Assembly: GCA_951406725.2 (NCBI GenBank)
Contig: OX597829.1
Location: forward strand, 54,250,001 to 54,314,000
Direction of reading: 5' to 3'
DNA from: Octopus vulgaris
Taxonomy: Eukaryota
Length of the DNA: 64,000 nucleotides
In this document: in pieces, positions 1 to 64,000 of the stretch
Position numbering within the stretch: position 1 is the first letter of the stretch
How the letters are laid out: the number at the start of each line of letters is the position of its first letter
The notes under the pieces: generated by a model
What the model was told of the DNA's origin: nothing
The model's input: only the letters and a program-made list of their open reading frames with translations
Databases searched by the model: none
Program-made: the position numbers and the translations under genes

Positions 1-659
1 GGACAAGGTGCTTTTTATGTAGCACCAAGACAAGGTGCGACATGGTGCCAGGACAGGGTGCTTTTTACATGACATCAAGACAGGGTACTTTCTCTTGTGA
101 CAGCAGCTCAAGGTGCTTTTTATGTGACACCAGCGTAGATGTGTTTGTTTTCTGTGTGCTAACAACACAGGTGTTTTTTTACATGGCATCAGTGCCCATG
201 TGTTTGCAAGATAAGGATCCCTCAGCTAAGAGAGGGAGTGGAACCAAGAGATTAGAATATAATAGAAGGACAGAGGTGTCCCTCTTGCCATTGAGGAGAT
301 ACTTGGCTACCTCAGTGGGACAAGGAAGGATAAGAAGGTGGGAGAGAGATAGAGAGACAATTGAAGTGTGAGAGAGAGAGAGGGCCTGCCTACAGAGGAC
401 AATGGGTGTAGTTCTATAGGAGTGTGATGGGAGATGTTTAGAGATAGCAGAGAGAGCTAGCAATGTTAAGAGGGATTGGAGTGGCTGTAGAGATAGCAAG
501 TGATGGTGAGAGGAATTAAATGTGGCTGGGAGTGGATATGGTAGGATACTTTTTATGTGGGCATGGAATGTGTGCGGAGAGCACATGGGGGAGAATAGTG
601 GATAGCACGGCTGTGGGGAAGATGGGTTGTGAGAGAGTTTAATAGAGGATAAATTTGTA

Positions 660-2110
660 TGTGACCATAAAGGATATGCTTATATGTGTGGATGGCCATG
701 ATTTTTCTTAGCTTCACATGTATCCTTAAGCACAGCAAACCGCCAGAAGTCTTGGTCCCTTGTCTCTTCAGTGAGGCTTAACATGTGAAGATTATTACTC
801 GTCGCTTTGTCCCATGTCTTCTTGGGTTTACCCCTTTCACAGGTTCCCTCAACAATTAGAGATTGGCACTTCTTTATGCAGCTGTCCTCATCCATACACA
901 TCCCATGACCAGTCTTCTCTCTTGCACACAACATCTGATGCCTCTTATACCCAATTTTCCCTTTAAATTATTTACACTCTGCATTACATGCACACTGGTA
1001 TTACCCGTCCAGTAGAGCATATTGGCTTTATTTCTTTTCACATATCTTCAGTAGTTACAGCCCATGTCTCACTGCCATGTAGCATTACTGTACATAACCA
1101 GGCATCATACAATCTGTCTTTCAATCTGAGGTAGAGGCTCTTTGTTACCAACAAATGTAGCAGCTCTCTGAACTTTGCCCAGCCTGTTCTTATTCTATCA
1201 ACTATGCTTTCAGAACTTCCTCCTCCACTGCTGACTTGGTCACCTACGTAATGGCAGCTAACTACTACTTCTAATGTGGAGGCACAATGGCCCAGTGATT
1301 AGGGCAGCAGACTCATGGTCATAGGATCGCGGTTTTGATTCCCAGACCAGGCATTGTGAATGTTTATTGAGCAAAAACACCTAAAGCTCCGTGAGGCTCC
1401 GGCAGGGGGTGGTGGTGAACCTTGCTGTATTCTTTTACCACAACTTTCTCTCACTCTTTCTTCCTGTTTCTATTGTACCTGTATTTCAAAGGGCCAGCCT
1501 TGTCACATTCTGTGTCATGTTGAATCGCCCTGAGAACTTTGTTAAGGGTACACATGACTGTGGAGTTCTCAGCCACTTGCACGTTAATTTTACGAGCAAG
1601 CTGTTCTGTTGATTGGATCAACTGAAACCTTCATCATCATAACCGACGGAGTGCCACTACTTTTAAGGATTCTCCTGGAATTTAAGGAAATTATTTCTCT
1701 GTACATTCATACAGTTTATTGTACCTGCACATCTGCCACACACAAAAACTTCTTTCTTTGTTAATCTTGCTCTGATACCACAGCAGAAGAAGGCCAACTC
1801 TCTTCCTAATTAATTGAACTCTGTAATTTTCATGTTCTGGTCCACCAACTTGATACCTCTGCATTTATTTCTGTCTAAGGCATCACTTTTACCTTGACTA
1901 TGGTATTGCTACATCAGTTATTGGGTATGACTCCCTCCTGTACAACCTGATTAACTATCCAGGTGACTTAACCATATCTCACTCTGTCAGATATTTTAAG
2001 CATCTCAGTGGTGACCTCTGAAGAGTGAGGGGGCTTTCCCTGTCCTCATATTCTTAATTGCTTTATCTACTAAACTACTGTTTATTTGGATTGATGGTCC
2101 TCCTGATGAA
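660..2110 (-). mobile_element. Decayed RTE-clade LINE 3' portion, interrupted by a SINE
   Basis: Minus-strand fragments (DEDSCIKKCQSLIVEGT..RGKPKKTWD) are homologous to the intact RTE at 35187-38102. Confidence 0.8.
1275..1655 (+). mobile_element. tRNA-derived SINE with probable ~11 bp target-site duplication
   Basis: Box A/B-like head (tggcccagtgattag...ggttttgattccc), flanked by actacttctaa / actacttttaa. A related tail is on the minus strand at 4975-5290. Confidence 0.7.
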
Positions 2111-2865
2111 AGAAAGTTATTTTATTCCACACAGAGGGGAGAGAGAACAGTGGCTGAAGGCAGAGAAAGGGGGCTGAATGGTTGAAATAATGTGGGTAGG
2201 GATGTGATATTCTTGTAGGTGAGCACAGGGGTGGGGTAGGGAGGAATGCTTGATATGTCAGGGAGAGGGGAGGATTGACATGATCTCACATGTTCAGGCA
2301 TGTCTGAGTGGTTTATAGAATATCATTTTTGCTGTGACGAACCAGAAGACCTTTGTCATCTCTGCTATAAGGCTTCACATGCCCTTTGTGTTTAGGGCCC
2401 CTGTGGTTTCAGTACCATGGAATCTGCCTTTCACTTGGAGTTAGAGAGAGTGAGAGACCTTTTGTTGCCAACAGAAGCAATAACCCTCAGAACTTTCTCC
2501 ATTCTGTTCTTATTCTAGTGTAGCAGTGATTCAAAACCTAACTGCTAGATACTCAATCAGACATTGTAAGTGAACCAACATAGTTTCACACAACTGGTCA
2601 ATAAATTGACCGATTTGTGTGAGACTGTAGCACGATATGGTTTTCTTAATTGTTCTAGAATAAAACATCTTGTTCCCCATAAAAACTGTTTTGATACTTT
2701 AACTTATTACATAGTGTTGAAGGCCGTTGGCTGATTCACGTAGTTTCTCTCTTGCTATGTCGATGGTTTCGAACATTTATGCAGACAACTCCAGATTGTT
2801 AGACAGACCTGTTCTGAATGTTCATACAATGTCTCATAAGTTGTTTCTTCAGACACTGTGCGGTT

Positions 2866-2906
<41 letters not shown>

Positions 2907-3173
2907 TTGTCTGCAAATTTTTATGTTGTTCACTGTATAACAGTGAGTTACCACTTTTATGATGATGATGATGATGATGATGATAAAGCAGTGGTTTTTA
3001 CCACTTTTACAAGGGTGATATTATCTTATTTATATGGTTTCGACTTGGAAGAGATAATAAATACAGATGGTTATAGAGTGGGAATCTATAGTGATAAACG
3101 CATTACTTATAACTTAATTATAAGTATTATCACAATACATAAATCTTAACTCAGGCTGCATAAATGCCGTGAT

Positions 3174-3680
3174 GAATTATATGCACCAAGACGCTGAATG
3201 TCCAGCCAAGCTATAGAAATTTCTATTCGGTCTGCATTGAAATATGAGGCCTAACATTGTCCTGAAGGAAGATGACACACTCTTCTGATTGGTCAGTTCT
3301 GGACATTTTTCATCAATTGCTTCCTTGAACTGAGAACAATAATTGTCTGAATTCAATTTCTGATTTTTGTGGAAGCTGCTTATAATACACAATGCTCTTC
3401 CACTCTCACCACACACACACACACAGAGCATCACCTTCTGCAGATACTGACATGTTTTTGGTGTGATTTAAAACTTATTCACTTTGTTTCCTTCAGGAAC
3501 TTTAAGTAATCCATCTTTTACCACTTGATATTATTCTCTTCAAAAATGGATTTTTTTTTTGTTGTGTTAGATGGAAATGCTGTCTATTCAATTTTTTTTG
3601 TTAAACTATGAGGTACCTAAACATCAAAGCAATTCACATATCCAATGCCTTATAACACTCATATGAGATATCTGGAACAT
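3174..3680 (-). mobile_element. Mariner-like transposase remnant
   Basis: LNSDNYCSQFKEAIDEKCPELTNQK resembles the mariner INSDxYCxQL..AIxEKRPEL motif; frameshifted. Confidence 0.65.
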
Positions 3681-4660
3681 CTCTGTGATTCGATTTGGTC
3701 ATCACCAATAACTGTAGGCCTGCTGGAACACTCAGTCTTCCAGATCAAAATCTTCACCCCTAAACCTAGTGGACCACTTACAAACAATTCTCTCAGCTGT
3801 AACGCCATCTTCATAAACTGCACATATCTTATTTGCTGTTTGAACAGTGTTGTTTCCTTTCATCTTCCATTTCCACTTTTAATGGTAAAAACAGTAGAAA
3901 TGAACTGTCCACACAATAATCATGCAGGAAGACCTGTTGAAATGTCACTTTTCACAAAGTATAAATGTCTTATACCTCTCTACTTTTCATTGTTCAATAC
4001 TCCAGGTTGTTCTGTACTTCATTGTTCTGTACTGTAGGTTGATTCCCTCTCTGTCAATAATTTCCACAACAAACGGAAATATTTTACAGTGTTGTCTTTT
4101 TCCTCAAAAACTCATTCTCTTCATTCAAATAATCAAAACACATTTTCATGATATATATACGAAGAGAGATTCTTCTCAAGCATGGCATATTGTCAAAGAT
4201 CTTGGGTCATATATTAACTCTGTGAGGCCCAATGTTCAAAGGGTGCTTTTTAGGTGCCAGTTATGCGATACCAGCATTAGCCACAACTAAGATTTCACTT
4301 GGCTTGACGAGTCTTATCAAGCACAGCAAATCACCAAAGGTCTCTGCCACTTGTCATCATCTGTGTGTAGCCCAACATTCAAAGATCATGCTCCACCACC
4401 TTGTTCCATGTCTTTCTGGGTCTACCACTTCCACACAGGTTTCCTCCACAATTAAAGATTGGCACTTTTTTTACACAGCTGTCCTTGACTTTGAATATAT
4501 ATAACTATGTTAAATTCTCTGTTATACTTTATCGAAACAATACTTTATTTCAAAGAGGCTAACCTGATTCTTTTCACTGTACAGTTAGAGAATATCATCT
4601 TTACAGTTAAAGGAATATTATAAAAATTTTAGGTAATATGGATCCTTTCTTTTATTGCAG

Positions 4661-4833
4661 GCGGGAACCAGCGTCGCTGATTGAACCTCCAAATTCTAGA
4701 ACAGATATGCAAAAATACGAAGAAGAACTTAGGAAAATCCAACCAAAAGCTGTTCGCCACTTATTTCTTATACGACACGGCCAATATCTTACGAGACAAA
4801 CTGAAGACTATTTAAATATCTTAACACCTTTAG
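4661..4833 (+). CDS. PGAM5: PGAM5 internal coding exon containing the catalytic RHG motif
   Basis: Acceptor tttattgcag, donor gttggt. Encodes REPASLIEPP...KAVRHLFLIRHGQY...LTPLG, matching the PGAM5 pattern WDRREP..KATRHIFLIRHSQY..LTPLG. The upstream exon (TM helix, WDxNWD) is not in the window. Confidence 0.95.
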
Positions 4834-4974
4834 GTTGGTATCTACTTTTGTTGGTAGTATTTAGTAAGGGTTTTATGTCCTTTAAAACATAAGAGAGTGA
4901 GAGAGTGAGAGAGATAATGAGTTCTGATTAGTGTGGTTAATGGTCAGTTTGCAGTTTCAACTTTTGAAGGGTAA

Positions 4975-5290
4975 CTGGCACTCCATTGGTTACGACGACG
5001 ACGAGGGTTGCAGTGGATCTGATCAGCGGAACAATCTTCTTGTGAAATTAACATGGAGGTAGCTGAGTACTCCACTGGCACCCTTAACACAATTCTCAGG
5101 GAGATTAAGCATGACACAGTGTGTGACTAGGCTGGTCCTTTGGAATACAGATGCTACTCACTTTTGCCAGCTGAGTGGACTGCAGCAAAGTGAAATAAAG
5201 TATCTTGCTCAGGGACACAATGTGTCACCAGGAATTGAACTTGCGACCTTTATGATCAACGCCCTAACCTCTAAGCTACGTACCTTCTCT
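4975..5290 (-). mobile_element. tRNA-derived SINE
   Basis: Reverse complement shares its 3' tail with 1560-1655 and has a B-box-like gttcaattcc head. Confidence 0.6.
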
Positions 5291-5650
5291 GAAAATTAAC
5301 AATTGACCGCTGATCTATCAACTCTTTCCTGTTCATGCATGTCTTCCCTATCTATATCTTCACCAAAACAGTCACTATTTCCATCTATCCTTCCCTCCCC
5401 ACCCACTGAACATATCGTAATACACTGACACCCTACATACACACCCACATAATTCAAAATTAAATTCTTGTGGAGATAGGCATGTTTAAGTGGGACATGC
5501 TTTTGATAGATCTTGATTACCTCTGCATACATATGTATGTGTAAATTATATATATATATAGTTAATCCAAACAAGAAAGCACAAAAAAGCACATCAACGC
5601 GAGGACGTGGAACAAATATAGTATTATTGGACGCTCAGGAAAGAAGGAGG

Positions 5651-5685
5651 GTTTAACGTTTCGAGCGGAGCTCTTCGTCGGAAAC
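5651..5685 (-). ncRNA. Minimal type I hammerhead motif (U4C core) in a ~200 bp repeat unit (5560-5757)
   Basis: Minus strand reads GUUU-CCGACGA-a-GAGC-ucc-GCUC-GAAAC-GUU-AAAC. A degenerate paralog lies at 53076-53111. Confidence 0.65.
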
Positions 5686-5765
5686 ATAGGAGAAGGAAAG
5701 ATCCAGAGAAGGGAAGACAGAGGAAAAAAATCGCCAACGGTACACACGCGGTCACAATATATATA

Positions 5766-7460
5766 TCATCATCATCATCATCGTTTAATGTCCGCTTTCC
5801 ATGCTGGCATGGGTTGGATGGTTTGACTGAGGATTGGCGAGCCAGAAGGCTGCACCAGGCTCCAATCTATCTGGCAAAGTTTCTACAGCTGGATGCCCTT
5901 CCTAATGCCAACCACTCTGAGAGTGTAGTGGGTGCTTTTCCATCCCACTGGCACGAGGGCAAGTCTGGTGTTTTGTATGTGCTACCTGCATGGGAGCCAG
6001 TCTGGCGGCACTGGCAACGACCACACTTGAATGTTGTTTTACACATGCCACCGGCACATGTGCCAGTAAGACAATACTGGCAACGATCATGCTTGAATGG
6101 TGCTTTTTATGTGCCACCAGCAAGGGAGCCAATCCATGGCCCTGGCAACGATCATGCATGGATGTGCTTTTAACATTCCACTGGCATAAGTGCCAATCAG
6201 GCGGTACTGTCATTGGCCACATCAGCGATTTTGATTTCACTTGCCTCAGTAGGTCTTCACGAGCAAAGTTTTTTGTCCAGTGAATGAGGGGTACTCATAA
6301 GTGTGCTGGTTACAACCCATGCTCAGATGTGCTTTTAATGTTCCATTGGCACGGGTGCCAATCAGGTGGTACTGTCACTGACCACGTCAGCAAATTTGAT
6401 TTTGATTTTAAATTTGATTTCACTTGCCTCATTAGGTCTTTGCAAGCAAAATTTATTGTCCAATGAATGAGGGGTACTTATAGGTGGGCCAGTTACACCT
6501 CACGTTCCGATGTGCCTTTAATGTTCCACTAGCACGAGTGCCAATCAAGCAGTACTGTCATCGGCCACGTCAGCAATTTTGATTTCACTTGCCTCAATAG
6601 GTCTTAGCAAGCAAAATTTATTGTCCAATAAAGGAGGGGTCTTCATAAGTGGGCTGGTTACACCCACTGGTATAGGCCATGGGCTATGGTCTCACTTGGC
6701 TTGTTGGTTCTTTTCAAGCACAGCATATCTCCATAGGTCTCGATCACTAGTCATTGCCTCGGTAAGACCCAATGTTCAAAGGTGGTGCTTCACCACCTCA
6801 TCCCAGCTCTTCCTGGGCCTATTTCTTCGTCAGGTTCCCGCAACTGATAGGATGCAACACTTTTTCAAACAGCTGTCCTCCTTCATTCGCAACACATGAC
6901 CATACCAGCGCAGTCGTCTCTCTTGCACACCACATCTGATGCTTCTCAGGGCAATTACACTCTGTCGTGTATGCACACTGACATTACACATCCATCGGAG
7001 CATACTGGCTTCATTCCTTGCAAGCTTACGCATGTCCCCAGCAGTCATGGCCCATGTTTCACTGCCATTTATCATGGCTGTTTGTACACATGCATCATAC
7101 AGTCTGAGCGAGAGGCCTTTTGTCACAAGCAGAGGTAGGAGCTCTCTGAACTTTACCCAGCCTATTCTTATTCTAGCTGCTACACTTTCAGAGCATCCAC
7201 CCCTGCTACTGACTAGGGCCCCTGGGTAATGGAAGCTATCAACTACTTCCAGTTTTTCTCCTTGGAATGTGACAGAAGCTGTTCTCTGCACATCTTCAGT
7301 GTTTATTGCTCCTGAGCATCTGCCACACACAAAAACTATCTTCCCAGTTTGCCTTCCTTTGATATTGCTGCACCTCTTATGTGTCCATAGCTTACACTGG
7401 GTACATCTTATGGAGTTTCTACTGACACTTTTTCTACAGATCTAGCAGGGCCATCCACCA
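5766..7460 (-). mobile_element. 5'-truncated RTE LINE with repeat-containing 3' UTR and (GAT)n tail
   Basis: ORF 6830-7330 matches the RTE C-terminus; the conserved tail ends in (cat)n on the + strand. Confidence 0.9.
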
Positions 7461-8019
7461 ATATATATTAGTAGAGATACCCAGCATTACTTGGGATTAA
7501 AATGGTATAATTTGTACATATATTACAGTCATGATGAAACATGTGATATGGGTAAGTGCAGCATTGATGATAAAACGTATGTGGAGTAAATGATGGGTTA
7601 ATTTGACTAAGCGACATATCATGCGTCCATTTGGAGGATTCCAGGCCCTAACCTGTCATGGAAAATTGGGAGTGGGTGGTATGTGATTTTTGAACGCACT
7701 GAAAAGCTGTCAGTGGATGTAATCTCTTTTGCGGCGGTTGACAGTTGAATGAATGTAGGTGTAATGGAAATATTGTATGTAAATGGGTATTTTCCAAAAA
7801 GGGGCTGCAATGGGAGACGGCAACGGGGAAGTGAACTGTTGAAATGTTGCAGAAGGCGAAGGGTTCTGGAATTGGATTGCTGGTGTTGCTGTAGAATAAG
7901 AAACATAAACTGAGCCTATGCAGTCACAGGAGAAGAATGTAGCAAGGAATTACTTGAAGAAATAATGCATAATGGCTTACCGAGCGGTCGGTGGGAGTAA
8001 TTGGAGAAAATGCTTTGGT

Positions 8020-8170
8020 ACTGAAGTCCATGCAGGAAACTGCTTTGTTGGTGCAGTCTTTGGGTTTGTTGGTATTTTGCCAAAATGGTATCCATCTTCA
8101 CCATTCACAAAGAACAGTGGATACCAGAGCGCATCGTGGGGTGTAGTAATTCCTACAAAACCTCTTGGTA
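8020..8170 (-). mobile_element. Helitron Rep/helicase fragment
   Basis: HDALWYPLFFVNGEDGYH plus, in a shifted frame, KAVSCMDF, resembling Helitron YDALQYPLLF..GEDGYH..VSxMDFY. Confidence 0.6.
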
Positions 8171-8559
8171 AACAATATTCTTTATTTTCCCCTTTCAGAA
8201 CAAATGTAAATAGATTTACAAACATTGGACCAAACATCTTGGTCCAATATCTTCTCCTCCATGAGGCCCAACATCCTCTTATTGGTCCTGAGTACTTCCT
8301 CTCATCTCTTCTTGGGTCTCCTTCTTCCACAGTTCCATCTGCTTTAAGCAATCAGCATTTCTTTACTCAGCTGTCTTCATTCATAAGCATCATATATGTC
8401 CAAACCAACACAGTCCTCTCTCACTCACATGCTGCATCTGGTTCCTCTTATGCCCAATTTTTCTCTCAGCCCTTTTACACTTTGTTGCACATGCACACTG
8501 ATGTTGCGTATCCATCAGAACGTACTAGCTTCTTATCATTTAATAATATGGTTATTATA

Positions 8560-9453
8560 TTGGTCCATCCCATAAATAATGCAGTATTTTTATAGTTCTT
8601 ATATTTTTCAAAGTTCTTTTTTAATCTAAAATATACTCTCCTTCATTTTCTACAATGCTCTTCCCTCTATCTGGTAGACTTGCAAGGCTCCTCTTCCAAA
8701 ATCCACTTGTCCATGATGAAAATTACTCCTCCAGTACTGTTCTGACCTCATGTGTAGATTTTATATTTTTTCTGTCCAAATGATTTTGAAGACTGCAGAA
8801 TAAATGATAATCAGATGGGGCAATGTCTAGTCAATATGGTGGGTGGGGCATTGTTTCCCATTCAAACTGCTCCAGCCGTTGGAATGTCATTCTCGTTGTA
8901 TGTGGCTTTGTATTATCCTGATGGAAGAACACCTTTCCTCTTGAAACCAAAGTTGGTCGTTTTTCTTCTAGCAATGAATGGCTGAATGACCAAATCCAAG
9001 CCTCTCTGCTAGTTCCTTAACAGTTACAATAGGATTTTGTTCCACCAGGGTTTGCAGGACATCCTCATTGAGTTCTACACATCTTCCAGGATGAGGCTTA
9101 TCTTCTAGGCTATAGTTTCTGGATTGGAATTTCTAGAACTACTGTTGACATTGGCTTCTACTTATTATCCAATCCCCAAATACTGCATTAATATTCCACA
9201 CACTATCCATTGCATTGTTGCTTTTATTGAACTCATAAAGCAAAATATACCAAATATGTCACTTCCATTATAGCTTTGAAAAAAATAACTATTAAAATCG
9301 AAATGCACTCTTCAAAACTTGCACTAAGAATAAGTCAAAGGTAAAATTAATTCCCTGCTTTTATAGCAAGTTGATGCAGGTAGTTTATCCCATCCCCTTC
9401 TGATTTTTAGTTCATGCAATTGAAAAAACTACATTATTTATGGGATGACCCAA
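8560..9453 (-). mobile_element. Decayed mariner-like DNA transposon with TIRs and TA target duplication
   Basis: TA-ttggtccatcccataaataatg ... cattatttatgggatgacccaa-TA; internal transposase remnants. Confidence 0.8.
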
Positions 9454-9851
9454 TATTTGTTAGATTTTATATCTTACTAAGAAAGATCTTTTTAAATTAT
9501 CAGTAGATTATTTTCACTTTAATTTTTTCTTTCTGTATATCTTTTCTTGCGATTTATATTATACAAATATTACTTCCATTTTTTTTTTATATGTATTTTC
9601 ATTGATAATTTGTCTTTTATGGATTCTTAAAGGGATAGGTTGCATGTAAGCTTTTGGTATTCATTGAGGGTCTGGAACGAACTACCCCTTAATCCATATG
9701 TTTTAATTTTAAGTTGCAAGCATGGCTGTGGGGTAAGAAGTTTGCTTCCCATCCACATGCGTTTGGGTTCAGTCCCACTGCTTGACGCCTGAACGAAGCC
9801 CATTAACTGAATCTCAAAGTGCATAAAGCTCGAAATAATGATATGTAACTA

Positions 9852-9954
9852 TTAGGTTGAGAAGCCCTTTTTTGGATAGAAAAGGGAGATATGGGTTCAT
9901 GTCCCTTGGTTGGTTTTTGACTTTTTTTCTACTCAAAACGGTTTTTCAACCTAA
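9852..9954. mobile_element. Short mariner-type MITE
   Basis: TA-ttaggttga...tcaacctaa-TA terminal inverted repeats. Confidence 0.55.
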
Positions 9955-10530
9955 TATTTTTCATGTTACTATTTATAGCATTTATGCTTCAAGATCCAGT
10001 TTTTCAAAATGAATTAGTGGCTCTCGTGGCTTCTGATCTTAACTGATTGGAAGTCTTATCATGCACGTTTTGTCTTGGTATAAAAGATGGGCTACAGCAA
10101 ATATTCTGCTCAATACCACAGATTTGCTTGTCAGTTGTTTGACCTTAACCAGTTGAGCATGTCCCTCAGTGGCTGACGATATGTGCATCTCTGATCACGA
10201 GCAGAAGTAGTGGGGGAGCATCATAGCCATGTGTTGAGAGGGTTTCTTTGGGGTTTGAATAATTCACCTTTGGAAACATGGGTGTTTCGTTCAACATCCT
10301 TAAACAACCCTTATTCAGGGACCTTTTGAGCAGAAAGGGCTACTCAACCTGAAGAAAATTCTAACTGGGCCCCACCTGCAAGATCATGCATGGTTTATCT
10401 TGATATGAGATCATGTCGCATACGTATGGTTGTGAAGCATGTGCCTGGTGTACCCTTATCAGATGGGTATACTGGGCTTCGTATATTTGTACCCCAGTGT
10501 AATTGGAGGGCATGCACTGCTCTCTCACTC

Positions 10531-10567
<37 letters not shown>

Positions 10568-10852
10568 GTCGTTTCTACTAAAGGCACAAGGCCTGAAATT
10601 TGAGGAGAAGAGATTAGTCGGTTGCATCAACCCCAGTGTTTCACTGGTACTTAATTTTTCAACCCCCAAAAGAATGAAAGGCAAAGTTATCCTTGGCAGA
10701 ATTTGAACTCAGAACATAAAGACGTGAAATATCGCTAAGCATTTCATCCAGCGTGCTAATGATTCTGCCAGCTCGCTGTTTTAAAACATAAAGATGGATG
10801 GAATACCTCTAAGCATTTTCCCCAGTTTGCTAATGATTCTGCCAGTTTGCCC

Positions 10853-10888
<36 letters not shown>

Positions 10889-10937
10889 GAACAATATTTT
10901 TAATTAGCAATTATATTCTTTTTCTTTTTACTCTTAG

Positions 10938-11152
10938 GGGAAGAACAAGCACTTATGACTGGACGTCGTCTCCTAGAACTTAAAATTCCCTTTACAAGGA
11001 TTGTTTCATCAACTATGATGCGTGCAGACCAAACAGCTAAAATTGTACACCAATTCTTTCCTGATTTGCGCTTGGAATATAGCGACCTTCTCCGAGAAGG
11101 TATGCCAATACCACCTGAACCGGCACGTACAAGTTGGAGACCTGAATGGAAG
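10938..11152 (+). CDS. PGAM5: PGAM5 internal coding exon
   Basis: Acceptor ctcttag, donor gtgttt; phase matches the previous exon (G+GG=Gly). Encodes EEQALMTGRRL...IVSSTMMRADQTA...DLLREGMPIPPEP...WRPEWK. Confidence 0.95.
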
Positions 11153-11549
11153 GTGTTTATATTTTGAAAATTCTTTTAATGAACTCATTTAAAAAACACC
11201 AACCGAACCATAGGTTTGGCTACACACACACACAGACACACATCTATAAAATAGACACCATCATTTTTTTTAAAGATTTATTTCTACAAAGAAAATAACA
11301 TCATTTGATGCATCTAAATATTTAATCTAGGATTTAATGTAGTAGGCATGTTTTAACCTGTTTGTGTATTGTACTAACGAGTAGTGTCTGCACTAATAAA
11401 ATGGTATAATGAGGGGCATCTGGTTAAATTGTGAGACATCTGTATCGACCAGTTTGAAACCTTCTCATGAGTTTCTTTGAATTTTCTTCAATTACTTCAA
11501 TATATAATAGTTCGGTTGTTGAAATAGAATTAAGCTGATTTAATTTAAT

Positions 11550-11817
11550 CAGGCTCCAGTCTGATCTGGCAGTGTTTCTACAGCTGGATGCCCTTCCTAA
11601 TGCCAACCACTCCGCGAGTGTAGTAAATTTATCCTATCGGAGACGTGTAAATTTACTACACTCGCGGAGTGGTTGGCGTTAGGAAGGGCATCCAGCTGTA
11701 GAAACACTGCCAGATCAGACTGGAGCCTGGTGCAGCCCCTGGCTTCCCAGACCCCGGTCGAACCGTCCAACCCGTGCTAGCGCGGAAAACGGACGTTAAA
11801 TGATGATGATGATGATG
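11550..11817. repeat. Foldback of an RTE 3' tail (82 bp arms, 16 nt loop) in a PGAM5 intron
   Basis: 11550-11631 is the reverse complement of 11648-11729 with one mismatch; the right arm continues to a (GAT)n tail. Confidence 0.9.
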
Positions 11818-13301
11818 AATTTAGTTTATATTCAATTCGTTTTTTAAAATACTGATTTAGATTATTTTTGCTTTTGTTTCTAAGTTAGAGGCTTTAGTAA
11901 AGTTTGCTACTCTTTGTTGGTTGCATTTTTATATCACCAAAATAAAAATTTTCACACTTGCCTCCAGTAGAGTAGCTGAAATAACAAGGATTGAACTAAT
12001 GGCTGTGTAGTCAGTAACTCATTAGTTTACATTATTCTAAATAGTTGATTGATTAGATATTCATCATATACTTGCACTCAAGCAGTGATTATATATATAT
12101 AAGCAATGCAGTTAGAACTGGCCTTCTGGGTGTGCTTTTACCATTTAAACCAGCCATATCCAGCCCAGATATTCTACCATTTTTAATGCTGAAACCAGCC
12201 AGATTTGGTCTCTCTCACCTACTCTGCAGTGTCATTCTAAAATTAAACAATTATATTGTTAAAATCTTGAAGCTGCAAAATGGTGCATGATTTAATATTA
12301 AAACATGAATATGTAAGCATTACATTTGACAGAATAAACGGCGAATGCTAAAGATTAATTTGTTTGATTGATATTCCCTGCACTTTGGTGGGACCTAGTT
12401 TATCGCTTGCTGTTTGAGCACATTGTTACTTTGTTCTTGTATGTTAGTAGGTCATTGTGGTAGTCGCAATGAAGATAAGAAATGTCCATGAACAAAGTAG
12501 ATATGCCACACCTTGGTGTTTGAAAGTGATTGAACATTTAATAAGAATAGAGATTATGTCAGACTTTACTTTCATTTTACTTTCATGCGATCTTTCATTT
12601 TAAGTAGCTTTTTAGTTTCATTCTGCAGTATGTTTGTGAGTGTGCAATGTCTACAGCCAGTGGTGAAGTGGTCTTTAACTGATTTGTGATTTATTGTGGA
12701 GACACCGGGATCCATAAGAGGACTGACACAAGCAAAGATTGGGCTGAGGTATTCTATTTCATGCTAGCCATACTGCGTTCTGTGTGAACATTTGAGCCAG
12801 CTGACGGTTGTAGAAGGATGTACAAGGAGGAAATTGCAGGAAGGAAATGGCGTAGTAGTTAGTTAGCTTTGGATTTGGCATGTTGGGTGGACAATATGAG
12901 GAAGATGTGCTTGATTGGAGATAGCACAAGGGCCAGTAGCTTTGAAGAGCTGAGGGTATCAGATGCTGTAGAAAAAGCAGAGAATGAAGACTGTAATGTC
13001 ATTGGGCTAAATGTTGGTGAGTGGCCTTCCTTTGGATGAGGTAAGATGTCAGTGTGTGTAGCAGCGGCGGCAGCAGCACACCCCTGATGCAGGAGCGGTC
13101 TTCCATTGCAGTTCTCATCTGAATATTGCAGAAATGGAGAAATGAGGAGTGGAAATATTTTCAGACTCTGCGAGTGAATGCTTTGTATTTTAAATGCTTC
13201 CAACATCCTTAGTTTTTACATTTCAAAACCTTCACTTGATACATTTAAATTTTTGATGTTGATCAAAAGCAATTAATATTTGGATTCTTTGTTCCTTCTA
13301 G

Positions 13302-13432
13302 TTCTTAGCTGATGGTCCCAGAATAGAAGCAGCATTCCAAGAATATTTCCACCGTGCTAATATCGACCAGAAAGACGATAGCTACGAAATATTAGTGTGC
13401 CATGCTAATGTCATCCGATATTTTGTATGTCG
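13302..13432 (+). CDS. PGAM5: PGAM5 internal coding exon (not in the ORF track)
   Basis: Acceptor ccttctag, donor gtaggt; 131 nt. Encodes [43 protein letters not shown](R), matching PGAM5 [29 protein letters not shown]. Confidence 0.95.
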
Positions 13433-13788
13433 GTAGGTGTAACTTTATTTTATTTCCTTCTGTTTTACTTTTGTTTTTTGTATAAATTTTGTTTTCAGCT
13501 TTCAATTTAGGGTGGATATTGAAGTGTGGTTAATGTCTAAGACACTGAATCCTCTTTGAGCATCAGAGTATTTTGTGCTTGCTCAGTTTCTCTGAAACAT
13601 CTTGCCCATTCTTTTTTGGTACTTTCTTTCAGCTCATTCTTGCTGTATGGAAGCTAAGAAGGCTCTCAGCACCAGAGATTTTTATTTCGTTAAATGCAGG
13701 AGAGGCATCCATAATCTTTCTAGACATGTCAGGTTGATGTGATTCTTATCTAAATTGAAGAGAGAGAGAGAGTATATATGTAAGCATG

Positions 13789-13831
<43 letters not shown>

Positions 13832-13904
13832 GACTGATTGGAATTGGTGTTAATGTGACATAGTTTCCTGTGGAATATTTGCAAATTATTCAGCTACAGT
13901 ATTC

Positions 13905-14260
13905 AGACATGGCTGTGTGGTTAAGAAGTTTGCTTCCCAACCATGTGGTTTCAAGTTCAATCCTACTGTATGGCACATTAAACAAGTGTCTTCTTCAATA
14001 GCCTTGTGCTGTCCAAAGCCTTGTGAGTGGATTTGATAAACAGAAACTGAAAGAAACCCATATGTATGTGTTTGTGTGTGTGTCTTTGTATCACTGCTTG
14101 ACAACTGGTATTGGTGTGTTTACATCTCGGTAACTTAGCCGTTCAGCAAAAGAAACTGATAGAGTAAGTACCAGGCTTTTAAAAAAATGAGCACTGAGGT
14201 CAAATTGTTTGAATAAAATTCAAGGCAGTGCTCCAGCATGGCTGCTCTCCAAGTAAAAGG
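13905..14260 (+). mobile_element. tRNA-derived SINE (family also at ~15660-16105 +, 18700-18990 +, 24280-24435 -, 52110-52480 -)
   Basis: Head catggctgtgtggttaagaag...ggttcaatcc, central caagtgtcttct..gccttgtgagtggatttg, tail gtgctccagcatggc. Confidence 0.8.
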
Positions 14261-14453
14261 TAAGCACACACACGCGCACACATTTAGATAAGGATAGTTA
14301 TGACCTGTCTGTTGGGTTACCCAGGGTTTTGCGTCCATAAAGCACTTTACATCATCTTATCAGACCCCAATGACCAGTGGTCTATACAAGCACCTTTATC
14401 TACTCTACTACTCTATAATTTAGAGTGTTCTCTTTCTGATTTCTGATTTACTG

Positions 14454-14487
<34 letters not shown>

Positions 14488-14488
<1 letters not shown>

Positions 14489-15030
14489 TCATCATCATTT
14501 AGCGTCTGCTTTCCATGCTAGCATGGGTTGGAAGGTTCGACTGGGGTCTGGGAAGCCAGAAGGCTGCATCAGGCCCAGTCCAATCTGGCAGTGTTTCTAC
14601 AGCTTGATGCCCTTCCTAACGCCAACCACTCCGTGAGTGTAGTTGGTGCTTTTTATGTGCCACCGGCATGAAAGCCAGTCAAGGTGGCGCAGGCATCGGC
14701 CACGTTCGGATGGTGCATTTTACGTGCCACCGGCACATGTATCGTAACTACAATTTCTATTTGATATTTATTTTGATGTTGATGTACTTGACTGAATAGG
14801 TCTCCTCAAGAACAGCGGGTCACTCTACGATCCAAGGTTAGCACAGCAGGTCGTTCTGCAATCCAAGGTACTTTGAATGGGCTGGGGCTATGCGAAACTG
14901 GTGCAGGAAGCAGCCCGAGTCTTTGCAGTCACAGCATATCTGCAGAGATCTCGGTGTTTCTTCATTGTCTCTGTGAAGCCCAGCATTTGAAGGTCATGCT
15001 TGACTACCTCATTCCATGTCTTCCTAGGTC
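14488..15030 (-). mobile_element. RTE LINE 3' end
   Basis: Conserved RTE tail with (cat)n next to (TA)n. Confidence 0.8.
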
Positions 15031-16124
15031 TATTTGGTGATGGAAAGAGGAAAAATACAAGTTTATATATGTTTTTATTAACAATTGGCAGAAATTAGAG
15101 TGACTGAAAGGCTAAGAGTTTCCTATGTTGGCACTTATTCAGGACTCAAAATTATGATCTTATGATCATGAATGAAATGTCCTTACCACTAAGCTACACA
15201 CCTTCACAGATGTGTTAAACAAGGAAATCATTTTGTGCGTGTGTGTGTTTGTGCGTGCGCTTATGTGTGTGCGTGCGTGTATACATGCATGCATGCATGT
15301 TTATTTGTGTTTTGTTTGTCTCGCTGTATTGTTTGACAATAGGTGCTGTTTTGTTTCGGCCCTATAACTGAAAAGTTTAGCAAAGTCTATCTTAGAAGAC
15401 TGAAAAAAAAAGTACACATGGAAGTCAGTTTGTTCGAGAAAACCATTCAGGGTGGTGCCCCAACATGGCCACTGTCCAATGACTGAAACAAAAAATAAAG
15501 AAAAAAGATAACACGCACTACCTAGTGTGAAAAATTACTAAAGAATTTTTCGCCATTTGTTTTGTACCGAATAAAAAAAAATGTAGCTGAAGGGAGATAA
15601 TATTAACTTCCTGAATGATTATTTCCCTTATGTTGTACACTTTGCTAATCGCTGGTGTGTGTGTATGTGTGTAGGCGCGGGCGTGACTGCGTGTTATAGG
15701 TTTCATATTCTGTTCCACTACATGAATGACACCTTGGGCAAGTGTATTTTACTTTATGTGGATCAAAATTATACAAATGACAAAAAACAAATAGGCGAGG
15801 GAGCAATAAACAGGCTTTTGACACACAAGGAAAATTGAAGAAATCTTTGACAACCCCGGGCTGACCAAAGCATAGATGGAAACAGAAAGAAGCTCCTTGT
15901 ATGTGTGTGCGTTTGTGGTTTTCTTTTACCACTATTTCACAAATGGTGTTGGTTTGTTTTTGTCTACCATAACTTGGCAGTTCGGCAAAAGAGATTGATA
16001 GAATAAGTAACTGGATTTACAAAGTAAGGACATGGAACGATTCGTTGAAGGCAGTGCTCCAGCATGACCACAGTCCAATGGCTGAAACAGGTAAAGGATA
16101 AAAGATATATACACATGCGTATAT

Positions 16125-16990
16125 ACCCTGGAAAGTCAATCAGAGCCATTGCAAAGGATCTCAAGGTTTCAGAATGGTACCATCAGAAGAGTTGTGCATA
16201 AGGACATCTGGTGTAAGTTGTATATAATGCGGAAGGGTCAGTTTATGTCGGATGTGACAAAAGAGAACTGTTTGATCCATGCAAAGACCCTGCTAAACAA
16301 GTTAAAAAAGAGGTTGGAATTTTTTTTTTTTTTTTCTGGTGTAAAATGTTCAGTGAAGACCCAAAGGTAAACTGAAGGAACGACAGAAACCGAAATGAGG
16401 TTTTCAGGGTCAACCAGCGACTGGGATGGTTCTAGGAGCTGTCAGTAATGAGGGAGATGTTGTTCCTCCTCACTGTTTTTCTCGGGGTTTATACAGAGGA
16501 GTTGGAGAAAGTTGTGAGGCCCTGGACAGACAATGTCATGGAAGCCAGTACATCTTCCAACAAGACTCTGCACTCACTCTTAAGGCTGGGACAACCCAAG
16601 CATGGCTGCATGTTGGAGTCTCCATAATCATGTTCTCCCAGATATATAGCCTCCTACTTCACCAAACCTCAATTCACTGGCCTATTATGTGTAGGGCTTA
16701 GTTGAGAGAGAGGCCAGTCAACACCCCTGTAACACCATACAATCCCTCAAGGCCGCTACAACCAGCACAATGTCTAAAATTGATGAAGATCATCTGATTC
16801 AGGCATGTCAACATATTGAAGCAGCCATCAATGCTAACAATGGATTTATTGAATAAGTGTGATTCTCAAGATTATTTGTACCAAATCATTTTCAAACATA
16901 GTTTTTCTTTGATGAGTTATTCATCTTTTTCTAAATTCATACAAATGACAAAGATGGCTGTGAGTCTCTGGCTATTGGATGCGCCACCCT
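16125..16990 (+). mobile_element. Tc1/mariner (maT-like) transposase remnant
   Basis: MVLGAVSNEGDVVPP..YIFQQDSA motifs; homologous to 59996-61253. Confidence 0.7.
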
Positions 16991-18017
16991 GAACTGGAAG
17001 CATCCAAATTGGTCTTGTGGAACCTACTTCATGTTATCACACTTAGATAGACAACTTGATGGCAGACGTTGGCCTAGAATGTATCCAGGATCTAGAGGCA
17101 GTGATGATGAACTGAGAAGAGTGGGGGATTGAATTTTGTTGCTGTGGGCTGGGTTCCAACGAAGCCATAAAAAAAAAATTCAAATGACCTAAAAAAAAAA
17201 CTGACACACCCTACACACACACAAAATATAATATATATATATGTTCGATTGCCATGCATACTAACATCCACTTTTTTCTGTCGAGGGCCTATATGCCCCA
17301 ATATTAAACTGTTTTCTTCTGCCAACATATGGTGATCACTTTATAAGCTTATATAAAGAGACACCATTTCATGTTTATGTGTGTGAGTATAAATATTTGT
17401 TGTATTTACTAAAACTCCAGGCCACTCAATGTCTTGTGGGTGGATTTGTTAAAAAGACTATACAAACTCTTCACACACACACACACACATGACTGTTGAA
17501 TTGTATCACATTAACGAGAGAGGACAGCTTAGGATATGTTGTTGATTTATGAGTTTCAGTTAGGTGATATGTTTGTTGGTGTGAATCATCATCATCATGG
17601 TCTTAAACTTGAGCCTGCTCATTGCTTTGTGTTCTACTGTTGCTAAATAGTTGTTAATTTTTCTTGTCAGTGGTTATTTTTTGTGGGGTGGTGCTTAAGT
17701 TTCTTTATTTTTGTTGAAAGTAGGGGTTGTAGTGATTAAAAACATGACCTCCTTATCAAGAAACATAAGTAAAATAAACACTACACTACAAAAAATAACA
17801 AATAGCAAAACAGAAAAATAATTAATAACCAGCAAAAGCGAAACACTGAACTTACACCAAGCAAGAGGCCATACACCATCAAACCATGTTATAACAGTGC
17901 TCACCTGAAGATTGCAGTTGCATGAAACTCAAGTCACAAGATAAACAATATATGTGCATGTGTGAATGTTTACACTCTGCAGATGCTCAAAAATTTGCTG
18001 AATTACAATAACTTTGT

Positions 18018-18360
18018 GAAGGCACATGGTGCAGTGGTTAGAGCATTGGGCTCACAATCGTGAGATGGTAAGTTTGATTTTTGGACCAGGCTGTGTGTTG
18101 TATTCTTGAGCAAGACACTTTATTTCACGCTGCTCTAGTTAACTCAGCTCTAGAAATGAGTTGCGATGTCACAGGTGTCAAAGCTGTATCGGCCTTTGCC
18201 TTTCCCTTGGATAACATCAGTGGTGTGGAGAGGGGGAGCTGATATGGATGGGGTGACTGCTGGTTTTCCATGAAAACAACCTTGCCCGGACTTGTGCCTC
18301 GGAGGGGAACTTTCTAGGTGCAATCCCATGCTCATTCATGACCGAAAGGAGTCTTTACCT
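18018..18360 (+). mobile_element. tRNA-derived SINE of a second family
   Basis: Head tggtgcagtggttagagc...agtttgatt followed by a CORE-like ttcttgagcaagacactt segment. Confidence 0.65.
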
Positions 18361-19217
18361 TCTTTACAATTGTTTTGTAGTCATTTCCCTTCCAACAAAT
18401 CATCTGGACTCAAGGCTGTTACAAAAGATGCCATGCAGTTGGATTGAACTTTGGACTCATGATTGCAAAGGGAATCTCTTCACCAGTTAGTTATATCTGC
18501 ATTCATTAACAGTCAGTAGGTACCATGGTATCACACTCCCAACCAAAGTAAAGATAGTTTGCATCTCATAGTATAATATATCTAATTTGTGTTCCTGACA
18601 TTTAATGCTCACTGACTCATGACACCTAACTTCAAAAATATATATCAGTGCCCCAGCATGGCCACAGCCTTAGGGCTGCTATATATAAAATAATATATTG
18701 TGTGATTGTTTGGTAAGAAGCTTGTTTCTCAACCACATGGTTACAGGTTCAGACCCACTGCGTGGCACCTTGGGCAAGTGTCTTCTACTATAGCCTCAGG
18801 TCGACCAAAGCCTTGTGAGTGGATTTGGTAGATGGAAACTGAAAGAAGCCCGTTGTATATGTGTGTGTCTGTGATTGTCCCCAACCACTGCTTAACAAGT
18901 GGTGTTGGTGTGTTTACATCCCCTGTAACTAAAAATTGTTCAAGGCAGAGCCCCAGCCTGGCCACAGTCTATTGACTGAAACAGGAAGAAGGCAGAAAAT
19001 AGCTGTTGTGAGCAATAGAACTAAAATGTGTCATTTCCTAACGATGTTGAGTTCAAGTTTCCTTTGTACCTAAACTGATGCAACCAGAAACTACTTTCTT
19101 TTTCATGGTTATTCCTGCTGACAAATCTTGGTCTCTTTTTTTCTAATACATTTGACAGCTGGTCTGTATTCAACTATGTAAATTGACGGATATTTGTCCT
19201 CATCTTGTTTGATTTTA

Positions 19218-19261
19218 ACATAACGTTTCAGCTGATATACCCTCCAGCCTTCATCAGATGT
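19218..19261 (-). ncRNA. Type I hammerhead motif, canonical core
   Basis: ACAU-CUGAUGA-a-GGCUGG-aggguaua-UCAGCU-GAAAC-GUU-AUGU. Confidence 0.85.
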
Positions 19262-19413
19262 CTTGGGGAAATTTCAAACCTGGGTTCTCATTCCTAAGGT
19301 ATTTTTCGATGTTGTTATTATTATTATTATTATTTATTATTATTCAGGTCACTGCCTGGAATCAAACTCGGAATTTTCGGCTTAGTAGCCCACACTCTTA
19401 ACCAGTATGCCAC

Positions 19414-19486
19414 GGGCATATGGCGTTGTGGGTAAGAGCGTGGGCTACTAACCCCAAGATTCCAAGTTCGATTCCAGGCAATGACC
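19414..19486 (+). promoter_or_regulatory. tRNA-like Pol III head (boxes A and B); not called as a functional tRNA
   Basis: gggcataTGGCGTTGTGGgtaagagcgtgggctactaaccccaagattccaaGTTCGATTCCaggcaatgacc, 73 nt with imperfect stems. Confidence 0.7.
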
Positions 19487-19580
19487 TGTATAATAATAAT
19501 AATAAATAATAATAATAATAGTAATAATAACATCGAAAAATACCTTAGGAATGAGAACCCAGGTTCGAAATTTCCCCAAG

Positions 19581-19624
19581 ACACCTGATGAAGGCTGGAG
19601 GGTATATCAGTCAAAACGTTGTGT
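19581..19624 (+). ncRNA. Hammerhead motif with G12A substitution (probably inactive)
   Basis: ACAC-CUGAUGA-a-GGCUGG-aggguaua-UCAGUC-AAAAC-GUU-GUGU. Confidence 0.7.
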
Positions 19625-20035
19625 TAACAACAAAGAAGACGAGGACAAATATCCGTCAAATGTAAGTTGAATCATAATTGAACCTAAGTGTGAAACTCCG
19701 TCTTATTTAACATTTGTCAAATCCACAATCTGGTCAGAAGTTGTCTCTCAATTATTTAATCTCTAAACAATTCTGTTTTCCTACCCCAATGGATGTACAT
19801 TTACCATGTGTAGTTAAATCATCATTTTACAAATATGGCAAAAGATAAATGTTGTTCAAGAATTCAAATTTGGAGACATCTCTGCTACACTTTCTAGAAA
19901 AATGGAAAACAATAATTTGTTATTAATATTGTTTTTTTTAATCTGTTTTCAGTTATGGAAGAAAGTTTCATAAGTTAAGCTTTTTGATTTTTGTTTGCAG
20001 AAAAACTCTGAGAGAATTTTCTTGTACATTTTCAG

Positions 20036-20186
20036 GGCTTTACAGTTTCCACCAGAAGGTTGGATGAGAATGAGACTTTATCATGCTAGCATTACATGGA
20101 TTACAATTAAACCGGATGGTAAAGTGTCACTAAAACTAGTTGGAGATGCTGGACATATACCAGCACACAAATTATCATTTTCTTAA
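20036..20186 (+). CDS. PGAM5: PGAM5 terminal coding exon
   Basis: Acceptor cattttcag; phase 2 matches. Encodes ALQFPPEGWMRMRLYHASITWITIKPDGKVSLKLVGDAGHIPAHKLSFS-stop, the typical PGAM5 C-terminus. Confidence 0.95.
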
Positions 20187-20206
20187 AAGCAGTGTACTAT
20201 AAAAAA

Positions 20207-20212
20207 AATAAA
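20207..20212 (+). promoter_or_regulatory. Candidate proximal polyadenylation signal of PGAM5
   Basis: AATAAA about 20 nt after the stop codon, followed by T-rich sequence; other AATAAA motifs occur further downstream. Confidence 0.3.
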
Positions 20213-20413
20213 TTATTCTTTTAAAGTTTGTACTAACTATTATTTCTATTTTTATTTCTATGAACATTGATTAAATTTTTTTTGTTTAAGTTTTTTTTTC
20301 CCATTATATTATCCTTCCATTATAGACCAATTTCATAACATCTTGTTTCTCTGTGAAATATATGGTATTCTCTTTTAAAAGTTTACTATTCACTGTGAAG
20401 AGAAGTTGCTTAA

Positions 20414-20632
20414 CCCTTTCATTACAAACCCAGCTGAAACCACCTCTGGCTCTGAGTACAAATGTCTTGTTTTCATAAGTTTTGAATTAAAATCTTCCAC
20501 CAAACCTTCATCACAATTTATGTTCCTAACACTAGCTTAATAGTAACTAAGTTATTTTACTAAATTCTTTGTTATATTTAAAATTAATTGAAAGAAACAG
20601 AGCATCTCAAAATAAATACAGTAATGAAAGGG
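20414..20632. mobile_element. piggyBac-type MITE
   Basis: TTAA-ccctttcattac ... gtaatgaaaggg-TTAA. Confidence 0.8.
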
Positions 20633-21466
20633 TTAAAGGTTAAAATGCTTTCTACTAAAGGTACAAGGCCTGGAATATTTTGCAGGAAATGGGGTTAGTC
20701 ATTTACACTGACACAATACTCAACTGGTACTTATTTCATTGACCCTGAAGGGACAAAAGACAAAGTAGACCTCAGAGGAATTTGAACTCTGAATATAATG
20801 ACAAATGCTTAGCAGCAATTTGTCTGGCACAGTTACAATTCTCCCAGCTCGCCACCTTTGTCTGGTTTGTTAACGATTCTACCACCTTCCAAAGGGTAAT
20901 AATGAGATAACAGTTGTTTTTTTTTTTACAAATCTTTTTAATTATTAAATATATGGTGACATATCACACAAAAATCTAATTTAACAGCGAAATCAAATAC
21001 ATACAGATATGGTTCAGTATCTTTATTCATTCATTACCATCCAATATTGGAACTTGTGCAGTTATTTTGTTGCTTTATACTGGTGGGTATGTAGGCCTAA
21101 TGTAATAGGATGGAGAATAATCTGCAATGCGCTCATCGTTTCTTTCCACTGGTAAGAAAATTATCCGCATCATTACACATGGTCTCCTGTTAGTATCCAT
21201 GGTCCAGTTAAGAATCTGAAATGTCAGTTAAGTTGCCTTTGTTATAATGTTATCCGTAATGGTTTCACTTTCTGTTTGTCCCAAAAGTAGAACTGAAAAG
21301 GGTTTCATCACAATATGGGAGCAGTATTTCGTCACCGTTGAGTGAGACCCTGCAAATGATACGTGAACAACTAATTTTCTTGTTTGTAGAAAAAAATTTT
21401 AAAAATCATAAGTGCATTGTAGATAATGACTTGTGTGTTTTGTGTGTGTATATATATATATTATTA

Positions 21467-21550
<84 letters not shown>

Positions 21551-21621
21551 TAAAAACGGTAAGATAACAAAAGAAAGAATGAGACCTCAATATTATGTAA
21601 ATAGAGGTAATTTATCTATAC

Positions 21622-21793
21622 AATAATATGTTACATTTACTCGATAGTCAGATAAAACTCTGAGTTTCAGATGCCGAAGTGGAAATCCATAACACCATCT
21701 CTTCGGTTCAAAGAGATGGTGTTGTGGATTTCCACTTTGGCATCTGAAACTCAGAGTTTTATCCTGACTATCGAGTAAATGTAACATATTATT
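21622..21793. repeat. ~82 bp-arm foldback between (TA)n tracts with a hammerhead-like motif
   Basis: Near-perfect inverted repeat with loop cggttca. Minus strand reads CCGAAGA-gaug...cauc-u-GAAAC-ucaga-GUU. Confidence 0.75.
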
Positions 21794-22629
21794 TTATATA
21801 TATATATATCAGGTGAATTGGGGGATGTGTAACATGAAACATATAGAGTAGACAATAAATGCAGTTAGCCAACTCTCTTCTTTGATGTTCTTTTATTATA
21901 TATCATTATCATACACACACGTGCATGTACACATGCATTGCATTATCATGGCAAGTGTGTGCTAATATGTATATAACCATCATCATTGTTTCTACTTCCA
22001 TTTTTTTCCCATGTCAGAATGGAATGAGCGAGAGTTTGTCGAGACAGTTTTCTGCATATGTCCTTGTGTCACAAACTCTCATTTGTTTTAAGTTTTCTTT
22101 TTTTTTTTTTGTTACCCTAGTCTTTCACTTAACGAACTCTCTACAACAGTTGAACATATATTATAATCTTGAGTGGGTGAATGTGTGGCAAGCCTTGTAT
22201 ACACTGAAGACAAAATCTTCATTGGTGACAGTGACTTAAGAAAATCAGTTTACATATGTATATATATTCCAGGATGATGATGATAATGAGGAGGAGGGGT
22301 ATCCATGCAGGAACACGTCTTTATGAAGCTCAATCTCCTCAGATCTCATTTTACCATGAACTTGTGTTTTTTTTTTTTATCTATGTTTATTTTTAAATAA
22401 AAATTTAATTATGATTTAGTTGTTTACAAATATAGTATTGGATTCTTTTTTCATTCTATTTAATTCTATTTTAAATTAAATCTTAATGATCTGGACGATT
22501 TTACAAAATTTCTTCTAGTTTCAGTAATATGTGTTGTTCAGTTTTCTTGTAAAAATATTCGTATATTTAATGTCAGTGCATAACTGTTTCTTGAATAAAT
22601 CAATACCAAATTATTGATTCAAATTTGTT

Positions 22630-23490
22630 TTAATCCATCTGACAAGTATACTGAGAATACCCAGGCCTTCCTATGAGTTTACCAAATCCAAGATGAGAAT
22701 AAGTCACCTACTTTACATGGATGACCTCAAGCTGTATACAAAAGCTGAGACAAACCTGGATTCTCTAGTCCAAATAGACTGAAAATATTCAGTAAAGACA
22801 CTGGAATGGAGTTTGGGGTAGATAGGGGCATGCTACTGGAAGATGGTCTGGTGGCATGAGATTACCACAAGAGAACATCATTAGATCATTGTGGAATAAT
22901 GAAGGATACAAATACTGCAAAATGTTAAGATGAGGAAAAGAGAAACAAGAGAGAAAGTCAGTAAAGAGTACAAGAGAAGAATTAGGAAGGAGCTGAAAAC
23001 AAGAATTGAATGGTGGAGACATCATTAAAACCATAAATACATGTGCTACAGCGGTACTGAGATGCTCTGCCTCCACCTTTCTGAAATGGGCGAAAATTGA
23101 GCTACAGAACTTGGATAGAAGAACAAAAATGCTATTAACAATGCACTTAGTAAGACTGATTGACTTTATCTACCAAGAAGGGAAGGTGGTTGAGAATTAC
23201 TAACTCAAAAGACACTGTTGATATTGCGACAGTGGGCCCTGTGCAAAGTAAAGAATGAATACTTTTGGCATCTAGAGATATCCAAAAAGGGACTGAAACA
23301 GTAGGAGAATTGAAAGGGAAAGCAAAGCAGCAGAAAGAAATGGAAAGGAATGGAATTGCATGGCCTAATCATGCGACAAACTGACCATGTTGGAAGTAAA
23401 GATCCCTGGGTTTGGCTGATGGACAGGAAGCGGAAACAAGAGGCAGAAACACTGATTACGGCCACTCAGGAACAGACCCTAAGAACAAAT
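22630..23490 (+). mobile_element. Decayed R4/Dong-like non-LTR retrotransposon RT region
   Basis: ISHLLYMDDLKLY, LNGGDIIKTINT, ELQNLDRRT..LLTMH, and WL...ETLITATQEQTLRT motifs across frames. Confidence 0.7.
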
Positions 23491-24961
23491 GAATGGGAGA
23501 GAGCTACTATCGTCCTTCGTTACGTTAGCAGCACAGTGTAATGGATGAAAGAGAATGAGTGACAGAGGGAGGAGAAGTTGGCATGGGGTAGCAGTAGATT
23601 CAGACATTGGGCAAGGGACCCATATGTAGATTTGTATATCATACATCACCTTCATTACTAACACTATTTTAAATATTCATTTTGCTGTACTTGCTTGGAT
23701 GGGCATATATTTTCCCATAATGCATGTCACCATCATCTCAGTCCTTTGTCATTTCCTCTGACACTTGGCATATTGCGATCAGACTTCTCCAATCCATCTC
23801 ATGTCTTTTTGAGACTCATTTTCCTCGTGTTTTGTTCACCTTAAACAGCTTGCATTTCTTTATATGGCTCCTACTTTGCACCCTCATCTCATGTCAGTCT
23901 CCATGCAGTCTTCTCTCTTGTACACTAGACCTCATTTCTCATACCTTTTCTCTTTTTCTTTGTTACTTGTTTTAGTCATTGGACTGCAGCCATTGCTGAA
24001 CTTTAGTCAAGTGAATTGATGCCAATACTTCTATTGTTTTCGAGCCTGGTACATATTCTATCATTCACTTTTGCCAGACTGCTAAGTTATGGGAATATAA
24101 ACACACTAACAATGGTTGTCAGGCAGTAGTGAAGGACAAACGCAGATAGAAAGACACACACCCAGGGTAAGACGGGCTTCTCTTAGAGGCCTGCAAAATT
24201 TTAAGTTGCAAGGAGCTGAATCATACGGTTGTTAATAATATACATATATATAAATATATGTGTGTGTGAGAGAGACAGGCTTCTTTCAGTTTCTGCCTAC
24301 CAAATCCACTCACAAAGCTTTGGTTGACTGGAGACTATAGTAGAAGACATTTGCCCAAGGCACCACAAAGTAGGACTGAACCTGGAACCATGTGGTTGGG
24401 AAGCAAACTTCTTACCACACAGCCATGCCCGCACCTGTATTCAGTTTTTTACTCAATTCATTTGTACTCTGCTGTTCATCTATACTAACACTACACACCT
24501 AGAAGAGCATGCTTATTTCTTGCTACCTTTTCCAAATCATCTGTATTTAAGGCAAAATGTACATTTTACATTACGTAATCTGTTTTTCATTCTGAAAAAG
24601 AAATCCCTTGTTATCAGCAGAGTTAAATAACTCCTTGAATTTTCTCCAACTGATTCTTAGTCTGGCTACTATATAGTTGGAACACCCTCCTCCACTCCTA
24701 ATAAGGTCATTTTAGTAACAGAAACCATCAGCTAATTCTATGGTATGTCCAAAGTATTTGAGCGACTCTGTTTGCCATACACTATTAGTGCTTATTGCTC
24801 CTGCAAATTTATCCGAATTTCTTGGCAAGTCTCTATAGTAATTCCAAACTCTGAGTAAAGATTGAAATTTTCAGGAAGTTTGTGAAGAGTTGTTACATGA
24901 TTAGTGGTATATTGTCATCTGTAATTCATCAGTGTCTCTTAAAAATACAACAATCAATATA

Positions 24962-25212
24962 CAGGGTGGTGCGAAAGTAGGTATACAGTTATGGAAAAAA
25001 AACAAACATGTACAATACTCATTTATTTTTATCAAAAAGAAATTAAAAGTTACAATAGAAGTATTAATATAGTTATGGTAGAAGTATTATTATGATTAAT
25101 GATACTGAAAATATCCAAAATGAGGCTAATTAATTTAATGTGCTAATAATTTTAATGAATCATTATAACACCAGTGTGATACTTACTGTATGTCTACTTT
25201 TGCACCTGGCTG
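24962..25212. mobile_element. Tc1-type MITE
   Basis: TA-cagggtggtgcgaaagtaggtatacagt ... actgtatgtctacttttgcacctggctg-TA. Confidence 0.6.
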
Positions 25213-26289
25213 TATATGCAGCACATAATCAAGCCAGGTATTCCGTTCTTGCTGAAAGGAACAGTGAAATATTGGAAATGCCTCACTTTGCTTCCACTGT
25301 GTCTATAATCGCCAAAACAACACCTACAATTGCTGCAAGTCCCCTGGATACTGATTGTAATACCTTTTGGAAGGAAAATAATCTTTGTCCAAAGTCAGTA
25401 ACAAACATTGAGATACAAGATGTAAAACAAACTACTGGCTGCTATTTTTGCATCTGTTCTTCTGCTCTTAATACTGTTGTATCACAAAGTTTATGGTTTG
25501 CTGAGGGGGAAGTGATAATCAACAATCGTACCCAGAATTCAAAACCCTATCAGTTCAGTAACAGGGAAAAAGGCCACAGTGTATCAAGTATCCATTTTTG
25601 GTTGTGACTGTCCTTATCAGGTGATCTTGACTCATATTTCAGCGAATCATTGTTCTGATGCATTTGTATGGTGACACGATTAATGGAAATTTGACTCCAA
25701 ACTGCAGGAAACTCAAGACAGAGGATTCATAAAGATTTCCGTGGTTAACTGGTAGTTATGCCACTCCAACTTCTTGCATAAAAAAGATCACATCTCACCA
25801 AGTATGACTGCATAACATTTTCTTCTCTTGCCAAGCATGCAATCTCACATACTGAGCTACTGGTATTCAGCTTCACAGCTTTTGGTAAAGTAACAATCTT
25901 AACGTCAATCTGTGAATAAAATGTTAATAAAATTTAGATATTGTGATGAAGTTTTATTTGGGAGTAGCATGCTGCCAGACCAAATAATCCAGCTCCCAAC
26001 CAACCCACAACACAATGGTATAAAACTGAAAGGTAAGCATTATTCTTATGTTAAAGTATTCTTAAAAATCTGTGTAGTGCTTTTATTTTTGATTGAGATT
26101 TTCAGAAGCAGAATAGCTGTGAATATGGTGGCTTCTCATGAGATCTTAGTCAAACAAATTGTAAATATTATACAACTGAGAGAGCGAGAGACTTATACAT
26201 TTACCTAATTTTCTGCTACACAGAAAATTTATAGAGGGGTTTATAAGCCCTCTGGAACTTCTGGAAGTCTCACAGCCTCATCCAGCCGT

Positions 26290-27620
26290 CACAATTTGGA
26301 TTTATTCCTAACTCCAGCTGCTGTAATCAACTCATTGAGTTTCTTGAGGACGTTACCCAAATCACTGATCACGGATCCTGGGTGGATGTTGTTTACCTGG
26401 ACTTTGCTAAGGCTTTTAACTCTATGCCACACAAAAGACTTATGGTGAAGCTCTCTGCGTTGGGCGTAAGAGACAAACTCTATAACTGGTTGAAGTCCTT
26501 TATTTTCGGCCGAAAAGAGGTTGTCACAGTTCTAGGACAGCACTCTTTGCCCTATGAGATGACATCTGGTGTACCACAGGGATCTGTTCTTGGCCCCCTT
26601 TTATTTGTTGCATATGTTAATGACATAGATGCCAACTTAAAGAATGCCACAGTGCTGAAATATACAGATGACATCAAGCTGTACCTCGAAATAAAGAGGT
26701 CAGATCCTGTACACTATAGATCTCTATTGCAAGCAGACCTGGACACAATGCAGCAGTGGATCATGGACTGGCAACTCAAGCTGGCTGTGGACAAATGTAC
26801 CACCATGCATTTTGGGAGGAGAAACCCAGCATCCACCTACTCCCTCCACAACACTAATCTCAAAAAGTCTTCATGTGAACGTGACCTGGGTGTTATTGTC
26901 GATAGTGATTTGTGTTGGACAAAACACATCACTAAAATTGTCAAGAAGGCTGAGGGTGTCTTGGCATCACTCACCAAATCCTTTGTGAGCCGCTCTCCGA
27001 CTATCTATCTGCAGCTTTATATAGCTATGGTAAAACCTCACCTGGAATTTGCATCACCGGCCTGGAACCCCTATCTTGCCCAGGACATCAATCGTCTGGA
27101 AGCTGTTCAGTGACGTGCAACCAAAAGAATACCCTCCATCAAGCATTTGCCATATTCTGAACGCCTTACTTCCCTGGGCATGGACACATTGAAACTCTGA
27201 CGTCTGGCAGCTGACTTGGCAGACACCCATAAAATTATCAACCATCTTACAAACAATAACTCTGAGCACCTTTTCAAACTCCATCTGTCTAACACCCGTG
27301 GACATATTTACAAAGTAAGAAAACAGCACATCTCCCATGACTTCAGGAAACATTTTTTCACGCTAAGAGTTGCTGAAGCATGGAACAAACTGCCGGCATC
27401 AGTTGTTAGTTGTCGGAGCACTGCATCCTTCAAAACTTCCATGCTTTCTGAGATTCGTCAACACTACACCTGATTTTCTCCCCTCCATACACACACAAGC
27501 ATGTATCTGACTCATACATTGTTCGCTTTCCAGACATTTGTACATTACTGCATATGCTTTATACACACTTTTGACAAGTTGTGGTGCACCTGAGCACTGT
27601 ATACAATAATTTCATTATTA
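26290..27620 (+). mobile_element. CR1/L2-group LINE 3' half (RT), decayed
   Basis: DVVYLDFAKAF, SGVPQGSVLGPLLF, YTDD, ERDLGV, TRGH and WNKLP motifs; in-frame stops; (ATT)n-like end. Confidence 0.9.
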
Positions 27621-28982
27621 TAAGGATATTGTCTTATCCACTACCAGTTTAGCCATGGTTCAAGTGATACCAGAGTGCCCACATCCCAGCAGGCTTATGT
27701 GACATATGTCTATTTTTTTATCAGTTGAGCTTTGGCTCTTTCTATAACTTTCATTTTCCAGTCCAACAATTTGATCTTGCTGGAATTTCCTCTAATATAT
27801 CGCCTTTGCTCTTGTCATATTTGATAATAATATCCAAATCATTTGATATGTACTATCTAATTGATTATGTGGTTGATAAGAACCCATACCCTACTCTGCC
27901 TGCCATTTTAGGTTTCCCAGCAGTGATTCCTAACAGACCCTCTCTACCCTCTCTACCTTCATATCTTCAATTGTTCTATCCACCACTACATTTGTCAACT
28001 TGAATGGTTGGTTCTTCAACTGCATCTGCTTAAGAAACCTGGTTATTCCTCATCAATGATAATTATGGTGGTTTGTTATATCTCTCTGCTCATGGACTTA
28101 CCTAATGAATACCTGTTGTAATTGGATTTCTCCTCCCTTTCTAGACATAATGAATCCCAATAAATATCATTGATGAGGAAGTTTCCTCCACTGTTACCTA
28201 TGTGTAACCCATCTCTCTCCAATGATGGAATCCTCGTTTGACATGATGTTCTAATAGATGGGATAATTTAGAAACAGCTGTTAGAGACTATCTAAACCTT
28301 TTTATTATGTAGTTAAAGTGAATGTTCTTGTCAAGTCCTACCAAACTGCTGGCCTTGTCTTTTCTGTGTTAATGCACACCTACTGACTCAATGTGTGGCT
28401 TTTCTAAAAAAAGTCCTTTTGTTTGATAGAATGTTGTGGTCTTTAGTTTGCAACTTTCTGATAAAAGTAGAATGTTTGTGTGCTGAGGGGATTGGTTGTA
28501 AGTGTTTAGAAGCTTTCCAAAGTATTCACTTACATCGTGTCAGTCTTGATAAAAAAAAACAAGTACCAGTAATATACTGAGATAAAATAAATTCATAATA
28601 GTCATCTTCTACCATGGAAATGAAAATACAAAAAACACATACAATTTATGCACACACACACACACACACTGATAAACAAACACACATGCATACACACACA
28701 TACATTGACAAGCAAACATGCATGCACACACACGCACACACACAAGTAAATATCAAAATAAATCAAATAAGCAAAAGAGGTTAAAGACTGGGTGTGTATG
28801 CAAGAATGTTTGGTTGAAGTTGAAATAACATATAAATAATAATAATAAAAAAATCTGCTGCTACAAACCTGCTGATGCTTTTGTTAAGGGTATGCTAATG
28901 GCACTCAAGTCATTGTTGACTTTAAAATCCTCATACATATTTACAGGTGTATGAATGTATGTGTGTGTGTGTGTGTGTAAAA

Positions 28983-29029
<47 letters not shown>

Positions 29030-29360
29030 CACACATGCATGCACGCACACACACATTCACGCATGCATGCACAAACACACATACACACACACACACACAA
29101 ACTGAAAAAGTTTCTGGCTTTGAGTAAAAGAAAAGAGAGGAAGATCAGTTAATTATGATTTTATCCAACATATTCCCCTCTCAGATTCACACACTTATTG
29201 CAGTGTGGTCCTTAAGTTTTTCAGAACGTTGGGTCTCCAACCTGGCCTTTCATGATACCCGTAAGGCCAAGAACTTTTCTGCACCTCTCATAAAAAGGGA
29301 GAAGAAGCACACTCTAAGAAGTAGAGTTGTCTATATTTATTACTGTTGAAGGCTGGTTTA

Positions 29361-29420
29361 TAGGGTTACCCTGGGTTTCTCACCATAAAGGGTACATTTA
29401 TGGCATATCTTCAGACCCTA
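29361..29420 (-). ncRNA. Type I hammerhead motif, canonical core
   Basis: UAGGGU-CUGAAGA-uau-GCCAUAAA-uguaccc-UUUAUGGU-ga-GAAAC-CC-a-GG-GUA-ACCCUA. Confidence 0.85.
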
Positions 29421-29544
29421 TCACCTGTTGGCCTATGAGCCTCTTTAAAATATAGAGGGGGAAATCAAAGGGATATGATCCCCATTGTTTATATCTGTAT
29501 CGTTTCCCCTCCATATTTTAAAGAGGCTGTAGGCCAACAGATCT

Positions 29545-29597
29545 TAGGGTCTGAAGATAAAGGGTACTTTTATGGTGAGAAACCCAGGGTAGCCCTA
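29545..29597 (+). ncRNA. Hammerhead motif with intact core and a deletion in stem II
   Basis: UAGGGU-CUGAAGA-uaaaggguacuuuuaugguga-GAAAC-CC-a-GG-GUA-GCCCUA. Confidence 0.7.
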
Positions 29598-29680
29598 TAA
29601 ACCGGCCATCACCAGGAATATATATATATATATATGCATATATATATATAATTGCATATATATATGCATATATATATGAT

Positions 29681-29720
<40 letters not shown>

Positions 29721-29742
29721 TGCATATATATATATATATATA

Positions 29743-31533
29743 TATTCCTGGTAAGGCAGCTGCAGGAGAAATACCTAGCCAAGGATAAGCCCCAGTACCT
29801 GGCTTTCGTTGACATGGAGAACGCCTTTGATAGGGTCCCCCGATCCCTTATCTGGTGGTCAATGAGGAAACTAGGGATAGATGAATGGCTGGTGAGGGCT
29901 GTGCAAGCCATGTACAGAGATGCCGTAAGTAAGGTTAGGGTTGGCAACATGTACACAGAAGAATTCAAAGTAGAGGTTGGGGTCCACCAGGGTTCAGTAC
30001 TCAGCCCCCTCCTATTTATCATAGTCCTCCAGGCAATTACGGAGGAATTCAAGACAGATTGCCCCTGGGAGCTCCTCTACGCTGACGACCTTGCTCTAAT
30101 TGCTGAGTCACTATCAGAACTGGAGGAGAAGTTCCAGGTGTGGAAGGAGGGCCTAGAATCGAGGGGCCGTAGAGTCAATCTAGCTAAAACCAAAGTCGTA
30201 ATAAGTAGGAAGGTAGACAATCCACAAATGTCTTCAGGAAGATGGCCCTGCTCGATCTGTAGAAAAGGTGTAGGTAGAAACTCTATAAGATGTACCCAGT
30301 GTAAGCTATGGACACATAAGAGGTGCAGCAATGTCAAAGGTAGGCTAACTGGGAAGATAGTTTTTGTATGTGGCAGATGCTCGGGAGCATTAACCTCCGA
30401 AAATCTACAGAAAACAACTTCCATCACTTTCCAGGGGGAAAAACTAGAAGTAGTTGATAGCTTCCGTTATCTAGGTGACCAAGTCAGTAGTGGGGGTGGG
30501 TGTGCTGAAAGTGTAACTGCTAGAGTAAGAATAGCCTGGGCAAAGTTTAGGGAGCTCTTACCTCTGCTGGTGACTAAAGGCCTCTCGCTCAGAGTAAAAA
30601 GCAGACTGTATGATGCATGTGTACGAACAGCCATGCTACATGGCAGTGAAACATGGGCCGTGACTGCTGAGGACATGCGTAAGCTTGTGAGGAATGAAGC
30701 CAGTATGCTCCGATGGATGTGTAATGTTAGTGTACATACTCGACAGAGCGTTAGTACATTGAGAGAAATGTTGTACCTAAGAAGCATCAGATGTGGTGTG
30801 CAAGAAAGATGATTGCGCTGGTATGGTCATGTGGCGAGAATGGATGAAAATAGGTGTGTGAGAAAGTGCCAATCCCTAGCAGTTGAGGGAACCCGTGGAA
30901 GAGGTAGACCTAGGAAAACCTGGGACGAGGTGGTGAAGCATGACCATCGAACTTTGGGCCTCACTGAGGAAATGACCAGCGACCGAGACCTTTGGAAATA
31001 TGCTGTACGTGAGAAGACCAGGCAGGTCAAGTGAGCCCATCCCACTTATGCATGCCTTTCCTCCCTTGGACACAAAGACCTGTTGAGGCAAGCGAAGTTG
31101 ATATAGAACCTCATCCGACGACAGGCATCCATACCAACCCCCTTTGCTTGCGAAGACATTTTGGGGCAAGCGAAATTGAAATCGAATTGAACCAGCCAGG
31201 ATCCCTGGTCTGGTGGTACGTAAAAAGCACTATCCGACTCGTGGCCGATGCCAGCGCCGCCTCGACTGGCCTCCGTGCTGGTGGCACGTAAAATACACCA
31301 ATCCGACCGTGGCCGTTGCCAGCCTTGCCTGGCACCTGTGCAGGTGGCACGTAAAAAGCACCCACTACACTCACGGAGTGGTTGGCGTTAGGAAGGGCAT
31401 CCAGCTGTAGAAACATTGCCAGATAAGACTGGAGTCTGGTGCAGCCATCAGGCTTCCCAGATCCCCGGTTGAACCGTCCAACCCATGCTAGCATGGAGAA
31501 CGGACGTTAAACGATGATGATGATGATGATGAT
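29743..31533 (+). mobile_element. 5'-truncated RTE LINE (RT, PHD finger, 3' UTR, (GAT)n tail)
   Basis: [24 protein letters not shown]; one premature stop at 30810-30812. Confidence 0.95.
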
Positions 31534-31544
31534 ATCTATCTATA

Positions 31545-31580
<36 letters not shown>

Positions 31581-31604
31581 TATATATATATATATATATA
31601 TGCA

Positions 31605-31708
<104 letters not shown>

Positions 31709-31824
31709 TATATATATATATATATAGATATATATATATGCATATATATATATATGCATATATATGCATATATATATATATGCATATATATATATATATA
31801 TATATGCATATATATATATATATA

Positions 31825-34690
31825 AATCCTTAAATCCTTAAAAATGTTTTAGCCCGAAGGCCGCGGCCATGCTGGGGCACCACCGCTGAATGAGCTACAC
31901 TAGTTTGTGAATCCACCTCTGATACGTGGCACTTGATCAACAAGGGAGTTCGATGCTGCTGCCCGCATCCGTGTCTCCTGTCGTGAGGTAGGTTCATCTG
32001 GGACTCCCAACAAGAAGAGATCCAGTTTAGTTTTAAAGAAACCCACATCCACACCATGTAAGTCTCTCAGGCATTTAGGGAGGATGTTAAAGAGCTGTGG
32101 TCCTCTGAAACCCAAGCTGTTGCAGTATCTGGACCTGTATTTTGATGGTGATGTTGGAATCCTTGGCACCACGCAGCGGCGCCCCGTTCTGCGGTTGGAG
32201 TAACTTTGAATGCCAAAGTTTGGGACAAGACCCTCCAGGATTTTCCAGATGTATATCACTGCATATCTCTCCCACCTCCGCTCCAGGGAGAAGAGGTTTA
32301 ATACCTTCAGTCTTTCCCAGTAGCTGACATTTTGCATTGAGACGATTTTCTTTGTGTAGCTTCTCTGAGTTGCTTCGAGTTCTGCTGTTTGTTTTATATT
32401 GTGTGGTGACCAAAGTTGGGAGCAGTAGTCCAAGCGGCTGAGGACAAATGTTTTCCATAGGACCATCAGTGTCTCCTTCTCTCTTGTTCTGAAAGTTCGG
32501 AGAATCCATCCAGCTAGCCGTCTGCATTTTATCACCAGATTAGCAATATGCATTTGGAAAGATGCATCATTGCTCATGTCAATGCCCAGGTCACGCACTG
32601 ATTTTGACTCAGGGATTGCAATTCTTCCTGGGCCAGTGTATCCAGTCTTCACGTCATTTACCTTTGTGTGCCAGTAGCGCAGGGCCTGGAACTTACCTGC
32701 ATTAAACTGCATGTTGTTGTCCTCAGCCCACCTGTATATTGTGTCCAGCTCATGTTGCAGATGCGCAATATTTTCAGGGTTTTGTATTGCGTGGGAGACT
32801 TTTGTGTCATCTGCATAGCTAGCAAGGGTGGTCATCGTAGCAACTGAAGGCATGTCTGAAAGGGCCACTATGAACATCAGTGGCCCCAAGACAGTGCCCT
32901 GTGGGACACCGCTTGTTATTTGCGTTTCCCTGGAGGTGGCTCCATTGCTCACAACTGCCTGTTTTCTGTCTTTTAGGAAGTTGTGCAGCCACTCTCCAAG
33001 TTTCCCACCTATGCCGAGACCACGCAGTTTGTGACAGATCATACCATGGTCGACTTTATCAAAGGCTTTTGCAAAGTCAAGATATATTACATCCACATTT
33101 GAGCCATTTAGTAGCTGTTTCAACACCCAGTCATAGTGTTGCAGGAGCTGTGTTAGGCAGCCTCTACCTGGTCGAAATCCATGCTGGGTGTCAGACAGTA
33201 AGTCATTTTCTTCAAGGAACATGATTAGTTTCTTACGGACTATTCGTTCCATGACTTTGCTGATGTGTGAGGTCAGAGAGATAGGCCTATAATTTTTAGC
33301 ATCTGCTCTGCTACCTCCCTTATGGATAGGGCATATTACCCCCTCTTTCAGTTTGACTGGGAGCTTACCACTTGCAAGAAAGCTCTGAAAAAGAAGCTGT
33401 AGCGGTTTTGCAAGGGCTCGTTTGCACGATTTGAGAAGGATCGCTGGGAATCCATCAGGTCCAGCAGCTGAGTTTGTGTCAATCTCATCAATGGCTAGTG
33501 TGATATCATCTTCTTCAATGTTGATGTACTCAATTTTTGTCTCTTTGGCCGCTGGTAAAGTGGCAAAGAATTCTTCTGGGTTGTTTACTTGCCTGTGTCC
33601 TAGAGGTGTAGTGAACACACTTTGGAACTGTTCGTTCAGTATTTCACTTATCCTCGTGGGATTTCCTGTGAGAGAGCCATCTTTTTGGAAGAGAGGTCCT
33701 ATTCTCTGGTGCACTGTGGCTGTCTCTTTGGCAAACTTAAAGAAAGCTTTAGGGTTTGATTTTATATTTTCTATTACCCAAGCTTCTTTATCTGCTCTTT
33801 CCTTTTCATGGGACTGATGTAGACTTTTCTCAGTTTCCATTAGCATTCTTTCGAGCCGAGACTTCTCACCACTTTTGGTGTGCTTGCTCAGGCGGTTTGC
33901 AATCCTTGTCCGTCGTCTCATAAGAATCCTCCTTTCTCTAGGGATCCTGTTTTTGTTCTTGTGTGTGCTGGCCCTGCACATTGGGACATATTTGTCACAT
34001 ATGGCTTGTATTATGGACATGAAGTGTTTGTGTTTCATGTTTATGTCCGGTGTGGAGAGACATTCAGGCCAATCCTGTTTGAGGATCTCTTTCTCAATCG
34101 ACTTCCAGTTGGCTTTATGAAAGTTTAAGTTGGAGAGATGGTGGGTGCTTCGTATAGGCTGTGTGTCTGCGGGGGCTTTTGTTCCATACATAGACAGCTC
34201 TATTATGTTGTGATCCGAGATCATTGTCGGCATCACATTAACATTATGGATAATATCCATATTGTTTGTGAAGCAGAGATCCAGTATATTATCTGCCCTT
34301 GTTGGTTGCAGAACTATTTGCTCCATGAAAGAGGTATTTGTGAGATGGAGCAGGGACTCCACCTGTGCCTGCTGATGGTGTGTCATCCCTGGGAGCATCT
34401 GCCCCCCAGGCCATTCCACATTGGGGAGGTTAAAGTCACCCATGAAGAATACACTGTTGTGCTGTTCAAGGTTGGTGAGGACTTCTATTTTTATTAGGCA
34501 GTCTTCAAACATGCCTGAGTGTTTTGGGGCGTCTGGTGGGCGATATGTAGTGCATATGACGATATTCAGTTGTCTTATGTGTACAATTTGAGTTTCACAT
34601 ACTGAGTTTGAATATGACAGCAGGACCTGGGGCGTGAGGTCATCTCGGATGTACATTGCAACTCCACCATGGCTCCTCCCTTTTCTATCT
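31825..34690 (-). mobile_element. Young CR1/L2-group LINE: partial APE endonuclease + RT ORF (~930 aa), 3' UTR and 8-mer tail
   Basis: GGVAMY, YRPP, GDFN, SDH, NYRPISLT, QHGFR, LDFAKAFD, GVPQG and YADD in one open frame (stop at 31900-31902); tail (taaggatt)2; 5' end abuts (TA)n. Confidence 0.95.
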
Positions 34691-34778
34691 GTATATATAT
34701 ATATATACCGGAGTAAACACATAAATGTGAAACAAGGTGGAAAAAAGAGTACTCAAATACCAGTGGTAGAGTAATATG

Positions 34779-34936
34779 CTTTATTTTAAGCAGCAGAAAA
34801 TTCAACAAAATCTGTTACTCTGAGTTTCTCGTTGCCGTTCATCAGACAGTTTTTGCTAGCAAAAACTGTCTGATGAACGGCAACGAGAAACTCAGAGTAA
34901 CAGATTTTGTTGAATTTTCTGCTGCTTAAAATAAAG
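34779..34936. repeat. Perfect 158 bp palindrome with a hammerhead on each strand
   Basis: Centre gct|agc at 34857/34858; the arms are exact reverse complements. Confidence 0.9.
34866..34903 (+). ncRNA. Minimal type I hammerhead motif (mirror copy at 34812-34849, -)
   Basis: CUGU-CUGAUGA-a-CG-gcaa-CG-a-GAAAC-UC-a-GA-GUA-ACAG. Confidence 0.8.
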
Positions 34937-35186
34937 TATATATATATATATATATATGCATATATGCATATATATATATGCATATATATATATATATGCA
35001 TATATGCATATATATATATGCATATATATATATATATATATATGCATATATATATATATATGCATATATATATATATATATATGCATATATATATATGCA
35101 TATATGCATATATATATATATATATGCATATATATATATATATATGCATATATATATATATATATATGCATATATATATATATATA

Positions 35187-38100
35187 TATGCTGAGGGAAC
35201 TAGACTACTGGAATTCTGTGATGCATGTAACCTTTCAATCTGCAACACTAACTTCAAGAAGCCAGTCTGCCACCTTATAACTTATCAGTCAGGAGACTCC
35301 GCTAGCCAAATAGACTTCATCCTCACCAGACAACGGGATGCAGGGTTGCTCTTGAATACAAAGACCCTCCCGGGTGAAGAATGTATCCCTCAGCATAGAC
35401 TAATCATCAGTGACTTTAAGCTTGAGGCCAGAAGGACTCCAAGAAACAAACCAATCCAGAAAAGAAGGATTTGGAGGCTAAAGAACCCTTCGCATGGTCA
35501 GAAATTTAGGGACATACTCATCAAGAAATTTGATGAGAGGGAAGAGGAGCTTCAGACGTCAGACATAGAAGGTAGCTGGGAATTCCTACGGGACAGCTTG
35601 TTGAGTGCCACAGACCAAGTTTGTGGATGGTGCAAAGTCCCTTCCAGACCTAGAATTACGTGGTGGTGGAATAGCGCAGTAGATAAAGCCATCTGTGAAA
35701 AGAGACGGGCCTGGAAAGCCTGGAAGGATGGGGGCAGCAGGGAACTGTACCAGATAGCCAAAAGGGAGGCTGGGCGGCAGGTATACATTGCCAAAGATGT
35801 AGCAGAAAAGAAGAAGTTTGCCAATGTCCAGCGTCGCGAGGATCAAAGAGCTGAAGTATTTCGGATTGCCAGACAGTGTGTCAGAGAAAATAGCGATGTT
35901 ATAGGAGAGAAATGTGTCCGCATGGATGATGGGGCACTTGCTTTTACTACTAGTGAAAAGAAAGAGGCTTGGAGAAGCCATTATGAAAGACTGCTAAATG
36001 AGGAGAATGAATGGGAGGAGGAGAGCCTGCCAAATGTTGACCCAGTAGAGGGACCAGCTACCCGAATAGACAGCTCCCTTGTAGATAAGGCAATTAAGGA
36101 TATGAAACCAGGCAAAGCCCCTGGCCTATCAGGAATCACTGCTGAGATGCTTAAAACAGCTGGCTATGTGGGCCATGCCATAGTCACCCGCATTGTAAAC
36201 CAGGTAGTTCACAATGGAGCCATACCCAATGACTGGTGCAGCAGTACCATAGTCAACTGCTACAAGGGTAAGGGTGATGCTCTAGATAGAAATAACTACA
36301 GAGGTATCAAACTGTTGGACCAGGTGATGAAGGTCTCAGAGAAGGTCATAACCAATCTCATTAGGGAGAGAATTTGTTTAGATGAAATGCAGTTCGGTTT
36401 TGTACCAGGTAGAAGCACCACTGATGCTATATTCCTGGTCCGACAACTGCAGGAGAAGTACCTAGCTAAAGATAAACCCCTCTACATAGCTTTTGTAGAC
36501 TTGGAGAAAGCCTTTGACAGGGTTCCCCGTTCCCTTATCTGGTGGTCGATGCGGAAACTGGAGATTGAAGAATGGCTAATAAGGGCTGTACAGGCTCTAT
36601 ACAGAGAGGCTGTTAGCAAGGTTAGGATTGGCAACGAATATAGTGAAGAATTCCGAGTAGAAGTAGGTGTGCACCAGGGCTCAGCCCTCAGTCCCCTTTT
36701 GTTCATCATAGTCCTTCAAGCAATAACAGAGGAATTCAAAACGGGATGCCCCTGGGAGCTCCTCTATGCCGATGACCTAGCTCTCATAGCAGAATCACTA
36801 CCGGAACTAGAAGAGAAATTTCGGGTATGGAAGCAAGGGTTGGAATCAAAGGGCCTTAGAATAAATGTAGCAAAGACCAAAGTATTAGTAAGCAGCAAGA
36901 GGTACTCAACACACATCCCCTCAGGTAGGTGGCCCTGCTCAACCTGTAGGAAAGGTACAGGTAGAAACTCCATAAGATGCACCCAATGTAAGTTATGGAC
37001 ACATAAGAGGTGCAGCAACATTAAAGGGAAATTAACAGATAAGATAGCTTTCATGTGCGGCAGATGCACAGGGACAATAGACACAACAGACACTCAGAAA
37101 ACAGATTCCATCACACTCCAGGGAGAGAAACTAGAAGTAGTTGATAGTTTCCGCTACCTGGGAGACCAAGTTAGTAGCGGAGGTGGATGCACAGAGAGTA
37201 TCACCACTAGAATACGAATAGCCTGGGCAAAGTTCAGAAAGCTCCTACCCCTACTGGCAACAAAAGGCCTCTCCCTCAGAGCAAAAGGTAGATTGTATGA
37301 TGCATGTGTGCGAACTGCCATGCTTCACGGTAATGAAACATGGGCTGTGACTGCAGAAGACATGCGTAGACTTGAAAGAAATGAAGCTAGCATGATCCGC
37401 TGGATGTGTAGTGTCAGTGTGCACGCAAAACAGAGTGTAAGTATCCTGAGAGAAATGCTGGATATAAGAAGCATCAGATGTGGTGTGCAAGAGCGACGCT
37501 TGCGATGGTATGGTCATGTGCTGCGGATGGATGAAGAGAGATGTGTGAAGAAGTGCCACTCCCAAACAGTTGAAGGTATCAGGGGGAGAGGTAGACCCAG
37601 GAAGACATGGGATGAGGTGGTCAAGCATGACCTCAGAGCATTGGGCCTCACTGAGGCAATGGCGAAGGACCGAGATCTCTGGAGATATGCTGTGACTACA
37701 AAGACCCGGGCTGCTTTCTGCAGCAATTCCACATACCCCCTACCCATTCTAAGTACCCCGGATCCCCAAAGTACCCCGGATCCCCAAAGTACCCTGGATC
37801 CCCAAAATACCCCGATCCCCAAAGTACCCCGGACCTCGTTGCCCCCGTGCCGCTGACACGTTAAAATGCTCGAACCGATCGTGACGATGCCGGACCCTCC
37901 GGCCCCTGTGCAGGTGGCACGTAAAAAGCACCCAATCCACTCACGGAGTGGTTGGCGTTAGGAAGGGCATCCAGCCGTAGAAACTCTGCCAGATTCAGAC
38001 TGGAGCCTGGAGCGGCCCCTGGCTTCCCAGACCCGGTCAAACCGTCCAACCCGTGCTAGCGCGGAAAGCGGACGTTAAACGATGATGATGATGATGATGA

Positions 38101-38102
<2 letters not shown>
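35187..38102 (+). mobile_element. Young 5'-truncated RTE LINE with an uninterrupted ORF (APE C-terminus, RT, PHD finger)
   Basis: Open frame 35187-37856: [49 protein letters not shown]; (GAT)n tail. The N-terminal IY repeats of the ORF-track entry are microsatellite. Confidence 0.95.
37751..37835 (+). repeat. 18 bp minisatellite in the RTE 3' region
   Basis: (aagtaccccggatcccca) repeated about 4.5 times. Confidence 0.8.
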
Positions 38103-38177
<75 letters not shown>

Positions 38178-38217
38178 TATATATATATATATATATGCAT
38201 ATATATATATATATATA

Positions 38218-38269
<52 letters not shown>

Positions 38270-38364
38270 TATATATATATGCATATATATATATATATAT
38301 ATATATGCATATATATATATGCATATATATATATGCATATATATATATATATGCATATATATAT

Positions 38365-39504
38365 ATCAAGTGTTTCCTGACAGACAGATCTCAACATGTT
38401 GTAGTTGAATGGGTAAAATCAAGCCCAGCCAAAGTCAGTAGTGGCGTTCCGCAAGGCACTGTGCTGGGCCCACTTCTTTTCATCATTTACATTAATGACA
38501 TTAATGACATCATCAAGCACAGCAACATAAAAATCTTTGCAGATGACTCCAAGCTACAGAAGGTCATAAATGAGGCGAGTGACCGGACATGCCTTCAGTC
38601 AGATCTACTGGCTGTTATCCAATGGGCAGAAAAAAACAATATGCTGCTGAACGAGGATAAATTTGAGCTAATCCACTTTGGAAAAGAGGATGCCCTGAAA
38701 CTCCCATACTCCCTTCCTTCAGGTGAAACTCTCGCGGCGTCCAACAACATCAGAGACTTGGGAGTAATTGTGGACAACAACATAAGCTGGGCCACTCATA
38801 TAAACACCAAAGTTGACATGGCCCGCAGAATGTGTTCCTGGATTCTCAGAACTTTCCAGTCGAGAGATATCCACACCATTATCCTTCTCTTCTCCACTTT
38901 GCCCGACCCCACCTTGAATACTGTTGTCCACTGTGGTCTCCCCACACAATACAAGGTATCATAAAAGTTGAAGCACCTCAAAGGGCAATCACAAAAAAGA
39001 TAGATGGCATGACAGGCCTCGACTATTGAGGTCGACTAGAAAAGCTAAAACTCTATTCTCTCCAACGTCGTCGTGAGCGCTACATCATCTGCATGATGTG
39101 GAAAATATTCCATCAGCATTGCCCAAATGATGTTGGCATCACCTTTAAGGTACATCCAAGGCTTGGGCCCCGTGCCATCCGCCCAAAACAAAAATCGCAC
39201 TCTCATCTCATAACAACAATACGGCACAATTATTTCACCTCAATTGGCCCCGCTCTCTTTAACATTACACCAAAACACATTAAAACAGAAACTGACCCTA
39301 TAGGGTTCAAGAAGTCTTTGGACAGATTCCTTCAAGAAATCCCGGATAAACCCCCTACACCTGGATATGTCTCTGTAAACAATAACTCTCTACTTGAGTG
39401 GGCCATAGTGCCCAAATTCTGACTTGAAAGACTTCACCAGGTGGTGCTATTAAGTTAGACATGGCCTGGGCCAATAATGGCCGAAACCTATCAAAGTATC
39501 AAAG
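38365..39504 (+). mobile_element. CR1/L2-group LINE 3' portion, copy 1
   Basis: [23 protein letters not shown]; frameshift near 38898 and stop at 39027-39029; tail (tatcaaag)2. Confidence 0.9.
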
Positions 39505-39528
39505 TATATATATATATATATATATATA

Positions 39529-39566
<38 letters not shown>

Positions 39567-39580
39567 TATATATATATATA

Positions 39581-39674
<94 letters not shown>

Positions 39675-39700
39675 TATATATATATATCTATATATATATA

Positions 39701-39806
<106 letters not shown>

Positions 39807-40090
39807 TATATATATATATATGCATATATATATCTATATATATATATGCATATATATATATATATATGCATATATATATCTATATATATATATGCATATA
39901 TATATATATATATGCATATATATATCTATATATATATATGCATATATATATATATGCATATATATATATATGCATATATATATATGCATATATATATATA
40001 TATCTATATGTATATATATATGCATATATATATATATATATATGCATATATATATATGCATATATATATATATATATCTATATATATATA

Positions 40091-40537
40091 AAAATAATAG
40101 TTATCGCCATACTAATATGGCATTCTTATAAAAATAAGAAAAAAAGCTGTCCGCTTATTAGCTCCATGAGGCCATCGCCTTAAGTTAGCTATTTGATACA
40201 CAAACTGTATCCATATAACCTTCGAACAAGGGAGGTCAGTCGCTCCACACTACTTGACCGGCAGCTACAGACGCGTTTCGAGGTATTGCCCCTTTTCAAT
40301 GCAGCGTAGCCAGCCAGTAGGTGTCGCTTCCGACAATCTCTGTTCGATGGTTTTATTTACCTAGTTTCGGTGGAATACATCCACTTGTTTTCAATAATAG
40401 AAATATTAAAATAACTAAGTCTCTCTAAAAGAGAACAGCGGCAGCGTTCCCGGAAAATAATAGTTATCGCCATACTAATATGGCATTCTTATAAAAATAA
40501 GAAAAAAGCTGTCCGCTTATTAGCTCCATGAGGCCAT
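40091..40537 (-). mobile_element. Retrozyme-like ~363 nt monomer with ~85 nt terminal redundancy
   Basis: 40091-40175 is repeated at 40454-40537; contains the hammerhead at 40264-40305. Confidence 0.75.
40264..40305 (-). ncRNA. Type I hammerhead motif, U3-A8 variant
   Basis: GCUGCA-UUGAAAA-GGGG-caaua-CCUC-GAAAC-gc-GUC-UGUAGC. Confidence 0.8.
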
Positions 40538-41243
40538 ATAAACACCAAAGTTGACATGGCCCGCAGAATGTGTTCCTGGATTCTCAGAACTTTCCAGTCG
40601 AGAGATATCCACACCATTATCCTTCTCTTCTCCACTTTTGCCCGACCCCACCTTGAATACTGTTGTCCACTGTGGTCTCCCCACACAATACAAGGTATCA
40701 TAAAAGTTGAAGCACCTCAAAGGGCAATCACAAAAAAGATAGATGGCATGACAGGCCTCGACTATTGGGGTCGACTAGAAAAGCTAAAACTCTATTCTCT
40801 CCAACGTCGTCGTGAGCGCTACATCATCTGCATGATGTGGAAAATATTCCATCAGCATTGCCCAAATGATGTTGGCATCACCTTTAAGGTACATCCAAGG
40901 CTTGGGCCCCGTGCCATCCGCCCAAAACAAAAATCGCACTCTCATCTCATAACAACAATACGGCACAATTATTTCACCTCAATTGGCCCCGCTCTCTTTA
41001 ACATTACACCAAAACACATTAAAACAGAAACTGACCCTATAGGGTTCAAGAAGTCTTTGGACAGATTCCTTCAAGAAATCCCGGATAAACCCCCTACACC
41101 CGGATATGTCTCTGTAAACAATAACTCTCTACTTGAGTGGGCCATAGTGCCCAAATTCTGACTTGAAAGACTTCACCAGGTGGTGCTATTAAGTTAGACA
41201 TGGCCTGGGCCAATAATGGCCGAAACCTATCAAAGTATCAAAG
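40537..41243 (+). mobile_element. CR1/L2-group LINE 3' portion, copy 2 (near-identical to 38799-39504)
   Basis: Only ~3 differences seen by eye; reading frame intact. Confidence 0.9.
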
Positions 41244-41325
41244 TATATATATATATATATATATATATGCATATATATATATATATATCTATATATATAT
41301 ATATATGCATATATATATATATATA

Positions 41326-41387
<62 letters not shown>

Positions 41388-41830
41388 TATATATATATAT
41401 ATATATATCATCATCATCATCATCATCATTTAGCGTCCGTTTTCGTGTCAGCGGCTTTTACGTGTCACCGGCACGGGGGCCAGCCGAGGCTGGCAACAAA
41501 CACGAATGGATGGTACTTTTACGTGTCACCAACACGGGGCCAGACAGAGCTGGCAAACGGCCATGAACGGACGGTGCTTTTACGTGTCACCGGCACAGGG
41601 GCCAGCCGAGGCTGGCAACGAACACAAGCGGATGGTGCTTTTACGTGCCACCGACACGGGGCCAGACAGAGCTGGCAAACGGCCATGAACGGACGGTGCT
41701 TTTACGTGACACTGGCACAGGGGCCAGCTGAGGCTGGCAACGAACACGAACGGATGGTGCTTTTACGTGCCACTGACACGGGGGCCAGACAGAGCTATAT
41801 ATATCAATATATATATATATATATATATAT

Positions 41831-42170
41831 ATAATAGAAATATTAAAATTACTAAGTCTCTATAAAAGAGATTACGGCAGCTTTTACTGGAAATTAATTG
41901 TTATCGCCATATTAATATGGCATTCTTATAGATATAAGAATAATCGCTGCCGCTGGTCAGCTCCATGAGGCCACCGCCTTAAGATAGCTATTGATACACG
42001 ATCTGTATCCATTATAACCTTCGAACAAGGGAGGTCAGCCGCTTCACACTGCCAGTCCGACAGCTACAGACACGTTTCGGGGTATTGCCCCTTGTCAATG
42101 TAGCACAGTCAGACCCCGCAGGTGTCGCCACTGACGTCTCTGTTCGAAGGTTTCTATTTACCTAGTTTCA
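41831..42170 (-). mobile_element. Second, diverged and circularly permuted copy of the 363 nt unit
   Basis: Begins at the equivalent of 40394, crosses the monomer junction and ends at the equivalent of 40369. Confidence 0.75.
42063..42104 (-). ncRNA. Type I hammerhead motif, U3-A8 variant
   Basis: GCUACA-UUGACAA-GGGG-caaua-CCCC-GAAAC-gu-GUC-UGUAGC. Confidence 0.85.
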
Positions 42171-42188
42171 GTAATGATAATATATATA

Positions 42189-42399
<211 letters not shown>

Positions 42400-42431
42400 T
42401 ATATATATATATGCATATATATATATATATA

Positions 42432-42542
<111 letters not shown>

Positions 42543-42615
42543 TGTTTTATTTCGGAATGGTCATATTGCCAGTTTAGCCAATCAAAACACACGCACTATA
42601 TATTTGGTGTTATTT

Positions 42616-42697
<82 letters not shown>

Positions 42698-42741
42698 TAT
42701 ATATATATATGCATATATATATATATGCATATATATATATA

Positions 42742-42779
<38 letters not shown>

Positions 42780-42840
42780 TATATATATATATGCATATAT
42801 ATATATGCATATATATATATATGCATATATATATATATAT

Positions 42841-44403
<1,563 letters not shown>

Positions 44404-44665
44404 TATATATATATATATATATATTAATTAATAAGGGTGAGAGAATTAGATACTAATTTAATAGTATATTTATTCAACAATTGTCCCAAAATAATCTGTA
44501 TTTTTGTTATTTTTTATTTGCCCTGTCCGTGTGAGCTAACAGTCGTACTGACTTTCATGGGAAACATGTATTTTCGTGGTTGAAACCTTTTGGATTAACT
44601 GGTGCTAGAGTGAGCAATATAGTGACCACTCTCTTATATTTATATTATATATATATATATATATA

Positions 44666-44838
<173 letters not shown>

Positions 44839-44845
44839 TATATAT

Positions 44846-45086
44846 CATCATCATCATCATCGTTTAACGTCCGCTTTCCGCGCTAGCACGGGTTGGACGG
44901 TTTGACCGGGTCTGGGAAGCCAGGGGCCGCTCCAGGCTCCAGTCTGAATCTGGCAGAGTTTCTACGGCTGGATGCCCTTCCTAACGCCAACCACTCCGTG
45001 AGTGGATTGGGTGCTTTTTACGTGCCACCTGCACAGGGGCCGGAGGGTCCGGCATCGTCACGATCGGTTCGAGCATTTTAACGTGT
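44846..45086 (-). mobile_element. RTE 3' tail identical to 37857-38097
   Basis: The same 62 aa spurious ORF is listed at 37861 (-) and 44893 (+). Confidence 0.85.
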
Positions 45087-45239
45087 CGGAAGGTTGGGGT
45101 AAGGAGGAACGATGGCAGGAAGGGTTGGTGTAGGTTCCTAAGAAATAAAAACGTAGGATATTACGAGGCGGGAGGGTACTAAAAGGGGATGGTCGGATTG
45201 AGGCAGTGTCAGGAGGAAGCGTATATATATATATATATA

Positions 45240-45275
<36 letters not shown>

Positions 45276-45390
45276 TATATATATTTAAAAAAGATGTGGA
45301 ACACGAGTTGTGATATATAAAAAAAGGAAATGAAGAAAATGCTGACAAAATAATTTAAGTAAGGGAGAGTGTATTTAATTAGGTGAAAGT

Positions 45391-45428
45391 TCTTTACCGG
45401 TTGCGCATTTGTTATGCTTATCAAAAGA
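45391..45428 (-). ncRNA. Minimal hammerhead motif of the Penelope 3' region (U3-A8, A13C)
   Basis: UCUU-UUGAUAA-GCAU-aacaa-AUGC-GCAAC-cg-GUA-AAGA. Confidence 0.65.
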
Positions 45429-45983
45429 TATTTTTTTAAGAGAGATAGAGTTCCTTTCTGATAGATTTTTTTCTCTTATCTGACTTTATGTTGGGTTTGC
45501 TGTCTCTTATATGTGAAAAAAGAGGCTCCAGAGTTGTTTAAGATTTGCTTGGTTTCGCGCCTAAAATTTCTTGTGGACAATGGTCAATACAATTTTGATT
45601 GATCATTATAAAGGGGTCACGTGAATGTTTGAATGGAAGTTGGTGTTGGGGTAAGAAAATAGGCTCCAGAGATGTTAAAATTTGGCTAGTGTCGCGCCTA
45701 AAATTTCTTATTGGTCATAATAAAGAGGTCACGTGGATGTGGTCATAATAGAGAGGTCATGTGAATGTTTAGAATGAATGTTGATGTGGGTGGTGCATGG
45801 AGTTTTCGAAAATAGCGTTGTTGAAAATTCTTATTGTTCAGGCTGGTCAGTAGACGTCATGTGGATATTTTAAATAGCTTTTTAGTGCGTAGTTAAGGAG
45901 TGTATTTTCCGCTTGACTGAATTTGAGCTGGATAAGTAAGTTCGTTTAGGACAGGAAGAGCTATATGTATGTATGTGTGCGCG

Positions 45984-46016
<33 letters not shown>

Positions 46017-46300
46017 ATATATATGTTGGGGCGCGCGCGCGTGTATATATGTGTGCGTGTGTGGGTACAATTTTCAATATTTATAGTTCTGCTGGCCTTG
46101 TGCCTGTATCGGGAAGCAACGTATTTGTGTGAAGTCAATATTTACAGTCATTTCCAAAAAATAGTGTTGGATGTTTTGCACCCGTATCAAATTATGTGTA
46201 TGTGTGGAACCATATATTTGCGTGTGTCATGGTGTTAATATCTGGGTAAAAGTGTGTGTAGGGTGTGTGCAGGTGTAAGTGTGTTTGTTGTGGGTTCGTG

Positions 46301-46765
46301 TTAGGGGGATGTGTTTAGAAGTGGTCTGTATTTATTAATAAGGTGGGATTCCATGGTTATTCGCTGGGTATGAGTGGCACTGTCTTTAAATTTGTAGAGG
46401 GGAAAGATTCTAAAATTGGGATGAAGTTGTGCGGCACAGGTATCAATATGTGCACTAAGTGCTATTTTTCTGTATTCCTGTATTTTTATTTGGGATCTGT
46501 GGACAGTCATGCGTTGGCGGAGGCTATTTTTAGTTTGGCCTATGTAGTGTTCATTACAGCCCGAGCAAGTTAAGACATATACTAGGTTTTCTGATGTGCA
46601 TGTGAAGTTGTGTTTTACTGTGAAACATTGTCCTTGTTTAAAAAGGAATTCTGGACCTTCTATTAGGTTGATGCATATACCACAGTTGGGTCTATTGCAT
46701 TTGTTTACTGTGGGTTTAGTTGTTGTGATTGGCAGTACTTTGGCATTTATTAGGATGGTTTTCAA
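46301..46765 (-). pseudogene. GIY-YIG endonuclease of the Penelope-like element (separated from the RT by a stop)
   Basis: Cys linker CNRPNCGIC, then NLVYVLTCSGCNEHYIGQTKNSLRQRMTVH..E..I..LN. Confidence 0.9.
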
Positions 46766-46792
46766 TGATTTCGTGTGTTAGGAGGATTTGGT

Positions 46793-47947
46793 TCATTCTA
46801 GAGTATGGGGTTTCGATGTAACAGGTTTAGGGCGTCTAAGTTCCTGTGTGCTGAGTTTTAGGGCACGTTGGATCCCATTGTCAATTAGTGACGTGGGGTA
46901 ATCCCTGCTTGTTAATGTGTCCTTAAGTTCTTGTAGAGGTAAGAGACGGGTGTTTTTATTGGAGACTATAGTGCAAATTCTCTTGGCTAAGTTGTAGGGA
47001 ATGTTAATTTTAACATGTCTAGGGTGGCATGAATTGAAAGGGAGGTATTGCTTGGAGTCTGTGGGCTTGTAGTATATGTCTGTTTCTATTTTTTTGTTGT
47101 GAATTTTAATGAGGATGTCGAGGAAGGGAATTTGTTGACGGCTGTATTCCATTGTGAAAATAATGTTTGTGTTGAGCCCATTTATAAGGGTGTGAAATTC
47201 TTTTAGCTTCTCGATGGTTTCGGGCCAAAGGATGAAGCAGTCATCAAGATATCTCTTCCAGTTCTTCTCTATGTGTGTGTGGAGAGTGGTGCCAAATTGG
47301 TTAAGAACGTTATTATAGGGAGTGATTTCCAGGTATCCCATGACTAGGTTGGCGTAAGTGGGAGCTGTTTTCGTTCCCATTGCCGTCCCTGATTTCTGTC
47401 TGTAGAATTTGTTGTTGAAGGTGAAGAAATTATTCTCTAAGATGAATTTGAGTCCTTCTAAAATAAATTCCTTTTTGATGCGGTGTGGGAGTTCGTTGGA
47501 GTAATTATCCAGCCAGAATTGGATAGCTTCTATTCCTAGATTGTGGGGGATGTTGGAGTAAAGATTAACTACATCGAATGTTACTAGCAGGGTTTGTTCA
47601 GCAAGAAGTGTATTGGGGAGGTGGTTGAGCATATCTAGATCGTCCCTTATGTAGCTTTTAATGTGTTTGAGGAAGGGCTTGAGAAGGGTATCAATGAAGT
47701 TGCTAAGGCGGTGGGTTTCGCAAGCGGGACCTGCTATTATAGGTCTCAATTTGAGGTCATTTGGTGAGGGGACATTGATTACAGAGTTTGTGGCTTCCTT
47801 GCATGCCTTACTTATTAATTCGCTTTTATGAATTTTGGGAATACCGTAGAAGAGGCTGGTTTTACTAGTGAAATTTGTGATGAAGTTGAATTCTTTGTTA
47901 GTGAGTTCTTCTTTGTGGGGGTTGATCAGGGTTTTTAAGTTTCTCAT
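46793..47947 (-). pseudogene. Penelope-like reverse transcriptase
   Basis: FYGIPKIHK, LRPII, FDVVNLYSNIP, GTAMG, RYLDD, IPFLD, YYKPT, SCHP. Confidence 0.92.
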
Positions 47948-48049
47948 AATTTTCTGTTGATTGTAGTGTTCAGCCTATATATATATATATGCATATATAT
48001 ATGCATATATATATATATATATATGCATATATATATATATATATATATA

Positions 48050-48412
48050 CATGCAGGTGACACGTAAAAGCACCATCCATTCGTGGCCGTTTGCCAACCC
48101 TGTCTGGCCCCCGTGTCGGTGGCATGTAAAAGCACCATCCGTTCGTGTCCGTTGCCAGCCTCGCCTGGCCCCATGCCGGTGACACGTAAAAGCACCATCC
48201 GTTCATGGCCGTTTGCCAGCTCTGTCTGGCACCTGTGTGGATGGCACGTAAAAAGCACCCACTACACTCACGGAGTGGTTGGCGTTAGGAAGGGCATCCA
48301 GCCGTAGAAACACTGCCAGATCTGACTGGGCCTGATGAAGCCTTCCAGCTTCACAGACCCCAGTTGAACCGTCCAACCCATGCTAGCATGGAGAACGGAT
48401 GCTAAATGATGA

Positions 48413-48451
<39 letters not shown>

Positions 48452-49073
48452 TATATATATAAACATATGGCTTCTGTGCCGGTGGCACATAAAAAGCACC
48501 AACCGATCGTGGGATCCCGGAACATCTCGCTGTGCTTGAGGAGACCTGTTGAGTCAAGTGCATGTACATGAACATCGAACCAAATATCAATGGAAACAGT
48601 AGTTGTGATACCTGTGCCGGTGACACATAAAAAGCACCATCCGAACGTGGCTGTTGCCAGTGCAGCCTCCACTGGCTTCTGTGCCGGTGGCACATAAAAA
48701 GCACCATCCGAACGTGACCGATGCCAACCCTGCCTCGAATGGCTTCTGTGCCGGTGGCACATAAAAAGCACCATCCGAATGTGGCCGATGCCAGCACCGC
48801 TTTGACTGGCTTCTGTGCCAGTGGCACATAAAAAAGCACCAACCGATCGTGGCCGATGCCAGACCCCTCTGGCACCTGTGCAGTTGGCACGTAAAAAGCA
48901 CCCACTACACTCATGGAGTGGTTGGCGTTAGGAAGGGCATCCAGCTGTAGAAACACTGCCAGATCAGACTGGAGCCTGGGGCAGCCCCTGGCTCTCCAGA
49001 CCCCCGGTCGAACCGTCCAACCCGTGCTAGCGCGGAAAACGGACGTTAAACAATGATGATGATGATGATGATG
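48050..49073 (+). repeat. Two RTE 3' UTR/tail fragments with ~58 nt tandem units
   Basis: Repeated tggcac(g/a)taaaaagcaccatcc units ending in conserved (GAT)n tails; similar arrays at 41455-41790, 53470-53700 and 62860-63190. Confidence 0.85.
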
Positions 49074-49483
49074 ATATATGCATATATATATATATGCATA
49101 TATATATATGTACACATGTATATATATGTACACATGGGTGTGTGTGTGTGTGAGCATATATATCTATGACCATGGGAACCAAACCTCACTGGTTTATCTA
49201 GTTTAAAGAGGTCACATACAACAGGCAGAAGAGATTCTGCCATACAAATGACTTTGTGAAAAACAGTAATTAGCATTACATTCTTGGCTGTTGTCATTTA
49301 CACTTTCCAACAACTCCAGTCTTTTGTAACAAAAAGTTGAATGGTCTGGTGTTAACAACCTATACTTCTTGACAAAATGCTGTTCAAATGGCAGAAAGCA
49401 GTATGCAAATAAAATTGTATGTACATTGTTGTCACTCCTACACTCATCTCTCTTTCACATGTACAATACATATGCAATATATC

Positions 49484-49833
49484 ATGACCTCCACCTTAGC
49501 GAAGGCAGAGGTATTGTTTTCAGTCGTGTTTGTTTGTCTGGATAAGGTATCTCAAGAACCACTGGATGCATTCGGATGAAACTTTCAGGAATGTCTGGCC
49601 TCAGGACTGGCATGCACTGATTAGATTTTGGGATTGATCCGGTGCTGGACAAAGATTCAGGATTATTTTTCCTGTTTTTTTACTTAATTTTTGAGAGCAG
49701 TTAGGTTCATTTTTAGTATTCTCGTTTGTGAGATCAGTCGAGTTTATTTCAGATATTCTCATTTTAAAAATCATCATTGAAAGGACGTTGGTGTTGCCTT
49801 GGAGGAGGTTTACGCTCTCTGAGTGCTCTTGTT
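49484..49833 (+). mobile_element. DINE-1/Helentron-like non-autonomous element
   Basis: Subterminal inverted repeats acctccacc / ggaggaggt, a nearby partial inversion, gtttgtttgtctg repeats and a 3' hairpin cgctctctgagtg. Confidence 0.6.
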
Positions 49834-50663
49834 AGTATTTAATGTTTTTGTTCAATGCTGGCATGGGTTGAACATTTGGGCTGAAACCAACAAGACAGCA
49901 TTGTGCCCCACTGTCTGCTTTGATATGTTTTTTTATGGTCGGATGCATTTCTAACACCAATGACTTCACAGCGTGTACTAGGTACTTTTCTTTTAATTTC
50001 TTTTGGTACCACTAGTATTTGTGAGATCACCATGTAGCTTACGAGACTACAATCCCTGAGATATGTGGTTTTATGTGGTTTTATTGTAGAAGATGTGAAG
50101 TTAAATTATGAGAGAAGGGAACAGAGCAGAACAGCCTTTGGACTGTAGAGGGGTCACATGGCTGCACACATTTTATAAAGAAAAGAGGGTGGAGATGATT
50201 AATATGCAATGGGTAAAAAGACATACCTGGAACCATAAGTTTATCTTTAATATTCTTGCCCATTCAGCTGTGCATAACTGAATGGGCAAGAATATTAAAG
50301 AACTCTCTTGATCTGGAAACATCTTAAATTCCCGGATGGAAGTCTTCAGACCCTACTTACACTTCAGGAGATATTTGTGGATAGCAGTCTAAGGGAGACT
50401 GTTCTCCTTTGTCTGTTCAACAACTATCCATGAGATATTTTCTTTCTCCACTCTGATGAAAGGTTATATGCCATTGACTATTAGGGTCCAAAGAGATGGT
50501 GTAAAGCTAAGTGCATTATGGATGCGAAACCCTGGGTAACCCCATAGACTGGCCATAACCATCTTTATCTAAATACTCTATTGCTCTATTACTTGGACTG
50601 TACTTCACTTTTGGATTTATGAATTACCGACGATATATCATCATCATCATCATCATCGTTTAA

Positions 50664-50699
50664 CTTTCTGTAGAAGAGCGTAGGCTCGAAACGTAAAAG
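50664..50699 (+). ncRNA. Minimal hammerhead-like motif, A6U core
   Basis: CUUU-CUGUAGA-a-GAGC-guag-GCUC-GAAAC-GUA-AAAG. Confidence 0.6.
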
Positions 50700-50791
50700 A
50701 CTTTTTCTATTCCTGAGCGTTGTACTAATACATCTGTCTGTTTTGTACACCACTTGTCTTCCTCTTTTGTTTTTTTCGTAAACTCTCCCTA

Positions 50792-50826
<35 letters not shown>

Positions 50827-51017
50827 ACACACACACACATAACTCCAAGAAAGTTAGGGGTTGTGAATCCAACCATCTAAGGGATAATATCTATCCAATA
50901 TACTGCTGGTAGAATACCCAATTATTAATACACAAGTGTTTTTTATTGCATTGCAATTACATTACCGAGTGTACTAAATGGGTGAAGGGAAAGAGATATT
51001 TTACCATTAATTTATAG

Positions 51018-51237
51018 AGCAATGAGAATATGGAGGGGATCAATAGGTGGTTCATCAACTTTTAGACATTATATTAATTTATTTATTTACTAAACTATAT
51101 TTTATATGTAAAGAATAATATGTTATATGTATGTATATTATTGTAATTATCAGTTTAGTAAATAAATAAATAAGTTAACATAATATAATGTCTAAAAGTT
51201 GATGAACCACCTATTGATCCCCTCTATTTTCTTATTG

Positions 51238-51239
<2 letters not shown>
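51018..51239. repeat. AT-rich foldback next to (TA)n
   Basis: gaggggatcaataggtggttcatcaacttttagacattat and its reverse complement; ~80 bp arms. Confidence 0.8.
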
Positions 51240-51271
<32 letters not shown>

Positions 51272-51289
51272 TATTTTAGTATTTTAACT

Positions 51290-51605
51290 ATTTTAAAATG
51301 TTTCAACTGCAAAGCTGCGGTCATGCTGGAGCGCCACTGTTGACTGAGCTACACCATTACTTGGAACCTTCTCCAATATGTGGCATTTGGTCAATGAGGG
51401 AGTTTGATGCTGCTGCCCTCATCTGTGTTTCCTCCCATAAGGTCGGTTCGTCTGGAACCCGCAATGGAAAGAGATCCAGTTTTGTTTTAAAGACACTGAC
51501 ATCCACACCATGCAGGTCTCTGAGGCATTTTAGGAGGATATTAAAGAGCTGTGGGCCCTTGAAGCCCAAGCTGTTGCAATATCTGGTCCTGTATTTTGAA
51601 GGCGA
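51290..51605 (-). mobile_element. 3' fragment of the 31825-34690 LINE family
   Basis: SPSKYRTRYCNSLGFKGPQLFNIL...AAASNSLIDQ. Confidence 0.85.
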
Positions 51606-52938
51606 TATATATTTATATACACACCCACACCGATACATACACACACACATACATGCATACACACATACACACACACACATAGGCACATCATTATCATCAT
51701 CATCATCATCATCATTTTAACGTCCATTGTTCGTGCTGGTTTGGGTTGGATGGTTTGACCAAGGCTGGTAAACAGAGGGGCTGCACCAGACTACTCTCTG
51801 ATTTGGTATGGCTCCTACGGCTGGATGCTCTCCCTAATGCTAACCACTCTGAGAGTTTAATGGGTGTTTTTACGTGCAAATGGCACAGGTGCCAATTGTG
51901 TGATACCAGCATCTGCTATGACTATGGTTTCACTTGGCTTGATGGGTCTTCTTCTCAAGCATGGCATATGGCCAAAGGTCTCGGTCATTTGTCATTGTCT
52001 CTGTAAAACCCAATGTGCCACCAGCAATGGTGCCAGATGCCTCCACGAGGCCCATTTCGAGATTTTTTTTTTTTTAACTGCTTTAAAAAAGTATTGACTA
52101 TTTTCCTTTTATTTTCTTTTATTTGTTTCAGTCATTTGACTGTGGCCATACTGGAGCACCACCTTTAGTCGAAGAAATCGACCCCAGGACTTATTTTTTG
52201 TAAGCCTAGTACTTATTCTATTGGTCTCTTTTGCTGAACCACTAGGTTGCGGGGACATAAACACACCAAAATCGGTTGTCAAGCAATGGTGGGGGACAAA
52301 TACAGACACACAAATACATACTTACACGATGGATTTCTTTTAGTTTCCGTCTACCAAATCCACTCACAAGGTTTTGGTGGGCCCGAGGCTATAGTAGAAG
52401 ACACTTGTCCAAGGTGCCACATAGTGGGACTGAACCTGGAACCATGTGGCTGGTAAACAAGCTTCTTACCACACAGCCACTCCTATTGTCACAAAGAATT
52501 TTGACCATAGCAATGATCTGCCAATAGTATCCCTTGCTATCCAGAAGATAGGTTCAAACAGCTTAAATCATTTATTTTGTTTTAAGCAGAAAGATATAAT
52601 ATCCCATCATAAAGACCGCACCTAGTTTATCAGTTGTTAGCATTGTTGGCCTAAGAGAAGAAATATGTCCTAAGTGCAATAAAAACATATATATAGTTGT
52701 TGCACTTGATGGCATTCTAGGATAAGTTCTAGAGATATACGTAAATCAATGAAAATGAGTTATACAAGATAAGGTAAAAAAAAAAAAAAAAATCAGCTAT
52801 ATCAGTAAATAATATACATTCCTATGAGAAATAAAATAAAACCAATCTTCAATGCAGTTAAAAAAGATTTACAGGGTTTCAAAAATATTGATGGAAACTA
52901 AAAGTAAAGTGAAAATTACTTTCAGCATAAGCAACCTA

Positions 52939-52982
<44 letters not shown>

Positions 52983-53155
52983 ATCCAAGCATGAAAACAC
53001 AAAGAGAAAACACTACAACGCGAGGACGTGGAACAAATATAGTATTATTGGACGCTCAGGAAGGAAGGGAAGAAGGTTTGTACGTTTTGAGTGGAGCTCT
53101 TTGTCAGAAACATAGGAAAAGGAAAGATCCAGAGAAGGGAAGACGGAGTAAAATA

Positions 53156-53199
<44 letters not shown>

Positions 53200-54385
53200 C
53201 CAGGAAGACCTGGGATGATGTGGTGAAGCATGAGCTTTGAACATTGGGCCTCACTGAGGCAATGGCAAATCAACAAGACCTTTGGAGGTATTCTGTGCTT
53301 GAGAAAATTCGGCAAGACAAGTGAGACCGTACCCATGGCCTATGCCAGTGCAGCATAACCAACCCATTTAAAAGTACCTTTCAATCATTGGGCAATAAAC
53401 TGTGCTGTGTTGACCTGTTGAAGCAAGTGAAGTCATTGTCGTGACCGATGACAGTATCGCCAGATTGGCACCCATGCTGGTGGCATGCTAAAAGCACCAT
53501 TTGAGCATGGTCAATTGCCAGTGCTACCTAACTGGCTCCCATGCTGGTGGCATGTAAAAAGCACCATTCGAGCATGGTCGTTGCCAGTGCCACCTAACTG
53601 GCTCCTGTACCAGTGGCACATAAAAAGCACCATTTGAGGATGATTGATGCCAGTACTGCCTGACTGGCCCTCATGCCAGTGGCATGTAAAAAGCACAAAA
53701 ACACTCTTGGAGTGGTTGACATTAGGGAGGGCATCCAGTTGTAGAAACTTTACCAGATTAGATTGGAGAGTGTTGCAGCCTTCTGGCTTGCCAGTCCTCT
53801 GTTGATCCATCCATCCAACCCATGCCAGCATGGAAAAACGGACATTAAGCGACAATGATGATGATGATGATGATGATATATATAGGCGTTAGGAAGGGTA
53901 TCCAGCCGTAGAAACATTGTCAGATCAGACTGGGCCTGGTGCAGCCTTCTGGCTTCCCAGACCCCAGTTGAACCATCCAACCCATGCTAGCATGGAAAGC
54001 AGATGCTAAATGATGATGATGATGGTATATATATGTATATAATTATATTTATATATATATAAATGGAGTTAAACTCAGATGCTATTCAAATCTTTATACT
54101 TCCATCATATGCAAAATCGCAGTCGTGACAGATACCAGTGTCATACAAATTGGCCAGTGGCACATAAAAGCACCCATTACACTCTTGGAATAGTTGGCAT
54201 TAGAAAGGGCATCCAGCTGTAGAAAACCATGCCAAATCAGACTGGAGTCTGGTGCAGCCTTTCAGCATGCCAGCCCAGTCAAACTGTCCAACCCATGCCA
54301 GCATGGACAATGGATGTTAAATGATGATGATAATGACGATGGCGATGATAATGATGACAATGATGTATATATATATATATATATA

Positions 54386-55291
54386 CAGGGTGATTGAAAA
54401 GTAACTCCCTATTTTAAAATACTTATGATTTATTTATTAACTATAATTTTTAGAAAAAACGAATATGTAAAGAAAGTATCATCAGCATCATCATCGTTTA
54501 ACGCCCGTTTTCCATGCTAGCATGGGTTGGACGGTTCGACCGGGATCTGGGAAGCCAGAAGGCTGCACCAGGCTCCAATCTTCATCTGGCAGAGTTTCTA
54601 CAGCTGAATGCCCTTCCTAATGCCAACCACTCCGTGAGTGTAATGGGTGCTTATAGCTTGGAATTTTATTTAAAATTTGATATAGGCATCAGAATTCACC
54701 ATCAGCTTCTGAAGCCGCCTAGGAACCACATCAACTGATTTCATCAGGAACTCTTGTGGAATGCAAGACATAACTTCTCGTATTCACCCTTCAAGTTCTT
54801 CCAAAGTCATTGGTTTGGTAGAGAAGACTTCCTCCTTTAACCAGCCCCAAAGAAAACAGTCGCAAGGTGTTAAATCAGGGCTTCTGGCCAGCCAGTCATG
54901 CGGACCTTGATGAATTGGAAGGACGACCACTTCAAGTATCAGCTACAAATCCTGTAGTCATGAATTTTGCATGGCAATTCTTGATTATCTTTTTACATCA
55001 ACTTGAGCATGTCTTCCTCTAATGGTCCTCCACCATCTTTGCACTTGAACAACTGATCTCCAAACTTCGCAATGTGCAGCTAGCTGTGCACGCTCCTGCA
55101 CAGTAAAACATCCAGCCATGTTTGTAGGACTTCTAAATTTCAAACAAAATAATCAATCTGAAAAAAAAACAACAGCATAGAATCAATTCCCATACATTAA
55201 AGAACATACACAACAAATTTGAGAAAAAAATTATAGTTAATAAATAAATTATAAGCATTTTAAAATAAGGAGTTACTTTCCAATCACCCTG
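54386..55291 (-). mobile_element. Tc1-like element with long TIRs, interrupted by an RTE tail (54478-54652)
   Basis: TA-cagggtgattgaaaagtaactcc ... ggagttactttccaatcaccctg-TA; the minus strand encodes WLARSPDLTPCDCFLWG. Confidence 0.8.
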
Positions 55292-55350
<59 letters not shown>

Positions 55351-55522
55351 GGATCTGGTAGAATGAGGTATTTACAGCATGTATTCTGCAATTGACTATA
55401 ATAAGCTCCAGACCCCACAATGCATGGAGGATTTTTTTTCCTTTCATGACGAAACATTTTTCTTCATTGATAAAGAACACATCTAAAACAACTGTAGTTA
55501 ACCTCATTCATTCTTTGTTTTG

Positions 55523-55565
<43 letters not shown>

Positions 55566-55646
55566 CATAAACACATGTATATCCTTTAATATATTTATGC
55601 CTATCCTCACTCTCTTTTTCTCTCTCTCCCTCTTCCCTTCTCTCTC

Positions 55647-55683
<37 letters not shown>

Positions 55684-55691
<8 letters not shown>

Positions 55692-56142
55692 ATGAGGGTG
55701 TCTAAAAGACACCAACATGCCGAAATAGCAGTCGAAACTCTGACTATAAAACCACATTAAATGTTCATATCGCACCATGAGGTAAAGCGGGGGGACAAAA
55801 CATACAAGCAAAAATTATTGAATAATTCAAGATCCAAGGATTTCTGGTTCTGCTTTAAATAAGCTTTGCCGTCATCAATTGAATATATCAAGGGTACATA
55901 AATACAGATATATATATGCACAGCAAACGATATACTTACACATACGAGCGTCGTACATACATACATATGCACGTATGGACACAGCCAGTTTGGATTGCCC
56001 GCCAAATCACCGCATAATAACGATATGGTTAAAATAAGCTTTACCTCATGGTGCGATATGAACATTTAACGTGGTTTTATAGTCAGAGTTTCGACTGCTA
56101 TTTCGGCATGTTGGTGTCTTTTAGACACCCTCATTTTTAATT
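55684..56142. repeat. 105 bp inverted repeat enclosing a hammerhead motif
   Basis: 55684-55788 versus 56038-56142, one mismatch seen. Confidence 0.85.
55825..55884 (-). ncRNA. Hammerhead motif with AUC cleavage triplet (C3U)
   Basis: AUUCAA-UUGAUGA-cGG...CCa-GAAAU-CC-uu-GG-AUC-UUGAAU. Confidence 0.65.
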
Positions 56143-56286
56143 GTTAAAAAATTTTTTACCTTTGTAAGGTATTTCTTTCATGCTGGCCACTTGATAATTT
56201 CGACACTTAAATATCGATATTATCCTCATATATAAATTTATATATATATATATATATATATATAAATATATATATATAAAGAGTAA

Positions 56287-56797
56287 TATATATATAAAAC
56301 TGTAGTTGTGTGAGTGTCTGTCCCCTTCGATTTAGATTCCTAACTACTCCCACATTTTGCGGTACAGTTTAACCAAATTCAGGTATCTTATGGTCGTGAT
56401 TCATATCGAGCCCGTCTGAGTATTAGCACGTGTCTACGATGAGTCTACGATTTTAAAAATAATTTAACATCATTTTTTATTCCATTTTAATGCATAATTT
56501 TTCGTGTGTCGATGGCGGCGGAGTTGGCGTCCACGCTCACAGCTGCACCTGTTTGCTTCTCCCCCTTCTTTCCTCCTTCGTGAAGCTGTGGGGAAGGGAG
56601 TGTAAGGAAATCAACGTCGTAAAGCGTTGTCAAGGAGACCAGCGTTCTTTTAGAACAACGACTTCATGGTTTGAAGACACCAAAACAGAAATGGCTAAGA
56701 AAGCCCGAATTGGCATCTATAAGGGAAGTAACTCTCTAAAAATGCTTATATAGTTATTTCCCTTACAAACCCGAGCAACGCCGGGCGATACTGCTAG
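56287..56797 (+). mobile_element. Non-autonomous Helitron
   Basis: 5' tatatatataaaa start; 3' GC hairpin cccgagcaacgccggg then CTAG|T. Confidence 0.7.
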
Positions 56798-56814
56798 TAT
56801 ATATATATAAAGAG

Positions 56815-56859
<45 letters not shown>

Positions 56860-56866
<7 letters not shown>

Positions 56867-59285
56867 CTCTTTTGTTTGTTTCAGTTCAAGGACTGTGGCC
56901 ATGCTGGGGCACCCCCATATAGTGTTGCTGCACTTTCATTTAGCCTCCTTTAAGAATTGGCATTCAATGAATAAGGGAGTTTGATGCTGCCACCCACATT
57001 CCTACTCCCAGCAGTGGAGTTGTCTCATCTGCAACTTGTGACAGTAGAAGATCCAGTTTAGTTTTGAGAACATCTACATCCACACCAAGTAGGTCTCTCA
57101 GTTCTTTTGGGAGGATATTGAAGAGCTGTGGGCCCTTGAATCCCAATTTATTGCAATATCTGGTCTTGTATTGAAATAGAAAGTGTAGGATCTTCAGCAC
57201 TATGTGATGGCACCATGTTCAGGTATTAGTATAACTTTTTCAACACCAAAGTTTGGAACAAGTCCTTCCAGGATCTTCCAGATGTATGTTACAGCATATC
57301 TTTCCTGCCTTCATTCTAGGGAGTGAAGTCTCAACCTCTCAAGTTTTTCCCAGCTGCTAAGTTGCTGCATTGAGACTATCTTCTTCATGTAGTTTTGCTA
57401 GATTGCTTTGGGTCCCGTTATTAATTCCACGTCGTGTGATGGTCATAGTTGGAAGCAATAATCAAGATGGCTTGAGACAAATATCCACCAGAGGGCCATC
57501 ATGGTTTCCTGCTCTCTTGTTTTGAAAGTTCTAAGAATCCATCTGGTCAGCCACTAGCATTTCATTGACAATTTTAGTAACATACATATGGAAGGGTGCA
57601 TCACCACTCATGTCAATACCTAGGTCATGCACTGATTGTGATTCTGGATCCACGATCCCTCCAGGTTCAGTGTATTTTGTCTGGATCGCATTTTACTTCG
57701 TCTACTGATAGTGTAAGACTTGAAACATTCCAGCATTAAGCTGCATCTTATTGTCACCAGCGCATCTAACTCTTGCTGCATCTGCATGTCAGCTTCAAGG
57801 TTTTGTATTACCCATGAGACTTTGGTGTCATCTGCATAGCTTGTGAGGTGGCTCTCTGTGTGGATGAAAATCTGAGAGCATCACTATGAACTGTAGTGAC
57901 CCCAAAACAGTGCCCTGTGAGACACCACACGCTATTTGTGTTTCTTTGGAAGTAGCTCCACTGGCCACAATTACCTGATTTCTATCTTTCAGAAAGTCAT
58001 GTAGCCATTCCTAGTTTTCCAGCTATACAGTCTGTGACATCATTTCATGATTGATTTTATCAAAGGCCTTCACAAAGTTGAGCTATATCACATCCACATT
58101 TGAGTGGTTAAGCAGCTGTTTCAATACCCAGTCATAGTGTTGTAAGAGCTGAACCAGGCAGCTTCTTCCTGGTTGAAAACCACAGGAAACCAAGGAATGT
58201 GATTGGTTTCCTTTGGACTATCAATTCCATGACTTTGCTGATACATGAGGTTAGGGAGATAGGCCTATAGCTTTTTGGTATCTGTTTTCCTTCCTCCTTT
58301 ATGAAGACGGCATATTATTCCTTCCTTCAACTTGTCTGGAAGTTTACTACATGCAAAACAACTCTGGAAAAGAGACTGCAGTGGTTTTGCCAAAAGTTGA
58401 GTTCAGGTTTATCTCGTTTATGGCCAGAGTCATATCTTCTTTTATATTGATATAACTGTTACTGCCTCCCTTTTTGCATCTGTAGTGGCAAAGAACTCCA
58501 CAGGTTTGCTGACTTTTGTGTGCCATAAAAGTGGGGGTGTTTCACTTACCTTCATTGGGTTTCCCATGACTGAGCCATCTTTCTAGAGGAGTGGCCCTGC
58601 CCTGCAATGCACTAAGGCAGTTTCTTTAGCAAACTTAGTGAAGGCTTTAGTGTTTGATTTTATATTTTCTATCACCCAAGCTTCTTTGATTCCTCTCTCT
58701 TCATGGGAGTCTTTCAGATTTTCCTCAGCCTCTAGCAGCATCATTTTCAGGCAGGGTTTACCACTGCCATTGAGTTCTTTGTTTTGGCAGTTTGCTATCT
58801 TTGTGTAACATCTCATATGAACTTCTCCTTGCAAATTTTGTTCTTGTGTACAATGATATTTCTCTCCAGGACAAACTTTTAGCATATGACTTGCATTATG
58901 ATCGTGAATTCCTTAAGTTTCATGTCAATGTCAAGAGTGGAATGTCATGGAGGCCAATCCTGTTTGAAGATCTCCTTCTGAACCAATTTCCAGTTTGCTT
59001 ACGAAAGTTCAGACTGGAGACATTTCAAGTGCTTTTCATAGACTCTGGCTACTTTTTGTTCATATATAGTCAACTCTATTATGTTGTGATCTGAGACTAA
59101 CTTTCACATTATGGATGGTATCCATATTGTTTGTGAAGCAGAGATTAAATATATTGTTTACACTGTGTCATAACTGAGAGGAAAAGGCTCACAGGCATTC
59201 CTGTGTTGAAGTCTTCCATTCGAAGTATACTGATGTGTTGTTCTACTTCAGTTAGGAATTCTATTTTAGCAAGGCAGTCTTCAAA
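56860..59285 (-). mobile_element. Old decayed copy of the 31825-34690 LINE family
   Basis: Collinear homology (EAWVIENIKSN, YADD region, LGFKGPQLFNILPK) with many stops. Confidence 0.85.
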
Positions 59286-59286
59286 C

Positions 59287-59320
<34 letters not shown>

Positions 59321-59366
59321 TATATACATACATATGTGTGTGTGTATGTGTGCATGCGTGTGTATA

Positions 59367-59410
<44 letters not shown>

Positions 59411-59454
59411 TACATACATACATATGTGTATGTATGTGTGTGTGTGTGTATGTG

Positions 59455-59486
<32 letters not shown>

Positions 59487-59829
59487 CGTCCAGACCTCTC
59501 ATACGCACTAATACTCTCTCATACACACACACACACACACACACACACCCTTATACATACTAATACATACTAATACATACACCAACCCTATACATACACA
59601 CGTCCAGACCTCTCATACACACTAATACTCTCTCATACACACACACACACCCTCATGTCGGAGCTGGTCATTCAACCCATTATCAACCCTATTATCTCCC
59701 CTTATTTCGCTCTCGCGTCTCATGTTTGATCTTTGACCTCTGGCCGAAATCAGATCGCCATGTTGATTCGTTAGTTACTGCACGCATTTTTTTCTCTCCT
59801 TCTTTCTGTGTTTTTTTTCTCTCTGTGTA

Positions 59830-59867
59830 TCTTTCTGTTGAAGAGCGTAGGCTCGAAACGTAAAAGA
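59830..59867 (+). ncRNA. Minimal hammerhead-like motif, A6U core
   Basis: UCUUU-CUGUUGA-a-GAGC-guag-GCUC-GAAAC-GUA-AAAGA. Confidence 0.6.
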
Positions 59868-59995
59868 CTTGTTTTATTTATATTTCCTGAGCGCCATACT
59901 AATACAATTGTTTGTTTGTTTCCCACCTGCCTTCGTCTTTTGTCTATTTTCATAAAGCTTCCCGTTATACACACACACACACACACATATATATA

Positions 59996-61253
59996 CAGGG
60001 TTTGGTGGGTAAATCATCACCATTTTATATTTTTTATTTCGTGCATGTGCATTGTTTTAGATTTTGTTGACTACACAGTATAGTAGGGTCGACTGGGCAC
60101 TGTCTGTGAGAAAAACAGAACCATCATGCAATTCACTCTGCCAGAAATTGGGAAAATACGAACATTTCAGAGTGTTTGGGTGTCAACATGAGGACAGTGC
60201 AGAGGATTCAGAAAGAGTTGGATGAATTTAATGGTGATTACAAAGGTACAGCAGCTCAAAAAACTCACTCTGATTTTTCTGATAAGAAAGAACTCCTGAA
60301 TTTGTTGGTGAGATCCAGGCCATGATTGACAATGATCCTTCCAAATCAGTCAGGTCCATCACCAAGGACATGGGAGTGTCGGAGTTTCTTATCAGGCAGG
60401 TAGGGCATGAAGACATTCGGTATTCCTCATACAAGAGGAGAAAGGGACAATTTTTATCCCAAGTTATCAACGACAGCAGGAAAGACTGTGCTACAAAGCT
60501 TTTGAACAAATTCAAGCATTGCCATCAACTGAACATGCATTAGTTTTTCTCAGAATTGGAAAATTTATGCCAGGCTTAGATGGTGAATACATAGAACAAC
60601 CATTGACTTTCCGTGTCTCCTAGACATGTACTGAGAGTGATAAAAATCAAACATCCAGTCAACATCATGGTGTTTGGAGTGATTGCTAGTGATGGCGACG
60701 TTATGCTTCCCTTCATCTTCCCACACGGCCTCAGAATCAACATAGAGGCCTACATCAAGTACCTGGAAAAGGTAGTGCTACCCTGAGTCAAGAGGATGGC
60801 TGCTGGAAGACCCTGTGTCTGGCAACAGGACTCTACACCATGCCACACAAGCAGGAGAACAGAGTCATGGCTGTCAGACAATTTCTGCGACCACCTCACC
60901 CCTAACATCAGGCCACCTAACTTCTGAGACTGCAACCCTCTTCATTATTATGTGTGGGGCACAGTTGAGTGAGAGACCAACAAAACTCCTTGTAACACCA
61001 AAGAGGAACTGAAGGCAAGGATTATGGCAGCATTCACCATCTTAAACAAGGAGACCATCCAGAAGGGTTGCAGGAGATTCCAAAGTCGTCTGGAGGCAAT
61101 GGTTGAAGCCAATGGCGATTTTATTGAAGAAATTTATTGTTTAGTATTTCAAGATATTTTTATGTAATTTTGGTAAATATATCTGTTAAAATGAAATGTC
61201 AATGTTATTTTCATTTTTGTGTAATTTAGACGACAATTTTTCACCATACCCTG
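59996..61253 (+). mobile_element. Full-length decayed Tc1/mariner (maT-like) transposon
   Basis: TA-cagggtttggtg ... caccataccctg-TA; KHPVNIMVFGVI, WQQDSTPCH and PPN.xDCNPL motifs. Confidence 0.85.
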
Positions 61254-61291
61254 TATACACACACACACACACATATAATCAAATTTCCCAC

Positions 61292-61355
<64 letters not shown>

Positions 61356-61912
61356 GAATAACTTGGAATCAACAAGAAGGAGTACAGAGGAACATTTATT
61401 TGTTATCCCTACAATTGTTTATATGCAATGTAGTTCTCCTGGTTCATAGGTATTTGGCTTTGTAAGCATTTCCCTGCATTATGAGATCTTGTTGTGTTTC
61501 ATCAGGTGATATATAAATATTGCTTCTGTGTTCCATAAACTCAAATTTTCATCTTTAACTGCATCCTTTCTCTCTGTTGTGGCTATATGAAGTGTGTTTA
61601 CTATATATACATACATACATGCATACGTACATACATACATACATATAAATGGTATTGACAACGATAATGATGCTAACTTTAATGACACTTTGGAAATTAG
61701 TAGGAAGTAATAAAATGCACTATTGACTATGTATATTTGCATCTAGGTACTAATATGTGTATGTTTATTACCACAATATTAAGTTGAAAAACTGAAACAT
61801 TGAATGTGGAACATATATATGTTTACTAATTTGTATTATTTATTTATATCATTATGTATATGTATATTTTTATATGTATAGGAGTGTGAGTATATGCACT
61901 CATATGTATATG

Positions 61913-62045
61913 TATATCTCCGAAGAGGCCTTATGATATTTTTGTAAATGTCTCATTTATATCTATATATTGACCAACCATAAAAGGCTAATATTGGTAA
62001 AATGAGACATACTTATCTACATGGCCGAAACAGCTGTAAGATGTA
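61913..62045 (+). ncRNA. Type I hammerhead motif with ~92 nt structured stem II insert (U4C core)
   Basis: UAUAUCU-CCGAAGA-GGCC-[92 nt including augucucauuu/aaaugagacau]-GGCC-GAAAC-agcu-GUA-AGAUGUA. Confidence 0.8.
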
Positions 62046-62288
62046 ATCTATACTTATATTTATATTTACTTACATTTATATTCTCTTTTTTATATATATT
62101 CTACTTATTATACAACATTACTCTTTTATGTACACTTTTTTATGCACATTCCTTTATGTACACTGATTTGTTCTGCTTTTTTATGTTTAACCCTACAGTC
62201 TCTTATGTGGTGGTTTAATAAAATATGTGATTGAGTATTATCTGGTAATTGATATTTGATTTAGATGCATTTCTCCATTTTCTTATCT

Positions 62289-62399
<111 letters not shown>

Positions 62400-62616
62400 A
62401 TATATATATGTATGTATATATGTATGTGTGTATGTATATATATATATATGTATGTATGTATATATATATATGTATGTATATATGTATGTGTGTATGTATA
62501 TATATATATATATGTATGTATATATATATATATATGTATGTATATATGTATGTGTGTATGTATATATATATATGTATGTATATATATATATATATGTATG
62601 TATATATGTATGTGTG

Positions 62617-62669
<53 letters not shown>

Positions 62670-62687
62670 GTATGTATGTATGTATGT

Positions 62688-63247
62688 CATCATCATCATC
62701 ATCATCGTTTAACGTCCGCTTTCCATGTTACCATGGGTTGGACGATTTTGACTGAGGGCTGGCGAACCAGATGGCTGCACCAGGCTCCAGTCTTGATTTG
62801 GCAGAGTTTCTACAGCTGGATGCCCTTCGTAACGCCAACCACTCCAAGAGTGTAGTGGGTGCTTTTACGTGCCAATGGCACGAGGGCCGGTAAGGTGGTT
62901 CTGGCAACGGCCATGCTCAAAAGGTGTTTTTTACATGTCACCTGCATGGGAGCCAGTCTGGCGGCACTGGCAACGACCACGCTCGAATGTTGTTTTTCAC
63001 GTGCCACCAGCACATGTTATGGTAAAGCTACACTGGTAACAATCATGCTTGAATGGTGCTATTTGTGTGCCACCAGCATGGGAACCAATTTGTGGCCCTG
63101 GCAATGATCTTGCTTGGATGTGCTTTTAACATTCCACTGTCACAAGTGCCAATCAGGTGTAACTGTCATCGGCCATGTCAGCGATTTTGATTTGATTTCA
63201 CTTGCCTCAGTAGGTCTTAGCAAGCAAAGTTTATTGTCCAATGAATG
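62688..63247 (-). mobile_element. RTE 3' UTR and tail
   Basis: Same subfamily as 5766-6290. Confidence 0.85.
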
Positions 63248-63291
<44 letters not shown>

Positions 63292-63633
63292 TCATACACA
63301 CATATATATTTATACAGAAATAACACATATTTATACACAAACACAGAGCAGGAGTGAGTCAGCAATAAATTCATGTAGAAAATAAATGATATTATCATTA
63401 TTTGTGCATGTGATTTTTGTTATTTGTTCATGTGGACGTGGGTGTTGACCACACTCTTATTCTGTTGTGTAAACCGATACAAAATGAAACGCTTACAGAC
63501 TCAGAGAAGCAGAAAATCTATACTCTTTGTATTTGTTCACGTGTGTTTGTTCGTGTGTACATATCTGTGTGTTTGTATGCTTATTTATATGTATATGTCC
63601 TTATATTTATGTAAGTATATATATATATATATA

Positions 63634-64000
63634 TCAATTAAGGGTATGAAGCCAGGAAAAGTAGATAAAGCAATTAAGGGTATAAATTAAGGGTATGAAT
63701 GCAGGAAAAGCCCCCGGCCCATCAGCAATCACTGCTGAGATGCTTAAAACATCTGGTGGTGTGGGCTATGGCCTAGTCACCCGCATTGTAAACCAGGTAG
63801 TTCACAATGGAGTCATACCCAATGACTGGTGTAGCAGCACCATAGTCAACTGCTACAAGGGTAAGGGTGATGCTCTAGATAGAAATAACTACAGGGGTAT
63901 TAAACTGTTGGATCAGGTGATGAAGGTCACAGAGAGGGTCATAACCCATCTCATTAGGGAGAGAATTTGCTTAGATGAGATGAAGTTCGGTTTTGTGCCG
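63634..64000 (+). mobile_element. RTE LINE RT N-terminal part, running off the window
   Basis: Homologous to 36081-36407; short local duplications at its 5' junction. Confidence 0.85.

Follow-up and report, generated by a model that had tools for sequence, protein, structure and literature searches.

Background

SINEs are usually regarded as parasites of LINEs, and the Penelope promoters characterised so far are of the Pol II type. Two octopus SINEs, OR1 and OR2, are said to be derived from tRNA-Arg.

The closest described systems are Penelope-like elements (PLEs). According to the accessible parts of the cited papers, on which all our statements about these sources rest, elements of the Penelope/Poseidon kind (anole Poseidon PAc, PMC11167929; Adineta Pen2a, PMC3846280; overview in PMC8557442) have a single ORF of about 840 codons with a reverse transcriptase (RT) and, at the C-terminus, a GIY-YIG endonuclease (EN). 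Their terminal repeat (pLTR) holds the first codons, a hammerhead overlaps the ORF start, and partial tandems occur. Their insertions comprise an inverted 5'-truncated copy, a one-sided tail of 30-40 nt and a short target site duplication (TSD). The octopus element described below is alike in all these respects. Two internal priming sites were shown in vitro for anole Poseidon (PMC11167929). A zinc-finger linker between RT and EN is present in Neptune and Nematis and missing in Penelope and Poseidon (PMC8557442). The promoter of D. virilis Penelope is described as internal and LINE-like (PMC2377424), and in other Penelope pLTRs the 5' ends are defined and palindromic and bear motifs of the Pol II type (PMC3846280).

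Here we analyse a pair of short repeats of Octopus vulgaris that an earlier note, made from the sequence alone, had read as a SINE-like element with its own promoter and a self-processing end, possibly parasitising Penelope. We consider it probable that they are a dead head-to-head pLTR insertion of a 2.66-kb Penelope/Poseidon-type element, whose tRNA-Arg-like module likely is its Pol III promoter.

Organisation of the locus

The window is the whole stretch of DNA analysed, 64,000 nt long. It contains two inverted arms, at 19183-19412 (minus strand) and 19414-19665 (plus strand), with 87% identity across 239 aligned nt. Both arms are organised as the earlier note described them: a tRNA-like head, a (TAA)n run, about 55 nt, the core of a minimal type I hammerhead and a short 3' portion. 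The features are the following.

19168..19180, no strand: left flank, sharing an 8-nt inverted repeat with 19665-19672 and a 6-nt direct repeat with the end of the right arm
19183..19412, minus: left arm, inverted pLTR copy, 5'-truncated (begins at head position 8) and tail-less
19217..19262, minus: left minimal hammerhead, core intact, predicted cut after 19222
19312..19344, minus: left (TAA)n run
19345..19412, minus: left head, positions 8-75, with one substitution each in A box and B box
19410..19413, no strand: head-to-head junction, 4 nt common to both arms (right arm positions -4 to -1)
19414..19488, plus: right tRNA-Arg-like head, A box about 19421-19431 (A14 lost), B box 19466-19475 intact
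19489..19530, plus: right (TAA)n run, 5' UTR spacer
19551..19665, plus: first ~38 codons of the Penelope ORF, ATG at 19551, spanning the linker, hammerhead and tail of the earlier note
19580..19625, plus: right minimal hammerhead, core 19585-19591, cut would fall after 19620
20037..20186, plus: last coding exon of a PGAM5-like host gene, the arm pair lying in the preceding intron

Head positions 1-7 are missing from the left arm, and the full 3' tail of the family, which ends about 50 nt past these arms, is absent from both. The promoter boxes are damaged in both arms. Stem I of the left hammerhead carries a private C-G to T-A change (19258/19221), and the right core carries a G12->A change at window position 19613 and is predicted to be inactive. 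The 6-nt direct repeat in the left flank is a possible short TSD, which overlaps the element's end. No derived variants are common to the two arms.

ARAGORN and Rfam (at gathering score) gave no call in the window, a MIR2606 match merely reflected the hairpin, and neither arm folded better than shuffled sequences. The empty-site joint was not found among the listed contigs of four sequencing runs; the right junction was covered by three. Within the family the locus is atypical, being 1 of the 5 among 55 head-to-head pairs without a clear tail. It is an ordinary dead double insertion, and its insertion pattern is already known.

Transcribed within the PGAM5 pre-mRNA, the pair at 19183-19665 would give a hairpin of ~230 bp, a possible substrate for A-to-I editing; there are thousands of such pairs. 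At 18700-18990 of the window, 200 nt to the left of the arm pair, there is a further abundant short repeat that is tRNA-like and has a different head.

The unit is a terminal repeat

The genome searched comprised 2.8 Gb in about 30 large contigs. One locus (L090) holds a decayed Penelope-type RT and endonuclease ending just before a head (RVT_1 profile match, E=3e-11). When the L090 RT was used as the query, 16 of 30 loci reached the ORF end and 15 of these 16 continued into the head. Likewise, 30 out of 30 loci chosen by the motif just upstream of the head ran into it, some of them being duplicates. In tandem copies the tail continues into the N-terminus of the ORF, and one copy (L334) begins at head position -2 and continues into the ORF.

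A majority sequence was built from 52 segments, its 5' part being thin (about 11-17 segments). The resulting 2.66-kb unit consists of the head (nt 1-75), (TAA)n, an ATG at 119, the hammerhead core (153-188) and the tail end at 283; a single frame of 838 codons starts at the linker ATG and is followed by a stop, 29 nt and the next head. The hammerhead sits in the first 24 codons. From this map it follows that the linker, ribozyme and tail of the earlier note are the first codons of the ORF.

The majority ORF has RT motifs and C-terminal GIY-YIG-type motifs (the endonuclease being read by eye from motifs) and is similar to a Neptune-type ORF by tblastn. No CX2-5CxxC zinc-finger linker was present between its RT and EN, whereas a 781-aa Neptune-type family of the same genome has one. 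We placed the element with Penelope/Poseidon because it has no such linker, a placement made without a tree on the criterion given in the accessible text of PMC8557442. Judged by its sequence, then, the ensemble of head, (TAA)n, hammerhead and tail is the pLTR of a 2.66-kb Penelope/Poseidon-type element. A Penelope with the same hammerhead and tail, which the earlier note had proposed to look for, was thus found, with the repeats flanking its own 838-codon ORF. The suspected reliance on Penelope stands, but not as that of a separate parasite, since the whole unit, head included, is Penelope's own pLTR.

Among the 150 RT matches listed, the longest open frame was 569 aa, so the family looks dead or nearly so. 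A search by GIY-YIG family returned Neptune-type families with other ends, and the tail was present in none of 50 loci and stretches; a neighbouring copy (L156) proved independent.

Family size and composition

With one arm as the query we obtained 3,573 first-look candidates. Exact 19-mers counted genome-wide amounted to 4,735 in the head and 1,022 just upstream of it. As sixty 10-kb stretches taken at round coordinates contained 6 clear loci and one 32-nt fragment, we estimate about 30,000 loci (range roughly 10,000-60,000). The copies diverge by about 4% at non-CpG sites.

The earlier note had asked whether head and ribozyme always go together. In a search with the head only, the body lay within 400 nt at 22 of 30 loci and beyond an inserted repeat, placed after the head or in (TAA)n, at 4 more; no body was found within the fetched flank at the remaining 4. 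The (TAA)n spacer is a frequent landing site of at least 2 other abundant repeats, which split the head from the body (L066, L067, L076, L078, L079, L083, L095).

None of the 6 clear random loci holds the ORF, and short copies make up 90 of the 92 head-start copies in sets not selected for ORF. Genome-wide, the head motif outnumbers the upstream motif by a factor of 4.6, so that perhaps 5-20% of heads are linked to an ORF. In this genome, a large class of "tRNA SINE" copies turns out to consist of Penelope terminal repeats, with consequences for repeat annotation. A SINE name may already exist for the short form, by way of the octopus OK/OR1/OR2 repeats (Ohshima and Okada 1994).

In one sequencing run, labelled as another organism (X18), the body is present with recurrent variants of its own and the head is covered relatively little, which hints weakly at a related family whose head has diverged or is missing. 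A search of sequencing runs with a query copy interrupted after the head gave no RNA run among the matches listed.

The tRNA-Arg-like head and the 5' ends

The head shares 47-49 identities over 73 nt with host tRNA-Arg(ACG) genes, with no gap through the first ~60 nt, which bears out its tRNA-like nature. Arg isoacceptors scored highest among 8 host tRNA types compared, ACG having a small margin over Arg(TCT). The head no longer forms the cloverleaf fold. In the solo short copies, the A and B boxes are intact in the majority sequence.

We then considered where the copies begin. Out of 30 arms with the head motif taken in genome order, 20 begin at -7 to +4 (22 if two ambiguous near-duplicates are counted), 6 begin inside the head and 2 extend further upstream. 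The share of starts expected in this interval, calculated from the truncation rate on the ORF side, is about 2%. The step in read depth at the head is also seen in an independent DNA-like run and in two RNA runs. Of the solo short copies, 32 of 44 reach 2-7 nt before the mature tRNA +1, chance adding a base or so. On tRNA genes, Pol III initiates 2-7 nt ahead of the mature +1. Trimming by RNase P is disfavoured as the source of these 5' ends, only 7 of the 44 solo copies having no extension past +1. The head takes up almost all the non-coding space of the 2.66-kb unit.

From its sequence and position, the A/B-box head likely serves as the Pol III promoter of the element. The 5' pile-up does not by itself name the polymerase, because other Penelope pLTRs have defined palindromic 5' ends too, in the accessible text on them, and a 4-bp hairpin is located at the start site here.

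T runs and RNA reads

The sense strand of the unit contains no TTTT. The expected number is 2.9 when synonymous codons are permuted (P=0.027) and 4.7 with a less strict null (P=0.006); under a Markov null, applied to a draft of the unit that was slightly shorter, P was 0.08. For comparison, Neptune-type ORFs have 8 and an RTE 5. A control LINE ORF in the window is likewise depleted (2 against 7 expected, P=0.009), and G runs are absent from the unit as well. The signal is modest: the lack of TTTT would be compatible with Pol III read-through and is no proof of it. In the two RNA runs, which look unstranded (mates fall equally on both strands), 67-71% of reads enter unlike flanks; these reads gave no pile-up of starts or ends at the head or at the cut, and no Pol III transcript.

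The hammerhead

In the majority sequence the minimal type I core is complete, helices I and II included, and the core is intact in 59 of the 208 copies that span the ribozyme. According to the accessible text of PMC4209133, minimal hammerheads of PLE pLTRs share with it the lack of a helix III loop, the palindromic GAAACGUU, a helix I of 5 bp, a bulged base before helix II and a predicted dependence on dimers; by sequence there is no difference of substance. Lacking helix III, the octopus hammerhead is predicted likely to cut only as a dimer or with protein help.

The two arms of the window had been read as covarying in stem I. Over the 208 copies, this proved to be a double change private to a single dead copy: only the window's left arm has the T-A pair, and 176 copies keep C-G. 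No other pair of stem I or II covaries among the 208, as expected if copies decay neutrally after insertion. The commonest recurrent non-CpG variants in the hammerhead lie at U7 and in loop II, two rarer ones lying in helix II, which is a mild sign of constraint in source copies. Internal 5' ends fall within 5 nt after the cut in 14 of 145 cases, about 3 times the mean, a figure confounded by the palindrome and by deletions. At the other end, a stop near the cut is seen in only 7 of 248 body alignments, and 180 run 40-100 nt further. Ribozyme cleavage therefore does not make the element's end, and the idea of a self-processing end has to be given up.

Insertion scars and 3' ends

The 3' ends form two clusters, at body positions of about 139-158 and 181-189, apparently matching, by analogy, the two internal priming sites described for Poseidon. 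Among 55 head-to-head pairs, one arm is tailed in 47, none in 5 and both in 3. A direct repeat of at least 7 nt flanks 30 of the 55, as compared with 2% for mismatched-flank controls. These counts agree with the earlier suggestion that the inverted partial copy is a Penelope scar. In a same-template test, paired arms had 0.65 derived variants per 100 nt in common, against 0.17 between loci.

Four loci (L323, L327, L328, L340) show a recurrent jump that leaves the ORF at nt about 236 and lands in another copy, either in its hammerhead region or at its head start. Short microhomology in L328 and L340 suggests a template-switch hot spot at this position.

Proposed mechanism and alternatives

Under the reading that we prefer, a Penelope/Poseidon-type element with a tRNA-Arg-derived promoter, transcription would begin just before the head, continue across the ORF and reach into the next repeat. 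Priming by the element's RT would be internal, at two sites lying about 40 nt from each other. If it took place at the first repeat of the transcript, the product would be a ~280-nt SINE-like copy running from head to tail; priming at the next repeat would yield ORF-bearing copies, and two primings at a single double-strand cut would yield an inverted pair. Uncut RNA would be the template, the hammerhead likely needing a dimer or protein help. Against this explanation, a Pol III mRNA would be uncapped and its translation unexplained. In its strongest form, the proposal would be an autonomous coding retrotransposon in which Pol III, acting at a captured tRNA-Arg promoter, makes the whole 2.7-kb, TTTT-free mRNA, and in which internal priming by the RT turns the 5' end of this RNA into tens of thousands of SINE-like copies; we regard this form as conceivable, with the balance somewhat against it.

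Whether the short copies are by-products or a lineage of their own was judged from their variants. A true SINE, self-propagating and with Pol III transcripts that the Penelope RT copies in trans, would be nearest to what the earlier note proposed, and would suit both the large excess of short over ORF-bearing copies (no ORF at the 6 random loci; 90 of 92) and their intact A and B boxes in the majority sequence. Penelope pLTRs are also reported as able to act in trans in the accessible text of PMC3846280. However, variant frequencies are alike in short and ORF-linked copies (e.g. U7->A in 32/177 and 8/56), and no position separates the two classes once the number of tests is allowed for, the ORF-linked sample being 56. 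Source copies peculiar to a distinct SINE family thus left no trace in separating variants. Moreover, the anole Poseidon template needs the ORF beyond the priming site, as far as the accessible text of PMC11167929 goes, and solo copies lack it. For these two reasons the by-product model is preferred, and we judge a self-propagating SINE unlikely.

The tRNA-like segment could instead be a passenger, an old retro-tRNA, with transcription from a Pol II promoter or by read-through and with the pile-up marking a Pol II start or an RT stop at the hairpin. The known Penelope promoters, internal, TATA-less and LINE-like in the accessible text of PMC2377424, would favour such a view, as would a head that no longer folds into a cloverleaf and the modest T-run signal. 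It would leave unexplained why copies start 2-7 nt before the mature +1, the position of a tRNA-type promoter, and why the head occupies nearly all the non-coding space; a pile-up of roughly 30-fold is also poorly explained by a 4-bp hairpin. We hold a passenger to be rather improbable, though a rival to be reckoned with. As for a hammerhead-bearing Penelope stub having landed by chance in a (TAA)n tail that belonged to a tRNA SINE unrelated to it, the same (TAA)n run does receive other repeats, but head and body travel together family-wide, undergo truncation jointly in inverted arms and are present on either side of the ORF. The family data refute such nesting, which the earlier note had named as its own undoing, and we give it next to no credence.

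Other PLE-like features

The window and the genome contain further PLE-like features. A near-perfect palindrome of 168 nt at 34773-34940, between a LINE and a (TA)n run, has two opposed hammerhead-like cores of another family and is probably a fold-back PLE stub. At 42700-44300 there is a large inverted pair, about 90% self-complementary across 1.6 kb, with (TA)n in the middle and divergent hammerhead-like cores at 43147 (minus) and 43859 (plus), belonging to a second, unrelated PLE-type family. A broken Neptune-type PLE ORF with RT and GIY-YIG Pfam matches lies at 46301-47974 (minus) and has 61% identity to the young 781-aa family. The latter (L141-L146, L154) has many intact 781-aa frames, a (TA)n end and a long 3' region with repeated CCAAT- and CRE-like motifs; a pattern search found no canonical hammerhead at its end, and one copy (L154) has an inverted 5' copy. 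Finally, a piece of a further RT type, distantly similar to PLE RTs, was seen at L050:2300-3100.

Comparison with known systems

If the head drives the element, the octopus would offer a natural 2.7-kb mRNA made by Pol III. This would raise the questions of how an uncapped RNA gets translated and what role a hammerhead plays in the first codons. It would also point to a simple route of SINE birth, in which a Pol III promoter stands ahead of an internal priming site.

In our literature search, neither a tRNA-headed PLE repeat nor a tRNA SINE mobilised by Penelope was found described; Repbase, Dfam and bioRxiv supplements lay outside its scope and may hold the family. Similarly, the accessible main text of the 2026 octopus repeat annotation (PMC13282606) has no tRNA-headed pLTR, its supplement and repeat library, also outside the scope, being places where the family may be held.

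The comparisons that follow are again drawn from the accessible parts of the papers. Schistosome Sm-alpha and Sj-alpha (PMC6765202, PMC2770079) have the same succession of a Pol III-type, tRNA-related promoter and a hammerhead, at high copy number. They are non-coding and often in tandem, and their ribozyme was shown to cut multimers, whereas the octopus unit is the repeat of a coding element, with a minimal ribozyme and ends that are not set by the cut. Metazoan non-LTR retrozymes (PMC7761336; bioRxiv 10.64898/2026.07.22.740005) are likewise short non-coding derivatives of PLE pLTRs that bear hammerheads. They form tandem arrays that are said to be promoterless and to proceed via circular RNA; the octopus copies occur dispersed or in head-to-head pairs and begin at a head that resembles a promoter. 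A retrozyme trait, head-to-tail tandems of monomers with hammerheads as their limits, was not encountered among our copies, which were solo or head-to-head with ends away from the cut. Cassandra, Helenus and Ajax (PMC10886601) also carry sequence derived from a small-RNA gene within their terminal repeat, but they are of the LTR class and non-autonomous, whereas the octopus element is a PLE coding for its own enzyme.

The Penelope/Poseidon elements remain the closest known counterparts. The octopus element is unlike them in that ~280-nt copies starting at the head predominate. As far as the accessible text describes them, their pLTR promoters are TATA/Inr-like or TATA-less and LINE-like, and the octopus element has a tRNA-derived A/B-box module in that place. 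The insertion layout has already been published; what is unusual at the family level is this tRNA-derived module at the promoter position of a pLTR.

Follow-up and report, generated by a model that had tools for sequence, protein, structure and literature searches.

Organization of the Hammerhead Repeat

The window analyzed here (the whole stretch of 64,000 nucleotides from the Octopus vulgaris contig OX597829.1) contains two copies of a hammerhead repeat, copy 1 and copy 2, both on the minus strand. Coordinates refer to the window, and the features at and between the two copies are:

39505..40090, no strand, microsatellite of the (TA)n type bordering copy 1 at its 3′ end
40091..40537, minus strand, copy 1, subfamily A, 1.23 units, 99.6% identity to a natural A unit
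40264..40305, minus strand, predicted type I hammerhead of copy 1, with a U3-A8 core, a 4-bp stem II and a palindromic helix III
40394..40453, minus strand, the 60 nt that separate the two fixed 3′ ends (inner and outer), a Penelope-type tail that is internal in copy 1
40536..41243, plus strand, duplicate of the adjacent LINE 3′ piece (38798-39504, 99.6% identity), attached to copy 1 at its 5′ end
41796..41830, no strand, (TA)n tract bordering copy 2 at its 3′ end
41831..42172, minus strand, copy 2, subfamily B, 0.94 unit, 98.5% identity to a natural B unit
42063..42104, minus strand, predicted type I hammerhead of copy 2, with a U3-A8 core, a short palindromic helix III and a C at the free position 7

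Positions within the unit were numbered from the predicted hammerhead cut, which falls between 40270 and 40269 in copy 1 and between 42069 and 42068 in copy 2. The 3′ end of copy 1 lies at the inner of two fixed sites of the family (position 178 after the predicted cut) and its 5′ end is truncated at position 95; the 85 nt of terminal redundancy reported in a preliminary description of the locus were recovered with 98.8% identity and one indel in a run of A residues. Copy 2, a single arm flanked by TA tracts, ends at the outer fixed site (position 238), and its 5′ end is truncated at position 261. As had been described, it is diverged and reads across the supposed monomer junction of copy 1, aligning at 85% to a doubled monomer. 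The two copies had been taken for versions of one element with a unit of 363 nt, but they belong to separate subfamilies, each with 97–100% identical relatives elsewhere (among the 40 scored of 1224 first-look candidates for copy 1 and the 40 scored of 2088 for copy 2). Natural cut-to-cut units are 362 nt long in subfamily A and 364 nt in subfamily B, and the extra base in the earlier figure is private to copy 1.

Subfamilies A and B are about 85% alike and both are young. A search of the genome (2.8 Gb, 227 contigs) with a shared 30-mer returned 2776 exact matches compared with 0 for the reversed control, far more than chance would give; the family is dispersed in the genome. The first 100 of these matches correspond to 45 loci, which extrapolates to roughly 1200 A and B loci as a lower bound. 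The units have a GC content of 0.42 (362 nt) and 0.43 (364 nt), the longest open reading frame (ORF) on the unit has 38 amino acids, and the A and B insertions are made of unit sequence only, with no LTR-flanked internal region. Judged by its sequence, the retroelement is a noncoding, nonautonomous non-LTR retrozyme with a 362–364-nt unit. This label, proposed earlier, agreed with every DNA-level feature tested; the circular intermediate proposed along with it is likely as well, although on evidence other than that first put forward.

Two further groups of noncoding relatives with inverted arms were found. Subfamily C (loci L182–L210, where L-numbers denote genomic loci; 2078 candidates) is an older relative of the unit with about 80% identity to A. 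Family F (L212–L240; 3271 candidates) is more distant and has a canonical C3-G8 core and a longer palindromic helix III.

Conservation of the Hammerhead and Folding of the Unit

The type I hammerhead is kept in both copies, as previously noted, and its exact intact core has 1220 matches in the genome compared with 0 for the control. Twelve hammerheads from A, B, C, and F were aligned, with 93.8% of the cells paired and 26 two-sided changes; none of 500 shuffles scored as high and slid controls were at most 60% paired, a shuffle count that is not a probability for a set of related sequences whose structure was drawn from the same sequences. Across subfamilies the core pair 3-8 alternates between U-A and C-G while position 7 is free, and the self-complementarity of helix III is kept through changes (duplex −6 to −16 kcal/mol, with −3.9 kcal/mol for copy 2's own variant). 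This pattern indicates that the hammerhead is under constraint. The differences between the two copies that had been cited as preserving pairing are of another kind: the change in stem I (GCUGCA versus GCUACA) is a one-sided alternation of G-U and A-U, and CCUC in stem II is a private G-C to G-U change of copy 1 in a family that has CCCC. True two-sided stem changes occur only across the older subfamilies.

The U3-A8 core is known from Penelope-like elements (PLEs) of Schistosoma (PMC4209133). The self-complementary helix III fits the dimer mode of minimal metazoan hammerheads set out in the same source, and dimer cleavage of such hammerheads is restated in a review (PMC6765202). An Rfam scan of the window gave no hammerhead among the best 150 of 271 matches.

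Folding of the monomers, suggested earlier as a check, gave circular folds far better than those of 40 shuffles for both units (z = −8.6 and −10.5). Counting on the other side, the reverse strands folded well too (z about −6), and fold energies were similar for the linear and the circular form.

Fixed 3′ Ends, Inverted Arms, and the Target

Arm ends were mapped onto the unit for all 45 loci behind the first 100 position-ordered 30-mer matches on the largest contig. Arms at a locus edge or with less than 85% identity were dropped, leaving 80 arms. The 3′ ends of 35 arms fall at positions 168–181 (inner) and those of 37 arms at positions 229–243 (outer), with 8 elsewhere; 72 of the 80 ends are thus found within 29 of 362 positions (p of about 1e-69 compared with a uniform phase). 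The two fixed ends are about 60 nt apart, a TA-rich repeat follows 62 of the 72 canonical ends, and the arms of subfamily C mostly end at the same two sites.

Start phases mapped on the circular unit therefore form two sharp peaks with no spread, and random circular permutation was rejected because the 3′ ends are fixed. Copies 1 and 2 appear permuted relative to each other because their ends are offset by 60 nt and their 5′ truncations differ; their phase difference, previously read as a sign of circular permutation, reflects an inner and an outer fixed 3′ end together with ordinary 5′ truncations. Likewise, the junction placed at 40453/40454 is the inner fixed 3′ end, whereas the ribozyme is predicted to cut at 40270|40269.

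Inverted pairs of arms, joined 5′ end to 5′ end, were found 30 times in the 45 position-ordered loci and 75 times in a set of 114 loci from which duplicates and the window's own loci had been removed (the duplicated locus L172 was counted twice). The 75 pairs consist of 59 that combine an inner with an outer end, one outer-outer pair, one inner-inner pair, and 14 with one noncanonical end, so that 59 of the 61 pairs with two canonical ends combine one of each. The 5′ ends are variably truncated, with an excess at positions 21–60 (19 observed, about 9 expected) and another at positions 201–220 (11 observed, 3 expected). The former cluster lies inside a long predicted stem and could mark a stall or a transcript start.

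In the window, the (TA)n tract at 39505..40090 is likely to have been both target and primer for copy 1. The LINE duplicate meets the 5′ end of copy 1 at a 3-nt microhomology and occupies the position that a second inverted arm would normally take. We infer that the cDNA end switched template onto the neighboring DNA, which replaced the usual second arm.

The ends, the tail, the inversion, the target and the hammerhead type are all as in PLE termini, which raises the alternative that the copies are no more than truncated terminal repeats from a longer Penelope element that encodes protein. The preliminary description had named an origin from fixed linear termini of a longer Penelope tandem as the outcome that would speak against it, and the termini are indeed fixed and Penelope-type. 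However, no longer element with an ORF was found attached, and seamless multi-unit arms exist: upstream of the 3′ end lies another lap of the unit and never an ORF. The tblastn matches in A and B loci come from distinct PLE insertions that lie across microsatellites or in flanking DNA, and there were 0 matches in 30 C loci and 0 in 30 F loci; no ORF with the reverse transcriptase (RT) and GIY-YIG domains of an autonomous PLE was found in the repeat at the A, B, 30 C, or 30 F loci. This alternative is very improbable.

Multi-Unit Arms and the RNA Template

The arms are up to 5.5 units long and 25 of 72 exceed one unit. All 196 passes over the predicted cut site are free of indels, and none of the 35 arms that reach the site stops within 8 nt of the cut. 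A cut linear monomer would limit the cDNA to 178 or 238 nt and pile up 5′ ends at position 1, the opposite of what is seen.

The distribution of sequence variants was then compared among the units of an insertion. Only substitutions were counted and the complex or duplicated loci L002, L013, L014, and L172 were left out; a position-specific one-base deletion was discarded as an alignment artifact within a homopolymer. Variants shared by both arms of an insertion were found in every further tandem unit in 24 of 26 cases, that is, in 22/22 cases in subfamily A (six loci) and in 2/4 cases in subfamily B (three loci), the two exceptions being CpG transitions. Of 34 arm-site cases for subfamily markers outside CpG sites, 33 were uniform (A 27/28, B 6/6). 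In A arms with at least three passes over the variant site, 13 variants occur in every unit, 1 in part of the units, and 25 in a single unit, while all 12 variants in the corresponding B arms are single-unit; the single-unit variants are read as later mutations. The clearest case is L147, with ten variants in all 5–6 units, three of them seen nowhere else. Many of the common variants are linked subfamily markers and not independent, leaving few independent cases, and locus-private variants in at least three units come from only three loci (L147, L153, and L033).

The age of the arrays was assessed in 20 arms of at least two units with an inverted partner. Tandem units differ by 0.49% from each other and by 0.51% from the inverted arm; as the units are as different mutually as they are from the inverted arm, the arrays were laid down at insertion.

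Taken as repeated copying of one molecule, the seamless junctions and shared variants in these DNA footprints suggest that the template was probably a circular monomer RNA. Among 23 sequencing runs listed, none is recorded as RNA; contigs from four of the runs cover the unit, and strand, ends, and circularity are not readable from such contigs. One run yielded a single 392-nt contig (362+30) that might be taken for a closed loop, but it was left unused, since tandem DNA yields the same shape.

Seamless junctions and one haplotype per insertion are predicted equally well if the same element and a PLE enzyme used a linear RNA slightly longer than one unit, with repeated strand transfer from the 5′ end to the matching sequence in the 3′ region and no ligation. 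The excess of 5′ ends at positions 21–60 could then mark the transcript start, and hammerhead cleavage is reported to be dispensable for PLE insertion in vitro (PMC11167929). On the other hand, such a template needs up to five precise successive transfers (L147, L071) and leaves the conservation of the hammerhead core and the dimer palindrome by compensatory changes unexplained, whereas circles are the documented abundant form in the mussel, coral, and axolotl retrozymes treated in PMC7229834. A linear template is therefore considered unlikely.

The arrays could also have arisen by tandem expansion at the DNA level, with long linear read-through RNA from homogeneous arrays copied once, an expansion of the type proposed for vertebrate retrozymes (bioRxiv 10.64898/2026.07.22.740005). 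One arm of L003 shares variants in only two of five units, which points to some later DNA duplication, the locus L172 is duplicated, and L147 and L095 have no inverted arm by which the arrays could be dated. Against this, the units within an arm are no younger than the inverted arm, the arrays are short and dispersed and each has PLE-type ends, and about ten different haplotypes each extend through every unit of the insertion that carries them, which would call for equally many separately homogenized donors. DNA-level expansion is given a low probability, well below that of the linear template, and the circular monomer RNA is retained as the preferred template.

Penelope-Like Elements in the Genome

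The window also holds a truncated PLE (45285-47974, minus strand) that lies between TA tracts, lacks its 5′ part, and consists of an RT piece, a break, and a piece with the cysteine linker and GIY-YIG domain. A genome search with this element, a member of family P1, led to two young families, P1 and P2. Both have intact 784-amino acid ORFs with RT and C-terminal GIY-YIG domains (in many intact copies for P1), and their cysteine linker, which is that of the Neptune and Nematis clades, suggests that they are Neptune-type. Both also carry U3-A8 hammerhead-like motifs and are inserted in (TA)n. The motif of P1 has GCAA instead of GAAA in five of five loci inspected and may be inactive.

Inverted pairs in these families match a short end with a long one, the two being 34 nt apart (four P2 loci and two P1 loci). 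The P2 loci (L141, L142, L144, L145, L173, L174, L178, and L180) are very young, and the P2 unit of 4.42 kb contains an upstream ORF in addition to the 784-amino acid ORF, with three tandem units at one locus. The 4.4-kb tandem units of this autonomous Penelope likewise represent one haplotype: two full units at one locus show no substitution outside a masked simple repeat, and seven variants are common to the tandem units of L174.

The termini of P1 and P2 showed no similarity to the hammerhead unit by blastn or nhmmer (105 of 19124 PLE candidates were scored). Their tail of 34 nt, compared with 60 nt in the repeat, counts against either as the partner, and the search by way of diverged unit relatives led only to the older noncoding groups C and F and to no partner PLE. 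Pieces of at least four further PLE families lie in the flanks of L022, L036, L044, L080, L162, and L168, and several of them terminate in hammerhead-like motifs of the U3-A8 type that have CCGG as helix III. Overall, mobilization of the hammerhead repeat by a PLE-type enzyme is highly probable.

Proposed Mechanism and Relation to Known Systems

The explanation that we favor, and hold to be reasonably probable as a whole, is a non-LTR retrozyme with two fixed 3′ ends whose circular monomer RNA is copied by the RT/GIY-YIG enzyme of a PLE. Multi-unit copies would be transcribed, and two hammerheads would pair via the palindromic helix III and cut out monomers. The monomers would be ligated into circles, in which a lone hammerhead would cut poorly. 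The PLE enzyme would cut both strands of a (TA)n tract, and one cDNA would be primed from each DNA end, at RNA positions of about 178 and 238. Each cDNA would be extended around the circle until it detaches, and the ends of the two cDNAs would be joined. Copy 1 would be an arm from the inner start, its end likely resolved through copying of adjoining DNA, and copy 2 a lone outer-start arm. Two published observations count against this explanation: in the in vitro work on a PLE, the RNA used as substrate was predominantly uncut (PMC11167929), and 8/9 Xenopus retrozyme dimers were uncleaved (bioRxiv 10.64898/2026.07.22.740005).

Non-LTR retrozymes were defined by Cervera and de la Pena (2020), who reported circular RNAs in coral, mussel, and axolotl and named PLEs as a strong candidate for their mover (PMC7229834). 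The octopus family resembles these metazoan elements (about 350–390 bp in mussel) in having a type I hammerhead in each unit, tandem units within the range of 150–450 bp, a GC content below 50%, no coding capacity, and a highly paired monomer. It differs in its U3-A8 core variant and in its two fixed 3′ ends, tail, inverted twin arms, and microsatellite targeting, which the passages on retrozymes there do not describe (the words “inverted” and “microsatellite” are absent from its main text); in addition, circular RNA was shown there, and the evidence here consists of DNA footprints.

A second likeness is to nonautonomous PLEs (MRC1 and other Chlamys derivatives; PMC8557442), which are head-to-tail multicopy elements with no ORF and co-occur with autonomous PLEs, and the same applies to vertebrate retrozymes regarded as PLE derivatives (bioRxiv 10.64898/2026.07.22.740005). 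Unlike the octopus repeat, which does not match P1 or P2, those nonautonomous PLEs usually resemble the terminus of an autonomous family. The 2026 preprint derives vertebrate retrozymes from PLEs on the basis of co-occurrence and terminal similarity and favors local DNA expansion (10.64898/2026.07.22.740005), whereas the insertion footprints described here point to multimers made at insertion.

Partial tandems, an inverted 5′-truncated copy, a tail of 30–40 bp at one end, and a bias toward microsatellites are features of PLE insertions according to Craig et al. (PMC8557442). In the in vitro study of Anolis Poseidon by Frangieh et al., reverse transcription began at two sites inside the RNA, which define the tail, and AT-rich DNA was cut on both strands (PMC11167929). 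The octopus repeat shares with these Neptune and Poseidon PLEs the two internal starts, the tail at one end, the inverted 5′-truncated copy, the AT-rich or (TA)n target, and a dimer-type hammerhead. In contrast, its tail is about 60 nt long compared with 30–40 nt, it has no ORF, and the distance from the hammerhead cut downstream to its two starts is 178 and 238 nt, compared with about 60 and 95 nt in P2.

A circular template for PLE tandems was already put forward as a hypothesis in 2014 (PMC4209133). We tentatively extend the mechanism to rolling-circle reverse transcription by a Penelope enzyme on one circular RNA, simultaneously from two starts that each belong to one end of a cut (TA)n tract, a process that would also build the pseudo-LTR tandems of autonomous Penelope elements, and rate this extension at slightly less than an even chance. 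Which enzyme mobilizes animal retrozymes, and how Penelope makes tandem and inverted ends, are open questions in the literature; if true, the rolling-circle reading would answer who moves the retrozymes and how Penelope tandems form. The octopus genome provides about a thousand young insertions with a Penelope tail, in which the tandem units look like the product of copying one template repeatedly, together with intact young Neptune-type ORFs, so that the choice between a circular and a linear template can be tested in the existing in vitro PLE assay.

In the openly accessible literature, and apart from repeat libraries, a PLE tail or one-haplotype arrays on retrozyme insertions were not found, and no publication on hammerheads in octopus concerned this family, as judged by title. 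The family may already be named in a repeat library. The element class is known, and the octopus family is new to it, with unusually clear mechanistic footprints.

Other Features of the Window

A second, unrelated hammerhead repeat with a unit of about 504 nt and a redundancy of 52 nt occupies 42843-43398 (minus strand) and 43605-44072 (plus strand). Its hammerhead has a canonical core, a long stem II, and a stable stem III, and its inverted arms lie in (TA)n with 3′ ends that differ by about 85–90 nt. It likely represents a further nonautonomous family of PLE type whose tail is different. At about 19215-19265 (minus strand) there is a third hammerhead-like motif, which has a canonical core and a minimal helix III.

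LINE-type RT ORFs are present at 26247-27113, 29652-30812, 31900-34752, 34935-37856, and 38104-38964, two of them with a weak PHD-finger match and one with an endonuclease domain. Related tandem repeats of 60–67 nt (41454-41796, 48050-48220, 48612-48902, and 53466-53696) are apparently part of a common interspersed repeat. A near-perfect 158-nt hairpin at 21629-21786, which has a below-threshold Rfam match to MIR6217, is probably a small inverted-repeat transposon.
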